Part shown: one piece after another, positions 1 to 64,000 of the stretch | Layout of the letters: each line of letters starts with the position of its first letter | Numbering within the stretch: position 1 is the stretch's first letter | Assembly (NCBI GenBank): GCA_038087875.1 | Contig: CM075988.1 | Span: 16,928,001 to 16,992,000, forward strand | Source: Malacoraja senta | Taxonomy: Eukaryota | Length of the DNA stretch: 64,000 nt | Reading direction: 5' to 3' | Made by a program: the position numbers and the translations under genes | Notes under the pieces: generated by a model | The model's input: the letters and a program-made list of their open reading frames with translations, nothing else | Told to the model about the DNA's origin: nothing | Databases searched by the model: none

Positions 1-504
1 ATGCGGCTAGCATGACCTAACGTGGTCGCGCTAGCCGTGCAGCCTCGCGGGGCCGGTCCCACTTCGATCGCCGGAGCTGCATGGAGTTGTGCGGAGCTCC
101 GAAAAACTGACAGTTCAAAAATTCCGCGCTGCAAAGGCCTGCCGGCCCACTGCCGCATGGAGGCCGCTTGCACTGCCTCGACGCCGCACGCACCGCCTCG
201 ACGCCGTACGCAGCGTCTCAACGCCGAACGCAGCGTCTTGATGGCGTACGCCTAGCGCGTGGCGTTGCGCGATGACGTCACCGCCCGGCGTGCCGTTGCG
301 TGATGACGTCACCGCCCGACGTCGTGCGACGTCCAAATTCAGTCGGCCCACCTCCTGCCCAGCTGATTGGTGAGTTTGATGTCGGGACCAGCTCCATACG
401 GCTCCGCGGTTGGAAGTGGGACCGGCCCCGCGAGGCCGTACGGCTCAAGCCCCACGTTTGGTCACGCTCGCCGCATGCAGTCGCATGCTGGTGGGACAGG
501 CCCT
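1..504. mobile_element. Foldback MITE, PIF/Harbinger-like, left end cut by the window edge
   Basis: Positions ~1-90 are the imperfect reverse complement of ~385-476 (e.g. GCCTCGCGGGGCCGGTCCCACTTC). The right end GTGGGACAGGCCCT is followed by TAA. Terminus shared with the elements at 1772 and 14467. CpG-rich and non-coding. Confidence 0.75.
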
Positions 505-983
505 TAAGATCGTTAGCGATAGGAGCAGAATTAGGCCATTTGGCCCATCAAGTCTACTCCATCATTCAATCATGACTAATCTATCTCTCCCTCCTAGCCC
601 CATTCTCCTGCCTTCTCCCCATAACCTCTGACAGCCTCTATCAGTATCCTCAGTATATACCATATCTGCAGTTCCTTTCTGCACAAGGACATATTACAGC
701 AGATGGTAGAAAGCCTTGACCAAAAGGGCAGGATTTAAGAGGCCGATTCTGCAGAGCGGATTAGTGAAGGGAATGCCAGAGTTTCAGGACTTGGCACCAG
801 AAGGCATGGTCAGCAATGGCAATGTGAGCAAATTTGATCAGGATTGGAGCAGTATTTTTCTGAAGGTTAGTAAGTTTGGAGAGGTTACAGAGTTGTGGAG
901 GCCATGGAAACAGAATGAGGAATTCTAAACCATAAAGCAGTTTAACCGGAAGATTGCAGGGCTAAAAAGAATATCCATCAGCA

Positions 984-1267
984 GGGCGGCACGGTGGCGC
1001 AGCGGCAGAGTTGCTGCCTTACAGCGCCAGAGACTCGGGATCGAACCCTGACTACGGCCGCTTTTCTGAATGGAGTTTGTACTTTCTCCCCGTGACTGCG
1101 TGGGTTTTCTCCGAGGTCTTCGGTTTCCTCCGTCACACCAAAGACGTACAGGTTTGCAGGTTTATTGGCAAGGTGTGTAAATTGTCCCTAGTGTGTGCAG
1201 GATAGGGTTAGTGTGCGGGGATCGCTGGTTGTCACGGTCGGTTTCCATGCTGACTCTGACTCTGACT
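984..1267 (+). mobile_element. tRNA-derived V-SINE (HE1-like)
   Basis: A-box TGGCGCAGCGG, B-box-like GGATCGAACC and V-domain GGAGTTTGTAC..TTCTCCCCGTGACTGCGTGGGTTTTCTCC. Confidence 0.85.
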
Positions 1268-1771
1268 GTGGACAGACCACAGAACCACTCAGGTGCAAAG
1301 TGCTTGGGATGACCCAAATCTATGACTTGCTTTTATAAATAGAAGCCTCTCTTCCGTTCCATTGACATGACAGACTGTATTGGCATTATTATAAAGAAGA
1401 AATGTGCATGGGATTAGAGGAACTCACTCCTGCTGATGAATGACTCTTGCAATTCCTGAGTCTTTTCACATTAATTGTACGAAGTTAAATTGTCTGAAGT
1501 TGCAAAGCAAGAGATGACTGTCCAGAAATTCAATCAGATAATACAACTGAAAATTGATTTTTTTTTCCAAGGGTGAAATGTGATAATAATTTGTTTGGAG
1601 TTGCTTTGCGTCACTGGGCACTTCAACTGGGCAATTCCTCGCAAGCCTCGCACTTCTGCCCCAACGTGACTTCAACCAACTTAGAGGGGTCTGTTAAAGT
1701 CTGGTTGTGTATTGGCCCCACTACACAGGAGCTCGCAGCTCATGAACAGACTAGGTGCAGAAAACCTTTTA

Positions 1772-2301
1772 AGGGGCTGTCCCACTTGGGCGACCTAATC
1801 CGCGACTTCTGGCGAGTTTGCCCTCGACTCATACTCGCAGCATGGTCGACACGAGGTCGTAGGAGGTCTTTGTAACTCTCCTTCATGCTCGGGAGTAGTC
1901 CTCGTGTACTCGAGGCCTCAGCCAGGACGCGGCGTATTTTTTAACATGTTGAAAAATGCCCGCGAGTAAAAAAAGGTCGCCATGGAAAGAATCGATACTT
2001 TTTTTACTCGTAGGTTTAGTCGTAGTAGGTCGTAGTAGGTCAGCATGTTAGTCGTAGGTAATCGAGGGTAGTCGATGGTAGTTGAAGGTAGTCGAAGGTA
2101 GTCTTCAACATAGTCGAAGGGAGGCCGAATGAGATCGTCTTCACTCTCCACTATTCGGTGTCCAATTTTCCCGAAGTTAGTCGTAGCTGGTCGAAGCTAG
2201 TCTTCAACATAGTCGAAGGAGGTCTTCAACATGTCATTTTTTCAAACTCTCCTAAACTCTTCTAAACTCGCCAATTAGGTCGCCCAAGTGGGACAGCCCC
2301 T
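1772..2301. mobile_element. Non-autonomous PIF/Harbinger-like MITE, 530 bp, complete
   Basis: Perfect 28-bp TIR AGGGGCTGTCCCACTTGGGCGACCTAAT. TTA on both sides (1769-1771, 2302-2304) is a 3-bp TWA TSD. Internal GTAGTCGAAG-type short repeats. Confidence 0.85.
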
Positions 2302-2339
2302 TTAAACTCTGAGAGAACAAAACGAGTCAGTGATAAATA

Positions 2340-2565
2340 GGGAAGGATGGAAATTGAGGGAGAGAATGGGAGAGAGAAAGCAAAAATAGCAGTGGAAGAT
2401 AGGGGAGAGAGAGGTGAGAGAGAGAGGGGGGGGGGAGAGGGTGGAGATAGAGGGGGGGGGAGAGGGTGGAGATAGACGGGGGGGGAGAGGGGGGGAGGTT
2501 GGAGAGGGGGAGAGGTTGGAGAGGGGGAGGGAGAGGGGAGGGAGAGGCATAAAGAAGGGGACAAG
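2340..2565. repeat. G/A-rich low-complexity polypurine tract
   Basis: Runs of G and GA. Confidence 0.9.
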
Positions 2566-3330
2566 GAGGATTAGTTCTACAGAAACTATCCCAGAAATGT
2601 AAAATGGAAACAGGCAAATCATATGCATATTTCTGAAATTTCAACATGACCAGCCAAGGTAAAAATAAAACTTCTCCTCTGTTTTATAACAATCATTTGT
2701 TGCCATTTCACAGAAATGGTGCTCACATTTTGAAATTGTGGTGCAAAGGCAAAAAGTCCCTTTAAAAAAAGAACCCAGCTGCTGTTATTGAGTTAACCAC
2801 AGCAAACAGGATTAGCCTTGTACAGATTATCAACACTATCACAGCGATAGTTCATTAATCATTGAGAATTTTAGTTGCAAAAACAGCCAGTCATCTGACT
2901 GCATACATGTTTAACGTGCCTTGTATAATGTATAATAAATGGAGTACCATGGATCTAGCTGAGAGAAGGCTTTTTTTTTTAAATATGGGAGATGGCAGCA
3001 GATGTACAAGTGTAAATGTACTGCCTGGAATATCATTAAACCAATTACAGTTTGATTACACCTCAGCAGTTAAGAGGGGTGCTGTTTCCACTTTCCCCAA
3101 CCCCTTACCTAATGCACCTGCCTGTTTGCGATGAGGTTTCAGGGCATAATGTGGGCCAAAGATGGTTTTGACGATGATGATCATTAACAACTCACATTTA
3201 TATAGTCCCCTTAACACAGTGAAATCCAAAGATGCTTCACTGGAGGGGAATTGGCCAACTGCTGGCACTGGGCAACACATACAGCTCCGTTGCGTAAAAG
3301 CTTAGTCAAAGTGTTTTTTTAGGAGTATCT

Positions 3331-3575
3331 GGGGGGGGGGGGGGAAGAGAGAGAGAAGGAGGGGGAAGAGAGAGAGGGAGGGGTAAGAGAGAGAGGGAGG
3401 GGGAAGAGAGAGAGGGAGGGGGAAGAGAGAGAGGGAGGGGAGGGGGAGGAGAGGGAGAGGGAGAGGGAGAGGGAGGGGGAGGGGGAGAGGGAGAGGGAGA
3501 GGGAGAGGGAGAGGGAGAGGGAGAGGGAGAGGAGAGGGAGAGGGAGAGGGAGAGGGAGAGGGAGAGAGATAGAGA
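3331..3575. repeat. (GAGAGG)n / polypurine microsatellite
   Basis: Directly visible. Confidence 0.95.
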
Positions 3576-3576
3576 G

Positions 3577-3958
3577 TCGCTGCCTCAATAGGCTATTAGT
3601 ATCATCAAGGACCCACACCATCCTGGCCACACACACATCTCCCCGCTACCTTCAGGTAGAAGGTACAGGAGCCTGAAGACTGCAACAACCAGGTTCAGGA
3701 ATAGCTACTCCCCCACAGCCATCAGGCTATTAAACTTGGCTCGGACAAAACTCTGAACATTAATAGCCCATTATCTGTTTATTTGCACTTTATCAGTTTA
3801 TTTATTCATGTGTGTATATATTTATAGAATGGTATATGGACACACTGATCTGTTCCGTAGTCAATGCCTACTATGTTCTGTTGTGCTGAAGCAAAGCAAG
3901 AATTTCATTGTCCTATCAGGGACACATGGCAATAAACTCACTTGAATCTTGAATCTTG
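3577..3958 (+). mobile_element. Rex1/Babar LINE 3' fragment
   Basis: Nearly identical to 36340-36724. Confidence 0.8.
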
Positions 3959-4326
3959 AGATTGAATTTTGCCATGATCAAGCAGTGATAACTATAAAAC
4001 AGAACGTGTGGAGGAATCTGAGGTTGGAGGATGACATGGATGTAGGAAATGGCGACTATGGGGGATTTGAAAAGAAGGAGAAGTTGAAACTCAAGACCAC
4101 TTGATTGAGAGGGCAAAGAGAAGCCATTAAATGCCAACTCCCTGGTTATGAGGGGAAAGTGTGAGTCCAGCCCCTCTCCTGGGTCAACGGAACAGACAAA
4201 ATAGTGCAGCACAAAATAGATGATCAGATCCTTCCGGTGAATGGGGCTTCAAGGTGAACACATCACAGTCACTGATGTTATCATTTGGTTGGTGTGTAAC
4301 AGTGTATGTATGTATCTCTCTACTTT

Positions 4327-4534
4327 GTGTTAAAGAAGGAACTGCAGATGCTGGAAAATCGAAGGTACACAAAAATGCTGGAGAAACTCAGCGGGTGCAG
4401 CAGCATCTATGGAGCGAAGGAAATAGGCAACGTTTCATCTGAAGAAGGGTTTCGGCCCGAAACGTTGCCTATTTCCTTCGCTCCATAGATGCTGCTGCAC
4501 CCGCTGAGTTTCTCCAGCATTTTTGTGTACCTCC
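4327..4534. mobile_element. Foldback (inverted) Penelope pLTR derivative
   Basis: Perfect ~74-bp inverted arms (~4363-4436 and ~4459-4531) made of PLE terminal sequence. 14-bp TSD TATCTCTCTACTTT (4313-4326, 4535-4548). Confidence 0.85.
4439..4466 (+). ncRNA. Minimal hammerhead-ribozyme-like motif (GUU variant)
   Basis: CUGAAGA-A-GGGU(UUCG)GCCC-GAAAC-GUU. An identical motif lies on the minus strand at 12927-12954. Confidence 0.45.
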
Positions 4535-6445
4535 TATCTCTCTACTTTACCAGGCAACAATGTTGTCGGGGTCAAAATGTATATTTTTTTGTCAATTGAT
4601 AAAACCCAAGTAATTTTGTGGTTTCTTATAAACCATAGCAAGGGGAGAAAACCTTCCAATATTTACATTCCAATACGAGCAAATTAATCTGGGGGTGTGT
4701 TGGTGGGGTGGAGGAGAAGTCGTTGATTTTGATCACTATTTTTTAGCAGATAGATATGGGAATGGCATACGAGGTCACGGGAAGGAAGGTCAGGCAGAGG
4801 TCGTCACTGGGAACTCAGGATAGTGCAGCAACATATTTTTCCCGGTGGCCTCGAATACACAACAGCTGGTGCCACCATCTCTCATTATTGAATCTCCATC
4901 AGAGAGAGCATCCAAATGATTACACAGTGTCCGCCCTGGTCTTCGGAACAGAGAGTGCTTCCATGCAGATACAAATCAGTGCATCGACTTGCAACACACC
5001 AAGTCTCTGAGACACCTTGTAATAAAGGTGCTTTCATTACCCACCATTTCCAAAATACTTATTCTTTATTTTTGGACCCTTCAGATTCTTAACAATATCT
5101 GAAACCAGTTATTTCCCAATGCTGTCTTTCAGAGAACACACATGATGAAAAACACATTTTTTTTAAATCACTAGATTGGAATCATTTTTAATATTGCAAG
5201 TTTTCATGAATGCAATTTACAAGATGCAGAAATTGAGCAATTCAATTTTCCAAACATTTATTTCATAATTACCTCTCCTTGAATGAACCAGATTACAGGA
5301 AGGTTTAAAGAAGATTATTTATGTGCACCGGATTGGGTACACAATGTCAATTTGCCCTTCATTGCAGTTTCATACAATTTTCATAATTCCCCTCTTGAAC
5401 TGTTTAAAGATTGTCTACAATACCACATCGGAAAACAAATGAAACTCCTAAATTTTGAATATCTCACTCGCTCCATGGACTAGGGGAGAGGGAGGGGGTG
5501 GAAATCAAAATCATCACTCTATGATTGACTATGGCCGTACAGTCATACGACATGGAAACGGGCCCTTCAGCCCAACTCCAACATGTACGATCTACACTAG
5601 AAACATGCCCCATCTAAACTAAAATATGCCTTGCCTACACCAGAAAGGGTATAGAATAGAAAATGAACTCCTTATACAATTTAGGATATTACAAAGGGCT
5701 TCCAGGCCAATTAAGTGCTTTCTAACCATGGTCAATGTGGTATTACAGGAAGAACACAAACTAATAAGCCCCAAGCTAGCTCCTACATACTGCAAAGATG
5801 ATTTGTTTTATTGATGTTGAAGGATAATCAGAAGGAATAATGTCCCATGCTCTTCTAAAGATAATGTAACATGGGATCTTGTCGAAGAGCGGAAATAAGA
5901 ACTTGGTTTAACATCTCACCTTCAAGACCACACATCCAACAGCCCTCAATAACATCCAAAATGTCCCCAATCATTGGTACTGGTTTACTATTGTCATGTG
6001 TAGCGACATAGAATAAAACGTTGTTTTGTATGCCAACCAGACAAATCCTACAATGCACAAGCATGTCAGGTAGAGCTAAATAAAAAATATATACCTAGTA
6101 CAGAATATTGTGTTATAGCTACAGGGAAAGTGCAGATGAAAAGAAAGTGCAAGGGTTGCTCAGAGGTAGACTGGAAGATCAGGAATTCATCCCCAGCATG
6201 TGAGAGGTCCGTTCTAGCATCTGGTAACGGTGAGGAAGAAGCTGCTCATGCATCTGGTGGTACGTGCTTTCAAGCCTTTGTATCGTCTGTCTAACGGGTG
6301 AGGGAAGAAGAGAGAACGGCCAGGGTATAAGTGCACTGAGAGTCTGGCAAGGGCTAAGAGTGTAAAACCGGTAGATTAAAAGGACACAAAAAGCGACGAG
6401 GTAACTCAGCGGGCCAGGCAGCATCTCTGGAGAACATGGACAGGT

Positions 6446-6473
6446 GACGTTTCGGGTCGGGACCCTTCTTCAG
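6446..6473 (-). ncRNA. Minimal hammerhead-ribozyme-like motif (PLE pLTR)
   Basis: CUGAAGA-A-GGGU(CCCG)ACCC-GAAAC-GUC with no convincing stem I. Confidence 0.45.
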
Positions 6474-8707
6474 TTGATGTTAGCTTATATGGTCATAGAG
6501 TCAGACTCATAGAGTCAGACTCATAAAGTCATGGAGCGTGGAAACAAGCACTTAAGCCCAACTAGCCCACACCAGCCAACATGTCTCAGCTACACTAATT
6601 CCACCTGCCTGCGTTTGGCCCATATCCCTCCAAACTTGAACTACCCATGTACCTGTCTAACTATCTTAGAGCTTAGCTGCTCTGTGCTACACAGCTATGG
6701 CGCAAACGAATCTTACCAGCTTCTAGCTCGGAGCTGAGAGGGTTATCACTGATCTACAGTTGACATAATGGCAAGAGAGACTTGGTGAAGGTGCTGGCAA
6801 CATGTATTTGAAAAAATGTAACCAGTTACCCTGGTCTAGAATGGACCATTGTAGAATGCATGTTTTCGAAAGGAATTGGATATAATCTAAAAAGAAGCAG
6901 ACAGAGAAAATGATCTCCTACTGAGCTTTAAGTCTTGAGGGTTGCCGCTGGACATTGCTTGTTTGATTGATTGATTGATTGATTGATTCGATTTCATTGT
7001 CATTTGAACTTCAAAGAGGCTCAAACGAAATTCCATTTCCACAGCCATACATTTCTTGGTGGCCTGATTGCAAAGTGCAGTGAGGGGCTGAAAGAGTCAG
7101 TGATAGTTAACGACATGGCAGGCAGCATTATAGAAATGCAGGATTGACCACAGGAAAGAGCGTGGAGAAGGCAGGTGGAACAAAATAAGTGAGTGGGAGC
7201 ACAAAGCGAGAGAGTCACGGGACAGGTACTGAACACTGCCGGATTATCTTCCTAGTGTGACACTGGGTCTCTTCCAGTACCTTGTATATATTATTAAAGG
7301 ATTAGTCTTCATCACCCCAGCTGTGCTCTGGCAGCCAGCCAGCTCACAAATTGCTAAAGCTGACTTCACACAATGGAGAAAAAAGGAGACTTATTCAATT
7401 CACAAAGACTCCAGCTGAGGCTGCATTCAAATTCAGCAAAGGAAAGGATGCGTTTTATCCCAGCTTCCAGTATATAACTCCAGTGGCGCAGAAAGAATTA
7501 CATCATCTGCTTTCTCTGGCTTTGAGCGTTTTAAAGAACATCAAGTCTCTGATTCACAGTCTAGCTTGTCTTCTCTTGTAGGCTGGTGAGGAAATGCATT
7601 TGCCTGAAGATTGGGTTTTACCCTTGACTGCTGCACAAAACTGCGGTGGATCTCAGTGTCATTGCCCTTCTGACTTCCCTGTACTAAACCACGACGTTAG
7701 CCAAAAGGATGTTCACTGTGGCTTCAGGCTCGACTGGGACCTGCACGGTTCCCAACAGGAACAGACTCTGTTGAATGCCCCTGCTAACAATCACCTGCAT
7801 ACCAAGCCTTCCAAAGGCACACTCCCCACCACAACCAGGAACACACCACTGAAGTTAGAGTGGAGGAGATGGAGGTGACAGAGAGTGAGAAATCCCCTGG
7901 ATTTAGTGAGGAGACACCAGCAACATAAATGCCACTGAGATCTGTGACCTCCTCTCTCCTCCGATACAACCAAGTATCTGCCTTCACTGCTCTGCCCATG
8001 GGAGATGGGTTCACAGCTTCCGAGCCTCAGGATTATTCTGGGCTGCTGCAGTCGATTTAGGGCACATCTCACAGTTTGGTGCACCATCCCCAATCCTAGT
8101 CTTCCTCCACTCTTCAGGCAGTGTTATCATGGCCATGAGGCTGCAACGTAAACTTCCCCGAACACACATACTGAAGGAGTGCATGCATTTCCTGCTAGAG
8201 GCCTCCCTGGCTACAACAGTACCTGGCTGTGTCTAAGGGCCTTTGAGAGTCCTTTTATTTTATTTTGTTTCTTTCCTCTGCCTTCTGTCATGGGGTGGAC
8301 TGACTGATTTCCCTCCCCTCCCCAATCTTTGCACATTCCCTATCCTTTACATTCGTCACTTTAATTTCATATATCCTGTATTTTTTTTGTTTTATGACTG
8401 ATGGCAGATCAATTTCCCTACTGGGATAAATAAAGTTCTATCGTATCGTATCGTTTTATTTTGAGATGGTGGCCTAAATTTTATGGAGTATTGTTGAGGA
8501 ACCTTTGACTAAGCGAACAATGACATCACCTTCTATTCTTCTAAACTCAAGGGTGTAGAGACTTGGTCTATTTAATCTACTACATACAACAAACCACCCA
8601 TCCCAGAAATCTCCCCTCTATTGCAAATCTATCCTTCCTGCGATAGGGTGACTAGACTTGTATATAATATTCCAGGTGCAGTCTCAGTCGGCCTTGAAAT
8701 TACCCTT

Positions 8708-8962
8708 TAGACTTTAGAGATACAGTGCAGAAACAGGCCCTTCAGCCCACCGAGTCCGTGCTGGCCAGCAATTACCCTGTACACACTAGCACTATCCTAC
8801 ACACCAGAGATAATTTACAATTTTACTGAAGCCAATTAACCTGCAAACCTGTACATCTTTGGAGTGTGGGAGGAAACCGGAGCACCCGGAGAAAACCCAC
8901 ATGGTCACAAGGAGAATGTAAAAACTCCATACAGATAGCACCCATGGTCAGGATCGAACCCG
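8708..8962 (-). mobile_element. V-SINE (HE1-like)
   Basis: Reverse complement of the V-domain and CR1-like tail. Confidence 0.8.
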
Positions 8963-9837
8963 TTGCTAAAACGTTCTTGCTATAACGGACAAGTAAATGT
9001 TTACCTCCCTAATTGCTTGCAATAGCCGCACATTATTTTTCAGCAAGCAGCTCTTCTTCTAAAGGGTCCCCACCCGAAACGTTACCTATCCATGTTCTCC
9101 AGAGATGCTGCCTAACCCGTTGAGAACTTCGTGTCAGCTTTCAGTAACTGTTGCACAGGGCTCCCACATACGTCCAAACAATATCATGTTTCAATCTCTC
9201 ACTATTTAAAATTATTCCAGCTTTTTATTTTACCAAGCTTCACAGGTTTAGGATACATGGGATTTGATGCAGACTTGGTTTGACCTGTAATCTTTCTTTA
9301 GCCATTCACTTTGATGAAACGAGCATGAAGAATATTATAAAATAAACAGTGTTGAATCACAATATTAAGTATTGCTGAGAGAAAGGACTACAGGCTCAAC
9401 AAGCACATCCACCTTTAATGGATTCATCCTACTTACCAGCTTTTTCACCATATCCCTATATCCCTGCTCTCTCCGGAATCTATCTAATTATTTCCAGAAT
9501 CCATTTATCCTCTGTTTCAATAATCATCCCCAGCAATGCATTCATCATCCCCTTTGGGTGAAAAGGTTACACCTGGCTTAATCTCTACCTGCTAATTCTA
9601 TATTTTATTTTATCTTGTTACACTATTTTTCATGAACCGTGTCCCTCACCAGGATTAACCGTGTCAATCCCTTAATAATGTTGAAATGATCACATTAAGT
9701 GAAGAATGTCTACCTCACTTGCAGTTAATTACTGTAGTGTTAGTAAAAGCTGTAGTCATTCTGAATATGGAGGGACAGTGTTAACAACAAGAAAATTAAT
9801 GATTAGTTAATTTATAGACTCGGTGATTCTTTTGTCT

Positions 9838-10098
9838 AGAGTTTAGTGATGCAGAGCAGAAACAGGCCCTTCGGCCCACTGCGTCCACTCTAACACTAGC
9901 ACTATCATACACACTAAGGACAATTTATAATTCACAGAAGCCAATTAACCTACAAACCAAACCTGTATGTCTTTGGAGGAAACCCACACCTTCACGGGGA
10001 GAAGGTACAAACTCTGTACAGACAGCACCCATGGTCAGGATCGAACCTGGGTCTCTGGCGCTGTAAGGCAGCAACTCTACCGCTGCGCCACCGTGCGG
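9838..10098 (-). mobile_element. V-SINE (HE1-like)
   Basis: tRNA head, V-domain and tail on the minus strand. Confidence 0.8.
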
Positions 10099-10109
10099 CC
10101 CATGTGGAG

Positions 10110-10340
10110 GAGCTCGCTCTTTTGTGGGGCACATCACTCTCTCTGCAATAACCATCTTGCGCTCCCACTTGAACGCCATTTTAACTCTCCTTCCCATTCA
10201 CAAACCAACCAACCTCGCCTTGGCCTTTTGTGCTGCCACAGTGAAGCCAAACACGAACTAGAAGAACAACACCTCATATTACACTTGGAGAGCCTACACC
10301 CAATGAATTTTCCAATTTCAGGTAACCTACACCCCTTCAT
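10110..10340 (+). mobile_element. Degraded Penelope-like GIY-YIG C-terminal fragment
   Basis: HFNSPSHS...LEEQHLILHL aligns to the endonuclease at 32911-33100. Confidence 0.7.
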
Positions 10341-10459
10341 TCCTTTTCCACTCCTACTCGTCCACTTATGTTCTCCCTTCCTTGTTTATCTTTCCAATCG
10401 CCAAATATAATTATTGGTAATAATTTTGTTTCTTGGGTTGCAAGTTATTTCCTTCAATT

Positions 10460-10975
10460 GTGGCTCTCTCACTAGTTTGCACCTCAAACTCAGAAGGTTG
10501 CAAGTTCAAATCCCACTCTGGACACTTCGAGCTAGATAGCATGAAAACAGGTCCTTCGGTCCAAACTTGTCCACGCCAACCAAGTTGACCGTGAACACTT
10601 TTACCAAGACTCCAGTGTTATGTTGAGAGAGAGAGTGGCACTGCTAGAATTATTCTCTATTGTGCAAGCTATTAAGACAAGGCTTACTCTGCTTTCTCAG
10701 ATGAACAGAAAAATATTTCCATGGCACCATTTCAAAGAAGGGCAAGGGTAAATTATGACCAGTGATCCCACTGACAATTAATCTTCACCTAATGTTACTA
10801 AAAACAATGACCAGGTGATTATCAGAATGTGGTTCATGGCAGATGGCCATGTATGAATTCCCTGCTGGATCTATTACATTATACCCGTGACTCTCCATTA
10901 AAAGTACCGCGTTGACCATAAAATGCTTTGAGAACATCGCAGGTAGTGAAAGATGCTATATAAACACAAAGCACC
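10460..10975 (+). mobile_element. Ancient DeuSINE (SacSINE1/AmnSINE1-like), diverged
   Basis: B-box GTTCAAATCC, Deu-like core CCATGGCACCATTTCAAAGAAGGGCA and 3' end GTGAAAGATGCTATATAAA. Recognised from my memory of the consensus. Confidence 0.6.
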
Positions 10976-11998
10976 AAGTCTCGCAGCAAATAAGTGTATT
11001 TAAAAAGATCATTTTCCAATTTTTTTTACTGACAAACAGCTGGAGGAAGAGACTGATATCAAAGCAGGCTGTCAACAGATTGTAATTACGGGGCCGAGAG
11101 TGAGGAACAATGCAAAAAGATGGCATTAGCCTGAGAGGCAGGTGAACGGAAAAATGATCAGCAGTGCAAACATTTAAACGAGGCAACATTTGCAAAGGAT
11201 TCAAGAGAGCAAACATGGAAAAACATATTCTGTTACACACGTATTTACCAAGCGGCATTCAGACTGAAGTACGGATTCCCAGCTAAGCTATCAATTTGTA
11301 GTTCCGGCAGAAACCAATTAATTACATACCAGATTTGCTTAGAAATATATCTCTGTTCAATTATTGTCACTGGATCTAAACTCTGGAACCCACTCCACAG
11401 CAACATTGTGAGATAACCTTCATGGAAAGTTCTGCACCAGTTCAAGAAGACAGCTCACCACCTTCTCAAGGCAACTGGGAATGATTAATTTTTGCTGACC
11501 ATATCAACGACCTAACAATCTGACAATATCATCTTTTAAAGAAAAATTAATTGATACTCGCAGGAGACCAAGTGCTGGAGTAACTCAGTGGGTCAGACAG
11601 CATCTCTGGAGAACATGGACAGGAGATGTTTCAGGTCGGGACCCTTCGTTAGACATGAATTCATTGCATCTTCCCAGATACTCAACAATTTAATGGACTG
11701 TGCAACTACTTCTCATCTTCCAATCAATATTGCAAAAGAATGATTCTTGAAAACTGCCCTTTCTGCATAGAAATGAATATAACCTAGATACACATTAAAA
11801 TTACAAAATCAATTGGCTGTAATTTCGAAAGCAGTTATATTTCGTTTAAGTCACATCTGAGAAGAATTAGAAGCTTCCTCAGATCCTGCAGGTGAGCGCG
11901 CCAGATGAGGTCTTGTGGGCATTTAGTTACTAGGACGGTTCAGAGATCTGCTTTGAGCTGCATTAACTGACCTCCTCCAAAGCACTTAGGGCAGTCTT

Positions 11999-12150
11999 AG
12001 GAAAAAGAAGAGAGAGAAAGAACAAGAGAGGAGAGAAAGAAGAGAGGAGAGAAAAGAAGAGAGAAGAAAGAGAGGAGAGAAAGAAAGAGGGCGAAGGAGA
12101 GCAAGAAAGAAAAGAAACAAAAAAGAAAAGAAAGGATGAAAGAGAGAGAA
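11999..12150. repeat. GA/A-rich polypurine tract
   Basis: Directly visible. Confidence 0.9.
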
Positions 12151-12716
12151 TGCATGTGCATCAACAGTGCACTTTTTTGATTTCAAAATATAGCAAAAGT
12201 CTTTGCACCTATTTAATTACTTTCATGGTAACACAGCAACAAGTTTGCACCAAGCAAGCTTGCACAAGCTGCAATGTGTTTCTGGCCAGATGGTCTGTTT
12301 TAATGATGTTCACTGAGGAATAGTTGTTTGCCAGGACACGAGGAAGAGCTGCCATACTCCAGTTTCATGAGATCCGTTTTTCTCCCGAGAGACCATGGTG
12401 TTACAGTTCATTCAGCGCAACACTGCCCCTAACATCAGTTGAGAGTGCTTGATCATCCGAGTATATTTTGTATTGAAGTCTGTGCAAGTACTGATCAGCT
12501 CCTTTTGAGCTGATAGGTTTTGTGTGTAAGGTATTCCGCACCATTTATCCTGAAGCCACATCACTTACTTCTAGATTCTCTCGCTCAGGGAACTATTCAA
12601 CACCAACTAGTCCGTCCAGCTCCAATAGTATCATTTTAGTATAGCCCCAATAATTGCAATATAATTACCTCTCATTCTTCTAAACTGCAAAGTATTAAAT
12701 AGTACAGGCCTAACCT

Positions 12717-13190
12717 GTTTAGTTTAGTTTAGAGGAACAGCGCGGAAACAGGCCCTTCAGACCACCGAGTCCGCACCGACCAGTGATCCACGCACATTAA
12801 AGCTCCCCACACACGAGGGACAATTTACAATTATACCGAGCCAATTAACCTACAAACCTCAGGTACACAAAAATGCTGAAGAAACTCAGCGGGTGCAGCA
12901 GCATCTATGGAGCGAAGGAAATAGGCAACGTTTCGGGCCGAAACCCTTCTTCAGTCTGAAAGATGACATTTTTGTGTACCTTCGATTTTCCAGCATCTGC
13001 AGTTCCTTCTTAAACAACCTACAAACCTCCACGTCTTTGGTGCATGGGAGGAAACCGAGATCCCGGAGAAAACCCACACAGGTGACAGGGAGAACGGACA
13101 AACTGCGAACTGACAAGCACCCTTAGTCAAGATCGAACCCGGGTCTCTGGCGCTGTAAGACAGCAACTCTACCGCTGTGCCACCGTGCCT
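12717..13190 (-). mobile_element. V-SINE (HE1-like) with a nested PLE derivative
   Basis: (CTAAA)n tail, V-domain and tRNA head. Confidence 0.85.
12861..13015. mobile_element. Penelope pLTR derivative (partial foldback) inserted in a V-SINE
   Basis: Same terminal sequence as 4327-4534. 14-bp TSD AACCTACAAACCTC (12847-12860, 13016-13029). Confidence 0.85.
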
Positions 13191-13664
13191 CCCTGCTTAA
13201 TCATTCTCATAGGAGTCAACTTAATGAACCTTGTCTGAACTGCCTCTAATGCAAGTGTATCCCTAATTATATAAGATGATCAAAACTCTGCAGGTGCCAT
13301 CTCCCTAACACCCTACACACTTTCAGTAAGACGTCTCCATTTTTACATTCTATCCACTGCAATAAATGAGAGCATTTGACTTGCCTTCCTAATTACTCGT
13401 CTAACCAGCCTACTAGCCTTCAGTATTTCATATACCCAGACACTCAGAGTGCATTCAGCAGACAACAATTGTACTAAAGCCAAGCATCTCACATTTCCTC
13501 ACATTACACACCACCTAAGAAATATTTCCCACTCACATAACCTATCTATAATGTTGCCCACACCTCCTAACTTATTTTCTCACCCCTCTCAATAAATCTG
13601 GTTACAATTCACTCAGTTTCTTGATCTAAATTAAAAAAATATAAACAGCAGATACCTAGCAATG

Positions 13665-13794
13665 TTTAAACCGAAGATAGACACAAAATGCAGGAGTAAC
13701 TGAGTGGGACAGGCAGCATCTCAGACGTTTCAGGTCAAGACTCTTCTTCAGACCAGTCAGGGGAAAGGGAAATGAAAGACATAGGCAGTGATGT
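13665..13794 (-). mobile_element. Penelope pLTR derivative
   Basis: PLE terminal motif with 15-bp TSD AGATACCTAGCAATG (13650-13664, 13795-13809). Confidence 0.75.
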
Positions 13795-14466
13795 AGATAC
13801 CTAGCAATGATCACTATGGCATCCACTGGCTACTAACCTGTAAATGACACATTTATTCCAACTCCCTGCTTTGTATTAATTACCTAATCTTTTACCCATG
13901 CCAATATGTTAAACCCCACACACAATGCCATGAACTCTTATGTCTCTAAGTACAAAGCATTTTGTAAAGCCACAACATCTAATTACTGCAATTGAGCACA
14001 TTCTGTGGTCAACCAGAGTAATTGCCATTGGTGAGGGGACTATAAATTGGCAGGCCTTTCTCTCCATGTCCCATCATGACATAGAAGGAGTCCATTCAGC
14101 CCACCAAGTCAATGTTGAATCACAGAACCATCCATTCTCCACACTAATTGTCTCTGTAACTCTGTATCTTTTCCACATTCCCATTAACTTCCCCACCCAC
14201 GCCTAGATTCTACCATCTAGTTTAGTTTAGAGATACAGCGTGGAAACAGGCCATTTGGCTCACCGAGTCCATGCCAACCAGTGATACCCGTACACTAACA
14301 CTATCCTACACACTAGGAACAAGTTACAATTTTTACCGAAGATAATTGACCTACAAACCTGTATGTCTTTGGAGCGTGGGAGGAAACTGGAGCACCCGGA
14401 GCATATACAAACTCCATACAAATGGCACCTGTAGTCAGGATCGAACACGGGCCTCTGGCACTGTAA

Positions 14467-15217
14467 AGGGGCTGTCCCACTGCGGCGACCTAATTCGCGA
14501 GTTTAGAAGAGTTTGCCCTCGACTCATACTCGCAGCATGGTCGACACGAGGTCCTAGGAAGTCTTTGTAACTCTCCTTCATGCTCAAGAGTAGTCCCCGC
14601 GTACTCAAGGCCTCAGCTAGGTCGCGGCGTTTTTTTCAACATGTTGAAAAATGCCCGTGAGTAAAAAAAGGTCGCAATGGAAAAAATCGATACATTTTTA
14701 CTCGTAGGTTCAGTCGAGGTAGGTCGTAGTAGGTCGTAGTAGGTCGTAATGCTATCGTAGGTAATTGAAGGCAATCGAAGGTAATTGAAGGTAGTCGAAG
14801 GTAAAGCTCGTTGAGAAAAAAAAGGTAAGTATACCAACCAGTAAGGTTAAATGCCCGTTAAACTTTATTAAACGTTGTCTGGCTTCTTAACAGTGTCTCC
14901 ACTCCTTCTCCCCCCCTTCTCCCCCCTTCTCTCTCCTTCTCTCTCTCCCCCCCCACCCCCCGCGCTCTCTAAAGAACTTACTGTAACTATGCCAGCCGTC
15001 TTTTACCATCCTGTTCATCGCGGGTGTGAATTTCAGACAGCGCTCCCCCGCTTTCCCTGGCCCCTGCCTTTGCGATGTGTGTGTGTGTGCAGACGGTCGA
15101 TCTGGATCACGGTTTCATCGCTGACGGTCGATCCAGCTCGAGGTTTTTCAGGCGCGTGCCCTCGAGCTTGAAGGTCAAAGACAGTCGCTGAAAGGTCACA
15201 TTAGTGGGACAGGCCCT
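14467..15217. mobile_element. Harbinger-like MITE inserted into a V-SINE
   Basis: Starts AGGGGCTGTCCCAC after TAA and ends GTGGGACAGGCCCT. The first ~330 bp closely match 1772-2100. It splits the SINE motif CTGTAA|GGCAGCAACTCTAC. The right TSD is degenerate (TCG). Confidence 0.8.
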
Positions 15218-16469
15218 TCGGGCAGCAACTCTACTGATGCGCCACCGTGTTGCCCTGAAGGGCAAATTACAACGGCCAATTGCAAACCTTCATTTGGGAT
15301 GTGGAAGGAAAATGGAACACCCGGAGCAAACCCACACAGTCACAGGAAAATGTGCAAACATCTGCACGAATTGTGAGGCAGCAGCTCTACCAGCTGCAAC
15401 ATTCTGCCACCTTGTTACAGGAATAAAATCATTGGGCTTTCATATTTCATGCAATTATTTATCATCTGAAGAACTCAGTATTAACAGGAATACCTAAATT
15501 AAAAGGATTGCTTTCTCATCATCCCACAACCATCATGCTCTTGTCGAAGAAGCACCCCTTTTACAGGCGGTGAAGACTGTAAAAGCTACATCCTACATCC
15601 TCATAACGAAACACATAAAAAGGTTTTTTTTTAAGCACCAATAAACACAAGCAATCATCAAAATGGCTACATCTGCCTTGCAACACACTTGTGTTCAATG
15701 TTTTGGTCTATTGTATTACTTTGCATTTTCTGCAAATGTTCTGGTAATCACAATTTTTTTTTAAACAGCCACCTGTACCTCTATAACATAAAATAACATT
15801 AAATAATTAATAATTATATTTGCTGGTTTCAACTGGTTTTTTTAGCCCCCATGCAACATGACATGGCACAAAACAGCATGTGGGTTTTTTTAATAATAAA
15901 ATTAAAGTACAAAGTGCTGGTGGAATTAAGCAGTCGGGCAGCATCTGTGGAGGAAAAGGAACAAACGACGTTTCAGACCGGGACCTTTCTTCAAAAGCCT
16001 AATCATCGTCTGCCGATCCCTCCACAAATGCTGTCTGACCCGCTGAGTTACTCCAGCTCTTTGTGTTTTGCTCAAGATTTCAGCATCTGCAGTTCCTTAT
16101 ATCTCCCGTTTTAAGGTCATAAGGTCATAAGTGATAGGAGTAGAATTAGGCAATTCGGCCCATCAAGTCTACTCTGCCATTCAATCATGGATAGGAAAGA
16201 ACTGCAGATGCTGAGGTAACTCCAACAAAATGCTGGAGTAACTCAGCGGACGGGCAGCATCTCTTGAGAGAATGAATGGGTGACGTGTCGGGTCGAGAAC
16301 CTTCTTCAGACATGGCTGATCTATCTCTCCCTCCTAACCCCATTCTCCTGACTTCTCCCCATAACCCCTGACACCTGTACTAATCAAGAAATCTGTTTTA
16401 CAAACCAAGGAATCTGTTTTCATTTGGTCATGTTAGGAAGTGAAGATTGGTGGTAGCCTGCAAAGCCAA

Positions 16470-16557
16470 ATTCTGTCTGCTTCAAGAGGGAGAAGGCAGG
16501 CCCATTGTATTGTGCATGCATTCTGTCTGCTTCAAGAGGGAGAAGGCAGGCCCATTG
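16470..16557. repeat. Exact 38-bp direct duplication with a 12-bp spacer
   Basis: ATTCTGTCTGCTTCAAGAGGGAGAAGGCAGGCCCATTG at 16470-16507 and 16520-16557. Confidence 0.9.
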
Positions 16558-18692
16558 ACCTGAAGAGAATCAGACTATCAAACGCGATGAATGTCTTGGA
16601 ACCTTTGAGGGAATAAAATTGATCAACTCGTCAATTATCTCAGTATGCAGTGAAACCCGCATCAACACTACGGAAGGATATATTGACCTTGGCAGAGATA
16701 ACAGCAAAGATTCATTGACATGGTAGCAGGACTTAAAAGGATTAAAGTTGTGAGGATAAGTTGTACAAAGCTGATATACTCACTTCAGCACAGTAGGTTG
16801 GGGTAAGGAGTTAGTTGAGATGTCTAATAAAGAATCAGCAGGTAGATATATGGAGGCCATTTACTCTATTGGAAGAATTCAAAATCAAAGCGCCACAATA
16901 TTTAAATTACATAATTACATTATGTAAAATAAGGAAGTACTTGGTCACAATGGCAGAAATATGGGCACAGGGACAATGGAAATGATTAAGACATAGATTT
17001 ATAAATTAGGTAAAGGTGTCAACTGACTTGGATCAAATGTAAGTCAATTGAGTTGAGATACAAACTAGACACAAGCTCATGGAATGTTGGCACAGGCTTG
17101 ATGGCCTGTTGTATTCCTAATGTATGCAGCCAACACCAAGGCTCGGTGGGGGAGGACCACAGTCTAAGGCCCTTCCGCTGCTGGGACATGGGGGACAGGG
17201 TGTGGTGGAGTCACCCCTCAAAATAAGGGAAGGCATTCCACACCAGTGGGCCACATGAGTGGCAAGGGTGGGGATAAATTTGTGAAATTTGAGCAATGTG
17301 TGTAAACTGTATTGAATGTTTTGTATAGCCTCCGAAAATGTCGGATGACATTTTTTGCACGGTTCATGTATTTATTTATTACCTGAATAAAGTCTATTTT
17401 TAATTTTTTTATTTTTAATTTAAATAAATAAATAAACAAACAAATAAATGTCGCTCTGCAAGTACAGTGCATGGCTACTCTGGTATACCGACACTTTGTC
17501 ACTTCCCCCCTCCACTTCCAAATGTCAGTGGTACAGGAGTTCCTGCTGATTTCCCTGTGACAAAGATCAGTGTTAATTGCCTGACAATAGAATTGCCTGT
17601 ACATACAATTTTAATAAATGCAGCATTTTCATTATCCCAGCAATAACAGAGATATAATTTAGACGGATATCAGGCGTTGTTTAGAGGTAAGCATGGAAAC
17701 AGGCCCTTCTGCCCTCTGATTCCACGCTGACCAGCTCACACTAGTTCTGTTATCCCACTTTCACACCCACTCCCCTACAATCCTGCAGCATTTTACAGAG
17801 GCCAATTTGCCTACATCTTTGAGACGTGGGAGGAAACCGGAGCATTCAGAGGAAACCAGCGCGGTCACAGGGAGGAACATGCAAACTCCACACAGACAGC
17901 ACCCTAGGTCAGGATCTAACCCGTGTCTCTGGTGCTGTGAAGGAGCAGCTCTGCCAGTTAGTTTGGGATTCCTCAATCTATATTGGACTTGCCTCAAATA
18001 TTTTTGTGTGTGCAGAAATGGAGGTTAAAAAATGTGCACATTACAGAAAAAAAAGTCACTGTTTTCAGTCTGATTCTTGGGAACATTGAGCCAAACAAAA
18101 GTAATTTTTCACGATTTGATTTCCTCACAACTGTTCCCCAGCTCACTGTGTTCGCCACATGTGATCCACTAGTAATACTTCCGTTTTCAAATTATTGCAG
18201 GATTAGAAAGGTTGAAGGCATCTAAAGAATTGTCAGAAAATGTAACGCTTCTGGGCACCCTGCATGTTTTTCACAAATTAATCATTAAATTAAATTTGGT
18301 GAATGCGTAAAAGATCTAAACACAATGTTATTCCGCTGGCATTTGATTGCAAAGGTTGCTTTACAGCAGGAAATACTCCACATTAGTTAATGCCCCTGTC
18401 TTAATGCCCCATTCCGCACACCCACGCTCAAATCAAAAAGCAGTCAGATATTCTAACCCCAAGGCCCTTACTGACATAGCTTATTCGTAATTTCAAAAGG
18501 TGCTTCATTCACATTATTAGTCATTCTAATTTTCGTATGTATTACTTTCCCAGTCTTATTTACATCACCAAACCTAAAAAAATGCCAATAAAAAGGAAGG
18601 AATGGGATCAAATGGTTTTTATTCTATAAGGAAAAAGGGGCAAGGTTGTTCTGAACCTTTATCTTCCTACTTTCCCCAGCGTATGAAACACA

Positions 18693-19401
18693 GGGTGGCG
18701 CCAGCAATGGCGGCCTCATCAACAGTCTGTCTCGTCCATTCCTTCTTTGTTGTTTATAGTATGTGGTAAATGTATGTTTTAGTGTTCTTTAGCTTTGTTT
18801 TATGTGGGGGCTGAGTGGGGGTGGGGGGGAAACATTTTAAAAAATATCTTCCCTCAACGAAGATGCGATTTTTTAACGTATCGTATCTCCGTCCACACTG
18901 CGTCCTAACATCATGGAGCTGGCGGCCTTTGCCTTCGGGAGCTCCAATCGCGGGAGCCTGCGGGACTTAACATCATGGAGCTGGCGGTCCGTGTCGGGGA
19001 TCGACCTCGGAGCTCCAACTGCGGGAGCCTGCAGACTTAAACATCGTAGAGCTCGCGGTCCCTGGTTAGGGACTGACTTCGGGAGCTCCAAGCCACAGGA
19101 GCTTCGACCGCCCGATGCGGGAGCTTCAATCGCTCCAACGCTGGAGCTTCAATTGCCCCGATTGTGGATGGTTCGACTGCCCCGTCCGCGGGAGAATAAA
19201 GAGGGAAGAAGATTAGGCTTTCTTGCCTTCCATCACAGTGAGGAATGTGGGGATCCGCTGTGGTGGATGTTTATGTTAACTTTTATGTAGGTGTGTGTCT
19301 TGTTGCTTTTTTTAGTATGGCTGTATGGTAAACTATTCAATTCTATCACTGTACCTTAATTGGTACACATGACAATAAAAGACTTTGAACCTTGAACCTT
19401 G
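18693..19401 (+). mobile_element. Unclassified non-coding GC-rich retroelement-like repeat
   Basis: Starts GGTGGCGCC..ATGGCGGCC, has internal GGAGCT-rich subrepeats, a 3' hairpin, AATAAA and a (CTTGAAC)n tail. Related to 50808-51564. Confidence 0.55.
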
Positions 19402-20499
19402 TCTCACATATTCTGTGACCTCTTGCAGATGGACCCCATAAGTGTCAACCACATCAGGCTCTCTCATGTACCAAACCAGCTATTAACAAGTGATTTTTTT
19501 TGCCCCCCCCAAAAAAAACAAATCACGTAGAACTTAGAACAGATCAGTGTGAAGAAGGGTCTCAACCCGAAACATCACCCATTCCTTCTCTCCAGGGATG
19601 CTGCCTGTCCCACTGAGTTACTCTGGCATTTTGTGTCTTTCTTCGGTTTAAACCAGCATCTGCAGTTCCTTCCTACGAGTAGAACAATGCAGCACAGGTA
19701 AAGAATATTCGTGCTGAACATAATGCCAAGTTAAACTAATCTCCTCCGCCTGCCCGTGATTCATATCACTCCGTTCCCTGCATATCCATCTGCTTATGTA
19801 AAAGCCCCTTGAATGCCACTATCATACCTGCCTGCACCACCAGTGTGAGCTTCAACCACGCACCACTCTGTGCAAAAACCATGTCCCACTCATCAGCTTT
19901 AATCTTTGTCCTTCTCACCTTAATACTTGTGCCCTCTAGTCTTTGATTTTTCCATCCAGGGAAAAAGGTTCTGCCTGTCTACCCTATCGACGGCCCTCGT
20001 CTTTTTGTATACTGTCCGGCTTCCAACCTCCGATGGTCCAGAGAAAACAATCCAAGATTGCCCAAAGATGGACACAAAATGCTGGAGTAACTCAGCGGGT
20101 CAGGCAGCATTCCTGGAGAAAGTGGATATGTGACATTTCAGATTGCGTTCCAACCTCACTTTATAGATAACACCCTCTAATCCAGGCAGAGGTAAAAGAA
20201 AACGGGATGTTGAAAATCCTGAAGTCTTATTATCATCAATGATGGCAAGAGTTTTTTAATTACAATGTACTGTTCGAGAGCCATGCCATATGGAAACAGG
20301 TTCTTCGGCCCAACTTGCCCCATGCTGACAGTTGTGTTAACTGAATTTAGACACTCCACCTGACACGATGGGGACTTAAATGAATGGAGTCACAGAGCAT
20401 AGGCCTTTGGCCCATTGTCTGCACTGACTCATGAGTCCCGATCATTTGAAATCCCAGGATTGCCAGTCTATTGATGTGTACAGTGTACCATAATAGTGC

Positions 20500-20809
20500 A
20501 GGCACGGTGTCACAGTGGCAAAGTTGCTGCCTTACAGCGCCAGGGACCAGGGTTCAATCCTGACTACGGGCGCTGTCTGTAAGGAGTTTGTACCTTCTCC
20601 CCATGACCTACGTGGGGTTTCTCCAGGAAGATCCGGTTCCCGCCCACACTCCAAAGACTTACAGGTCAGTAGGTTATTTGGCTTGGTATAATTGTAAATT
20701 GTCCCCAGTGTTTGTAAGATAGTGTTAGTGTGCGGGGATCGCTGGTCGGCGCAGACTCGGTGGGCCGAAGGGCCTGTTTCTGCGCTGTATCTCTAAACTA
20801 AAAACTAAA
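20500..20809 (+). mobile_element. V-SINE (HE1-like), near full length
   Basis: tRNA head, V-domain and GGGCCGAAGGGCCTGTTTC..TATCTCTAAACTAAA tail. Confidence 0.85.
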
Positions 20810-21544
20810 TAATGCTGGATGTCGTGCGGGCGAACACAAGGAATAACACTCTTGTTGCTTCTTAATGTAAAAGCAGTAAACAAAACCGCCGAACTCTCAA
20901 GGGCTGAGGGAAGAGCCAAAACAAGAGCGTTAGGAATAACAGATCATTATGCACAAGGTCTCAGCGTTAGTAACTGCAAGTTGTAACCTGCCCCTTTTAT
21001 AATGACTGCATTCCAGGTACTCGCAAGTACCATTATTCCAGGTCTTCAGGTAATTAATTAAGCTATAATGGACACACATGCCTACTGTCTTGCCAAACTG
21101 AGAATAGGCCGGGCAACTGATAGACTTTACCTTTGGTCTTAGTCATTAATCATCCTGTCTAAACTCAATGTGCTGAAACGTAAGCTCATAGATCATTACA
21201 GTGATATGGCTGGACCATAATACTTTCTCGTTTCCCTGACACACTGTTCCAAAGCATTACTCCCCATGCACAATCCCAAATGATTGTAGCAGCAGTGGGA
21301 GCAGTTAATATTCATTTTTGCTCTTCCCCATTCTCCCCTCCTCCTCGGGGACGTATGTTGAAATCTACACACTTGTTTCCAGTAGAAAATGGGTCAATAA
21401 TCACAAGGCACAGATTTTAGGTCTTTGGCAAATCAACCAGGAGAGAGATTAGAAAACAAATATGTAACCGAAGCATTGTAATGGCCTGGTAGGATAAATG
21501 TCAATGGCAACTTTGTAATAGGAAGAGATTGGAAGGAAGATATT

Positions 21545-21835
21545 GTAGGAATGAACTGCACTTGCAGGTTTAAATTGAAGAAAGACACAAAATGCTGAAG
21601 TAACTCAGCGGGATAGGTAGCAGGTACACAAAAATGCTGGAGAAACTCAGCGGGTGCAGCAGCATCTATGGAGCGAAGGAAATAGGGGATAGGTAGCATC
21701 TCTGGATAGAAGGAATGGTGACGTTTCGGGTCAAGAACCTTCTTCAGACTGAAGGTCTTCTTCAGTCACCCAATCCTTCTCTCCAGAGATGCTGCCTGTC
21801 CTGCTGAGTTACTCCAGCATTTTGTGTCTATCTTT
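21545..21835. mobile_element. Foldback pLTR derivative with a second pLTR fragment nested inside
   Basis: Inverted arms. The inner 63-bp fragment 21623-21685 is flanked by the 13-bp repeat GGGATAGGTAGCA (21610-21622, 21686-21698). Confidence 0.75.
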
Positions 21836-23170
21836 GGAAGAAAGATACTTGAGGAGGGGAAGGGCCAGACTACAGGGAAGGCACAAGGGAGTGTTCCTAG
21901 TCTGCCAGCTCTTTCACAGGGCTAGAACAAGCCCTATGGGCCAAATAGTCTCCTCCTGAGATTCTAAGATCCTATCACCTTGACAACACTCAATGAGACA
22001 TCATGTCTGATATCCTCAAAGGAGGCTCTGTACCCAATCAAATTTCATCTCTTTGTGACTGAATCCAAAATCCCAGGTGTGTGATTATAGTTTGTTTGCA
22101 TTATTTATAGCATTGATGTAAAATGAATGTTTAATTCAATATTTGATCCCACTTGCACATTTCCTCTTTCTAGCTGGACTACAATAACACTCGAGGCTAC
22201 AGATACCTTTTTCCAACCCTGCATCAACCCTGCATTGACATAGAATGGAACGACCAGCTGAATCAAAATACAACTGCAGAGAACTGTTTACCATTTTCCT
22301 GATGCTCTTTCGACTTTAAGAGACCATAAAGCTGACAAATTTAGAATCCCAAATTGCTTCGGAAAACTTGTGAAAGCAACCACTGAAGTGACCATGCCAA
22401 AGTCTGTGCAGCGTACATTATAGCAGCATTGTGACACAAGGAACTGCAGATGCAGGAATCTTGAGCCAAACGCAAATTACTGGAGGAACATCAGCGAGTG
22501 AGGCAGCATCGGTGCAAGGAATGGACTGGAAACCTCTTTGGTCGTTCGGAATCATTCTGATGAAAGGTCCCGACCAAAATGTCACCTATCCATTACCTCC
22601 ACAAATGCTACCTGATCTACTGAGTTCCTCCAGCACTTTGTGTTTTGACCATAAGTGCCTCCATTTGTCATTTACAATGCAGCACCTGTGCAAGGAATTT
22701 GGGCATTTCCTCTGCTATATTATAACATCGTACATTCAACATAAATTTATTAGACGAACACTGACAAGAATATTGTCACCTGCTATATTTGCAAATGAGC
22801 ACAATTGATGCAAAAACAGTTGTCATGATGGAACCAAGTAATTCTGCTATGGTTTATCACTAATTTAGTTTAGAGATACAGCATGGAAATTGTTCCTTTG
22901 CCCACCAAAGTCAAAGTCAAAGTAAATTGTATTCGTCACATACACCCGAAGGTGCAATGAAATGAATTTGGCTGCCAAGTCCAGGCTGACAAGTGATCAC
23001 CCATACACTAGTTCTATTCTACTCACTGGGGACAATAATAGAAACCTGCGAATTAACCTACAGACCTGCACATCTTAGGAGTGTGGGAGGAAATCCAAAC
23101 ACCCAGAGAAAACTGCGCGGTCACAGGGAGAATGTACACACTCCGTACAGACAGCGCCCATAGTCAGGAT

Positions 23171-23420
23171 CGGAGACGAGGAAACACTTTTTCTCACAGA
23201 GAGTGGTGAGTCTGTGGAATTCTCTGCCTCAGAGGGCGGTGGAGGCAGGTTCTCTGGATGCTTTCAAGAGAGAGAAAGATAGGGCTCTTAAAAATAGCGG
23301 AGTCAGGGGATATGGGGGGAGGGCAGGAACGGGGTAATGATTGGGGATGATCAGCCATGATCACATCGAAGGGCCAAATGGCCTGCTCCTGCACCTATTG
23401 TCTTTTGTCTATTGTCTATT
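23171..23420 (+). mobile_element. CR1 LINE 3' fragment nested in a V-SINE
   Basis: Same subfamily tail, with GATCG repeated at both junctions. Confidence 0.8.
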
Positions 23421-23845
23421 GATCGAATGTGGGTCTCAGGTGCTGTAAGGCAGCAACTCTACCGCTGCACCACTGTGCGGCCCCTGCTACAGCAAGCAAA
23501 CAGACCAGAAGGTTTTGTGCCTTGCCGATAGTCCAATGAAGCAGTGGGTGAGCAAGAGGCATGCCGTCTAATTAAAACTGGGCACAAAGTACCTTCGCAG
23601 GTAACCGTGTGCTAAGCATCCTTGTCCTCTGCAGTCCCCTTCTATCTACCAAGAGAGAAAGATCACACCTAGTTAATTCAAACTCAAGGCCACCAATTGG
23701 TTGACCTATTCAAGATTAGTTCTGTATAACAGAGACTGTATAACAACAAACAAACACGCGTTGCTTTCAATGGTCACGACAAATGATTCCGAATATTGAG
23801 TTGGTTCCAATGACGTTGTGTGGCATTTTTACAGCTTTGCATCCT

Positions 23846-24136
23846 AGTTTAATTTAGAGATACAACATGGAAACACGTCCTTCGGCCCACGGAGTCCATG
23901 CTGACCAACCTTCACCCGCACACCAGTTCTATCCTACTCATTAGGGACAATTTCTACAGAAGCCAATTAACCTACAAACCTGCACGTCAAAGGAGTGTGG
24001 GAGGAAACCGGAGCACCCGGAGAAAACCTGCATGGTCACAGGGAGAACAAACAAAAAAATGTATGGATAGCAGCCGCGGTCAGAATCAAAGCTGGGTCTC
24101 TGGCACTGTCAGACAGCAACTCTACCGCTGCACCAC
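23846..24136 (-). mobile_element. V-SINE (HE1-like)
   Basis: Same family on the minus strand. Other minus copies lie at ~14218-15256, 17680-17956, 22863-23481, 30497-31120, 40355-40693 and 54826-55048. Confidence 0.8.
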
Positions 24137-24690
24137 ATCTGAGAAGAGTTACCCGTCCATGTTAAATCTATTGCATTGAATCAGCTATTATTCGATCTAC
24201 CTATTCTCCCTTCACAGTATCAACAAGCAAGCCTGCCCAAATAATAACACACCGTGAGTGGAAGGTCGCAGGCTCAATGAAATATAATGTTTGCTTTGAA
24301 AGGGTCAGACATGTGGAAATAAGATACAGAAATCTTTTATAAGCAAAATAACCAAGTCTCGTTCCAAACAAGTACCACTTAGCCTGTCAACTGTCGTACG
24401 CCATAAACCCATGCGAGTATGAAAAGACTGTACCAGTGATCTGAATGTTAAATTCTTTTGTTAGGCAACATCGGTTTTAATGAGATACAAAGAGAGTTGT
24501 TGATCAAATGCCTTCAAAAAGGCAAGTCAGCAACTGCTCAGTCAACCTTTGTTGTAGACTCCCCCCACCAGACATTTCATGTACCTCTTCCTCAGAAAAT
24601 TATAATATTGGCATTGCAGAGGCCATTCAGCCAAATTAGTCTATGGTGGAACAATTACTTCAGCCTATTTCTTCTGTTTCCAAAGCACTA

Positions 24691-24995
24691 CGGTGGCATA
24701 GTGACACAGCGGTAAAGCTGCTGCCTCACAGTGTCAGAGACCCAGGTTCAATCCTGACCTATGGCGCTGTCTGTGCGGAGTTGGTACGTTCTCCCTGTGA
24801 CAGCGTGGGTTTTCACCTGGTGCTCCAGTTTCCCCCCACATTCCAAAGACGTGCAGGCTTGTCGGTAAATTGCCCCTAGTGTGCAGGGTGGGAGAACAGA
24901 GAACTAGTGTGAACGGATGATCGATGGTTGGCATGGACTCGTTGGGCCAAAGGCCCTTATTCCACCCTGTATCTCTAAACTAAATTAAACTAAAC
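24691..24995 (+). mobile_element. V-SINE (HE1-like)
   Basis: tRNA head, V-domain and (CTAAA)n tail. Confidence 0.8.
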
Positions 24996-25837
24996 ACTGC
25001 ACCTTATTTTCCCACAAGACAGAATACTCTGCAAGCACAATATTGGCTTGTAATTGATTGAAGGGGACACTGGGCCTTCACAGATCATCTCCCAAACAAG
25101 TGGAGCTATGTACGCAGATTTAGTTTAGTTTATTGTCACGTGTACCGAGGTACAGTGAAAAACTTTTGTTGCATGCTAAGCAGTCAGCAGAAAGACAATG
25201 CATGATTACAATCGAGCCAGTTACAGTGTACAGATACATGATAAAGGAATACAATTGAGTGCAAGGAAAAGACAGCAAAGTCTGATCAAGAATAGTCCGA
25301 GCGTAGATAGTAGTCTAGACCAGACTAGACCAGACCAGTAGTCTATTTCAGAGACTAGAATAGGAGTGTGACTACCATCACAGCAAGATAACACAGACGA
25401 TCCTCACCCTTTCAGATCAACTACAGACCTTCATTTTATTGCAGTCGAGAACAGAACCTGAAGTAAGAGTTCAGACTACATCACTGACTAGATTCATTAA
25501 ACCAATTTAATGACCGTCTTCAAAGACAATAAATCCTTTCATAATTTTTTTTTGAAGTTCCCATCCTCAGAATACAGATCAAAATGCAAAACTTCAACAA
25601 GCATCTGATAAATGAAAAAAACATGTTATGAATAGAATGACAATCCCCGCATCCCTTTCTTTTGTGAAGTAGTGAGGTCCGGGTCATTTAAAAGAATGGA
25701 ATGATACAGTTCAACAAGTGCCTCAGTGCTCCTGCCTCTGGCCCTGCCCAATGTCCCCTCATTTCACAGCCGGATGCTCTCTCCTGTTTTATTGATGGTT
25801 TTAACCTCAAACTAGTTTGAAACTGGGATGGAAGTTT

Positions 25838-26142
25838 AGGGTGGCACGGTGGCACAGCGGTAGAGTTGCTGCCTTACAGTTGCTGCCTAGAGACCCAGGT
25901 TCAATCCTGACTATGGGTGCTGTCTCTATGGAGATTGCATGTTCTTCCCATGAGCTGCATGGGTTTTCTCCGGATGCTCCGCTTTCCTCCCACACTCCAA
26001 AGACGTACAGGTTGGTAGGTTAATTAACTTGGTAAAAATTGCAAATTGTTCCAGGTGTGTGCAGGATACTGTTAGTGTGCGGGGATTGCTGGTGAGCGTG
26101 GACTGAGTGGGTCGAAGGGCTGTATCTCTAAACGAAACTAAA
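25838..26142 (+). mobile_element. V-SINE (HE1-like)
   Basis: tRNA head, V-domain and tail. Confidence 0.85.
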
Positions 26143-28586
26143 GTTTACCCTGTGCAATGTTCTGCAGCACACTGTGGTAACTGATGCTTCCATTAAATTA
26201 TGGATTCCTTCAGAACCCCTGCACCATGTTCCCTTGACACTTGTCCGTATCCCCCTCCTTTCCCGTAGCCTTATGTAACACAATCATCAGCTGTCCAGGT
26301 CTCCGGGTCTGCTTCTCCATCTGTGACCATTCAAAAATCCTAACACTTTCATCAAACTCTTCCCAATATCTCCTCCTGCGTCTTGGTATACATATTTTGG
26401 TTTCACAAATGATGCCTCAGTGAAGCGTATGTTGAAGCACGTTCCCATTATTAGGTTGAGAGTAGCCAGGCACTTAGGGGCCAGTCGTGAACCGCCTTGG
26501 TGGGGACTGGAGTCACTTGCAGGCTGGGCCAAGTAACGGCAACAACCTTCCTTCCCTGAAGGATGAAAGATGTATTCAAGAGAGAGTTGGATCTGGCTCT
26601 TAGGGCTAACGGAATCAAGGGATATGGGGAGAAAGCAGGAATGGGGTACTGATTCTGGATGATCAGCCATGATCATATTGAATGACAGTGCTGGCTCGAA
26701 GGGCCAAATGGTCTACTCCTGCACCTAGTTTCTATGTTTCTAAGGATGTGGAAATGCCAGAGGTTGCTGCCTATTGGCGTGGATGGGCATGTGTCGATCG
26801 ATTAGGGACGGCCGACAATCAACAGGTGTGGACTAGCAGCTAAGAACTGCCTGAGTATCATGATTGTCATTTACTTAATGGGAATCTGCTACACTGGGGT
26901 GGGTTATCAGTAGGTAATTGGAAAAATCAGATGAATCCCTGATAAAAGCAGTATTTAATTAAACAGGTTTCACTGCAGAAATGTTGGTTCAATTGTTCAC
27001 CAAACCTTTGAACACCAAGGTTGAACAATGCAAAGTTCAGGTTCCCTTGGAGATCCAAGGTCCACCTGATTGCAAGCCATCAGTTACAGAATCTATGACT
27101 GCTGGACCAACAGTTACAGCCATCAAAAGGTCCAGTCATGTCGTGGCACGATAACGCTTTCAAGAGTGAGACGGAAATCTCTTGCTTTTCTCACTTCAAA
27201 GCCACCTTTGTCCGTGGGTCTATTGCAGTCAAAGGGAAAGGTGCAGCTAAACATGCTTCTGGGTCACACCGCTCTTGGCTTCCTCTTGAGGAGCTTGTTT
27301 TGTTTTCCACTTTGCCTTTTGGCAGAAACAATAAACACTCAGTGCTGGAAGTGTTGATGATGGCTTGATACTGTTTACCGAATGGAAATCTCTGTCGCAG
27401 TTAAACGCCGAGTTAAAAGAATGACGTTATTGGGAGAGGGAATTGATTGCACTTGACAAACAGAACCAAGCATGCACCACTGGAATTTTTCACACGAGAC
27501 GGTCTCTGGTACGTTTACGATGTACATTCCACCAAACAAGGGGAAATGATACATACACTAAATTAAAACAGAGAAGAAAAAGACAAGTTGATGATCATTT
27601 TCTTATAAAGATAGCTGATAGCTGACCAATAGCTGACTAATGGAACACTTCATAAGTTCATGTTTGTATGTTATAGGAGCAGAATTAGGCATTTTGCTCA
27701 TCGAGTCTACTCCACCATTCAATCATGGCTGATCTATCTTTCCCTCTCAATCCCATTCTCCTGCTTTTACCCCATAATCCCTGACACCCTTAGTAATCAA
27801 GAACCTGTCAATCTCTGCCTTAAAAATATCTATTGACGGCCTCCACAGGCAATGAATTCCACAGATTCGCCATCCTTTGACGAAAGAAATTCCTCCTCAT
27901 CATCTTTGCAAGACTTTACAGAGTAGAACCGATGGGCCGAATGGCCTAATTCCACTCCTAGTTTACAAACATTGCACCTCTCTGGGCTGTTGGCAGCAGC
28001 AAAAATGCCCCCATTTGATCTCCCTCTGCTCATGTACTTGTCAATGTAATTGTAGCCAATTTACTTGTATGTAACTAACACACACCAGTCTAACCGAGTT
28101 TGGTCTATGAACATGCATCTTTTCCTCAGTGCACATAACCTTGCAAAGATTAGAACCATCCTGAAAAGCAAAAGCAATGAATAAACTGAGCTCTTATCTA
28201 CAGCACAGACAACATTGACAAAGGGTCAAGTTGCAAGTTTACAATCACCAAAGAGAAAGGGGCAACCATCTGAACAACATCGTGTAGTGCAGTACAGCCA
28301 CAGCATGTGAACCAGCTAAGCAATTTCTCAGGTCCTTCCACAGATCAGTCATTAGTCAGGTTCATGAGAACATACCAGAGATGTACGAGCACTGCAATTC
28401 AATGTTCCAGTCAAACCAAGACATCGTGTAAATGCAATCAAATAAACACAAGGTCGTTTCTCCACAAACATTGTGGGATTGACATTCTAGAGATTTATCA
28501 TACTGTCACAACTGAATATCACATTGCAATGCTATCAGGTTCAGATCACGGAAGTCTAAGGCATCTCCCTTTTCTCATTTTCCTAC

Positions 28587-28733
28587 CTGGGATGATTGAG
28601 ACTGTATCTCTTTCCCACGTCACAACGCTAACATACTCCTGCACCGAAGGAGGAATGAGGCACTTGAAGACAGCCACGCTTCCACGCATTGACCTTTGAT
28701 CCTCCACCCGTACGGTGTAGGGTTCCCTGAAAA
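28587..28733 (-). CDS. DSCAML1: DSCAML1 coding exon 3 (N-terminal half of Ig2), 147 bp, phase 1-1
   Basis: Not shown in its correct frame in the ORF track. Manual translation: (V)[48 protein letters not shown]. Acceptor ttctttattttccttcAG at 28735-28734; donor GTAGGA at 28586. Continues exon 2 in frame (KA-VFREPY). Confidence 0.96.
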
Positions 28734-29371
28734 CTGAAGGAAAATAAAGAACATAAACGGGAGTTTATGAGCCATTTCTTCATGTTGGAGGAAACAGATC
28801 CCCTCATCACCAATTGATCTGCAAATCAGTTTGATATCTAGATTATAAACATACAAGGAGCTCCCGGAACTCAAACTGAACGAAAGCAGGCATACATTAA
28901 CACTGTGTGTAACGTGAATTTATTCTAAATACACAATGAACTGCAGATACTGAAATCTTGAGTAAAAAACACAATGTGCTGGAGGAACTCAGCGGGTCAG
29001 GCAGCATCTGTACTTTACTGTATTTAGTGTAGTTGCAGTTGTGAAGTAACCATTTGATGAAATAAAGATCTTCTACATGTGTTGATATTGGTATTGGCAT
29101 TGGTTTATTAATGTTGCATGCACTGAGATGCAGTAAATTGCAAAGCTATCCAGACAAATCACACCGTTCATGAATGAGTACATCAAGGTAGCGTAAAAGA
29201 GAAAATAAACAGAGTGCAGAATACAGTGTTCCAACTACAGTAAAAAAAAGTGCAAAGGATATAACAAGGTAGATTGGAAGATTGGGATTTCATCCCTAGA
29301 AGATGAAAGGTCCATTGTGATAGGAGTGGAGAAGAAGCTGTTCTGAAATCTGGCTGTGCTCACAACTTATA

Positions 29372-29600
29372 GACACTAGACAATAGGTACAGGAGTAGGC
29401 CATTCGACCCTTCGAGCCAGCACCGCCATTCAATGTGATCATGGCTGATCATCCCCAATCAGTACCCTGTTCCTGCCTTCTCCCCATATCCCCTGACTCT
29501 GCTATCTTTAAGAACCCTATCTAGCTCGTTCTTGAAAGTATCCAGAGAACCGGCCTCCACCGCCCTCTGAGGCAGAGAATTCCACAGACTCACAACTCAC
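29372..29600 (-). mobile_element. CR1 LINE 3' fragment
   Basis: Reverse complement of the CR1 3' end seen at 30830-31070. Confidence 0.8.
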
Positions 29601-30690
29601 TGCAATATCTTACAGTCTTGGGCAGAGCAGTTGCCATACCAAACTGTGACAAATATGTTTTTTGATGTGGTAAGTAAAGGGGAGGAAGGTTTGAATTTAA
29701 TCCCAGGGTTGCACAAGAATTTTCAATGTAAAATCCCTCAAATGAGATCTTGCATTATAACCACATCTCAAACTGTGCAGAAATGAAACAGTTGCCCGAT
29801 TCTCTTCATGAATCCGGGAGCAGAGAGAATCCTTTGACACCCTCTGAATTGAGCTGTAAGTCTTGACAGGTAATTGTAGTTTTGCAGGTTTGAAGAACTG
29901 GCACAAGATAGTCCAGCCAGCGGGCATGGCTACTATGTAAGATGGAGTTAACTGTAGAAAAACATATACAGATGTGCAGGTTGTAGAGCAATCCAGATCC
30001 AGGTGCTCAATGTCATGGGCAAACAACAGAAAGTATAAGCGGTGACATGTAAGGGAAAAGGCAGAAAAGGACAAATAGAGCTAAACTTCATCAGATGTTG
30101 CAAGCTTTCTAGACGGAAACAATGGGTGTCAGAATAGAAAAATTCTGCAAACGGGGAAAAAGTGCGATGTGGAATGCAAAATTATTCCAATCAATGAGTG
30201 AAGAGGACATCAAATGTCCACAAGGTAGCTAGAGTGAGCTGTGTAGGTCATGTTTATAATATGCCTGGTGCCAAATGAGTTTGAGTCTGCAGAAGGAACA
30301 CCCAGCTGATGTACCTATATCAAGATCCTAGTGTATAAGGGTCATTAAAGACATTTCAAATTGACTTGGGATCAATGTGTAATATCATCCTGAAATGGGC
30401 CACAAACCTCGAGATGGTGCAGTTAAAACCAACCAGTCGTGTGTTGTCAATGAACATGAAGACTACTGAAGTTGGCTGGCCATGAGATAAATGATTCAGT
30501 TTAGTATAGTTTGGAGATACAGCGCACAAACAGGCCCACCGAGTCCACACCGACCAGCGATCCCCGCATATTAACACTATCTATACACACTAGGGACAAT
30601 TTACATTTATACCAAGCCTATTAACCTACAAAGCTGGACGTCTTTGGCGTGTGGGAGCAAACCGAAGATCTCGGAGAAAACCCACGGGGA

Positions 30691-31073
30691 GATTGTTAAG
30701 GGTTTGGACACGCTAGAGGCAGGAAACATGTTCCCGATGTTGGGGGAGTCCAGAACCAGGGGCCACAGTTTAAGAATAAGGAGTAAGCCATTTAGAACGG
30801 ATATGAGGAAACACTTTTTCCTCACATAGAGTGGTGAGTCTGTGGAATTCTCTGCCTCAGAGGGCAGTGGAGGCCGGTTCTGTGGATGCTTTCGAGAGAG
30901 AGCTAGATAGGGCTCTTAAAATAGCGGAGTCAGGGTATATGGGGAGAAGGCAGGAATGGGGTACTGATTGGGGATGATCAGCCATGATCACATTGAATGG
31001 CGGTGCTGGCTCGAAGGGCCGAATGGCCTACTCCTGCACCGATTGTATATTGTCTATTGTCTATTGTCTATTG
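30691..31073 (+). mobile_element. CR1 LINE 3' fragment nested in a V-SINE
   Basis: Same subfamily as 61565-62343. Interrupts the SINE at 30497-31120. Confidence 0.85.
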
Positions 31074-31648
31074 AGAACGTACAAACTCCATACAGATAGC
31101 ACCCATAGTCAGAATCGAATATATTTTAAATGTTGTTATAGTATCTGCCTCCACTGCCTCCTTCGGCAGCTCCTTCCCTATACCCACCACCCTCTGTGTG
31201 AATAACCTATCTCTCAGGTTCCTATTAAATCTTTCCCTCTCACCTTAAACCCATGTCTTCTGGTTCTTGATTCCCCTACTCTGAGTAAAATATTCTGTGT
31301 GTTTACCCTATCTATTCCCCTCATTATCTTATACACCTCTATAAGATCACCCCTCAAGGAATAATGTCCTAGCCAGCCCAGCCTCTCGCTGGAGCCCAAG
31401 CCCTCAAGTTCTGATAACATCCTCGCTGAAGTATTGATAGAGACAAATAGTGCGTAGATGGTGGGTGGTCTGGTGTGAGTGGTGGACTGGGCTACATCCA
31501 CAACTCTCTACAATTTCTTGTGGTCATGGGCGGATCTGTTCCCAAACCAAGCTGTGGTGCAACCTGACAGTATGCTATCTATGCTGCATCTGTAGATTAA
31601 TGTAGATAGTCAGCATGCGCATGGTAAAACAACGATCTTGATTCTATG

Positions 31649-32111
31649 TTTTAAAGAAGGAACTGCAGATGCTGGAAAATCAAAGGTACACAAAAATGCT
31701 GGAGAAACTCAGCGGGTGCAGCAGCATCTATGGAGTGAAGGAAATAGGCAACGTTTCGGGCCGAAACCTTCTTCAGACTGATAGGGGGTGGGGAGAAGAA
31801 AGGAAAAAAGGAAAAAGGCGGAGGAGGAGCCCGAGGGCTGGGGGAGGGGAGGAGACAACCAGAGGGCTGATGAAGGGGAGGAGACAGCAAGGGCTAGCAG
31901 AATTGGGAGAATTCAATGTTCAAGCCCCCAGGATGTAGACTGCCCAAGCGGAATATGAGGTGCATTTCCTCCAATTTACGGTGTTGCTCGCTGTGGCCAT
32001 GGAGGAGACCCAGGACAGTGAGGTCAGATACGGAATGGGAGGGGGAGTTGAAGTGCTGAGCCACCGGGAGGTCAAGTTGGTTATTGCGGACCGACCGGAG
32101 GTGTTCGGCGA
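31649..32111 (-). mobile_element. Penelope-like element 3' fragment (end of GIY-YIG + pLTR)
   Basis: Homologous to 32677-33135. Flanked by the 18-bp direct repeat AACGATCTTGATTCTATG (31631-31648, 32112-32129). Confidence 0.85.
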
Positions 32112-32672
32112 AACGATCTTGATTCTATGCTGTAGTACTATTCTGTGGAGGAGGATGCTGCAGGCAGTAGCACTATCGTGCAGTACCTACTACATACTTG
32201 CTGTACGCCTCAACCAAAAGATTAGACTGAGTTAATGTACAACGTTTTCAAGCTTCTGTCCACCAACAGCTGTGAGCTTGCTCCACGTTAAGCTGGACCT
32301 TATAAACCCGCTGCACCCTTTCAAATGACTCCATCATTATATTCGCATAATGGTGTGACATTATGGAACAATGTCATCGCAAAGCCTCTTGCTCTTCCGT
32401 CATTGTCTTTCAATGTCACTTTTAAGACTATACGGAATCTAAAGTGTGCATTAGTGAATGAATAATGAAGCTATAATTTAATCAAGAGGTTCCTATCGCC
32501 AACGATAAACCACAGCTCACAAAGCCAGGCAAAACCCTAGAGTAAGTGGCGGTCTCTGACGCTGCTGTCCAATTACAACAGCTTGATTTTACTTTATTCA
32601 CTTTGGTGAATTATCATTGTGTGGAGCATATCTGTGCTGGAGGAAGGGACTGGAGATCAAGACTATGCTGCA

Positions 32673-34231
32673 GTGTTTAAGAAAGAAATGCAGATGCTGG
32701 AAAACTCGAAGGTAGACAAAAATGCTGGAGAAACTCAGCGGGTGAGGCAGCATCTATGGAGCGAAGGAACTGGTGATGTTTCAGGTCGAGACCCTTCTTC
32801 AGACTGATGTGGGGGTGGGGGAGGGGGGTTGGGAAGAAGAAAGGAAGAGGCGGAGACAGTAGGCTGTGGGAGAGTTGGGAAGGGGAGGGGAAGGAGGGAG
32901 AAAGCAAGGACTACCTGAAATTGAAGAATTCAATGTTCATACCGCTGGGGTGGAAACTACCCAAGCGAAATATGAGGTGCTGCTCCTCCAATTTCCAGTG
33001 GGACTCACTCTGGCCATGGAGGAGGCTCAGGACAGAAAGGTCGGATTCGGAATGGGAGGGGGAGTTGAAGTGCTGAGTCACCGGGAGATCAGGTTGGTTA
33101 ATGCGAACTGTGCAGAGGTGTTGGGCGAAGCGATCGCCAAGCCTACGCTTCGTCTCACTGATGTAGAGCAGTTGACACCTAGAGCAGCAGATGCAATAGA
33201 TGAGGTTGGAGGAGGTGCAGGTGAACCTCTGCCTCACCTGGAAAGATTGCTTGGGTCCTTGGATGGAGTCGAGGGGGGAGGTAAAGTGACAAGTGTAGCA
33301 TTTCCTGCGGTTGCAAGGGAAAGTACCAGGGGAGGAGGTGGTTTGGGTGGGAAGGGACAAATGGACCAGGGAGTTACGGAGGAAGCAGTCTCTGCGGAAA
33401 GCCGAAAGGGGAGGAGATGGGAAGATGTGGCCAGTGGTGGGATCCCGTTGGAGGTGGCGAAAATGTCGGAGGATTATCTGTTGCATGTGACGGCTGGTAG
33501 GGTGGAAGGTGAGGACGAACTCTGACCTTGTTACAAGTGGGGGGATGGGGAGTGAGAGTGGAGCTACGGGATATAGAGGAGACCCCAGTGAGAGCCTCAT
33601 CTATAGTCGAAGAAGGGAACCCCCGTTCCCTAAAGAATGAGGACATCTCTGAAGCCCTGGTTTGGAACACCTCATCCTGGGTGCAGATGCGGCATAGACA
33701 GAGGAATTGGGAGTAGGGGATAGAGTCCTTACAGGAAGCATGGTGGAAGAAGTGTAGTCCAGATAGCCATGGGAGTCAGTGGGTTTGTAGTAGATGTCGG
33801 TTAGTAGTCTGTTACCTGCGATGGAGGTAGTGAGGTCTAGAAATGGTAGGGAGATGTCGGAAATGGTCCAGGTGAATATGAGTGCCGGATGGAAGTTAGC
33901 GGTAAAATGGATGAAGTCAGTGAGTTCTGCTAGAGTGCAGGAGGTGGCACCAATGCAGTCATCAATGTAGCGGAGGTAGAGTTCGGGGATAGGTCCACAG
34001 TACTCAAATTGTGTTTCTTATTTTCTTTTGGTGCTCTTGAAATTGAATTCTGTCCTTGATTTGTGTACTGTGGTGTTTTTATATTTAATTTATTCCGATT
34101 ATGTGTTTTGTATTTTTTTGTGATTCTATGCATTGTAAGGTGTCCTTGGGTTTTAGAAAGGCGCCAGTAAATAAAATGATTATTATTATTATTATTATTA
34201 CTCCTCAAACAAGGATTGACTCGAACAAGGA
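32673..34231 (-). mobile_element. 5'-truncated, frameshifted Penelope-like retroelement (RT C-terminus + GIY-YIG endonuclease + 3' pLTR), Neptune-like
   Basis: The minus strand encodes LYLRYIDDCIG (YIDD at 33958-33969), DIYYKPTDSHGYLDY, a Cys linker PCNRRKCYTC and the GIY-YIG-like NLIYCICCSRCQLLYISETKRRLGDRFAQH...EQHLIFRLGS...GMN (stop at 32911). Flanked by the 14-bp direct repeat AAGACTATGCTGCA (32659-32672, 34232-34245). Confidence 0.9.
34004..34200 (+). mobile_element. LINE/SINE 3' tail with (ATT)n end nested in the Penelope-like element
   Basis: An AT-rich segment ending AAAGGCGCCAGTAAATAAAATG(ATT)n interrupts the RT region, and PLE-like sequence resumes after it. Confidence 0.55.
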
Positions 34232-34271
34232 AAGACTATGCTGCAAAATGGAGTGACAGTATAATTTAGCT

Positions 34272-34402
34272 GTAGGAAGGAACTGCAGATGCTGGTTTAA
34301 ACCGAAGATAGACACAAAATGCTGGAGTAACTCAGCTGGTCAGGCATCAGCTCTGGAGAAAAGGAATAGGTTATATTTCAGGTTGAGACCCTTCTTCAGA
34401 CC
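34272..34402 (-). mobile_element. Penelope pLTR derivative next to the DSCAML1 exon 2 donor
   Basis: GGAAGGAACTGCAGATGCTGG...GACCCTTCTTCAGAC terminal motif ending about 12 nt from the exon boundary. Confidence 0.8.
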
Positions 34403-34414
34403 AGATAGCCTTAC

Positions 34415-34732
34415 CTGCTTTAACGCGGATATTTGGGCTCCTTATCTTGCCGGCTATGTTTTCAGCCGTGCAGAAGTAGTCATTGTCGTGGATAAAGCTA
34501 TTAAACCCTGATGGCGAGAAGGGATAGAGCTGCAAGGTGCCGTTGAGGTGGACGTGGCGGATGTTGGGCACGTCGTAGATGTCGTCTTTCGTGGCGAGGT
34601 ACCAGCGGAGGGCAGTGCCTGCGGAGCCTGCAGCTGGGCACGGCAAGACCGTGCCCACCGAACTGGAGAAGATCACCTGTTGCAACGAGTCATTCACAAA
34701 GTACAGGCTTGTCCTCGGATCCTCACTGTGTG
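34415..34732 (-). CDS. DSCAML1: DSCAML1 coding exon 2 (first Ig-like domain), 318 bp, phase 1-1
   Basis: Translation [37 protein letters not shown]...[65 protein letters not shown] matches vertebrate DSCAML1 Ig1 as I recall it. [22 protein letters not shown] and SPNIRVKA distinguish it from DSCAM. Acceptor cccctgacAG at 34734-34733; donor GTAAGG at 34414. Confidence 0.96.
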
Positions 34733-35059
34733 CTGTCAGGGGGTGGGGGAGGGGGAAAGACAAAAGTAGACTCATTACTTTCAGACTTTGCATCTTAACT
34801 TCACCAAGTTCCTGCTGTTTGAAGAGGCAAGCACAAACCTCCTCAGTGCACATCATGGAAGTGTGTCACACTGCAGAGAATCCATCGTGCCCCACTATCT
34901 CTACCTAATCCTCCTCACCTTCCACGAATCCTCTGTGCCTTGCAGTCTTACAGGATACCATCACTTCTGATCTGGCCTTTTATGCATCCCAGATATCGAC
35001 ACCCCATCCTTGATGACTAAATTACTGTAGAATCCCGTCTGTTCTCTCTGGGTGTTCAC

Positions 35060-35315
35060 TCTCCCTTGTTCTTTCTCTGTATTTTTGCCTCCCTTTGCCC
35101 ACTTTCTTTTGCTAATTACTCTCTCTTTCTCTTCTCCTCATTCTTTTCCTCTTCTCCTCTTTTTTCCTCACTTTCCCTCTTTTTCTCTCCTCTTTTTCTC
35201 TTTCCCTCTCTTTCTCTCCTCCTCTCACTTTTTCTCTTTCGCTCTCTCTTTCTATTCCCCCCCACCACCCCCCGCCTTCCCCCACATTCTCTCTCTCTCT
35301 CTCTCTCTCTCTCTG
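35060..35315. repeat. CT-rich polypyrimidine tract ending in (CT)n
   Basis: Directly visible. Confidence 0.9.
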
Positions 35316-36192
35316 CCCCTCTTATATGGTGCTTAAAACATATTTATGACCAATATTTAGGGTCAGAAATACTATCAGATGTGGATCAATTTCAAATTTT
35401 CTTGGGTAGACAAAACGTCGGGAAAATGTTAAAGATGTTAACGATATTATACATATGTATATGGGTGATGTTATTATTGGAACAAGACATACAGTTCATC
35501 CTCTACGCAATTCCTCTGCATTGTACATGTAACGTATTTGAAATATTTAGCCAATTTACTTAGTTACAGTTTAAGGTGTCGTTATATGGAAGATGCCAAT
35601 TCTTAAAAATCAACCACACCCTTTGAAAATATAGGAAACCTTCATTGGTAAACTTATGTTCAATAATCAATAAGAATGTAAAAATTCCCCACATTAATGG
35701 CAATTTTGCCAAACTTAAAACACATTTACAGAGATGATACTTTTTGTGATCTAATTTCTTTGACATTCTCTCTGCACCCATTCCAGCTTGCCGCTCAGCT
35801 TTTAACAATGCTCCTTAAGGGACATTTTGTTGGGGGGGGGGGGGGAAGAGATTCCAATGGGCCAGAGCAATTCTCACAACAGATCATCAGGTTTCGAAGC
35901 TCGAATCTCCTCCTCCCCTCTCACAGACCAAGAGAAGAAAAATAAAACAAATGACAGGTAAAATGGAACTCCGTCACCTTTAGTAACCACAGTGACAAAA
36001 CCACAGTTATCATGAATTACAGCCAAGCCCAGGACAGAGACAGTTTCAACCTCACACAATCCTCCCTCCCCATAAAGCAGGCGTCTATGTCTTAAAGGAA
36101 GGCCTTTTTTTACTATAATTTCACATCCTCAGCTGGTGAAATGAAGTGTTGCCACAATTATTGCGTGAATACACTAAAGGTACATAAATCAA

Positions 36193-36724
36193 GTGCACAG
36201 TAGAGAGCATGCTGACCGGATGCATCGTGGCTTGGTTCGGCAACTTGAGCGCCCAGGAACGGAAAGACTACAAAAAGTAGTAAACACTGCCCAGTCCATC
36301 ATCGGCTCTGACCTCCCTACCATCGAGGGGATCTATCGCAGTCGCTGCCTCAAAAAGGCTGGCAGTATCATCAAGGACCCACACCATCCTGGCCACACAC
36401 TCATCTCCCCGCTACCTTCAGGTAGAAGGTACAGGAGCCTGAAGACTGCAAAGTCCAGGTTCAGGAATAGCTACTTCCCCACAGCCATCAGGCTATTAAA
36501 CTCAACTCAAACTAAACTCTGAACATTAATAGCCCATTATCTGTTTATTTGCACTTTATCTGTTTTATTTATTCATGTGTGTATATATTTATATAATGGT
36601 ATATGGACACACTGATCTGTTCTGTAGTCATGCCTACTATATTCTGTTGTGCTGAAGCAAAGCAAGAATTTCATTGTCCTATCTGGGACACATGACAATA
36701 AACTCTCTTGAATCTTGAATCTTG
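36193..36724 (+). mobile_element. Rex1/Babar LINE 3' fragment
   Basis: LQKVVNTAQSII...IIKDPHHPGH...LPSGRRYRS with a (CTTGAAT)n tail. Confidence 0.85.
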
Positions 36725-36756
36725 CAATAGAAATTAAATAAATAAATAACCAATGT

Positions 36757-36980
36757 TGCACAGTGGCGCAGCAGTAGAGTTGTGGCCTTAAAGTGTCAGG
36801 GACTCATGTTCGATCCTGACTACGGGTGCTGTCTGTGCGGAGTTTGTACGTTCTCCCCGTGACCTGCGTGGGTTTTCTCCGGTGTTAGTGTTAGTGTGTG
36901 GGAATCGCAGGTCGGCACGGACTCGATGGGCCGAAGGGCCTGTTTCTGCACTGTATCTCTAAACTCAACTAAACTGAAAC
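36757..36980 (+). mobile_element. V-SINE (HE1-like), internally deleted
   Basis: Head and tail present, central part missing. Confidence 0.8.
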
Positions 36981-39352
36981 CAAATCAGCTGTCCAAAAAA
37001 GATAGACTTCGGGAGAAACTTTGGGCGATATTTTGAGGTCCTTAATGCCCATTTGGCAGTGGAGACTTGTTGGTTTTGGGTAGGGTTGCTTTGTGTTTCA
37101 TGCAATGTGCAGAATTTCCAACAGTGCAGCACCCGCTCAGGGCCAGAGTGATATGTGTGCCAGGATTGTCTCCGTCTTTGCAGTGGGACTTGCGTTGCCG
37201 GTTAATTTTGGGATCTTTTTTGCCAGAAAAACAGAGGCCCAAACAGGAAGGAAATAGAAGTGGGTGCCATCAAACCAGCTCAATGTCCATTTAAAATAAA
37301 GAGATGGGCGAGAGTACATAGAACAGACCTTGTTAAAACTCAGCGCAGATGCAGCTCTCACTTGTGGAGAGACACAGAGGCACACAAGCTCACTGTGAGG
37401 TTGGAGCGTTTATTTTTTTTAAAGACACACTAAACAAAGGGCTGAAGAACAGTGGACAGTAAATCTCTGTGAGGGACAGAATTAAGTCTGAATTAATCAA
37501 AGCGTGAATTAACAAACAGTTTAGTCTGTGGGCAGGAAGGAGTGTGGAGACATACTGGACAAAAGGCATTTTCTTCATGAAGAAAGGTGTCCAGCAGTCA
37601 AATAGGGAGCAATAGTAGCAAGGACTATGAGAGAGAAGATTAGAGGGTCAAATTTAATTTTATACTCTCGTCTGAATTCCCCAACAGCTTGTGTTTTGCA
37701 CAGGAAGATTTACTTGTGCCAGATCACCGGCTAGATTTGCAGACCCTTCCACTTTTACGGTTCACAAGTGCGCATTGGGTCAAGAAGAGATACGAGTCCA
37801 GGACGACAAATTCACACTGATCTGACTTATGGCCCTTCAGAAACCACAAGCTGCTCCATCTAGTGGTCGTTCCGAGAACCGAGAACTGATGGTTCGGCTG
37901 AAACCAAGACAACCTGTAAAGTTGCTCTACAGTGATGCTGTCAATTTGTTCTCAATCAAAACTGTGTACAATTATTTTATTTTGAACACAATTATATTTT
38001 GCATTCACGGGTACTGTGACAGGACGGAGCGGTGGATCATTTCACAGGGACGCGTTGACCAGGACACAGAAGCTCCTCTTCAAATGTTCCCACTGATCTT
38101 TAAACGCTCGGATGCTGACTTTCACAACCCTGTGCAACCAGGGAGCAACAGACAAGTTTTGCATCTTCGCACACAGCGACAAGCTCAATACAAGCTCAGC
38201 AAAGTTACTGAACCGATGGAGCCACCCAAATAATGTCCGCTGACAGTGGTGCTGAGGTTTACAGTGAGGCTGGGACTCAGGTGAGGTAGCTCTCACACCA
38301 TTCATCCACCTTGTCATGAGTTGCCACAAGTTCCACTCCCGAATGCCGGGTACAAAAATCCGGACCGTTGGTTTACAAACCCCCAGCCGTGGCCCATTGA
38401 AACAGGGAGTGGGGGGGGAAGTGCAATTTTTTTTTTTTAATTATGAAAAATTCCGGCAAAGGTTAGAGAGAATTATAGAGCATGGAAATAGGCACTTAGG
38501 CCCAACCAACATGCCCCAAACACACTTGTCTCACCTGCCTGCTTTTGGCCCAAATCGTTCTATACCAATCCTATCCATGTACCTGTCCAAATGATTTTTT
38601 TAATGTTGAGATGGTACCTGCCTCATCTACATCCTCCAGCAGCTCATTCCATACACCCACCCCCCTTTGAGTAAAAATGTTGCTGCTCAAGTCCGCATTA
38701 CATCTTTCCCCCTCACCTTAAACCTTTGTCCTTTGATTCTCGATTCCCCTACTCTGGGCAAAACACTGTGCATCTATCCCACATATTCATCTCATGGTTT
38801 TATACACCTGTATAGGATCATCCCTCATCCTCCTGCGCTCCAAGGAATAAAGTCCAAGCCTGCCCAACCTCTCCCTGTGCATTTACCTCGTCAAAAGTTG
38901 GTGAAACGGTTGATACAAAGTCTTGCAACTGTTGTACAAGTTTCTGCACGCAAGGGGTTGGCACGAAGGCTGGTGGGATCATTCAATATTGTCGCAATAT
39001 TTATTGTGAGTCTTTCATTTCAGGCTTTAATTTTGTTTTCAATAATTTCACTTGATTTTTATTTAATGCTTCTTTGATTTTGTGATTAAAAAGCTGCAAA
39101 GTCAAGATAAAATGTTTTGAAAACTCAAATCATTTCGACAGAATTATCAATTCATTTATCATGGCAGCTTAAAATATGGGCCGTAAGTTTCAACGTTTGA
39201 TCAATTTTCAGCCGCAGATGGAGAAAGTTGTGGGTCACTGGTCTGGACTTGCACTATAGTGTGGAGAGGGCATGACACACAGTGATAGGTAACATCTTGA
39301 GGATTAGACATTAAATTGAAACTCAATCTGTCCTCTCAGGAAGATATAAACA

Positions 39353-39945
39353 TTTCATAGAAACATAGAAAATAGGTGCAGGAGGCCATTCGGCCCTTCG
39401 AGCCAGCAACGCCATTCATTGTGATCATGGCTGATCGTCCCCTATCAATAACCCGTTCCTGCCTTCTCCCCATATCCCTTGACTCCACTAGCCCCTAGAG
39501 CTCTATCTAACTCTCTCTTAAATCCATCCAGTGACTTGGCCTCCACTGCCCTCTGTGGCAGGGAATTCCATAAATTCACAACTCTCTGGGTGAAAAAGTT
39601 TTTTATCACCTCAGTCTTAAATGACCTCCCCTTTATTCTAAGACTGTGGCCCCTGGTTCTGGACTCGCCCAACATTGGGAACATTTTTCCTGCATCTAGC
39701 TTGTCCAGTCCTTGGATAATTTTATATGTTTCTATAAGATCCCCCCTCATCCTTCTAAACTCCAGTGAATACAAGCCTAGTCTTTTCAATCTTTCCTCAT
39801 ATGACAGTCCCGCCATCCCAGGGATCAATCTCGTGAATCTACGCTGCACTGCCTCAATCACAAGGATGTCCTTCCTCAAATTAGGAGACCAAAACTGTAC
39901 ACAATACTCCAGATGTGGTCTCACCAGAGCCCTAATACAACTGCA
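39353..39945 (-). mobile_element. CR1 LINE 3' fragment (RT C-terminus)
   Basis: RPHLEYCVQFWSP...VQRRFTRLIPG...YEERLKRLGLYSLE...RTRGHSL with a (TTTCTATG)n tail. Confidence 0.9.
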
Positions 39946-40761
39946 GAGAGGACCAGAGAGAAAGTATCTTATCGAGATGCATCACAACCTGGTTTGGGAA
40001 CAGCTCCAGCCAAGACCACAGGAAATTACAGAGTTGTGGATGTAGCCCAGTCATTATACAAACCAGCCTCCCTCCCATTGACTCCATCTACATTTCATGC
40101 TGCCTCGGCAAGGCCATCAGCATAATCAAGGACCAGTCTCATCCCGTTCACTCCCTCTTCTCCCATTGGGCAAGAGGTACAGAAGTGTGAAAGCACACAC
40201 CTCCAAATTCAGGAACAGTTTCTTCCCAGCTGTTCTCAGGCAACTGATGGTCCTCTCAATAGCTCAAGTGTGGTCCTGACCTCCCATCTCCCCCACTGGA
40301 GACCTTTGAACCAACTTTAATCAGACTTCATCGCACTTCAATGTTATATCTCTGGTTAGTTTAGAGATACAGCATGGAAACACCAGTTCTTTTTTACACA
40401 CTAGAGACAATTTACGTCGCCCATTCCTTCTCTCCCGAGATGCTGCCTCACCCGCTGAGTTACTCCAGCATTTTGTGTCTACCTTCAATTTAAACCAGCA
40501 TCTGCATTTCTTTCTTACACCGTCAAACCTGTATGTCTTTGGAATGTGGAAGGAAACTGGAGCATCTGCAGACAATGCACACGGTCACAGGGCAAGCATA
40601 CGAAATCTGTACAGACAGCACCTGTGGTTAGGATCATACCTGGGTCTCAGGCACTGTAAGGCAGCAACTCTACCACTGCGCCACTGTGCTACCCAAATGT
40701 TGCACTAAATGTTGCATTAAACTCTTTATCCTTTATCTGCACACTGGGGATAGCTTGATTG

Positions 40762-41519
40762 TACCTGGCCCTCAACACCAGCAAAACCAAGGAACTGATT
40801 GTGGACTTTGGAAGGAGTAGGATGGGGACCCACAGTCCAGTTTATATCAACGGGTCGATGGTTGAAAGGGTCAAGAGCTTCAAATTCCTGGGCGTGCACA
40901 TCTCTGAAGATCTTTCCTGGTCCGAGAACAATGATGCAATTATTAAGAAAGCACATCAGCGCCTCTACTTCCTGAGAAGATTACGGAGAGTCGGTTTGTC
41001 AAGGAGGACTCTCTCTAACTTCTACAGGTGCACAGTAGAGAGCATGCTGACCAGTTGCATCATGGCTTGGTTCGGCAACTTGAGTGCCCTGGAGAGGAAA
41101 AGACTACAAAAAGTAGTAAACACTGCCCAGTCCATCATCGGCTCTGACCTCCCTTCCACAGTCGCTGCCTCAAAAAGGCTGGCAGCATCATCAAGGACCC
41201 ACACCATCCTGGCCACACACTCATCTCCCTACTACCTTCAGGTAGAAGGTACAGGAGCCTGAAGACTGCAACGACCAGGTTCAGGAACAGCTACTTCCCC
41301 ACAGCCATCAGGCTATTAAACCTGGCACGGACATAACACTGAACTTTACTAGCCAATACTGTTATTTGCACTTTATCAGTATATTGACCATTGTGTATAT
41401 ATTTATAGAATGCCTTGTAGTAAATGCCTACTATGTTCTGTTGTGCTCAAGCAAAGCAAGAATTTCATTGTCCTACCAGGGACACATGACAATAAACTCA
41501 CTTGACTTGACTTGACTTG
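40762..41519 (+). mobile_element. Rex1/Babar LINE 3' fragment
   Basis: LNTSKTKELIVDF...FKFLGVHIS...KKAHQRLYFLRRL...FYRCTVESMLT with a (CTTGA)n tail. Confidence 0.85.
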
Positions 41520-42929
41520 TATTCATATGGTGTTTTCTTTGACTGGATAGCTTTTCACTGTACCTCTGTACACATGACAATAATAAGCTAAACGAAAATG
41601 GAAGATTCTCCCAGTGCCTTGAGCATCATTTATCTTTCAACTGACCTCCTCCCTCCCAGCACAAAAAAAAAACGATGATTGCTATCACTGCTGTTTCTGG
41701 GAGCTTCTTGTGTGCAAATTGACTTCTAAATTTTTGCATTTCAAATCATTCAAAAATACTTAATTTAAATTGATGGAACAGATGAACAAGGTCATTCAGG
41801 CTAGACAGAAATGCTGGAGTAACTCAGCGGGTGAGGCAGCATCTATGGAGAGAAGGAAGAGGCGACATTTCAGGTCGAGACCCTTCTTCAGACTCAGGGT
41901 CCCGACCCGAAACGTCGCCTATTCCTTCTCTCCTCACTCCCTGAATTCCTCCAGCATTTTTGCCTACCTTCGATTTTTCCAGCATCTGCAGTTCTTTCTT
42001 AAACAGGTCGTTCACGCTGCTGTTTCCATGACGGGAATGCAGCAGGTACATATCGACTACGTTGCTATACTCCGAATGAGATTTCATTGCCAGCAAAACA
42101 TTTAGAAATGGTTTGGAGGCCACGAGATTGATGCAAGCCAGCCTTGGAGACACAAGAGATTGCAGATTTTTAGCAAAAAATAAAGTGCTGGGGGATCTCA
42201 GCCGGTCAGGCAGTATCTGTGGAGGGAAACGGACAGACGCCGTTTCGGGTCAGAGGCCTTCATTGGCCTCAATCTGAATCACACTGCCTTAACGCCTTTC
42301 TGAGTCGAAAAACTATCATCCTCTTTTCAAAAGGCCTACAGACTAGGAGTGGTATAATCACTTCTCTCAAGCAACCACTGAACCAATTGATAGTTCCAAT
42401 GAAGACACAAGAGACTGTAGATACTGGAATCTTGATCAAAACACAAAGTGCTGGAGGAATTCGTCTGGTCAGGCAGCATCTGTGATGGATCAGCACCAGT
42501 GTGAGAATGTTGACACAGGAATGATGCTCCCCTTGGCTCCGATGTGACCTGGGGTTATATCTCAAAACAGAGACATTAAAAAGTCCAAAGATCATATGTC
42601 CATTCATTCCGATGAACAGCAGAACTAATTTCTTCTCTCTCTCTCCACTTTTATTAATGAGTCTTCCCATCAGTCCTCTGTGCCTTTGAGCCATTCATTA
42701 CAATACCGTGGAGATATGGTTACCATAGCAAGTCACCTTTGTTTATTTCCCATCTTATGGACAAAATGGATGTCTGTAAAGATGGAATCTTGATATCCAG
42801 TGACAATCCCATGTGGGATTGCTCCAGGACGATGGTGCAGAGATACAAGATCTCAGCCACAATCTAATTAACTGGTAGAGTGAGCGAAGGGGCCAAATAT
42901 CACCTTCCTGTTTCCATTCTGTGTATTAT

Positions 42930-43405
42930 GTACAGTTCTGGTCATCCTATTTCAGGAAGGATGGGGCAGCTTTTGAGAGGGTACACAAGAGGTTTACCAG
43001 AATGCTGCCTGGATTAGAGAGTATAATTATAAAGAGGGATTGAATAAACTTGTATTGTTTTCTCTGGAACATCGGAGGTTGAGGAGAGACCTGATAGGTA
43101 TATAAAATTATGAGAGGCACAGATAGGGTAGACAGTCAGACCTTTTCTCCCCAGGGTGGAAATGTCAAAGACTAGATGGCAGAGCTTTAAGATGAGAGGG
43201 GCAAGTTTATGAGCGGTGGGTGACTGGAACAAGCTGCCTGAGGTGCTGGTAAAGACGGATACGATAATGGCATTAAAGATACTTTTTGATAGGTGTAGAT
43301 GCAGGGAATGGAGGAATATGAATCAAGTGCTCAGTCTAACTTGGCGTCATGTTTAGTTAGGACAGGGTGGTCCGACGGACCTGTTCCAGTACTGTATTGT
43401 TCTAT
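42930..43405 (+). mobile_element. Degraded CR1 3' fragment
   Basis: Similar to the other CR1 RT C-terminal and 3' sequences in the window. Confidence 0.65.
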
Positions 43406-43654
43406 GGGGGATCTTGACAGAAGCCTCCTCGTTTCGATCCCCAGAAACGACGACACAATGCACTCTGTGGCGCTTCGGGCGACCAATTCTGTCAACATGT
43501 TGGACGACGACAGAAGCCAACATGTCAACAGCTACACGTCATCTGACACACGAGCGAACAAACTGTTCTATGTTCTACTTCCTTTCCTCCCACCACCCTC
43601 CAACCTCTGCATCACACTTGATGAAGAACTGTCATCTTTTCTTGCCACAGTGAC

Positions 43655-43953
43655 AGCACGGTGGCGCAGCGGTAGAGTTGCAGCCTTACAACGCTCGCAG
43701 CGCCGGAGACCCGGATTCAATCCAGACTACTGGTGCTGTCTGTACGGAGTTTGTACGTTCTCTCAGTGACCGCGTGGGTTTCCTCCCACACTCCAAAGAC
43801 GTACAGGTATGTAGGTTAATTGGCTTGGTGTGCGCGTAAATTGTCCCTGGTGTGTGTTGGATAGTGTTATTGTGTGGGAATCGCTCGTCGGTGCAGACTC
43901 GGTGGGCCGAAGGGCCTGTTTCCATGCTGTATCTCTAAACTAAACTAAACTAA
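43655..43953 (+). mobile_element. V-SINE (HE1-like)
   Basis: tRNA head, V-domain and (CTAAA)n tail abutting a Rex/Babar fragment. Confidence 0.85.
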
Positions 43954-44668
43954 GCCAGCCATCCCCCAAAACTCCTGTGCTCATTAATGATGAATCCATC
44001 TCCATCACTGACACATTCAAACTCCTTGGAACCCACATCAGCAACAACCTCAAATGGAGGACAAACGCAGACCACATTTATGGGAAAGCCCAGCAAAGAC
44101 TTTTCCATCTCCGACAGCTAAGGAAGTTCAGAGTAAGATCTCATCTCATGCTCCGCTTCTATACAGCCATCGTTGAAAGCATCCTCACTTCATCCATCAC
44201 AGTCTGGTTCGGCAGTCTCCACTCACTCTCCCGGAAGAAATTACAGCTCATCATCAACAGAGCATCAAAAATTATTGGCTTACCCCTACCATCCCTTGAA
44301 TCACTTTATCACAATCGGTCACTGCACAGAGCCCGCAAGATCATCTCTGATCCTACCCACCCTGCACACTATGCCTTTCAGCTACTGCCCTCTGGGAGGC
44401 GTTACAGGTCAATTGCCTCCAAAACAAGCCGCCTCAAAAACAGTTTCATTCCCACTGCAATTAACATGTTAAACTCTGTACGGTGAGGAATAAGAATAAG
44501 CATGGCACTTATGTATTATGTAATGTGTCTGTCTGTATGTACATCTATGTTATAAGTTTAATGTTGATGAAATGTTGGAACCTGTACCGAGCTGTACTGA
44601 TAACAAATTCCACCAGCCTGGCTGTGTGGACATTAAAATATACAATACAATACAATACAATACAATAC
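43954..44668 (+). mobile_element. Rex1/Babar LINE 3' fragment, divergent subfamily
   Basis: FKLLGTHISNNLKW...KAQQRLFHLRQLRKF...FYTAIVESILT...LPSGRRYRS, open for 169 codons, with an (AATAC)n tail. Confidence 0.85.
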
Positions 44669-45254
44669 TAAGATGCAGCCTGACCTGCAGCGTATCTCCA
44701 ACATTCTCTGATTTTACTTCAGATTTCCAGTATCTGCAGGGCGTTGCTTTCAAGCCTCACTTGGTGTTACAGTGGATTATGGACTCAAGACCATCTGACT
44801 GAAGATGCCAAGTGGAAGAAAGAACAGCTTACAGAAAGGATGGGTCTGCTCGGAAATTGCGATACACTTGCACATTAAGTCTAGACTTCCGTTAAAGTAG
44901 CATTCTGCTGTTGTTGAGAGCCATGGCCACCTGCAGCTTGGTTTATGATCCATCCAAACTGAGTAATCAGAATTTCAGAGCAGAAACTGCCTCTCATTGC
45001 TGAATTTCGACTGACATTTCGCCAAGGGAGTTATTATTTCAGTTACTCCCTTCATACAAAAGATGCATGGAAATCTGAATGATTGACAGAGGCATACATA
45101 ATAGTTAAACGATTTTGATTATACATCTGCTGCTGATTTACTTCACTTGTTTATCGATTGCCAGCGACCCTGGGTCATGCACAGAAACGACACAAGGGTT
45201 TGCCTGGATGTTTTGCGATCATTAGTTTCAAGAGATACAGCAGAACTCTGCATG

Positions 45255-45560
45255 CGTGTGAGTCTGTGTGTATGTGCGTGAGTCAGTGTGTGAGAGTGAG
45301 TGAGTCAGTGTGTGAGAGTAAGTCAGAGTGAGTGAGAGAGTGAGCGCGCGCAGTACTGTGTGCTTGTGTCTGTGTGTGCGCATGTGTCTGCTCGCATGCT
45401 GTGCATGTTTGTGTGCACGTCTGTGTGCACGTCTGTGTGCATGCATACGTGTCGGTGTGTGTGTAACGTTTGTGTCTGTATGCACTTTTTTGCCTGAGCA
45501 CGTGTCTATATCTGTGTGAACACGTCCGTGTACACACATCTGGGTGCGTGTGTGCATTTT
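45255..45560. repeat. Degenerate (TG)n/(GAGT)n microsatellite
   Basis: Directly visible. Confidence 0.9.
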
Positions 45561-46699
45561 CTGAATGGAACATGGAAGGTGCTACATAAACAGCAGGTCT
45601 TTGTTTTAACTAATAGAGCACGTGAATATCAAACACAAGACCTCAATGAAGCTCTGCTCACAATATGCTGCATTTACTACCTCTGTTCCCCAGGCCACTG
45701 AGCTATGGTCAATGTGTAAGCAAAGTTCTATTTAGGATGCTCGGTCTTCTAACACGTTGCTGACATCATCCTTCATTTTCGGAAACTCCACACCCCTCTT
45801 TATAGAATAGCAGGTTATCTGGTGTTGTTTGGCCCTGGCATCTTGTCCCATAAATTATTTCCTATTTATTAAGAAGGCCGCAGAGATGCAGTTAATATTA
45901 GTTCACCTTCAACTGTAATGGGATTGTTCAGGAAAGATGACATTGTGACATTTCAAATTTCAAAATAAATTCCTCGCCCGGAAATAGAAAAGCTGAAATG
46001 CCCGCGCGGTGTGACTCTGAGGAAGTGGCTGACTTGCAGGAGCGCTGACGCTCTGCAGATCCTCAGCAGAGAGTGATGCCAAGCCCTCTCTAGGACAAAT
46101 ATCCCGTCTTTTATATCAGCTTGTTCAAAGAGGTAAATGGATGAAGATTGTGGGTGGCACAGTGACGCAGCTGGTACTTCAGTCCACTTTAGTTTAGTTT
46201 ATTGTCACGTGTACCGAGATACAGTGAAAAGCTTTTGTTTCATGCTAACGAGTCAGCGGAAAGGCAATACATCATTACAATCAAGCCATTCACATGTGTG
46301 TATGGACATATGATAAGGGAATAACATTTAGTGCAAGATAAAGCCAGTAAAGTCCAATCAAAGATAGACCGAGGGTCACCAATGAGGTGGATAGTAGGTC
46401 AGGACTGCTCTCTAGTTGTGGTAGGATGGTTCAGTTGCTGGGAAGAAACTTACAGCATCAGAGACCCAGTTCAATCTGATCAGGTGCTGCCTCTGTGGAG
46501 CTTGTCCATGACGCAACTGTCCGCAACGCCACCAGTTTTGGTGTTTTCTGCAGGTTTACTGACCAGCCCATCGACATTTGTGTCCAAGTCACCTCAGCAC
46601 ACATCTCTGTGTAACTCTACAATGGTCACAAACCTCTAGCCAGAATAATGCCCTCCATCTTCTATGGTTAAGTCAGTAAAAAATACAAACCACTAAACC

Positions 46700-47000
46700 A
46701 CTACGCATCTTAATCTTCTGGATATGCTTACCATGAGGGACTTCATCAAATGTCTTACTAAAATCCATGCAGCCAACATCCACTGGCCTACCCTCATCGA
46801 TCCCTCCTCATAAAACTCTATCAAGTTAGTAAGATATGACCTGTTGTGGACCAAGCCATGTGGACTGTCCCTCATTATCACATTCTCTTCCAAATGCAAG
46901 TAAATCCTATCCTGACAAAACCTCACCAATAGCTTCCTTACCACTGATGCAAGGATCACCGGCCTATAATTTGCTGGATTATCTCCACTCCCCTTCTTGA
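46700..47000 (-). mobile_element. Degraded CR1 RT fragment
   Basis: DRIYLHLEEN...HGL...RSYLTNLIEFYE is an RT motif remnant. Confidence 0.7.
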
Positions 47001-48394
47001 AAGAAATGAAAAAAATATTTCATTGCAGCTTGTAAGATTTAGCCATCTACAAAATGGCCTCTGCCTTTTCCGATGGATAGAGGAATAAAGTGATGACAAA
47101 CAAAATAGGCTGGGAGAAGTGATGAAGTGCAGTCTAGACCCTAGTCTTTCTTGTCTAATTGTAACATAATGGCTGAGTGATGGGTCTCACCGGCACTTAC
47201 ATGGGCTACTGTACAGTTTTGAAAATGGAGGTAATAAAATACATCAGAATGAGATCCATCAGATAGTAATCTATAAAGTGAAGAAAGCGAGATAACAGTG
47301 AAGAGCCTGATTTATGTCATCGTAACGGCAATTAATGTCATTTGGATTGAAATCCAGAGATTTGCTGCCGCATACAATCTCCCACCATCCGTTAGCTTTT
47401 TTATTCTTCATTTACAATTAGTTCCTGCAGGCCATTTTTTTGGAATGTGCAATCATTTGTGGATAAAAAGGTGTTGAAGTAGTAGTCTCCAGATCCCATG
47501 GCAAGAGCGATTGGAGTCCAGAAGCGTTTCCAAGGCAATGGTTTCCTACAGTCTGTTAGATCTGCGTTTGTTAACTGATACATGAATCCCACTGCTGTTT
47601 ACTAATACATCTTTCCTGCCACTGCCACTGTATTCCTTTGTCCGACCAAGTAAATAGGTCCTGGGCTTCTTTAGAACGTATCCACATTTGCAGGGACTCC
47701 AAATGAGTTTGTCAATATTTGCAGACAAAAAATTCTTGGGAAAAAATCAATATATCACGTGGCTGATGCAATCATTTAACAAAAACGGATCATATTATTA
47801 TTGAGTTAATATGCTGAACGTGAAATTTTAAACCCACTTAACGCTAAAAAGAGAGCAAATTAGAGTGGGAGAATTCTTGACCATCTCTCAATCATGAGCC
47901 CATGTCAGAACTAAAAGTAAATAAGAGATAAGTTTATTATCAAATCCCCAGAAGGAGCACATCCACACGTATAGAGAACAGAAGTCAAAGTAATGAAGAG
48001 AGGAGGTGGGTTTTTTTTCCAAAGAAAAGCCAACCACTGCTGAATTCTATGGGGTTCATGCAGAGGTCAAGGGGTGTATGGAAGATTACCAACTATCCTC
48101 ATTGAGGACCTTCATGAACAGCCCTGGCTCCTTATTTACCACACCAGCGACGGAGAGATTGAGAAAGGATCAAATCCCTCAGGAACATCTCAAATTCCCT
48201 TCACTCAATAAACAACTTTCCAAAGCATAGCAACGGTTGTTATGCAGATTAATGTGGCGGCCATTTTGCATATAGTGTGGCCTCAGAAGCAACAACACAG
48301 GTGCCCGATTAACCGATTTCAGAGCTGTAACTTGGTGAGGGATAGATGGAGAGGACGTTGTGGAGAACGCAAAGCCAGCGGATGTCATTCTGGA

Positions 48395-48498
48395 GAAAGG
48401 CACAAAAATGCTGGAGTAACTCAGCAGGTCAGGCAGCATCTCTGGAAAAAAGGAATAGGTGACGTTTCGGGTCAAGACCCTTCTTCAGACTTCAGACT
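48395..48498 (-). mobile_element. Penelope pLTR derivative
   Basis: PLE terminal motif with 14-bp TSD GATGTCATTCTGGA (48381-48394, 48499-48512). Confidence 0.8.
48461..48488 (-). ncRNA. Minimal type I hammerhead-ribozyme-like motif (PLE pLTR)
   Basis: CUGAAGA-A-GGGU(CUUG)ACCC-GAAAC-GUC: core, stem II and a GUC triplet are present. Stem III is the loopless palindrome ACGU and stem I is only ~2 bp. Activity not shown. Confidence 0.55.
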
Positions 48499-49620
48499 GA
48501 TGTCATTCTGGACCTCACCACAGCCACAAAATAATGGATGTTTTACTTTTTAATTCAATTCAATTTGAGAACAAAATGTCTCAATGTTGTCGCAATGTCA
48601 TTTTCCCTGAACAATTCCATTACTGCTGAAGGAGAACTAATGTTAATGGAATCTCCAGAGTCTTCTTCATCAACAGGAGATAACTTATCCTTATATGGGA
48701 CATGCTCTCACATATAAACAACAGCAGATAACCTATTATCCATATAAATAGGGCCATGGGTCTTCCAGAAATTAAGGGCAACTTTGGCAAAGTGTTAGAA
48801 ATCCTAACATCTTAGGTGAAAGGCAAGTGGGGAAAATAAAGTGACCTTTATCTGCAGGTGAGGTTTGTATTTCTCCAGTATCCAATTACCCCAAAACAAA
48901 AGATAACTACAGATTTCACCCCACCCGTCCAAATCACCCTCCCCCTCTTCAAAACTTAAAACTAACTTGATTCTTCAATTTACCAGCTCTGACAAATGGT
49001 CTTCGACCCGAAATGTTAACATTGCTTTTCTTTCCACAGATGCTGCCTAGCCTGCTGAGTGTTTCCAGCATTTAGTGGGTTTATTACTGATGTCCAGCAT
49101 CTGCAGTTTTCTCTGATTTTAGATTCTGGCTGGCCACAAAGCAACTAAAACCTAGCTGGCTAAAGCCGTTGAAAATGAAGTGCTCGTACAGGAACTAACA
49201 TTCTAGTCAAATCTAACAGCTTCCCAATATTAATACAATTTTGGTGATTGATAGCAGATTACAGCAGAAGTCAAAACCTTTAATCCTTGTCTTCACCATT
49301 GCATATTATTAATACAACTCAAAATTCCTCATGGAAAGTTGGAAGTTTACACAATACTGTTAGGTATTCCAGAAAGGGGTGATAACCAGTTTTATGTCAA
49401 ATATATATATATATATTTTAATTTGGCAGTAAGGCTGGTGCACCTTTCGTCAAGCCTAGGTCAAGCTAGGTAAATTTTAAGTGTAATAAGGTAACTGGAA
49501 ATTATGACAAAAAACTGGTTAATAGTAAAAAGATTTGCTTCTCAAAGACAGCACACGAATGATGGATAGAAAGCAAGGATTGGGCTTAATGTCCCTTGGC
49601 TTAGTCTACTATTTAATAAG

Positions 49621-49833
49621 CAAAAAACAAAGTTCTTGAGGAACTCAGCAGGTCAGGCCAGGATGGAAATGGACAGATGAAATTTTAGGTCAGAACCCTT
49701 CTTCAGACTGAACAAACATTCCAACCCAATCATCTGTCCATTTCCCTCCACAGATGCTGCCAGACCCATTGAGTTCCTTTGTGTTGTGTTGTTTTTTGCT
49801 CATGATGGCAGCATCTGCAGTACCTTGAGCCTG
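49621..49833. mobile_element. Older foldback pLTR derivative
   Basis: Diverged inverted arms with 12-bp TSD CTATTTAATAAG (49609-49620, 49834-49845). Confidence 0.7.
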
Positions 49834-50262
49834 CTATTTAATAAGGTCAATCATCTGCCCCCAAACCACTTTCATTCCCTATTTAAACTCACCATTGTCA
49901 TTAATGTCCAGATACTTAGCAATATCACTCGTAAATAAATGATTGAGCATCCACGGACCTCTGGTATAGAGAATTTCAAATACTCCTCACCCTTATTGAA
50001 AAAAATTCCAAGTTATTTACATGTTTTGTGATGACAGAGGAGAAGTCATTTAAATTTCCAGCAGCTCATGGAACAAACATGTTAAAACAGAAAAGTACAG
50101 CACAGAACAGGTCCTTCGACCCACAAAGTCCATGCTGAACCTGATGCCAAGTGAAACTAATCTCAATTGTTCTCCATCTAAACTGTTCTCCTCCTCCTTT
50201 ACCTGCATTTTCTCCACACCCACTCTATACACACTCGGCCAATTGTCCTGCCAACTTTCTTT

Positions 50263-50617
50263 ATAAGGTCATAAGGAATAGGAGTAGAATTAGGCCATTC
50301 GGCCCATCGTCCAGTCTACCATTCAATCACGGCTGATCTATCTCTCCTTCCTAACCCCATTCTCCTGCCTTCTCCCCATAACCTCTGACACCTGGACTAA
50401 TCAACAATCTCTCTATCTCTGCTTTAAAAATATCCACTGACTTGGCCTCCACAGGCTTCTGTGGCAAAGGATTCCACAGATTCACCACCCTCTGGCAAAA
50501 TAAATTTCCCTCATCCTAAAAGAACGTCCTTTAATTCTGAGGCTATGACCTCTAGTCCTAAACTCTCCCACTAGTGGAAACATCCTCCCCACATCCACTC
50601 TAACCAGGCCTTTCACT
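50263..50617 (-). mobile_element. CR1 LINE 3' fragment
   Basis: CR1 3' end (GGCCATTCGGCCC stem-loop region and RT C-terminal remnant). Shorter copies lie at ~515-635, 16115-16390, 27655-27905 and 62385-62530. Confidence 0.75.
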
Positions 50618-50807
50618 TTATCTCATTCCTAAGCAGCACACACATGTATCCTGAGATAATGGCTGCAAGTGTTTGGCTCTACAGCCAGAGGAACCTGTCC
50701 AGCACCAGAGGTCCTGGAGACCAGGAGCCTTCACCCCCCCCCCCCCCCCATAAGCTTGTCCTCTGGAATAACATCATCGAGATGACTTGGAGAAAGCCAT
50801 TGGAACC

Positions 50808-51564
50808 AGGGGCGCCGAGTTGATGGCTGCCCTGCCGGCAGTCTGTTCATTTTTTCATTCTTTTTGTTATTTTTTAGTGTTGTTAAAAGTTTGTTTTAAT
50901 GTTCTACGGTTTGTTTTATGTGAGGGAGGGGGGAGGGGATCGGGGGGAACTTTTTTTCAAGTTCTTACCTTGCCGGAGACGTGATTAATTTTCGGATCAC
51001 ATTCTCCGGGCGCTCTGCGGCCTTTCATCGATGGAGCTGGAGGCCTCCTCGGACTGACTTTGAGCCCCATCGCGGGGCGCGGACTTGTCATCGGAGCTGA
51101 TCCCTTGCCTGAGATCTCTCCCACTGCGACCACCGCGGACTTACCATCAAGGGCTCGCAGTCTCGGGAGAGGCTAGTCGGGAAGCTCCAACGTCCCGGAA
51201 GGTTCGACCAGCCCCGACGCGAGGTTCGATCGCCCGGCGCGGAGGAGCTGACATCCCCCCGATGCGGGAGCTGATCGCCTCGACACGGAGGGCCCGACGC
51301 ACCCGGCTACGGGAGCCAAGATCGTCCCGTCAAAGGGGGCTCGAAGCCCACGACCAAGGAAGAACTAAGGGAAGGACTTGAACCTTATTTCGCCTTCCAT
51401 CACAGTGAGGAATGTGTAGGCGTCACTGTGGTGGATGTTCATGTTAAAATGTGTTTTTGAGTGATCTGTTGTTTTTAATTGTATGACTGACCTGGCAAAT
51501 GAAATTCCTCATATGTTGCAAAACATACTTGGCGAATAAAGTGTGATTCTGATTCTGATTCTGA
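50808..51564 (+). mobile_element. Unclassified non-coding GC-rich retroelement-like repeat
   Basis: Same architecture as 18693-19401, ending AATAAA plus (GATTCT)n. Confidence 0.55.
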
Positions 51565-52444
51565 AGAGATCTGCCAGTAGTTGGGAGAGGAGATATAAAC
51601 ATGTTTCACCTGTGGAAAACCATTCTTTGTTCGGTTAGCTCCATGATAATTCTGGAGGTCCAGACCTTTACTGGGAATCTTCTCCATGGTCATACTGAGC
51701 ATGGTCCAAGAAGCCAGTGCTAATCTGGGCTGGAGTTGTCCACCAGAGGACTACAAGCAAACCTAAGATGACCCGCTGAGTTACTCCAGCATTTTGTGTC
51801 CATCTTGCCAAATGCTAATGTCAGGAGCTAACAGTGTTAAAGATGTGCGGTTCGAGCAGCTGGCAGAGACTGGACTGGGATGGTGGGTGGAAAGAGCATT
51901 GGAAACAAGGATTTTAAAATATGGGCATTTTGGGACAGGAAACTGTTTCTGACGAGGTAAAGATCAAATGATCTCATTAAATAGTAAAGCATGCCTGAGG
52001 GGCTGAGTGGCCTACCCTTGCTCCTAAACCATACCATGTTATGCACCACACCTGTTAAACCACAGGCATTCAAGGTTTAGATGACCACAGGTTCATGTTG
52101 GTTAGTAGGCAGAAGGCGGGCAGCAGAGACCGGGAATCCTGTCTTGTGAATGAAAGCTATCCAAGCTGGATTTGAATAAATCGATAGCAACTGCTAGCAA
52201 TGTGTCCCTTGTGAGCTTGTACCAGACTGACCATCTAAGAAAGTGCTGTTGCTTCATTAGAGCGTAAATCCTCCACATGGCCTGATTTCTGGAGTTTAAG
52301 CAAATTAATGGGATCATGGATTTAATCCTGACATTGCCCCTGGGCCATATAACCTGGTCCGCTCAACGTGGACTGGTATATTAAACCAGGGAGAGAAAGA
52401 GGGCTAAGCCTTATGTCCATTTGTGCATATGCGAGCTGCGGGTA

Positions 52445-52915
52445 TACACACACTCATCCGCATCAGTCACACACACTCTCCCACACTCACACACACTCTC
52501 ATTCACACACTCACTCACACACACTCTCCCACACTCTCACACACACTCTCTCACTCACATTCTCACTCACACTCTCTAACTCACATACTCTAACTCTCAT
52601 GCTCTCTCTCACTCTTACAATCTCTCGCACTCTCACTCACACACTCACACACTCTCACTCACACTCACACACTCACACTCACACACTCTCACTCACACAC
52701 TCTCACTCACACACTCACACACTCTCACTCACACACTCTCACTCACACACTCACACACTCTCACTCACACACTCTCACTCACACACTCTCACTCACACAC
52801 TCTCACTCACACTCTCACTCACATACTCTCACTCACACTCTCAATTTCTCACACACTCACTCCCTCGCTCACTCTCACACTTGCTCCCCTTCTTACTCAC
52901 TCACTCACTCACTCA
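52445..52915. repeat. (CA)/(CT) compound microsatellite with a higher-order periodic core
   Basis: Repeating CACACTCTCACT-type units. Explains the spurious His/Thr/Ser/Leu ORF. Confidence 0.95.
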
Positions 52916-54378
52916 GGTCCTTCGCAATGGGAGATCACAGTAATATTCTGGAATTATAATCCCTCCTTGTCCACCTGATGAGACTAGAAACTGAAAAGAT
53001 GCATAGTGAAGTCCAGCTGTGCTGCTCCACAGTTTGGCAGCCTGTTTACATCTCAAGTACAGATTCCCACAAATAAATACCCACCCACATAGGTGCCAGC
53101 AGACGTGTTTGCCAGGCTTTATGTTACGTATTTACAGCTGAAGACCAGCATTAATTGTCCATCTCCAAACATCCCTAGTGAATAACCTTCTTGAACTGCT
53201 GCCATCCACTGAAGAGGTTGAAATAGTCTCCACTCTTTCCACAAAGATGTAGGTGAAGCCACCAGGTGCAGTGTTACATTGTTCTGTTTGTGCAGAGTAC
53301 TTTATTCTCATTGATATCCAACTTCTCCACAATGAAGCAGATTCCTTTTAAATGTAAAAATCGTACATTCGCCAACCTTGCCATCTGGCCGAACGTCTTC
53401 AAAGGCATTGGAGAAACATGCCCTTGAGCACGGTAGAGTGTTCCCACGACCTGTCTTGGACCGGTACTTTGTGACCAAGCAGAAGGAATTCCAGCTGCCC
53501 GTGGACACCCACGTACAGCCCATGTCCTTATCTCAGGCCATCAACACTGACAGAACTGTGCAGATGGGCTCATGTCAGGAACAACGCCAGGTTTGTTCAC
53601 TGTGATAGTAACTTCCCTTTTGAAAAGTTACATTAATACAAAATAATCAGTTCCCCAACAAAATTGTGATGCAACACAAGCTCAGGATGAGAGAGTTACT
53701 TTGTCTTGAGAACGGTGGGTTTCAGGCACCTTAATTCCACTGACGAATAAGACAACACAACCTTGCTTAATATATATTCCAAAGGAGCCTCAGATGAAAA
53801 TGAACAAGCAACATCTAACATGGAGCCAAAGAGGAGATGGAGGGGGCAAGCGGCTAAAGTTTGGACAAAGAGGTGGGTTTTAGATTTTGCAGAGGGAGGG
53901 AGGAGAGGTGAAGGGGGTTTAAGATGATTCAGGCTCCATTTAACTAAATGCACATCCCGCCAAGAGAGGCATGAAGGAGGTGGGGAATTTACAAAAGGGG
54001 GTAGTTGAAGGGGCTGCAGAAAGTCAGGGGGGTATGTACTTGGAGGAGGGTAAACCCACAGGGAGCACTAAGGTAAAGACTATAAAACAAGGATTTAAAT
54101 GATAAAATTCATGATCTAGTTGGACTAGAAGCAACAGTAGGTCAGAGCACAGGGGTGAAGGACAGATGGTATTTGGTGTTTCAGCATTTAGCACCCAACA
54201 ACAGTTGTATTTTCGCTTCCAACAGCCAATCTCTGGAAGTTTTAAGCTGCTGAAAAGAGACCACGTTCACCAAATGAGGCGTAAATGATGAAACTAGATA
54301 AATGCCGGCTTTATTTATACCAAAATGAATCATGATGCAATGAATCAAATACCATAAAACGAATTACATCTGAACTAC

Positions 54379-54476
54379 GAAGGTAGACAAGAAATGCTGG
54401 AGAAACTCAGCGGGTGAGGCAGCATCTATGGACAGAAGGAATAGGTGATGTTTCGGGCCGAGATCCTTCTTCAAGG
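54379..54476 (-). mobile_element. Penelope pLTR derivative
   Basis: PLE terminal motif with 14-bp TSD TACATCTGAACTAC (54365-54378, 54477-54490). Confidence 0.8.
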
Positions 54477-55169
54477 TACATCTGAACTACAGTGACTTAT
54501 GTGGACAATCAGAGGAACTTATTCCCTACAAAGATAATATATAACTCCAGAATGAACAATGATTGAATTTGTTTCAGCTGATGATGGTCAGAGAGGAATG
54601 TTGGCCGATTGTCTCCTGTAATCTCCATGGAACCACAGCCACTGGTCTACACAAATGAAGCAGGAGGACAGCAATCTGTTTAGGTAGGCAACATAGTTCC
54701 ATCATTAAAATCTGGAAGTCTGGATCAATAGCCAAAGAACAGAATTTAAACCCTTATACCTTGCGGTCATTACTTCCGAAGAGTCCACCAGGGACTATAC
54801 TGGAAGTTGGACAATTTTATATGGGACAATTTAAAAAAAAACATTTTATTAAGCTAATTTATCAAGCCAATTAACCTACAAACCTGCATGTCTTTGGAGT
54901 GTGGGAAGAAACCGAAGATCTCGGAGAAAACCCACGCAGATCACGGGGAGAATGTACAAACTACGGACAGCACCAATAGTCGGGATCGAACCCGGGTCTC
55001 CGGCACTGCATTTTACTGGAAGGCAGCAACTCTACCGCTGTGCCACTGAAACCCAGCCTTGAGAGTTTCAATTCAGTTTTAAAACAGATTTGGAAATAAT
55101 GTCAGTATTAATGATCATTTAGCTGCTAGATTATAGTTCAACTCAATGCCCTCAAATAATCTTCAGTAG

Positions 55170-57640
55170 TCACCAAGGAAAAGGACTTGGATGATGGGAG
55201 ATCAGGCAGGAGTAATTGATATTCCAGGGCATATCAATATTAAGGAGGAGATGTTGACGTCTTGATAAATGTTAAGGTGGATAAGTCCGTAGGTCTGGAT
55301 GGAATCCATCACAAAATACTGAGGGACGTCAAGAAGAAAATTGTTGGAGCCTTGACAAACATCCTTGTCAGCTCTTTAGCACAGAAGACTTGAAAATGGC
55401 CATTGTTGGTCCTTTGTTTAAAAAGGACAACCAGGATAATCCAGAAAATTACATCCCCGGTGAACTTTTCAATGGTAGAGAAATTATTGGAGAGGATTCT
55501 TAGGGCCAGGATTTACTCACGTGGAAAAGCATTGGCTTATTAGGGAGAGTTCATGAGTCATTGGAGCAGAATTAGGCCATTCAGCCCATCTACTCATGGT
55601 AGATCAATTTTTCCCTCTCAACCCCATTCTCCCGCCTTCTCCCGTAACCTTTGACTAATCAAAAACCTGTCAATCACCACTTTAAAATTGCCCCATGACT
55701 TGGCCACAGCCTTCTGTGGCAATGAATTCCACAGATTCACCACCCTCTGACTAAATGTCCTTTTAGTTCAATATGGCATTGGAACATCACTTCCTCAGAA
55801 ATAGTTTCCTGTCCCAAAATGCCAATATTTTTAAATCCTTGTTTCCAATTACATTTGCTCAAAATGCGGTCTGACCAGTGCCTTATAAAGCCTCCACATT
55901 GCATCCCTGCTTTAACATTCTAGTCCTTTCGAAATGAATGCTAAAATTGCATTCACCTTCCTTAGTACAAATTCAACTTGCAACTTAAACTTTTGAGAAT
56001 CCTGCACCAGCACTCCCAAGTCCCTTTGCACCTTGGATTTCTGAATCCTTTCCCCATTTAGAAAATAGCTTACGCCTTTATTCCTACTACCAAAGTTTAG
56101 AAGGATGAGAGGGTATCTCATTGAAACATATAAGATTGTTAAGGGTTTGGACACGCTAGAGGCAGGAAACATGTTCCTGATGTTGGGGGTGTCCAGAACC
56201 AGGGACCACAGTTTAAGAATAAGGAGTAAACCATTTAGAACGGAGACGAAGAAACACTTTTTCCTCACAGAGAGTGGTGAGTCTGTGGAATTCTCTGCCT
56301 CAGAGGGGGGTGGAAGCAGGTTCTCTGGATGCTTTCAAGAGAGAGCTAGATAGGGCTCTTAAAAATAGTGCAGTCAGGTGATATGGGGAGAAGGCAGAAA
56401 CGGGGTACTGATTGTGGATGATCAGCCATGATCACATTGAATGGTGGTGCTGGCTCGAAGGGCCGAATGGCCTACTCCTGCACCTATTGTCTATTGTCTA
56501 TTGTCAAAATGCATGACCGTACACTTTGCTATGCTGTGTCAGCGTGACTTTGTGTGGGGTAGTTCCAGTTTTAAAAAAGTGATGAGGATGATTGATGAGG
56601 GTAGGGCAGTGGATGTTGTCTACATGGACTTCAGTAAAGCATTTGCTGAGGTCCCTCATGGTAGGCCGGTTCACAAGATGTCACATGGGATTCATGGCAA
56701 GTTGGCAAATTGGATCCAAATTTAAATTAGTCAGAGAAGAGAAAGGATAGTTGAATGGTATTTTGTTCCCTTGGGAGGTCTGTGATCAATGTTGTTCAGC
56801 AAGGATCTGTGCAGGGACCTCTGTTATTTGTAATATATTAAATGATACGGATGGAAATGTAAGTTGTCTGATCAGTACGCCTGCCTGCAAATGTCACAAA
56901 AATTTATGGAGTCGTAGATAATGATTGTCAAAGGATGCAGCAGGGTATCAATCAGTTGGACATTTGAGCAGAGCCATGGTAGACAGTGCTTAATCTGTAC
57001 AAGTCTGAAGGAAAGCATTTTGGGAGGTCAAATGCGAGAAGAAAGCATCCAGTAAATGGCGCGATTAAACCTTTGATGTACATTGATGTGCAGAGGAATC
57101 AGGCTGCAAGTCCATAGCGCCCCTGAAAAAGTAGTAACATTAACGGAGAGGGTAGTGATGGCGGTGTATTGCATGCTTGCCTTTATCAGACAGGGCAATG
57201 AGCATCAAAGTTGGCAGGTCATGTGGCAGCTGTAAAAGAACATTTTAGGGCAGATTCGGAATATTGTGTACAGTTCCAGTTGCCACACGATACTGTGGAG
57301 GCTGGGAGAAGATGCAGAAGAAATTCACCAGGACGTTGCCTCGACTGGAGTACATTAGCTGGAAGGAAAGGTTGGACTAACTTAGATTGTTTTCTCTGGA
57401 GCCCCAGAGCCTTAGGTGCAAGAAATATATACAATTATGAAAAACATAGTTAGGGTAGATGGACAAGGTCTCTCCACCACCACCCCCCCTCCCCCCTCCC
57501 CCTCTCTCTCAAGTGTGGAAATGTTAAATACCAGAGGCCAAAGGTCTAAGGTGAGAGGGGGGGGGGGGGAGTTTAAAGGAGGTGTGCAATGCCCAATGAA
57601 TGGTAGGTGCCAGGGGAGTTGGTAGGGCCTGTTCCTGGGC
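55170..57640. mobile_element. Cluster of degraded CR1 fragments in both orientations
   Basis: RT remnants (e.g. DEGRAVDVVYMDFSKAF, EYCVQF) with many frameshifts and nested younger CR1 pieces. Confidence 0.75.
56095..56505 (+). mobile_element. CR1 LINE 3' fragment nested in an older CR1
   Basis: Nearly identical to 61945-62343, with a (CTATTGT)n tail. Confidence 0.85.
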
Positions 57641-58489
57641 TCCATGTCCTATGTGCTATTATTCTTTAGGAAATAAAATGTGTCATCTTTAGTTAGGCGG
57701 TCATGAGCGTGAACTCAGTCCCACAGCATCATTGCTCAGCGATCCTGGCAGGTCAACGGGAGACCATTTGGCCCATTCCACCTGTACCAGCTCTCTGACA
57801 GAACAGTTATGCTCAGCCCTTTATCCTTGCTTTTTACACATGCACTCAACTGTTCAAATTCCTCATCCTCTTTCCCAAGGACCTCTCCTTCTTGCTTTTA
57901 ACATTTTTCATGGTACTAGTTGACTAGTGCAGCTGGGACATGTTGGTTGGTGTGAGCGGGTTAGGCCTGTTTCCACGCTGTAACTAGGACTAGTTTCTAA
58001 TTATTTTTCCAGGAAAAGTGCAATCCCAATAATTCAAACGAGACATCCCAGTCTCTCTCTAAATCTTCTGCTTGGTATTTTTGTAAAACATGATTAACAT
58101 CTTGTTAATGCTGGACGCGCAAGAGACGAGGTTTTGATGCTTTATTGGAACTTTGTCCTGGAACCCTCCGACAAATCACCTTTTAACCTTCCTGTTCCCA
58201 AGGAGAATTGTCCTGACTTGATCAAGAATCTCTCTTAATCCACTGCATAATACAAGCACACATTCTGTACCCTATCTCAGCCTTTTCCCATTGCCTAGAA
58301 TTATTCACAATACTCTAGCCATTATTTGTAATGTTGACGAAGATAAGTCCTTGCTTCTATATTCATCATCTCTATTTACAGTCCCCCAGTAACTCATGTG
58401 CTTTTGTTGACGACCTTCTGTGGTAAATACGATGGCATGCTGTTATATTACTAGTTAATTTAGTTTAGAGAAACAGGCCCTTCGGCACA

Positions 58490-59001
58490 CAGGACAACGA
58501 CCCTAAACATACAGTCAGAGCTACAATGGAATGGTTTAGATCAAAGCATATTCATGTGTTAGAATGGCCCAGTCAAAGTCCAGACCTAAATCCAATTGAG
58601 AATCTCTGGCAAGACTTGAAAATTGCTGACCGACGCTCTCCATCCAATCTGACTGGGCTTGAGCTATTTTGCAAAGAAGAATGGGCAAAAATTTCAGTCT
58701 CTAGATGTGCAAAGCTGGTAGAGACATACCCCAAAAGACTTGCAGCTGTAATTGCAGCGAAAGGTGGTTCTACAAAGTATTGACTCAGGGGGGCTGAATA
58801 CTTTTGCACGCGACACTTTTCAGTTTTTTATTTGTAAAAAAATTTGAAAACCATGTATCATTTTCCTTCCACTTCACAATTATGCACCACTTTGTGTTGG
58901 TCTATCACATAAAATCCCAATAAAATACATTTACGTTTGTGGTTGTAACGTGACAAAATGTGGAAAAGTTCAAGGGGTATGAATACTTTTGCAAGCCACT
59001 G
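58490..59001 (+). mobile_element. Tc1 (DD34E) transposon 3' fragment: transposase C-terminus plus long right TIR
   Basis: QDNDPKH...[15 protein letters not shown]...AKGGSTKY* (58490-58783), with exactly 34 residues between D and E. The ~215-bp end carries two direct repeats GAATACTTTTGCA and finishes CACTG followed by TA. Confidence 0.92.
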
Positions 59002-59026
59002 TATATATGCATATATGCACACGTAT

Positions 59027-59059
<33 letters not shown>

Positions 59060-59744
59060 CACATATACTTATAAAATTATTCAACTTTAATCAAACACAG
59101 CAGAGAAAAGCTCTCCAGCAAACCAGACTTGTTTCTTTAAAAATGAAAGGGTGGGCATTGTGAATTTAAGAGAAATTTCCATCCGCAAAAGGTCCAGATG
59201 GTATCCAGTGATTCCTAGTCATGGCTACATCTATAATTACTCGTTAAAATAATCATATAAAAATGGTCACATTCTGAATGTCAATCACATCCGTACACTT
59301 GCCTTCAAAGTCCTATTTAACCAAATTTGGATTGATGGGGGAAAAGGAGAACTTCATTTAAAGCGGTACTGAAGCATAAATTTACATTTCTGCTTTAAGC
59401 TTGAGGGAATAATGTTCTTTAATTAGTGCCACTAGAACTACTGTGTCCATCAAACAGCCAAATATAGATGCTAAACAGAAACAGAATGTCCCAAATAAAA
59501 TGGTGAGGAATTTCAACAAAACCATTGAACTTGTTCCACTTCAACAGTGAGAAAGACAAAGGACCAGGAGCCTGCAAAGAGGTGACCAGCGCAGAATCAG
59601 TGTCCTAGACAGCAGCCTCCAGCTACGAGCCATGGCTGCACTAGCTCTACCAGCCCAAAACCAGGAGTGTGGGAGCCTCCAGGTCTGAACCTGCAAGAGT
59701 GAGGGGGTTCCTAACTGAATAATGGGGAGGGGGAAACTCATCAA

Positions 59745-60470
59745 ATAATGAAAGGTCTGGATAGAGTGGATGTGGAGAGGATGTTTCCACTAGAAGGAAA
59801 GTCCAGGACCAGAGGGCACAGCCTCAGAATAAAAGGACGTACCGTTAGAAATGAGATGAGGCGGAATTTCTTTAGTCAGGCGGTGGTGAATCTGTGGAAT
59901 TCATTGCAATCATTGGGTATCTTTTTTTATTTTTTAATTTTTATTTTATTAGAAGTAAGTACAATTGTATACAATCATATTTTCATAATACCTTTTATGT
60001 ACAGCTTCTTATTTTTTAAATTTTTTGAAATAAAGAAGAAAAAGAAAAAAGTTAGATAATGAAAAATAGAAAAATGTGAGATATATAGTGTGTGAAAAAG
60101 AAAAATAAAGAATGAAAAAAGAAAGTTGAGACATAGAAAATAGAAGAAAGAGAATAAAAGAAAAGAAGAGAAGAAAAGAAAATAGGAGATCATTTATAAT
60201 CTTGACCATCCGCAGTCACGGATTAGCTTTTACACCTGTTTTGCACCATACGTTTCCAAAAAGACGACAAATGGAGACCAACTCGTTATGAATTGGTCAA
60301 ATTTATCTATTAGGAGGAATTGGGTATCTTTAAAGCAATGATTGAGGGACTCTTGATTAGTGAGGGTGTTCAAGGTTATAAGAGAAGCCAGGAGGAATGC
60401 CGTTGAGAGGGAAAGATAGATAAGTCATGATTGAATGGCAGTAGACTCAATAGGCTGAATGGCTTAATGA
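59745..60470 (+). mobile_element. CR1 3' fragment interrupted by an AT-rich antisense insertion (~59924-60320, probably an L1/Tx1 3' end)
   Basis: KGLDRVDVERMFPL...RTRGHSL. TTGGGTATCTTT is repeated on both sides of the insert, which begins with a T-rich tract. Confidence 0.7.
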
Positions 60471-61219
60471 CATGAACCAGGGGCTGTGCGGGAGGCTTCA
60501 GACCAAACCAGCAGCCAGTGGTGAGAGACGCAAGGTATAATCTTTGGCGCAGATTGACACAAAATGCCGGAGTAACTCAGCAGGTCAGGCAACATCTCTG
60601 GAGAAAAGGAATAGGTGATGTTTCAGGTCAAGACCCTTCTTCAGACTTAATCTTTGGCCTGTTCCATTTGGGCAGAATCGGGTGTACTAAAATTATCTTT
60701 GATGTTTCTGAGTTTTGTTGAAGTTGGGACAGTACCCGAAACGTCGCCGATTCCTTCTCTCCATAGATGCTGCCTCACCCGCTGGGTTACTCCAGCATTT
60801 TGTGTCTACCTTCTATTTAACCGGCATCTGCAGTTCTTTCTTAACCTAAAGCAAGAGTTCAACTGGACACTTAAAAATGCGCTCACAGCATCTAGTGAAG
60901 TGAAGCTTTAACATGAAGTCCATCAGGAACAGCTGACGGAGATTGGTTTCTGCAGCTGATGAATGCTCAATTAAACGAGCCCAAAAATATATTTACGTCT
61001 GATTTGTTATCGCAGCAACATCAGAGGCCATCTGGGATCAGAAATATACACCATCCCCCACACCAACTGCTGTAACTCAGCATCATCATCCACTACAGCG
61101 CATCCGAACACCAGGATTGTCCAGGGAAGCTTCCAAGAATTAGTATTCATCTCTGGCATCAGGTGCCGCTCAGAGATTGCCCAGAATCGGGGTTTTCAGA
61201 CTCAAATTACATTCCAACA

Positions 61220-61495
61220 TTTAGTTTAGTTTAGAGATACAGTGCGGAAACAGGTCCTTCGGCACACAAGCACTGTCCTACACGCACTAGGGACAATTTA
61301 CAATTTTACCAGGCCTATTAGCCTACAACCTGTACGTCGTTGGAGTTTGGGAGGAAACTGGAACACACGGAGAAAACGTACGCAGGTCCCGAGGGGAAGG
61401 TACAAACCCCGTACAGACAGCACCCGTAGTCAGGATCGAACCCGGGTCTGTGGTGCTGGAAAGCAGCAACTCTGCTTCTATGCCACCATGTGCCC
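61220..61495 (-). mobile_element. V-SINE (HE1-like)
   Basis: Same family on the minus strand. Confidence 0.8.
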
Positions 61496-61564
61496 ATGAC
61501 TTAATGTCATCCAGGCTGACACTCCACTACCAATGGGAACGTTCGCTACCCCTCTGGTGATGTT

Positions 61565-62343
61565 GTTAGCAAAAACAGGAAGGCAGATTATTATCTAAAT
61601 GGTGTCAAGTTGGGAAAAGGGTAAGTACAACAGGATCTGGGGGGTCCTTGTTTATCAGTCAATGAAAGTAAGCATGCAGGTACAGCAAGCAGTGAAGAAA
61701 GCGAATGGCATGTTGGCCTTCATAACAAGAGGAGTTGAGTATAGGAGCAAAGAGGTCCTTCTGCAGTTGTACAGAGCCCTAGTGAGACCACACATGGAGT
61801 ATTGTGTGCAGTTTTGGTCCCGTAATTTGAGGAAGGGCATTCTTGCTATTGAGGGAGTGCAGCGTAGGTTCACAAGGTTAATTCCCGGGATGGCGGGACT
61901 GTCATATGCTGAGAGAATGGAGCAGCTGGGCTTGTACACTCTGGAGTTTAGAAGGATGAGAGGGATTCTTATTGAAACATATAAGATTGTTAAGGGCTTG
62001 GACCCGCTAGAGGCAGGAAACATGTTCCTGATGTTGGGGGAATCCAGAACCAGGGGCACAGTTTAAGAATAAGGAGTAAGCCATTTAGAACGGAGACGAG
62101 GAAACACTTTTTCACACAGAGAGTTGTGAGTCTGTGGAATTCTCTGCCTCAGAGGGTGGTGGAGGCCAGTTCTCTGGATACTTTCAAGAGAGAGCTAGAT
62201 AGGGCTCTTAAAGATAGCGGAGTCAGGGGATATGGGGAGAAGGCAGGAACTGATTGTGGATGATCAGCCATGATCACATTGAATGGTGGTACTGGCTCGA
62301 TGGGCTGAATGGCCTACTCCTGCACCTATTGTCTATTGTCTAC
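61565..62343 (+). mobile_element. CR1 LINE 3' fragment
   Basis: AVKKANGMLAFI...LYRALVRPHMEYCVQFW with a (CTATTGT)n tail. Confidence 0.9.
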
Positions 62344-63639
62344 TGTTACCTTTCACATGTGACATTAAACCCCCCCCCCCCTCAGTCTTATTAGTACAGG
62401 TGTCAGAGGTTATGGGGAGAAGGCAGGAGAATAGGGTTAGGAGGGAGAGATAATTAGCCATGACTGAATGGCAGAATAGACTTGATGGGCCGAATGGCCT
62501 AATTCTCATCCTATCACCTGATCTTATGATCTCATCTGCCCTCTGAGGGGACATTGAGAACCCCATTTGATGAAGACCAAGGATATTCATCGGCTGATAT
62601 CACTGACATACCCTGTCCATTTATGGGAAGCTAACTATACGAGTTGAATATTCAGCTTCCTAAAATATACTTTAAAAGTGGTGATCAATTCCTTTAGAAT
62701 ATTTAGAGCTTGCAAGGCTTTATGGGAAGGTACGCCACAAAGTGGTGGAGTAACTCAGGCAGCATCTCTGGAAGATATGCAAAAGGAACATTTTGGGTCG
62801 GAATCCTTCTTCGGACTGAAGAAGTCAGAAGAAAGTGCCTGACCTGCTGAGTTACTCCAGTGTTTTGTGTCTACCTTCGGTGTAAACCAGCATCTGCAGT
62901 TCCTTCCTACACGGAAAACTGAAGGTATTTTGTTTCTCATTCTTTCAATATTTTTGATTATTACTTCTTACAACAACAAAAAAGAAAGGGCTTAAAGCCA
63001 TTGAATTGCAATGGAAGGGAAAATGGAATCGAACAAGAAATCATCAGAGCTACCAGTCAAACCTCCAAACATCGCTGCAAAGGCACCAAAGGTGGGAGAA
63101 AAGAAGGCATTTTCCCAACCTCAATAATTACCCCGGACATAGAACAAGACTTCCGATACCCCAACTCCAAATCCCAAAACTACCCGAGATGACCTCCCCT
63201 CTTCCCTTCCTAGACCACCGCTACTGCTTTTTGCATGAGAGTGCCTCTCAAGACCAACACAATTACCCAAAATAGCATCAACAACTTGGCCTCATCGTAG
63301 TCATTGGCTTTGATTCAATAACTCGGTGCACGAGACACGACAGTGTGAATAAATGAAGGGGAAATGTGGTAATGCACTCAAATGCCTGTCGGCCCATTTC
63401 TCAATGGAGTAGACTCATGGCCAAAGGCCCTGTTTCCATGCTGCATCTTTCAAGCAACACCACCAGATAATTGCTTAAAACCCATGTTTTTAGGTTTGTG
63501 GCCAGGTTTCAGTATGTTACTATGTTGTTCGGTGAAGGGAATCTGTTATTTACCTAGTCTGATCCCAGTGACTCATAGCACCCCCTCAAATGTGTTATCA
63601 AGCCATTTGGCTTAGAGATACAAAGGTTTGTACGATTTA

Positions 63640-63716
63640 TGTAGATATGGAAGTAGTGGGCTGAAGGGCCTGTTTCAGTGTAGATATGGAAATAGTGGGC
63701 TGAAGGGCCTGTTTCA
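63640..63716. repeat. 39-bp-period tandem duplication of a CR1/SINE tail
   Basis: TGTAGATATGGAA(G/A)TAGTGGGCTGAAGGGCCTGTTTCA occurs twice. Confidence 0.85.
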
Positions 63717-64000
63717 ATGCTGTATAATTCTATGACCTCAACCCATGTATGTTGGCTATTGTCTCTCTGTCAATAGAAGCAACTTAACCTTTTTTACCTA
63801 ACCAAGATTTTTCTCTCAGCCTTCTCTGATGTAAACTAAACAATATTTGTTTTTTCTGGTCTCGCAACTAGTATTATTTTAGAAAATAATTTACACACAC
63901 AAGGTTTCTCATCTGAGAAATTACTATCTTTGTTCATCAGACACGGTTTGATTTGCTGTGTATTTGTGATTACTTATGCACGGGAGAACTGCAGCGGGAT

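Follow-up and report, generated by a model that had tools for sequence, protein, structure and literature searches.

A probable CpG-decayed minimal hammerhead ribozyme in the pseudo-LTR of a Penelope-like element of Malacoraja senta

Introduction

A 64,000-nucleotide stretch of the Malacoraja senta genome (contig CM075988.1, positions 16,928,001 to 16,992,000; hereafter the window) carries, shortly after the endonuclease of a Penelope-like element (PLE), a short motif that resembles a hammerhead ribozyme. Is this motif a ribozyme, is it kept as one, and how did its many copies come to lie in the window? Minimal hammerheads of PLEs have a published consensus, NNN CUGANGAH GNNNNN..NNNNNC GAAAN palindrome NU H NNN, with a conserved extra base between positions 9 and 10.1, a conserved G10.1-C11.1 pair, and a palindromic 15.2-16.2 (PMC4209133, Cervera & de la Pena 2014). 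We conclude, at a probability of roughly 0.86, that the motif is a minimal type I hammerhead, decayed at CpG sites, which sits in the pseudo-LTR of a Penelope-like retrotransposon (likely a Neptune element), and that this copy is likely inactive.

Results

The focal element and its hammerhead

The motif lies in a truncated and interrupted PLE, close to a second one, with the following parts:

34231-32673, minus strand: 5'-truncated Penelope-like element carrying the focal motif, with a 14-bp target duplication on both sides
34232..34245, minus strand: 5' copy of the 14-bp target-site duplication
34199..34231, minus strand: 5'-most piece of the truncated PLE
34006..34198, strand not given: unrelated insert of ~193 bp nested in the PLE, AT-rich, with a (TAA)n end and flanking GAGTA duplications
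32911..34005, minus strand: 3' part of the PLE ORF, frameshifted, with the RT YIDD motif and thumb, a C-x4-C-x2-C linker, and a GIY-YIG-type endonuclease
32806..32910, minus strand: pyrimidine-rich 3' UTR
32803..32805, minus strand: AGU, the 5' strand of helix I, which forms 2 bp with ACC (32774-32772)
32775..32802, minus strand: focal copy of the minimal hammerhead (core, stem II, and one half of helix III), with the predicted cut between 32775 and 32774
32673..32774, minus strand: remainder of the pseudo-LTR to the 3' end of the element, with an optional tail of ~31-35 nt and a predicted AGAUGCUG/CAGCAUUU hairpin
32659..32672, minus strand: 3' copy of the 14-bp target-site duplication
31649..32111, minus strand: second truncated PLE (endonuclease end, UTR, hammerhead, tail), with an 18-bp target duplication

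The nested insert has no second copy within the 64-kb window. The ORF shares 52-70% identity with PLE proteins of sharks and rays (66% with the best match, from Mobula), and it aligns to P0002 at 52% over 372 columns (tblastn, E 1.5e-113). Pfam recognizes RVT_1 and GIY-YIG in this homolog and returns no match for the decayed window protein itself. The Zn-finger-like linker of the window ORF reads CNRRKCYTC, with cysteines (C772, C777, and C780) that are nearly invariant in alignment A1, and a CX2-5CxxC linker between RT and endonuclease marks Neptune and Nematis elements (PMC8557442). Judged from this linker, which is common to both clades, and from the ribozymes of relatives, which match the Acropora Neptune motif, the element likely belongs to Neptune. 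Features of endonuclease-bearing PLEs found here include 5' truncation, target duplications, an optional tail of 30-40 bp, and head-to-head copies. The translation of P0003 (Stegostoma) ends by running through the hammerhead region, and P0008, a Rhinoraja neuromedin-U receptor model, ends in a PLE endonuclease C-terminus, likely through an annotation artefact or exonisation.

As RNA, the focal motif (minus strand, 32802-32775) reads CUGAAGA A GGGU CUCG ACCU GAAA CA UC, with AGU 5' of the core and ACC 3' of it. Its C3 lies 108 nt past the endonuclease stop (32911), in the sense of the element, in agreement with the ~110 nt given by the original prediction; in the second element the distance is 117 nt, and the hammerhead there (31776) has a 1-nt deletion in stem II. 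The predicted stem II register, GGUC/GACC, was off by one, the actual stem being GGGU/ACCU with the loop CUCG. Two CpG decays, C11.1>U and G16.2>A, the latter in helix III, mark the focal copy, which is likely dead because CA replaces CG in helix III and G.U stands at 10.1-11.1. A further endonuclease 3' fragment of the same family, at 9949-10410(+), has CAG|GTAACC at the stop and lacks a downstream hammerhead.

The motif agrees with the published minimal consensus in every column (PMC4209133, Fig. S3). The features of a canonical type I hammerhead, a helix I of ~6 bp with loop contacts to helix II, are missing, helix I being 2 bp, and no Rfam hammerhead family matches in the window (E<=1), around the best copy (E<=10), or in the two metagenome relatives L001 and L002. 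The extra A, the loopless ACGU helix III, and the very short helix I had been taken to define a variant; all three already appear in PMC4209133, which gives 2-bp helices I for D. virilis, Culex, and Oikopleura. The reading as a new variant is unsupported because the consensus, the extra base, and the 2-bp helix I are already published there.

Copies in the window

The window contains 13 exact matches to CTGAAGA..GAAA, where 1.38 would be expected (0 of 100 shuffles), and 11 of the 13 belong to the family. A profile search finds 38 element-end pieces totalling 3,040 bases, or ~0.6 per kb, of which 26 cover the motif, and a covariance model finds 23 window matches at E<=1, 10 of these being its own training sequences. 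The core CUGANGA...GAAA...UH is intact in the focal copy and, overall, in 10 of the 26. The G10.1-C11.1 pair is GC in 13 and has become GU through CpG decay in 8, the focal copy included. The 15.2-16.2 palindrome is CG in 13, TA in 1, and decayed to CA or TG in 10, the focal CA being broken. Helix I has 2 bp in the family; the third pair, A.C, never forms. Only two of the 26 copies (48488 and 34399) are complete, with core, four stem II pairs, palindromic helix III, and at least 2 bp of helix I. The following copies are referred to below:

48395..48498, minus strand: solo copy with a 14-bp target duplication; its hammerhead (48488-48461) is the most complete in the window
6381..6473, minus strand: solo copy beginning at C3, core intact, no helix I
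60549..60647, minus strand: solo copy beginning at the A three bases before C3, with an 11-bp target duplication
4327..4534: two young copies, head to head, sharing a single 14-bp target duplication, one arm tailed and the other untailed, hammerhead at 4439-4466(+)
12861..13015: two young copies, head to head, sharing a single 14-bp target duplication, with a hammerhead at 12954-12927(-)

Four copies had been singled out as cleaner than the focal one. They lie where stated and do carry GUC or GUU, but three of them (6473, 12954, and 4439) keep 0, 0, and 1 bp of helix I. The reported variation of the stem II loop likewise stands in part: CCCG and UUCG mark subfamilies, but CUUG, like CUCA, is CpG decay of CUCG. 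Some copies have features of their own. Within 21546-21837, a young subfamily copy (21685-21623), with a 13-bp duplication, is nested in an older copy that belongs to a head-to-head unit, and the young copy starts within 1-3 nt of the predicted cut. The head-to-head pairs at 4394-4501 and 41848-41931 give sub-threshold Rfam matches to the mir-559 and mir-577 hairpins, and such pairs, if transcribed, would yield long double-stranded RNA.

Conservation, covariation, and relatives

In the 22 copies extending to the 5' edge, mismatches at non-CpG positions number 7/215 in the core against 152/1127 downstream, with 14/44 in loop II, so the excess core conservation that had been set beforehand as a test of the ribozyme reading is seen in the window copies. 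A base-matched permutation gives p 0.0006 for the core and p 0.002 for its four interior columns, which are free of end effects; these values overstate independence because the copies are related. At the level of lineages, a shared variant occurs in 0/10 core columns and 20/66 others, which is not significant (Fisher p 0.055). Position 7, which is free, varies among A, U, and C while the core stays fixed.

Outside the window we located two metagenome matches by pattern, L001 and L002, and eight loci by protein homology, the latter probably animal DNA inside bacterial bins. Seven of these eight have the same 4-bp-stem motif ~100-140 nt past an endonuclease end; L007, the remaining locus, has a copy upstream of the match and in opposite orientation. 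A GGGC..GCUC stem, as in the published Acropora Neptune motif, occurs in L004, L005, L009, and L011. In L001 the motif lies near a PLE RT fragment, and in L002 it stands at the 5' end, 184 nt before the first ATG. When L001 and L002 are compared with the element end in the window, the motif alone aligns (L002, E 0.09). A pattern match from a viral collection, L003, comes from a contig without PLE protein and was treated as unrelated; no PLE relative was found in that collection, and a pattern scan of prokaryote genomes gave 0 matches.

Other observations concern these relatives themselves. L002 has an apparently intact 902-aa ORF (1-3018) with RT, Zn-finger linker, and GIY-YIG, for which no solved structure was found. 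A C replaces U4 at L004 2615, L005 2062, L009 1991, and L006 4113-4152, seen by direct view in L004, L005, and L009, and this core variant escapes the usual CUGA descriptor. Minimal hammerheads with a longer stem II, of other PLE families, lie on the same contigs (L004 4739; L006 2187 and 295).

We aligned 15 motifs, 10 from window copies with an intact or near-intact core and 5 from relatives, leaving out L004-L007 and L009. The base between positions 9 and 10.1 is A in all 15 rows. Five of seven pairs change on both sides, a result reached in 1 of 500 shuffles, and the covariation score is 0.385 against at most 0.137 for slid controls; stem II was imposed in the search, by pattern for L001 and L002 and by a descriptor with at least 3 stem II pairs for the other relatives. 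Helix I was in no search pattern, and all three of its pairs covary across relatives. The predicted covariation of stem II appears across relatives and is absent inside the window, where no double-sided changes occur, just one-sided changes and CpG decay. As read from these alignments, selection on the ribozyme core is visible, and core conservation together with covariation across relatives supports the proposal of a minimal type I hammerhead in a PLE pseudo-LTR.

Predicted folding and RNA reads

Folded as monomers, six of six sequences have a predicted helix I probability below 0.05, and stem II is out-competed in 7 of the 9 window copies in which the stem is intact (fold prediction). In many copies, folding predicts an evolved "off-switch" helix that joins the core to the pyrimidine tract farther downstream; we reject it as a general feature because it is more stable than in shuffles in just 4 of 16 sequences.

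In a polyA run of the same or a related species, ~6% sampled, 13,328 of 7,335,232 reads belong to the family. C11.1 is present in 1916/2716 and 2372/3057 of the family reads (70-78%), and G16.2 in 1940/2677 and 2163/3082. Depth falls from ~4,600 over the 5' half of the motif to ~280 just upstream and, over the motif, is about equal in both directions. Reads ending at 32804 and 32805 (632 and 708) have unrelated flanks, with an upstream agreement of 0.32-0.34. Another 881 end at 32807, and part of the depth step arises because some of these run into the UTR of another subfamily. No pile-up of read ends at the cut site is listed in this one polyA run, standard RNA-seq showing cut ends poorly, and the 15 listed of 402 candidates include no RNA joint, whether splice or circular. 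Three contigs of run X8 have a joint on the 32914-32804 diagonal, with unknown letters between.

The 5' boundary and head-to-head copies

Where do copies begin? Among the 35 that do not run on into the pyrimidine-rich UTR, 19 have their start within model positions 1-5, and just one starts within positions 30-34, near the cut; the profile model itself begins at position 1, and copies with a divergent UTR, such as 48989, could mimic a sharp start. Independently of the model, a target duplication fixes the 5' end in three copies (60647, 48498, and 54476), and an inverted partner does so in several others. In seven head-to-head pairs the two copies are no more than 25 nt apart. The two young pairs each sit inside one 14-bp duplication with one arm tailed and one not, a third pair has a 12-bp match, and for 5 of 8 units tested no exact match exceeds 7 bp. 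The sequence CTTC-AG(A/T)CT-GAA, intact or decayed, stands at several junctions. Head-to-head palindromes at the 5' ends of pseudo-LTRs are known and have been ascribed to self-priming (PMC3846280). We regard uncut RNA, perhaps starting at the ribozyme, as the likely template because 19 of 35 copies begin at the 5' edge and 1 near the cut, and because the young pairs share one 14-bp duplication.

Downstream of the ribozyme, at 32755-32720 and 32700-32690 (minus strand), AGATGCTG can pair with CAGCATTT before the tail or, alternatively, with CAGCATCT inside it. The nearly invariant columns of AGATGCTG, CAGCATTT, and CAGCATCT may mark the two start sites of reverse transcription.

At the 5' edge of the ribozyme stands TCAGTC, which is also the end of a pyrimidine tract plus CAG; by consensus motifs, it may be read both as an initiator and as a splice acceptor. 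That the edge is a transcription start is favoured at about even odds. A more specific scheme is tentative and, to us, rather doubtful: the RNA would begin at the first base of the ribozyme, reverse transcription begun 100 or 130 nt downstream would run off this 5' end, and the resulting strong-stop-like cDNAs would insert alone or in twos, with priming on either strand at a 14-bp staggered cut and head-to-head joining via the AG(A/T)CT near-palindrome.

On the side of splicing, a candidate 111-nt intron at 32914-32804(-) runs from the endonuclease stop to the CAG before the ribozyme (CAG|GTAG ... CAG|TCTG) and resembles the intron of D. virilis Penelope. In one old copy of the 26, 48989 (48950-49077(+)), a sequence like the last 24 nt of the endonuclease ORF nearly abuts the hammerhead (p 0.0003 per copy), as would result from splicing or deletion of the 3' UTR. 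Splicing as the source of the 5' boundary is disfavoured by the read ends at 32804-32805, which have no upstream sequence in common, and by the lack of a joint among those listed. The YAG is adjacent to the ribozyme in the window, L001, and L002 and 9 nt away in L008 and L010. A universal splice acceptor before PLE hammerheads was considered and dropped, because YAG is absent in L004, L005, L009, L011, and L006.

The host gene

The focal element has one Dscam-family exon beside it, the only one located in the window:

34419..34679, minus strand: host exon, first Ig domain of a Dscam-family protein (best PDB match Dscam, E 1.2e-9), same strand as the focal motif

The host gene may be DSCAML1; the atlas search did not separate DSCAM from DSCAML1. 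The idea that the motif was amplified across the introns of this gene is not supported, as the copies are ordinary 5'-truncated insertions not tied to it, and their orientation bias toward the gene is not significant (p 0.076 and 0.14). Other repeats are present: 39445-39981, 40759-41262, 43944-44486, and 61599-62066 are presumably ORF ends of CR1 and L2, and 43944-44486 has a Pfam ALKBH8_N match, likely to a repeat-derived model.

Discussion

Can the motif be explained without a ribozyme that cuts? It may have been kept mainly as a DNA or RNA cis-element, be it internal promoter, splice acceptor, or protein-binding structure, with a ribozyme that no longer cuts since helix I is just 2 bp. TCAGTC at the 5' edge, which we take to be initiator-like, has CGTCA 28-32 nt downstream, and downstream columns such as 54-57 and 83-86 match the core in invariance. 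An internal promoter is known from D. virilis Penelope, as is an intron that ends at helix I (PMC2377424), and 8 of 9 Xenopus dimers tested failed to cut (bioRxiv 10.64898/2026.07.22.740005). The missing read-end pile-up points the same way, but the RNA-seq is of a kind poor at cut ends, and the run may be from another species. Against this reading, the core and the paired helices are kept across relatives whose flanks cannot be aligned, and helix I covaries despite the search being blind to it, so that we consider it improbable.

Two further readings carry far less weight. That copies were co-opted to cut or regulate host pre-mRNA, as is thought for intronic amniote hammerheads, would fit the finding that, of the 26 copies with the motif, 18 share the strand of the Dscam-family exon, and the presence of family RNA in a polyA library; yet hardly any copies are complete, the CpG sites of the ribozyme decay freely (C11.1 changed in 8/22), and reads over the motif run in both directions alike, which makes it very improbable. 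Chance resemblance within a passively amplified repeat could appeal to the absence of an Rfam match and to copy number alone being uninformative on function, but it is contradicted by the same motif standing at the same place in distant relatives, and the location in the pseudo-LTR, the agreement with the published consensus, and the signals of conservation and covariation leave it a negligible share.

The minimal type I hammerhead of a PLE pseudo-LTR, our preferred reading, has close counterparts. The motif resembles that of Acropora digitifera Neptune in CUGANGA with an extra base, G10.1-C11.1, and a 4-bp stem II with a 4-nt loop, with the difference that helix I has 2 bp here and 3 there (PMC4209133). 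It is also like metazoan PLE hammerheads in GAAA-CG-UH without loop III, short helix I, pseudo-LTR location, and copies that are mainly solo, some on opposite strands (PMC4209133). With D. virilis Penelope it shares the 2-bp helix I and a YAG immediately before the ribozyme, whereas in that element splicing is demonstrated and helix III has a 2-nt insert (PMC4209133, PMC2377424). Non-LTR retrozymes are similar as non-coding pseudo-LTR derivatives with type I hammerheads, but they form head-to-tail tandem arrays, while the copies here are solo or head-to-head (10.64898/2026.07.22.740005); head-to-tail tandem units with complete ribozymes are absent among the 38 profile matches.

Minimal PLE hammerheads are described as mostly solo copies with low dimer activity (PMC4209133), and in an Anolis PLE unprocessed RNA is used and the ribozyme cuts only with protein (PMC11167929, Frangieh et al. 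2024). By analogy with these reports, we infer that cleavage depends on a dimer or on protein: in an active element, the cut 3' of GUC or GUU (C17) would occur only with helix III (ACGU x ACGU) from a second copy, or with the protein of the element aiding folding, or both, and would process tandem transcripts late in the cycle. The Anolis carolinensis Poseidon element PAc belongs to another clade, and its ORF starts inside stem II; in the relative L002 the first ATG lies 184 nt after C3. PAc is similar in that the ribozyme precedes two internal starts of reverse transcription, which delimit an optional tail, and its use of an uncut RNA template with extension of both target strands fits the head-to-head pairs in the window (PMC11167929). 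Copy ends and pairs fit the Anolis results in all three respects: internal starts defining the tail, both strands extended, and an uncut template. Solo and head-to-head copies would, on this model, be short insertions reverse-transcribed from uncut RNA, with synthesis beginning ~100 or 130 nt 3' of the ribozyme and stopping at the ribozyme's 5' edge; once inserted, they would decay neutrally, with no role in the host intron.

A cartilaginous fish is the host here, and none is among the 56 motifs aligned in PMC4209133. The matches listed in our literature search, whose coverage ended short of subscription journals and Repbase, include no paper on a chondrichthyan PLE hammerhead. One chondrichthyan genome was scanned with minimal type I models in a 2026 preprint, which reports retrozymes in it (10.64898/2026.07.22.740005). 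As a ribozyme finding, then, our results extend the 2014 motif to cartilaginous fish, where that preprint already reports hammerhead-bearing repeats. If the scheme in which the RNA begins at the ribozyme is true, the first step of Penelope replication would be preserved in shark and ray genomes as a very large fossil record, in which the template retains an uncut ribozyme whose 5' edge corresponds to the RNA end. Should the sharp 5' boundary and the single-event head-to-head pairs prove genome-wide, they would offer a cheap test of the start of the RNA, the state of the template (cut or uncut), and the origin of inverted pseudo-LTRs.
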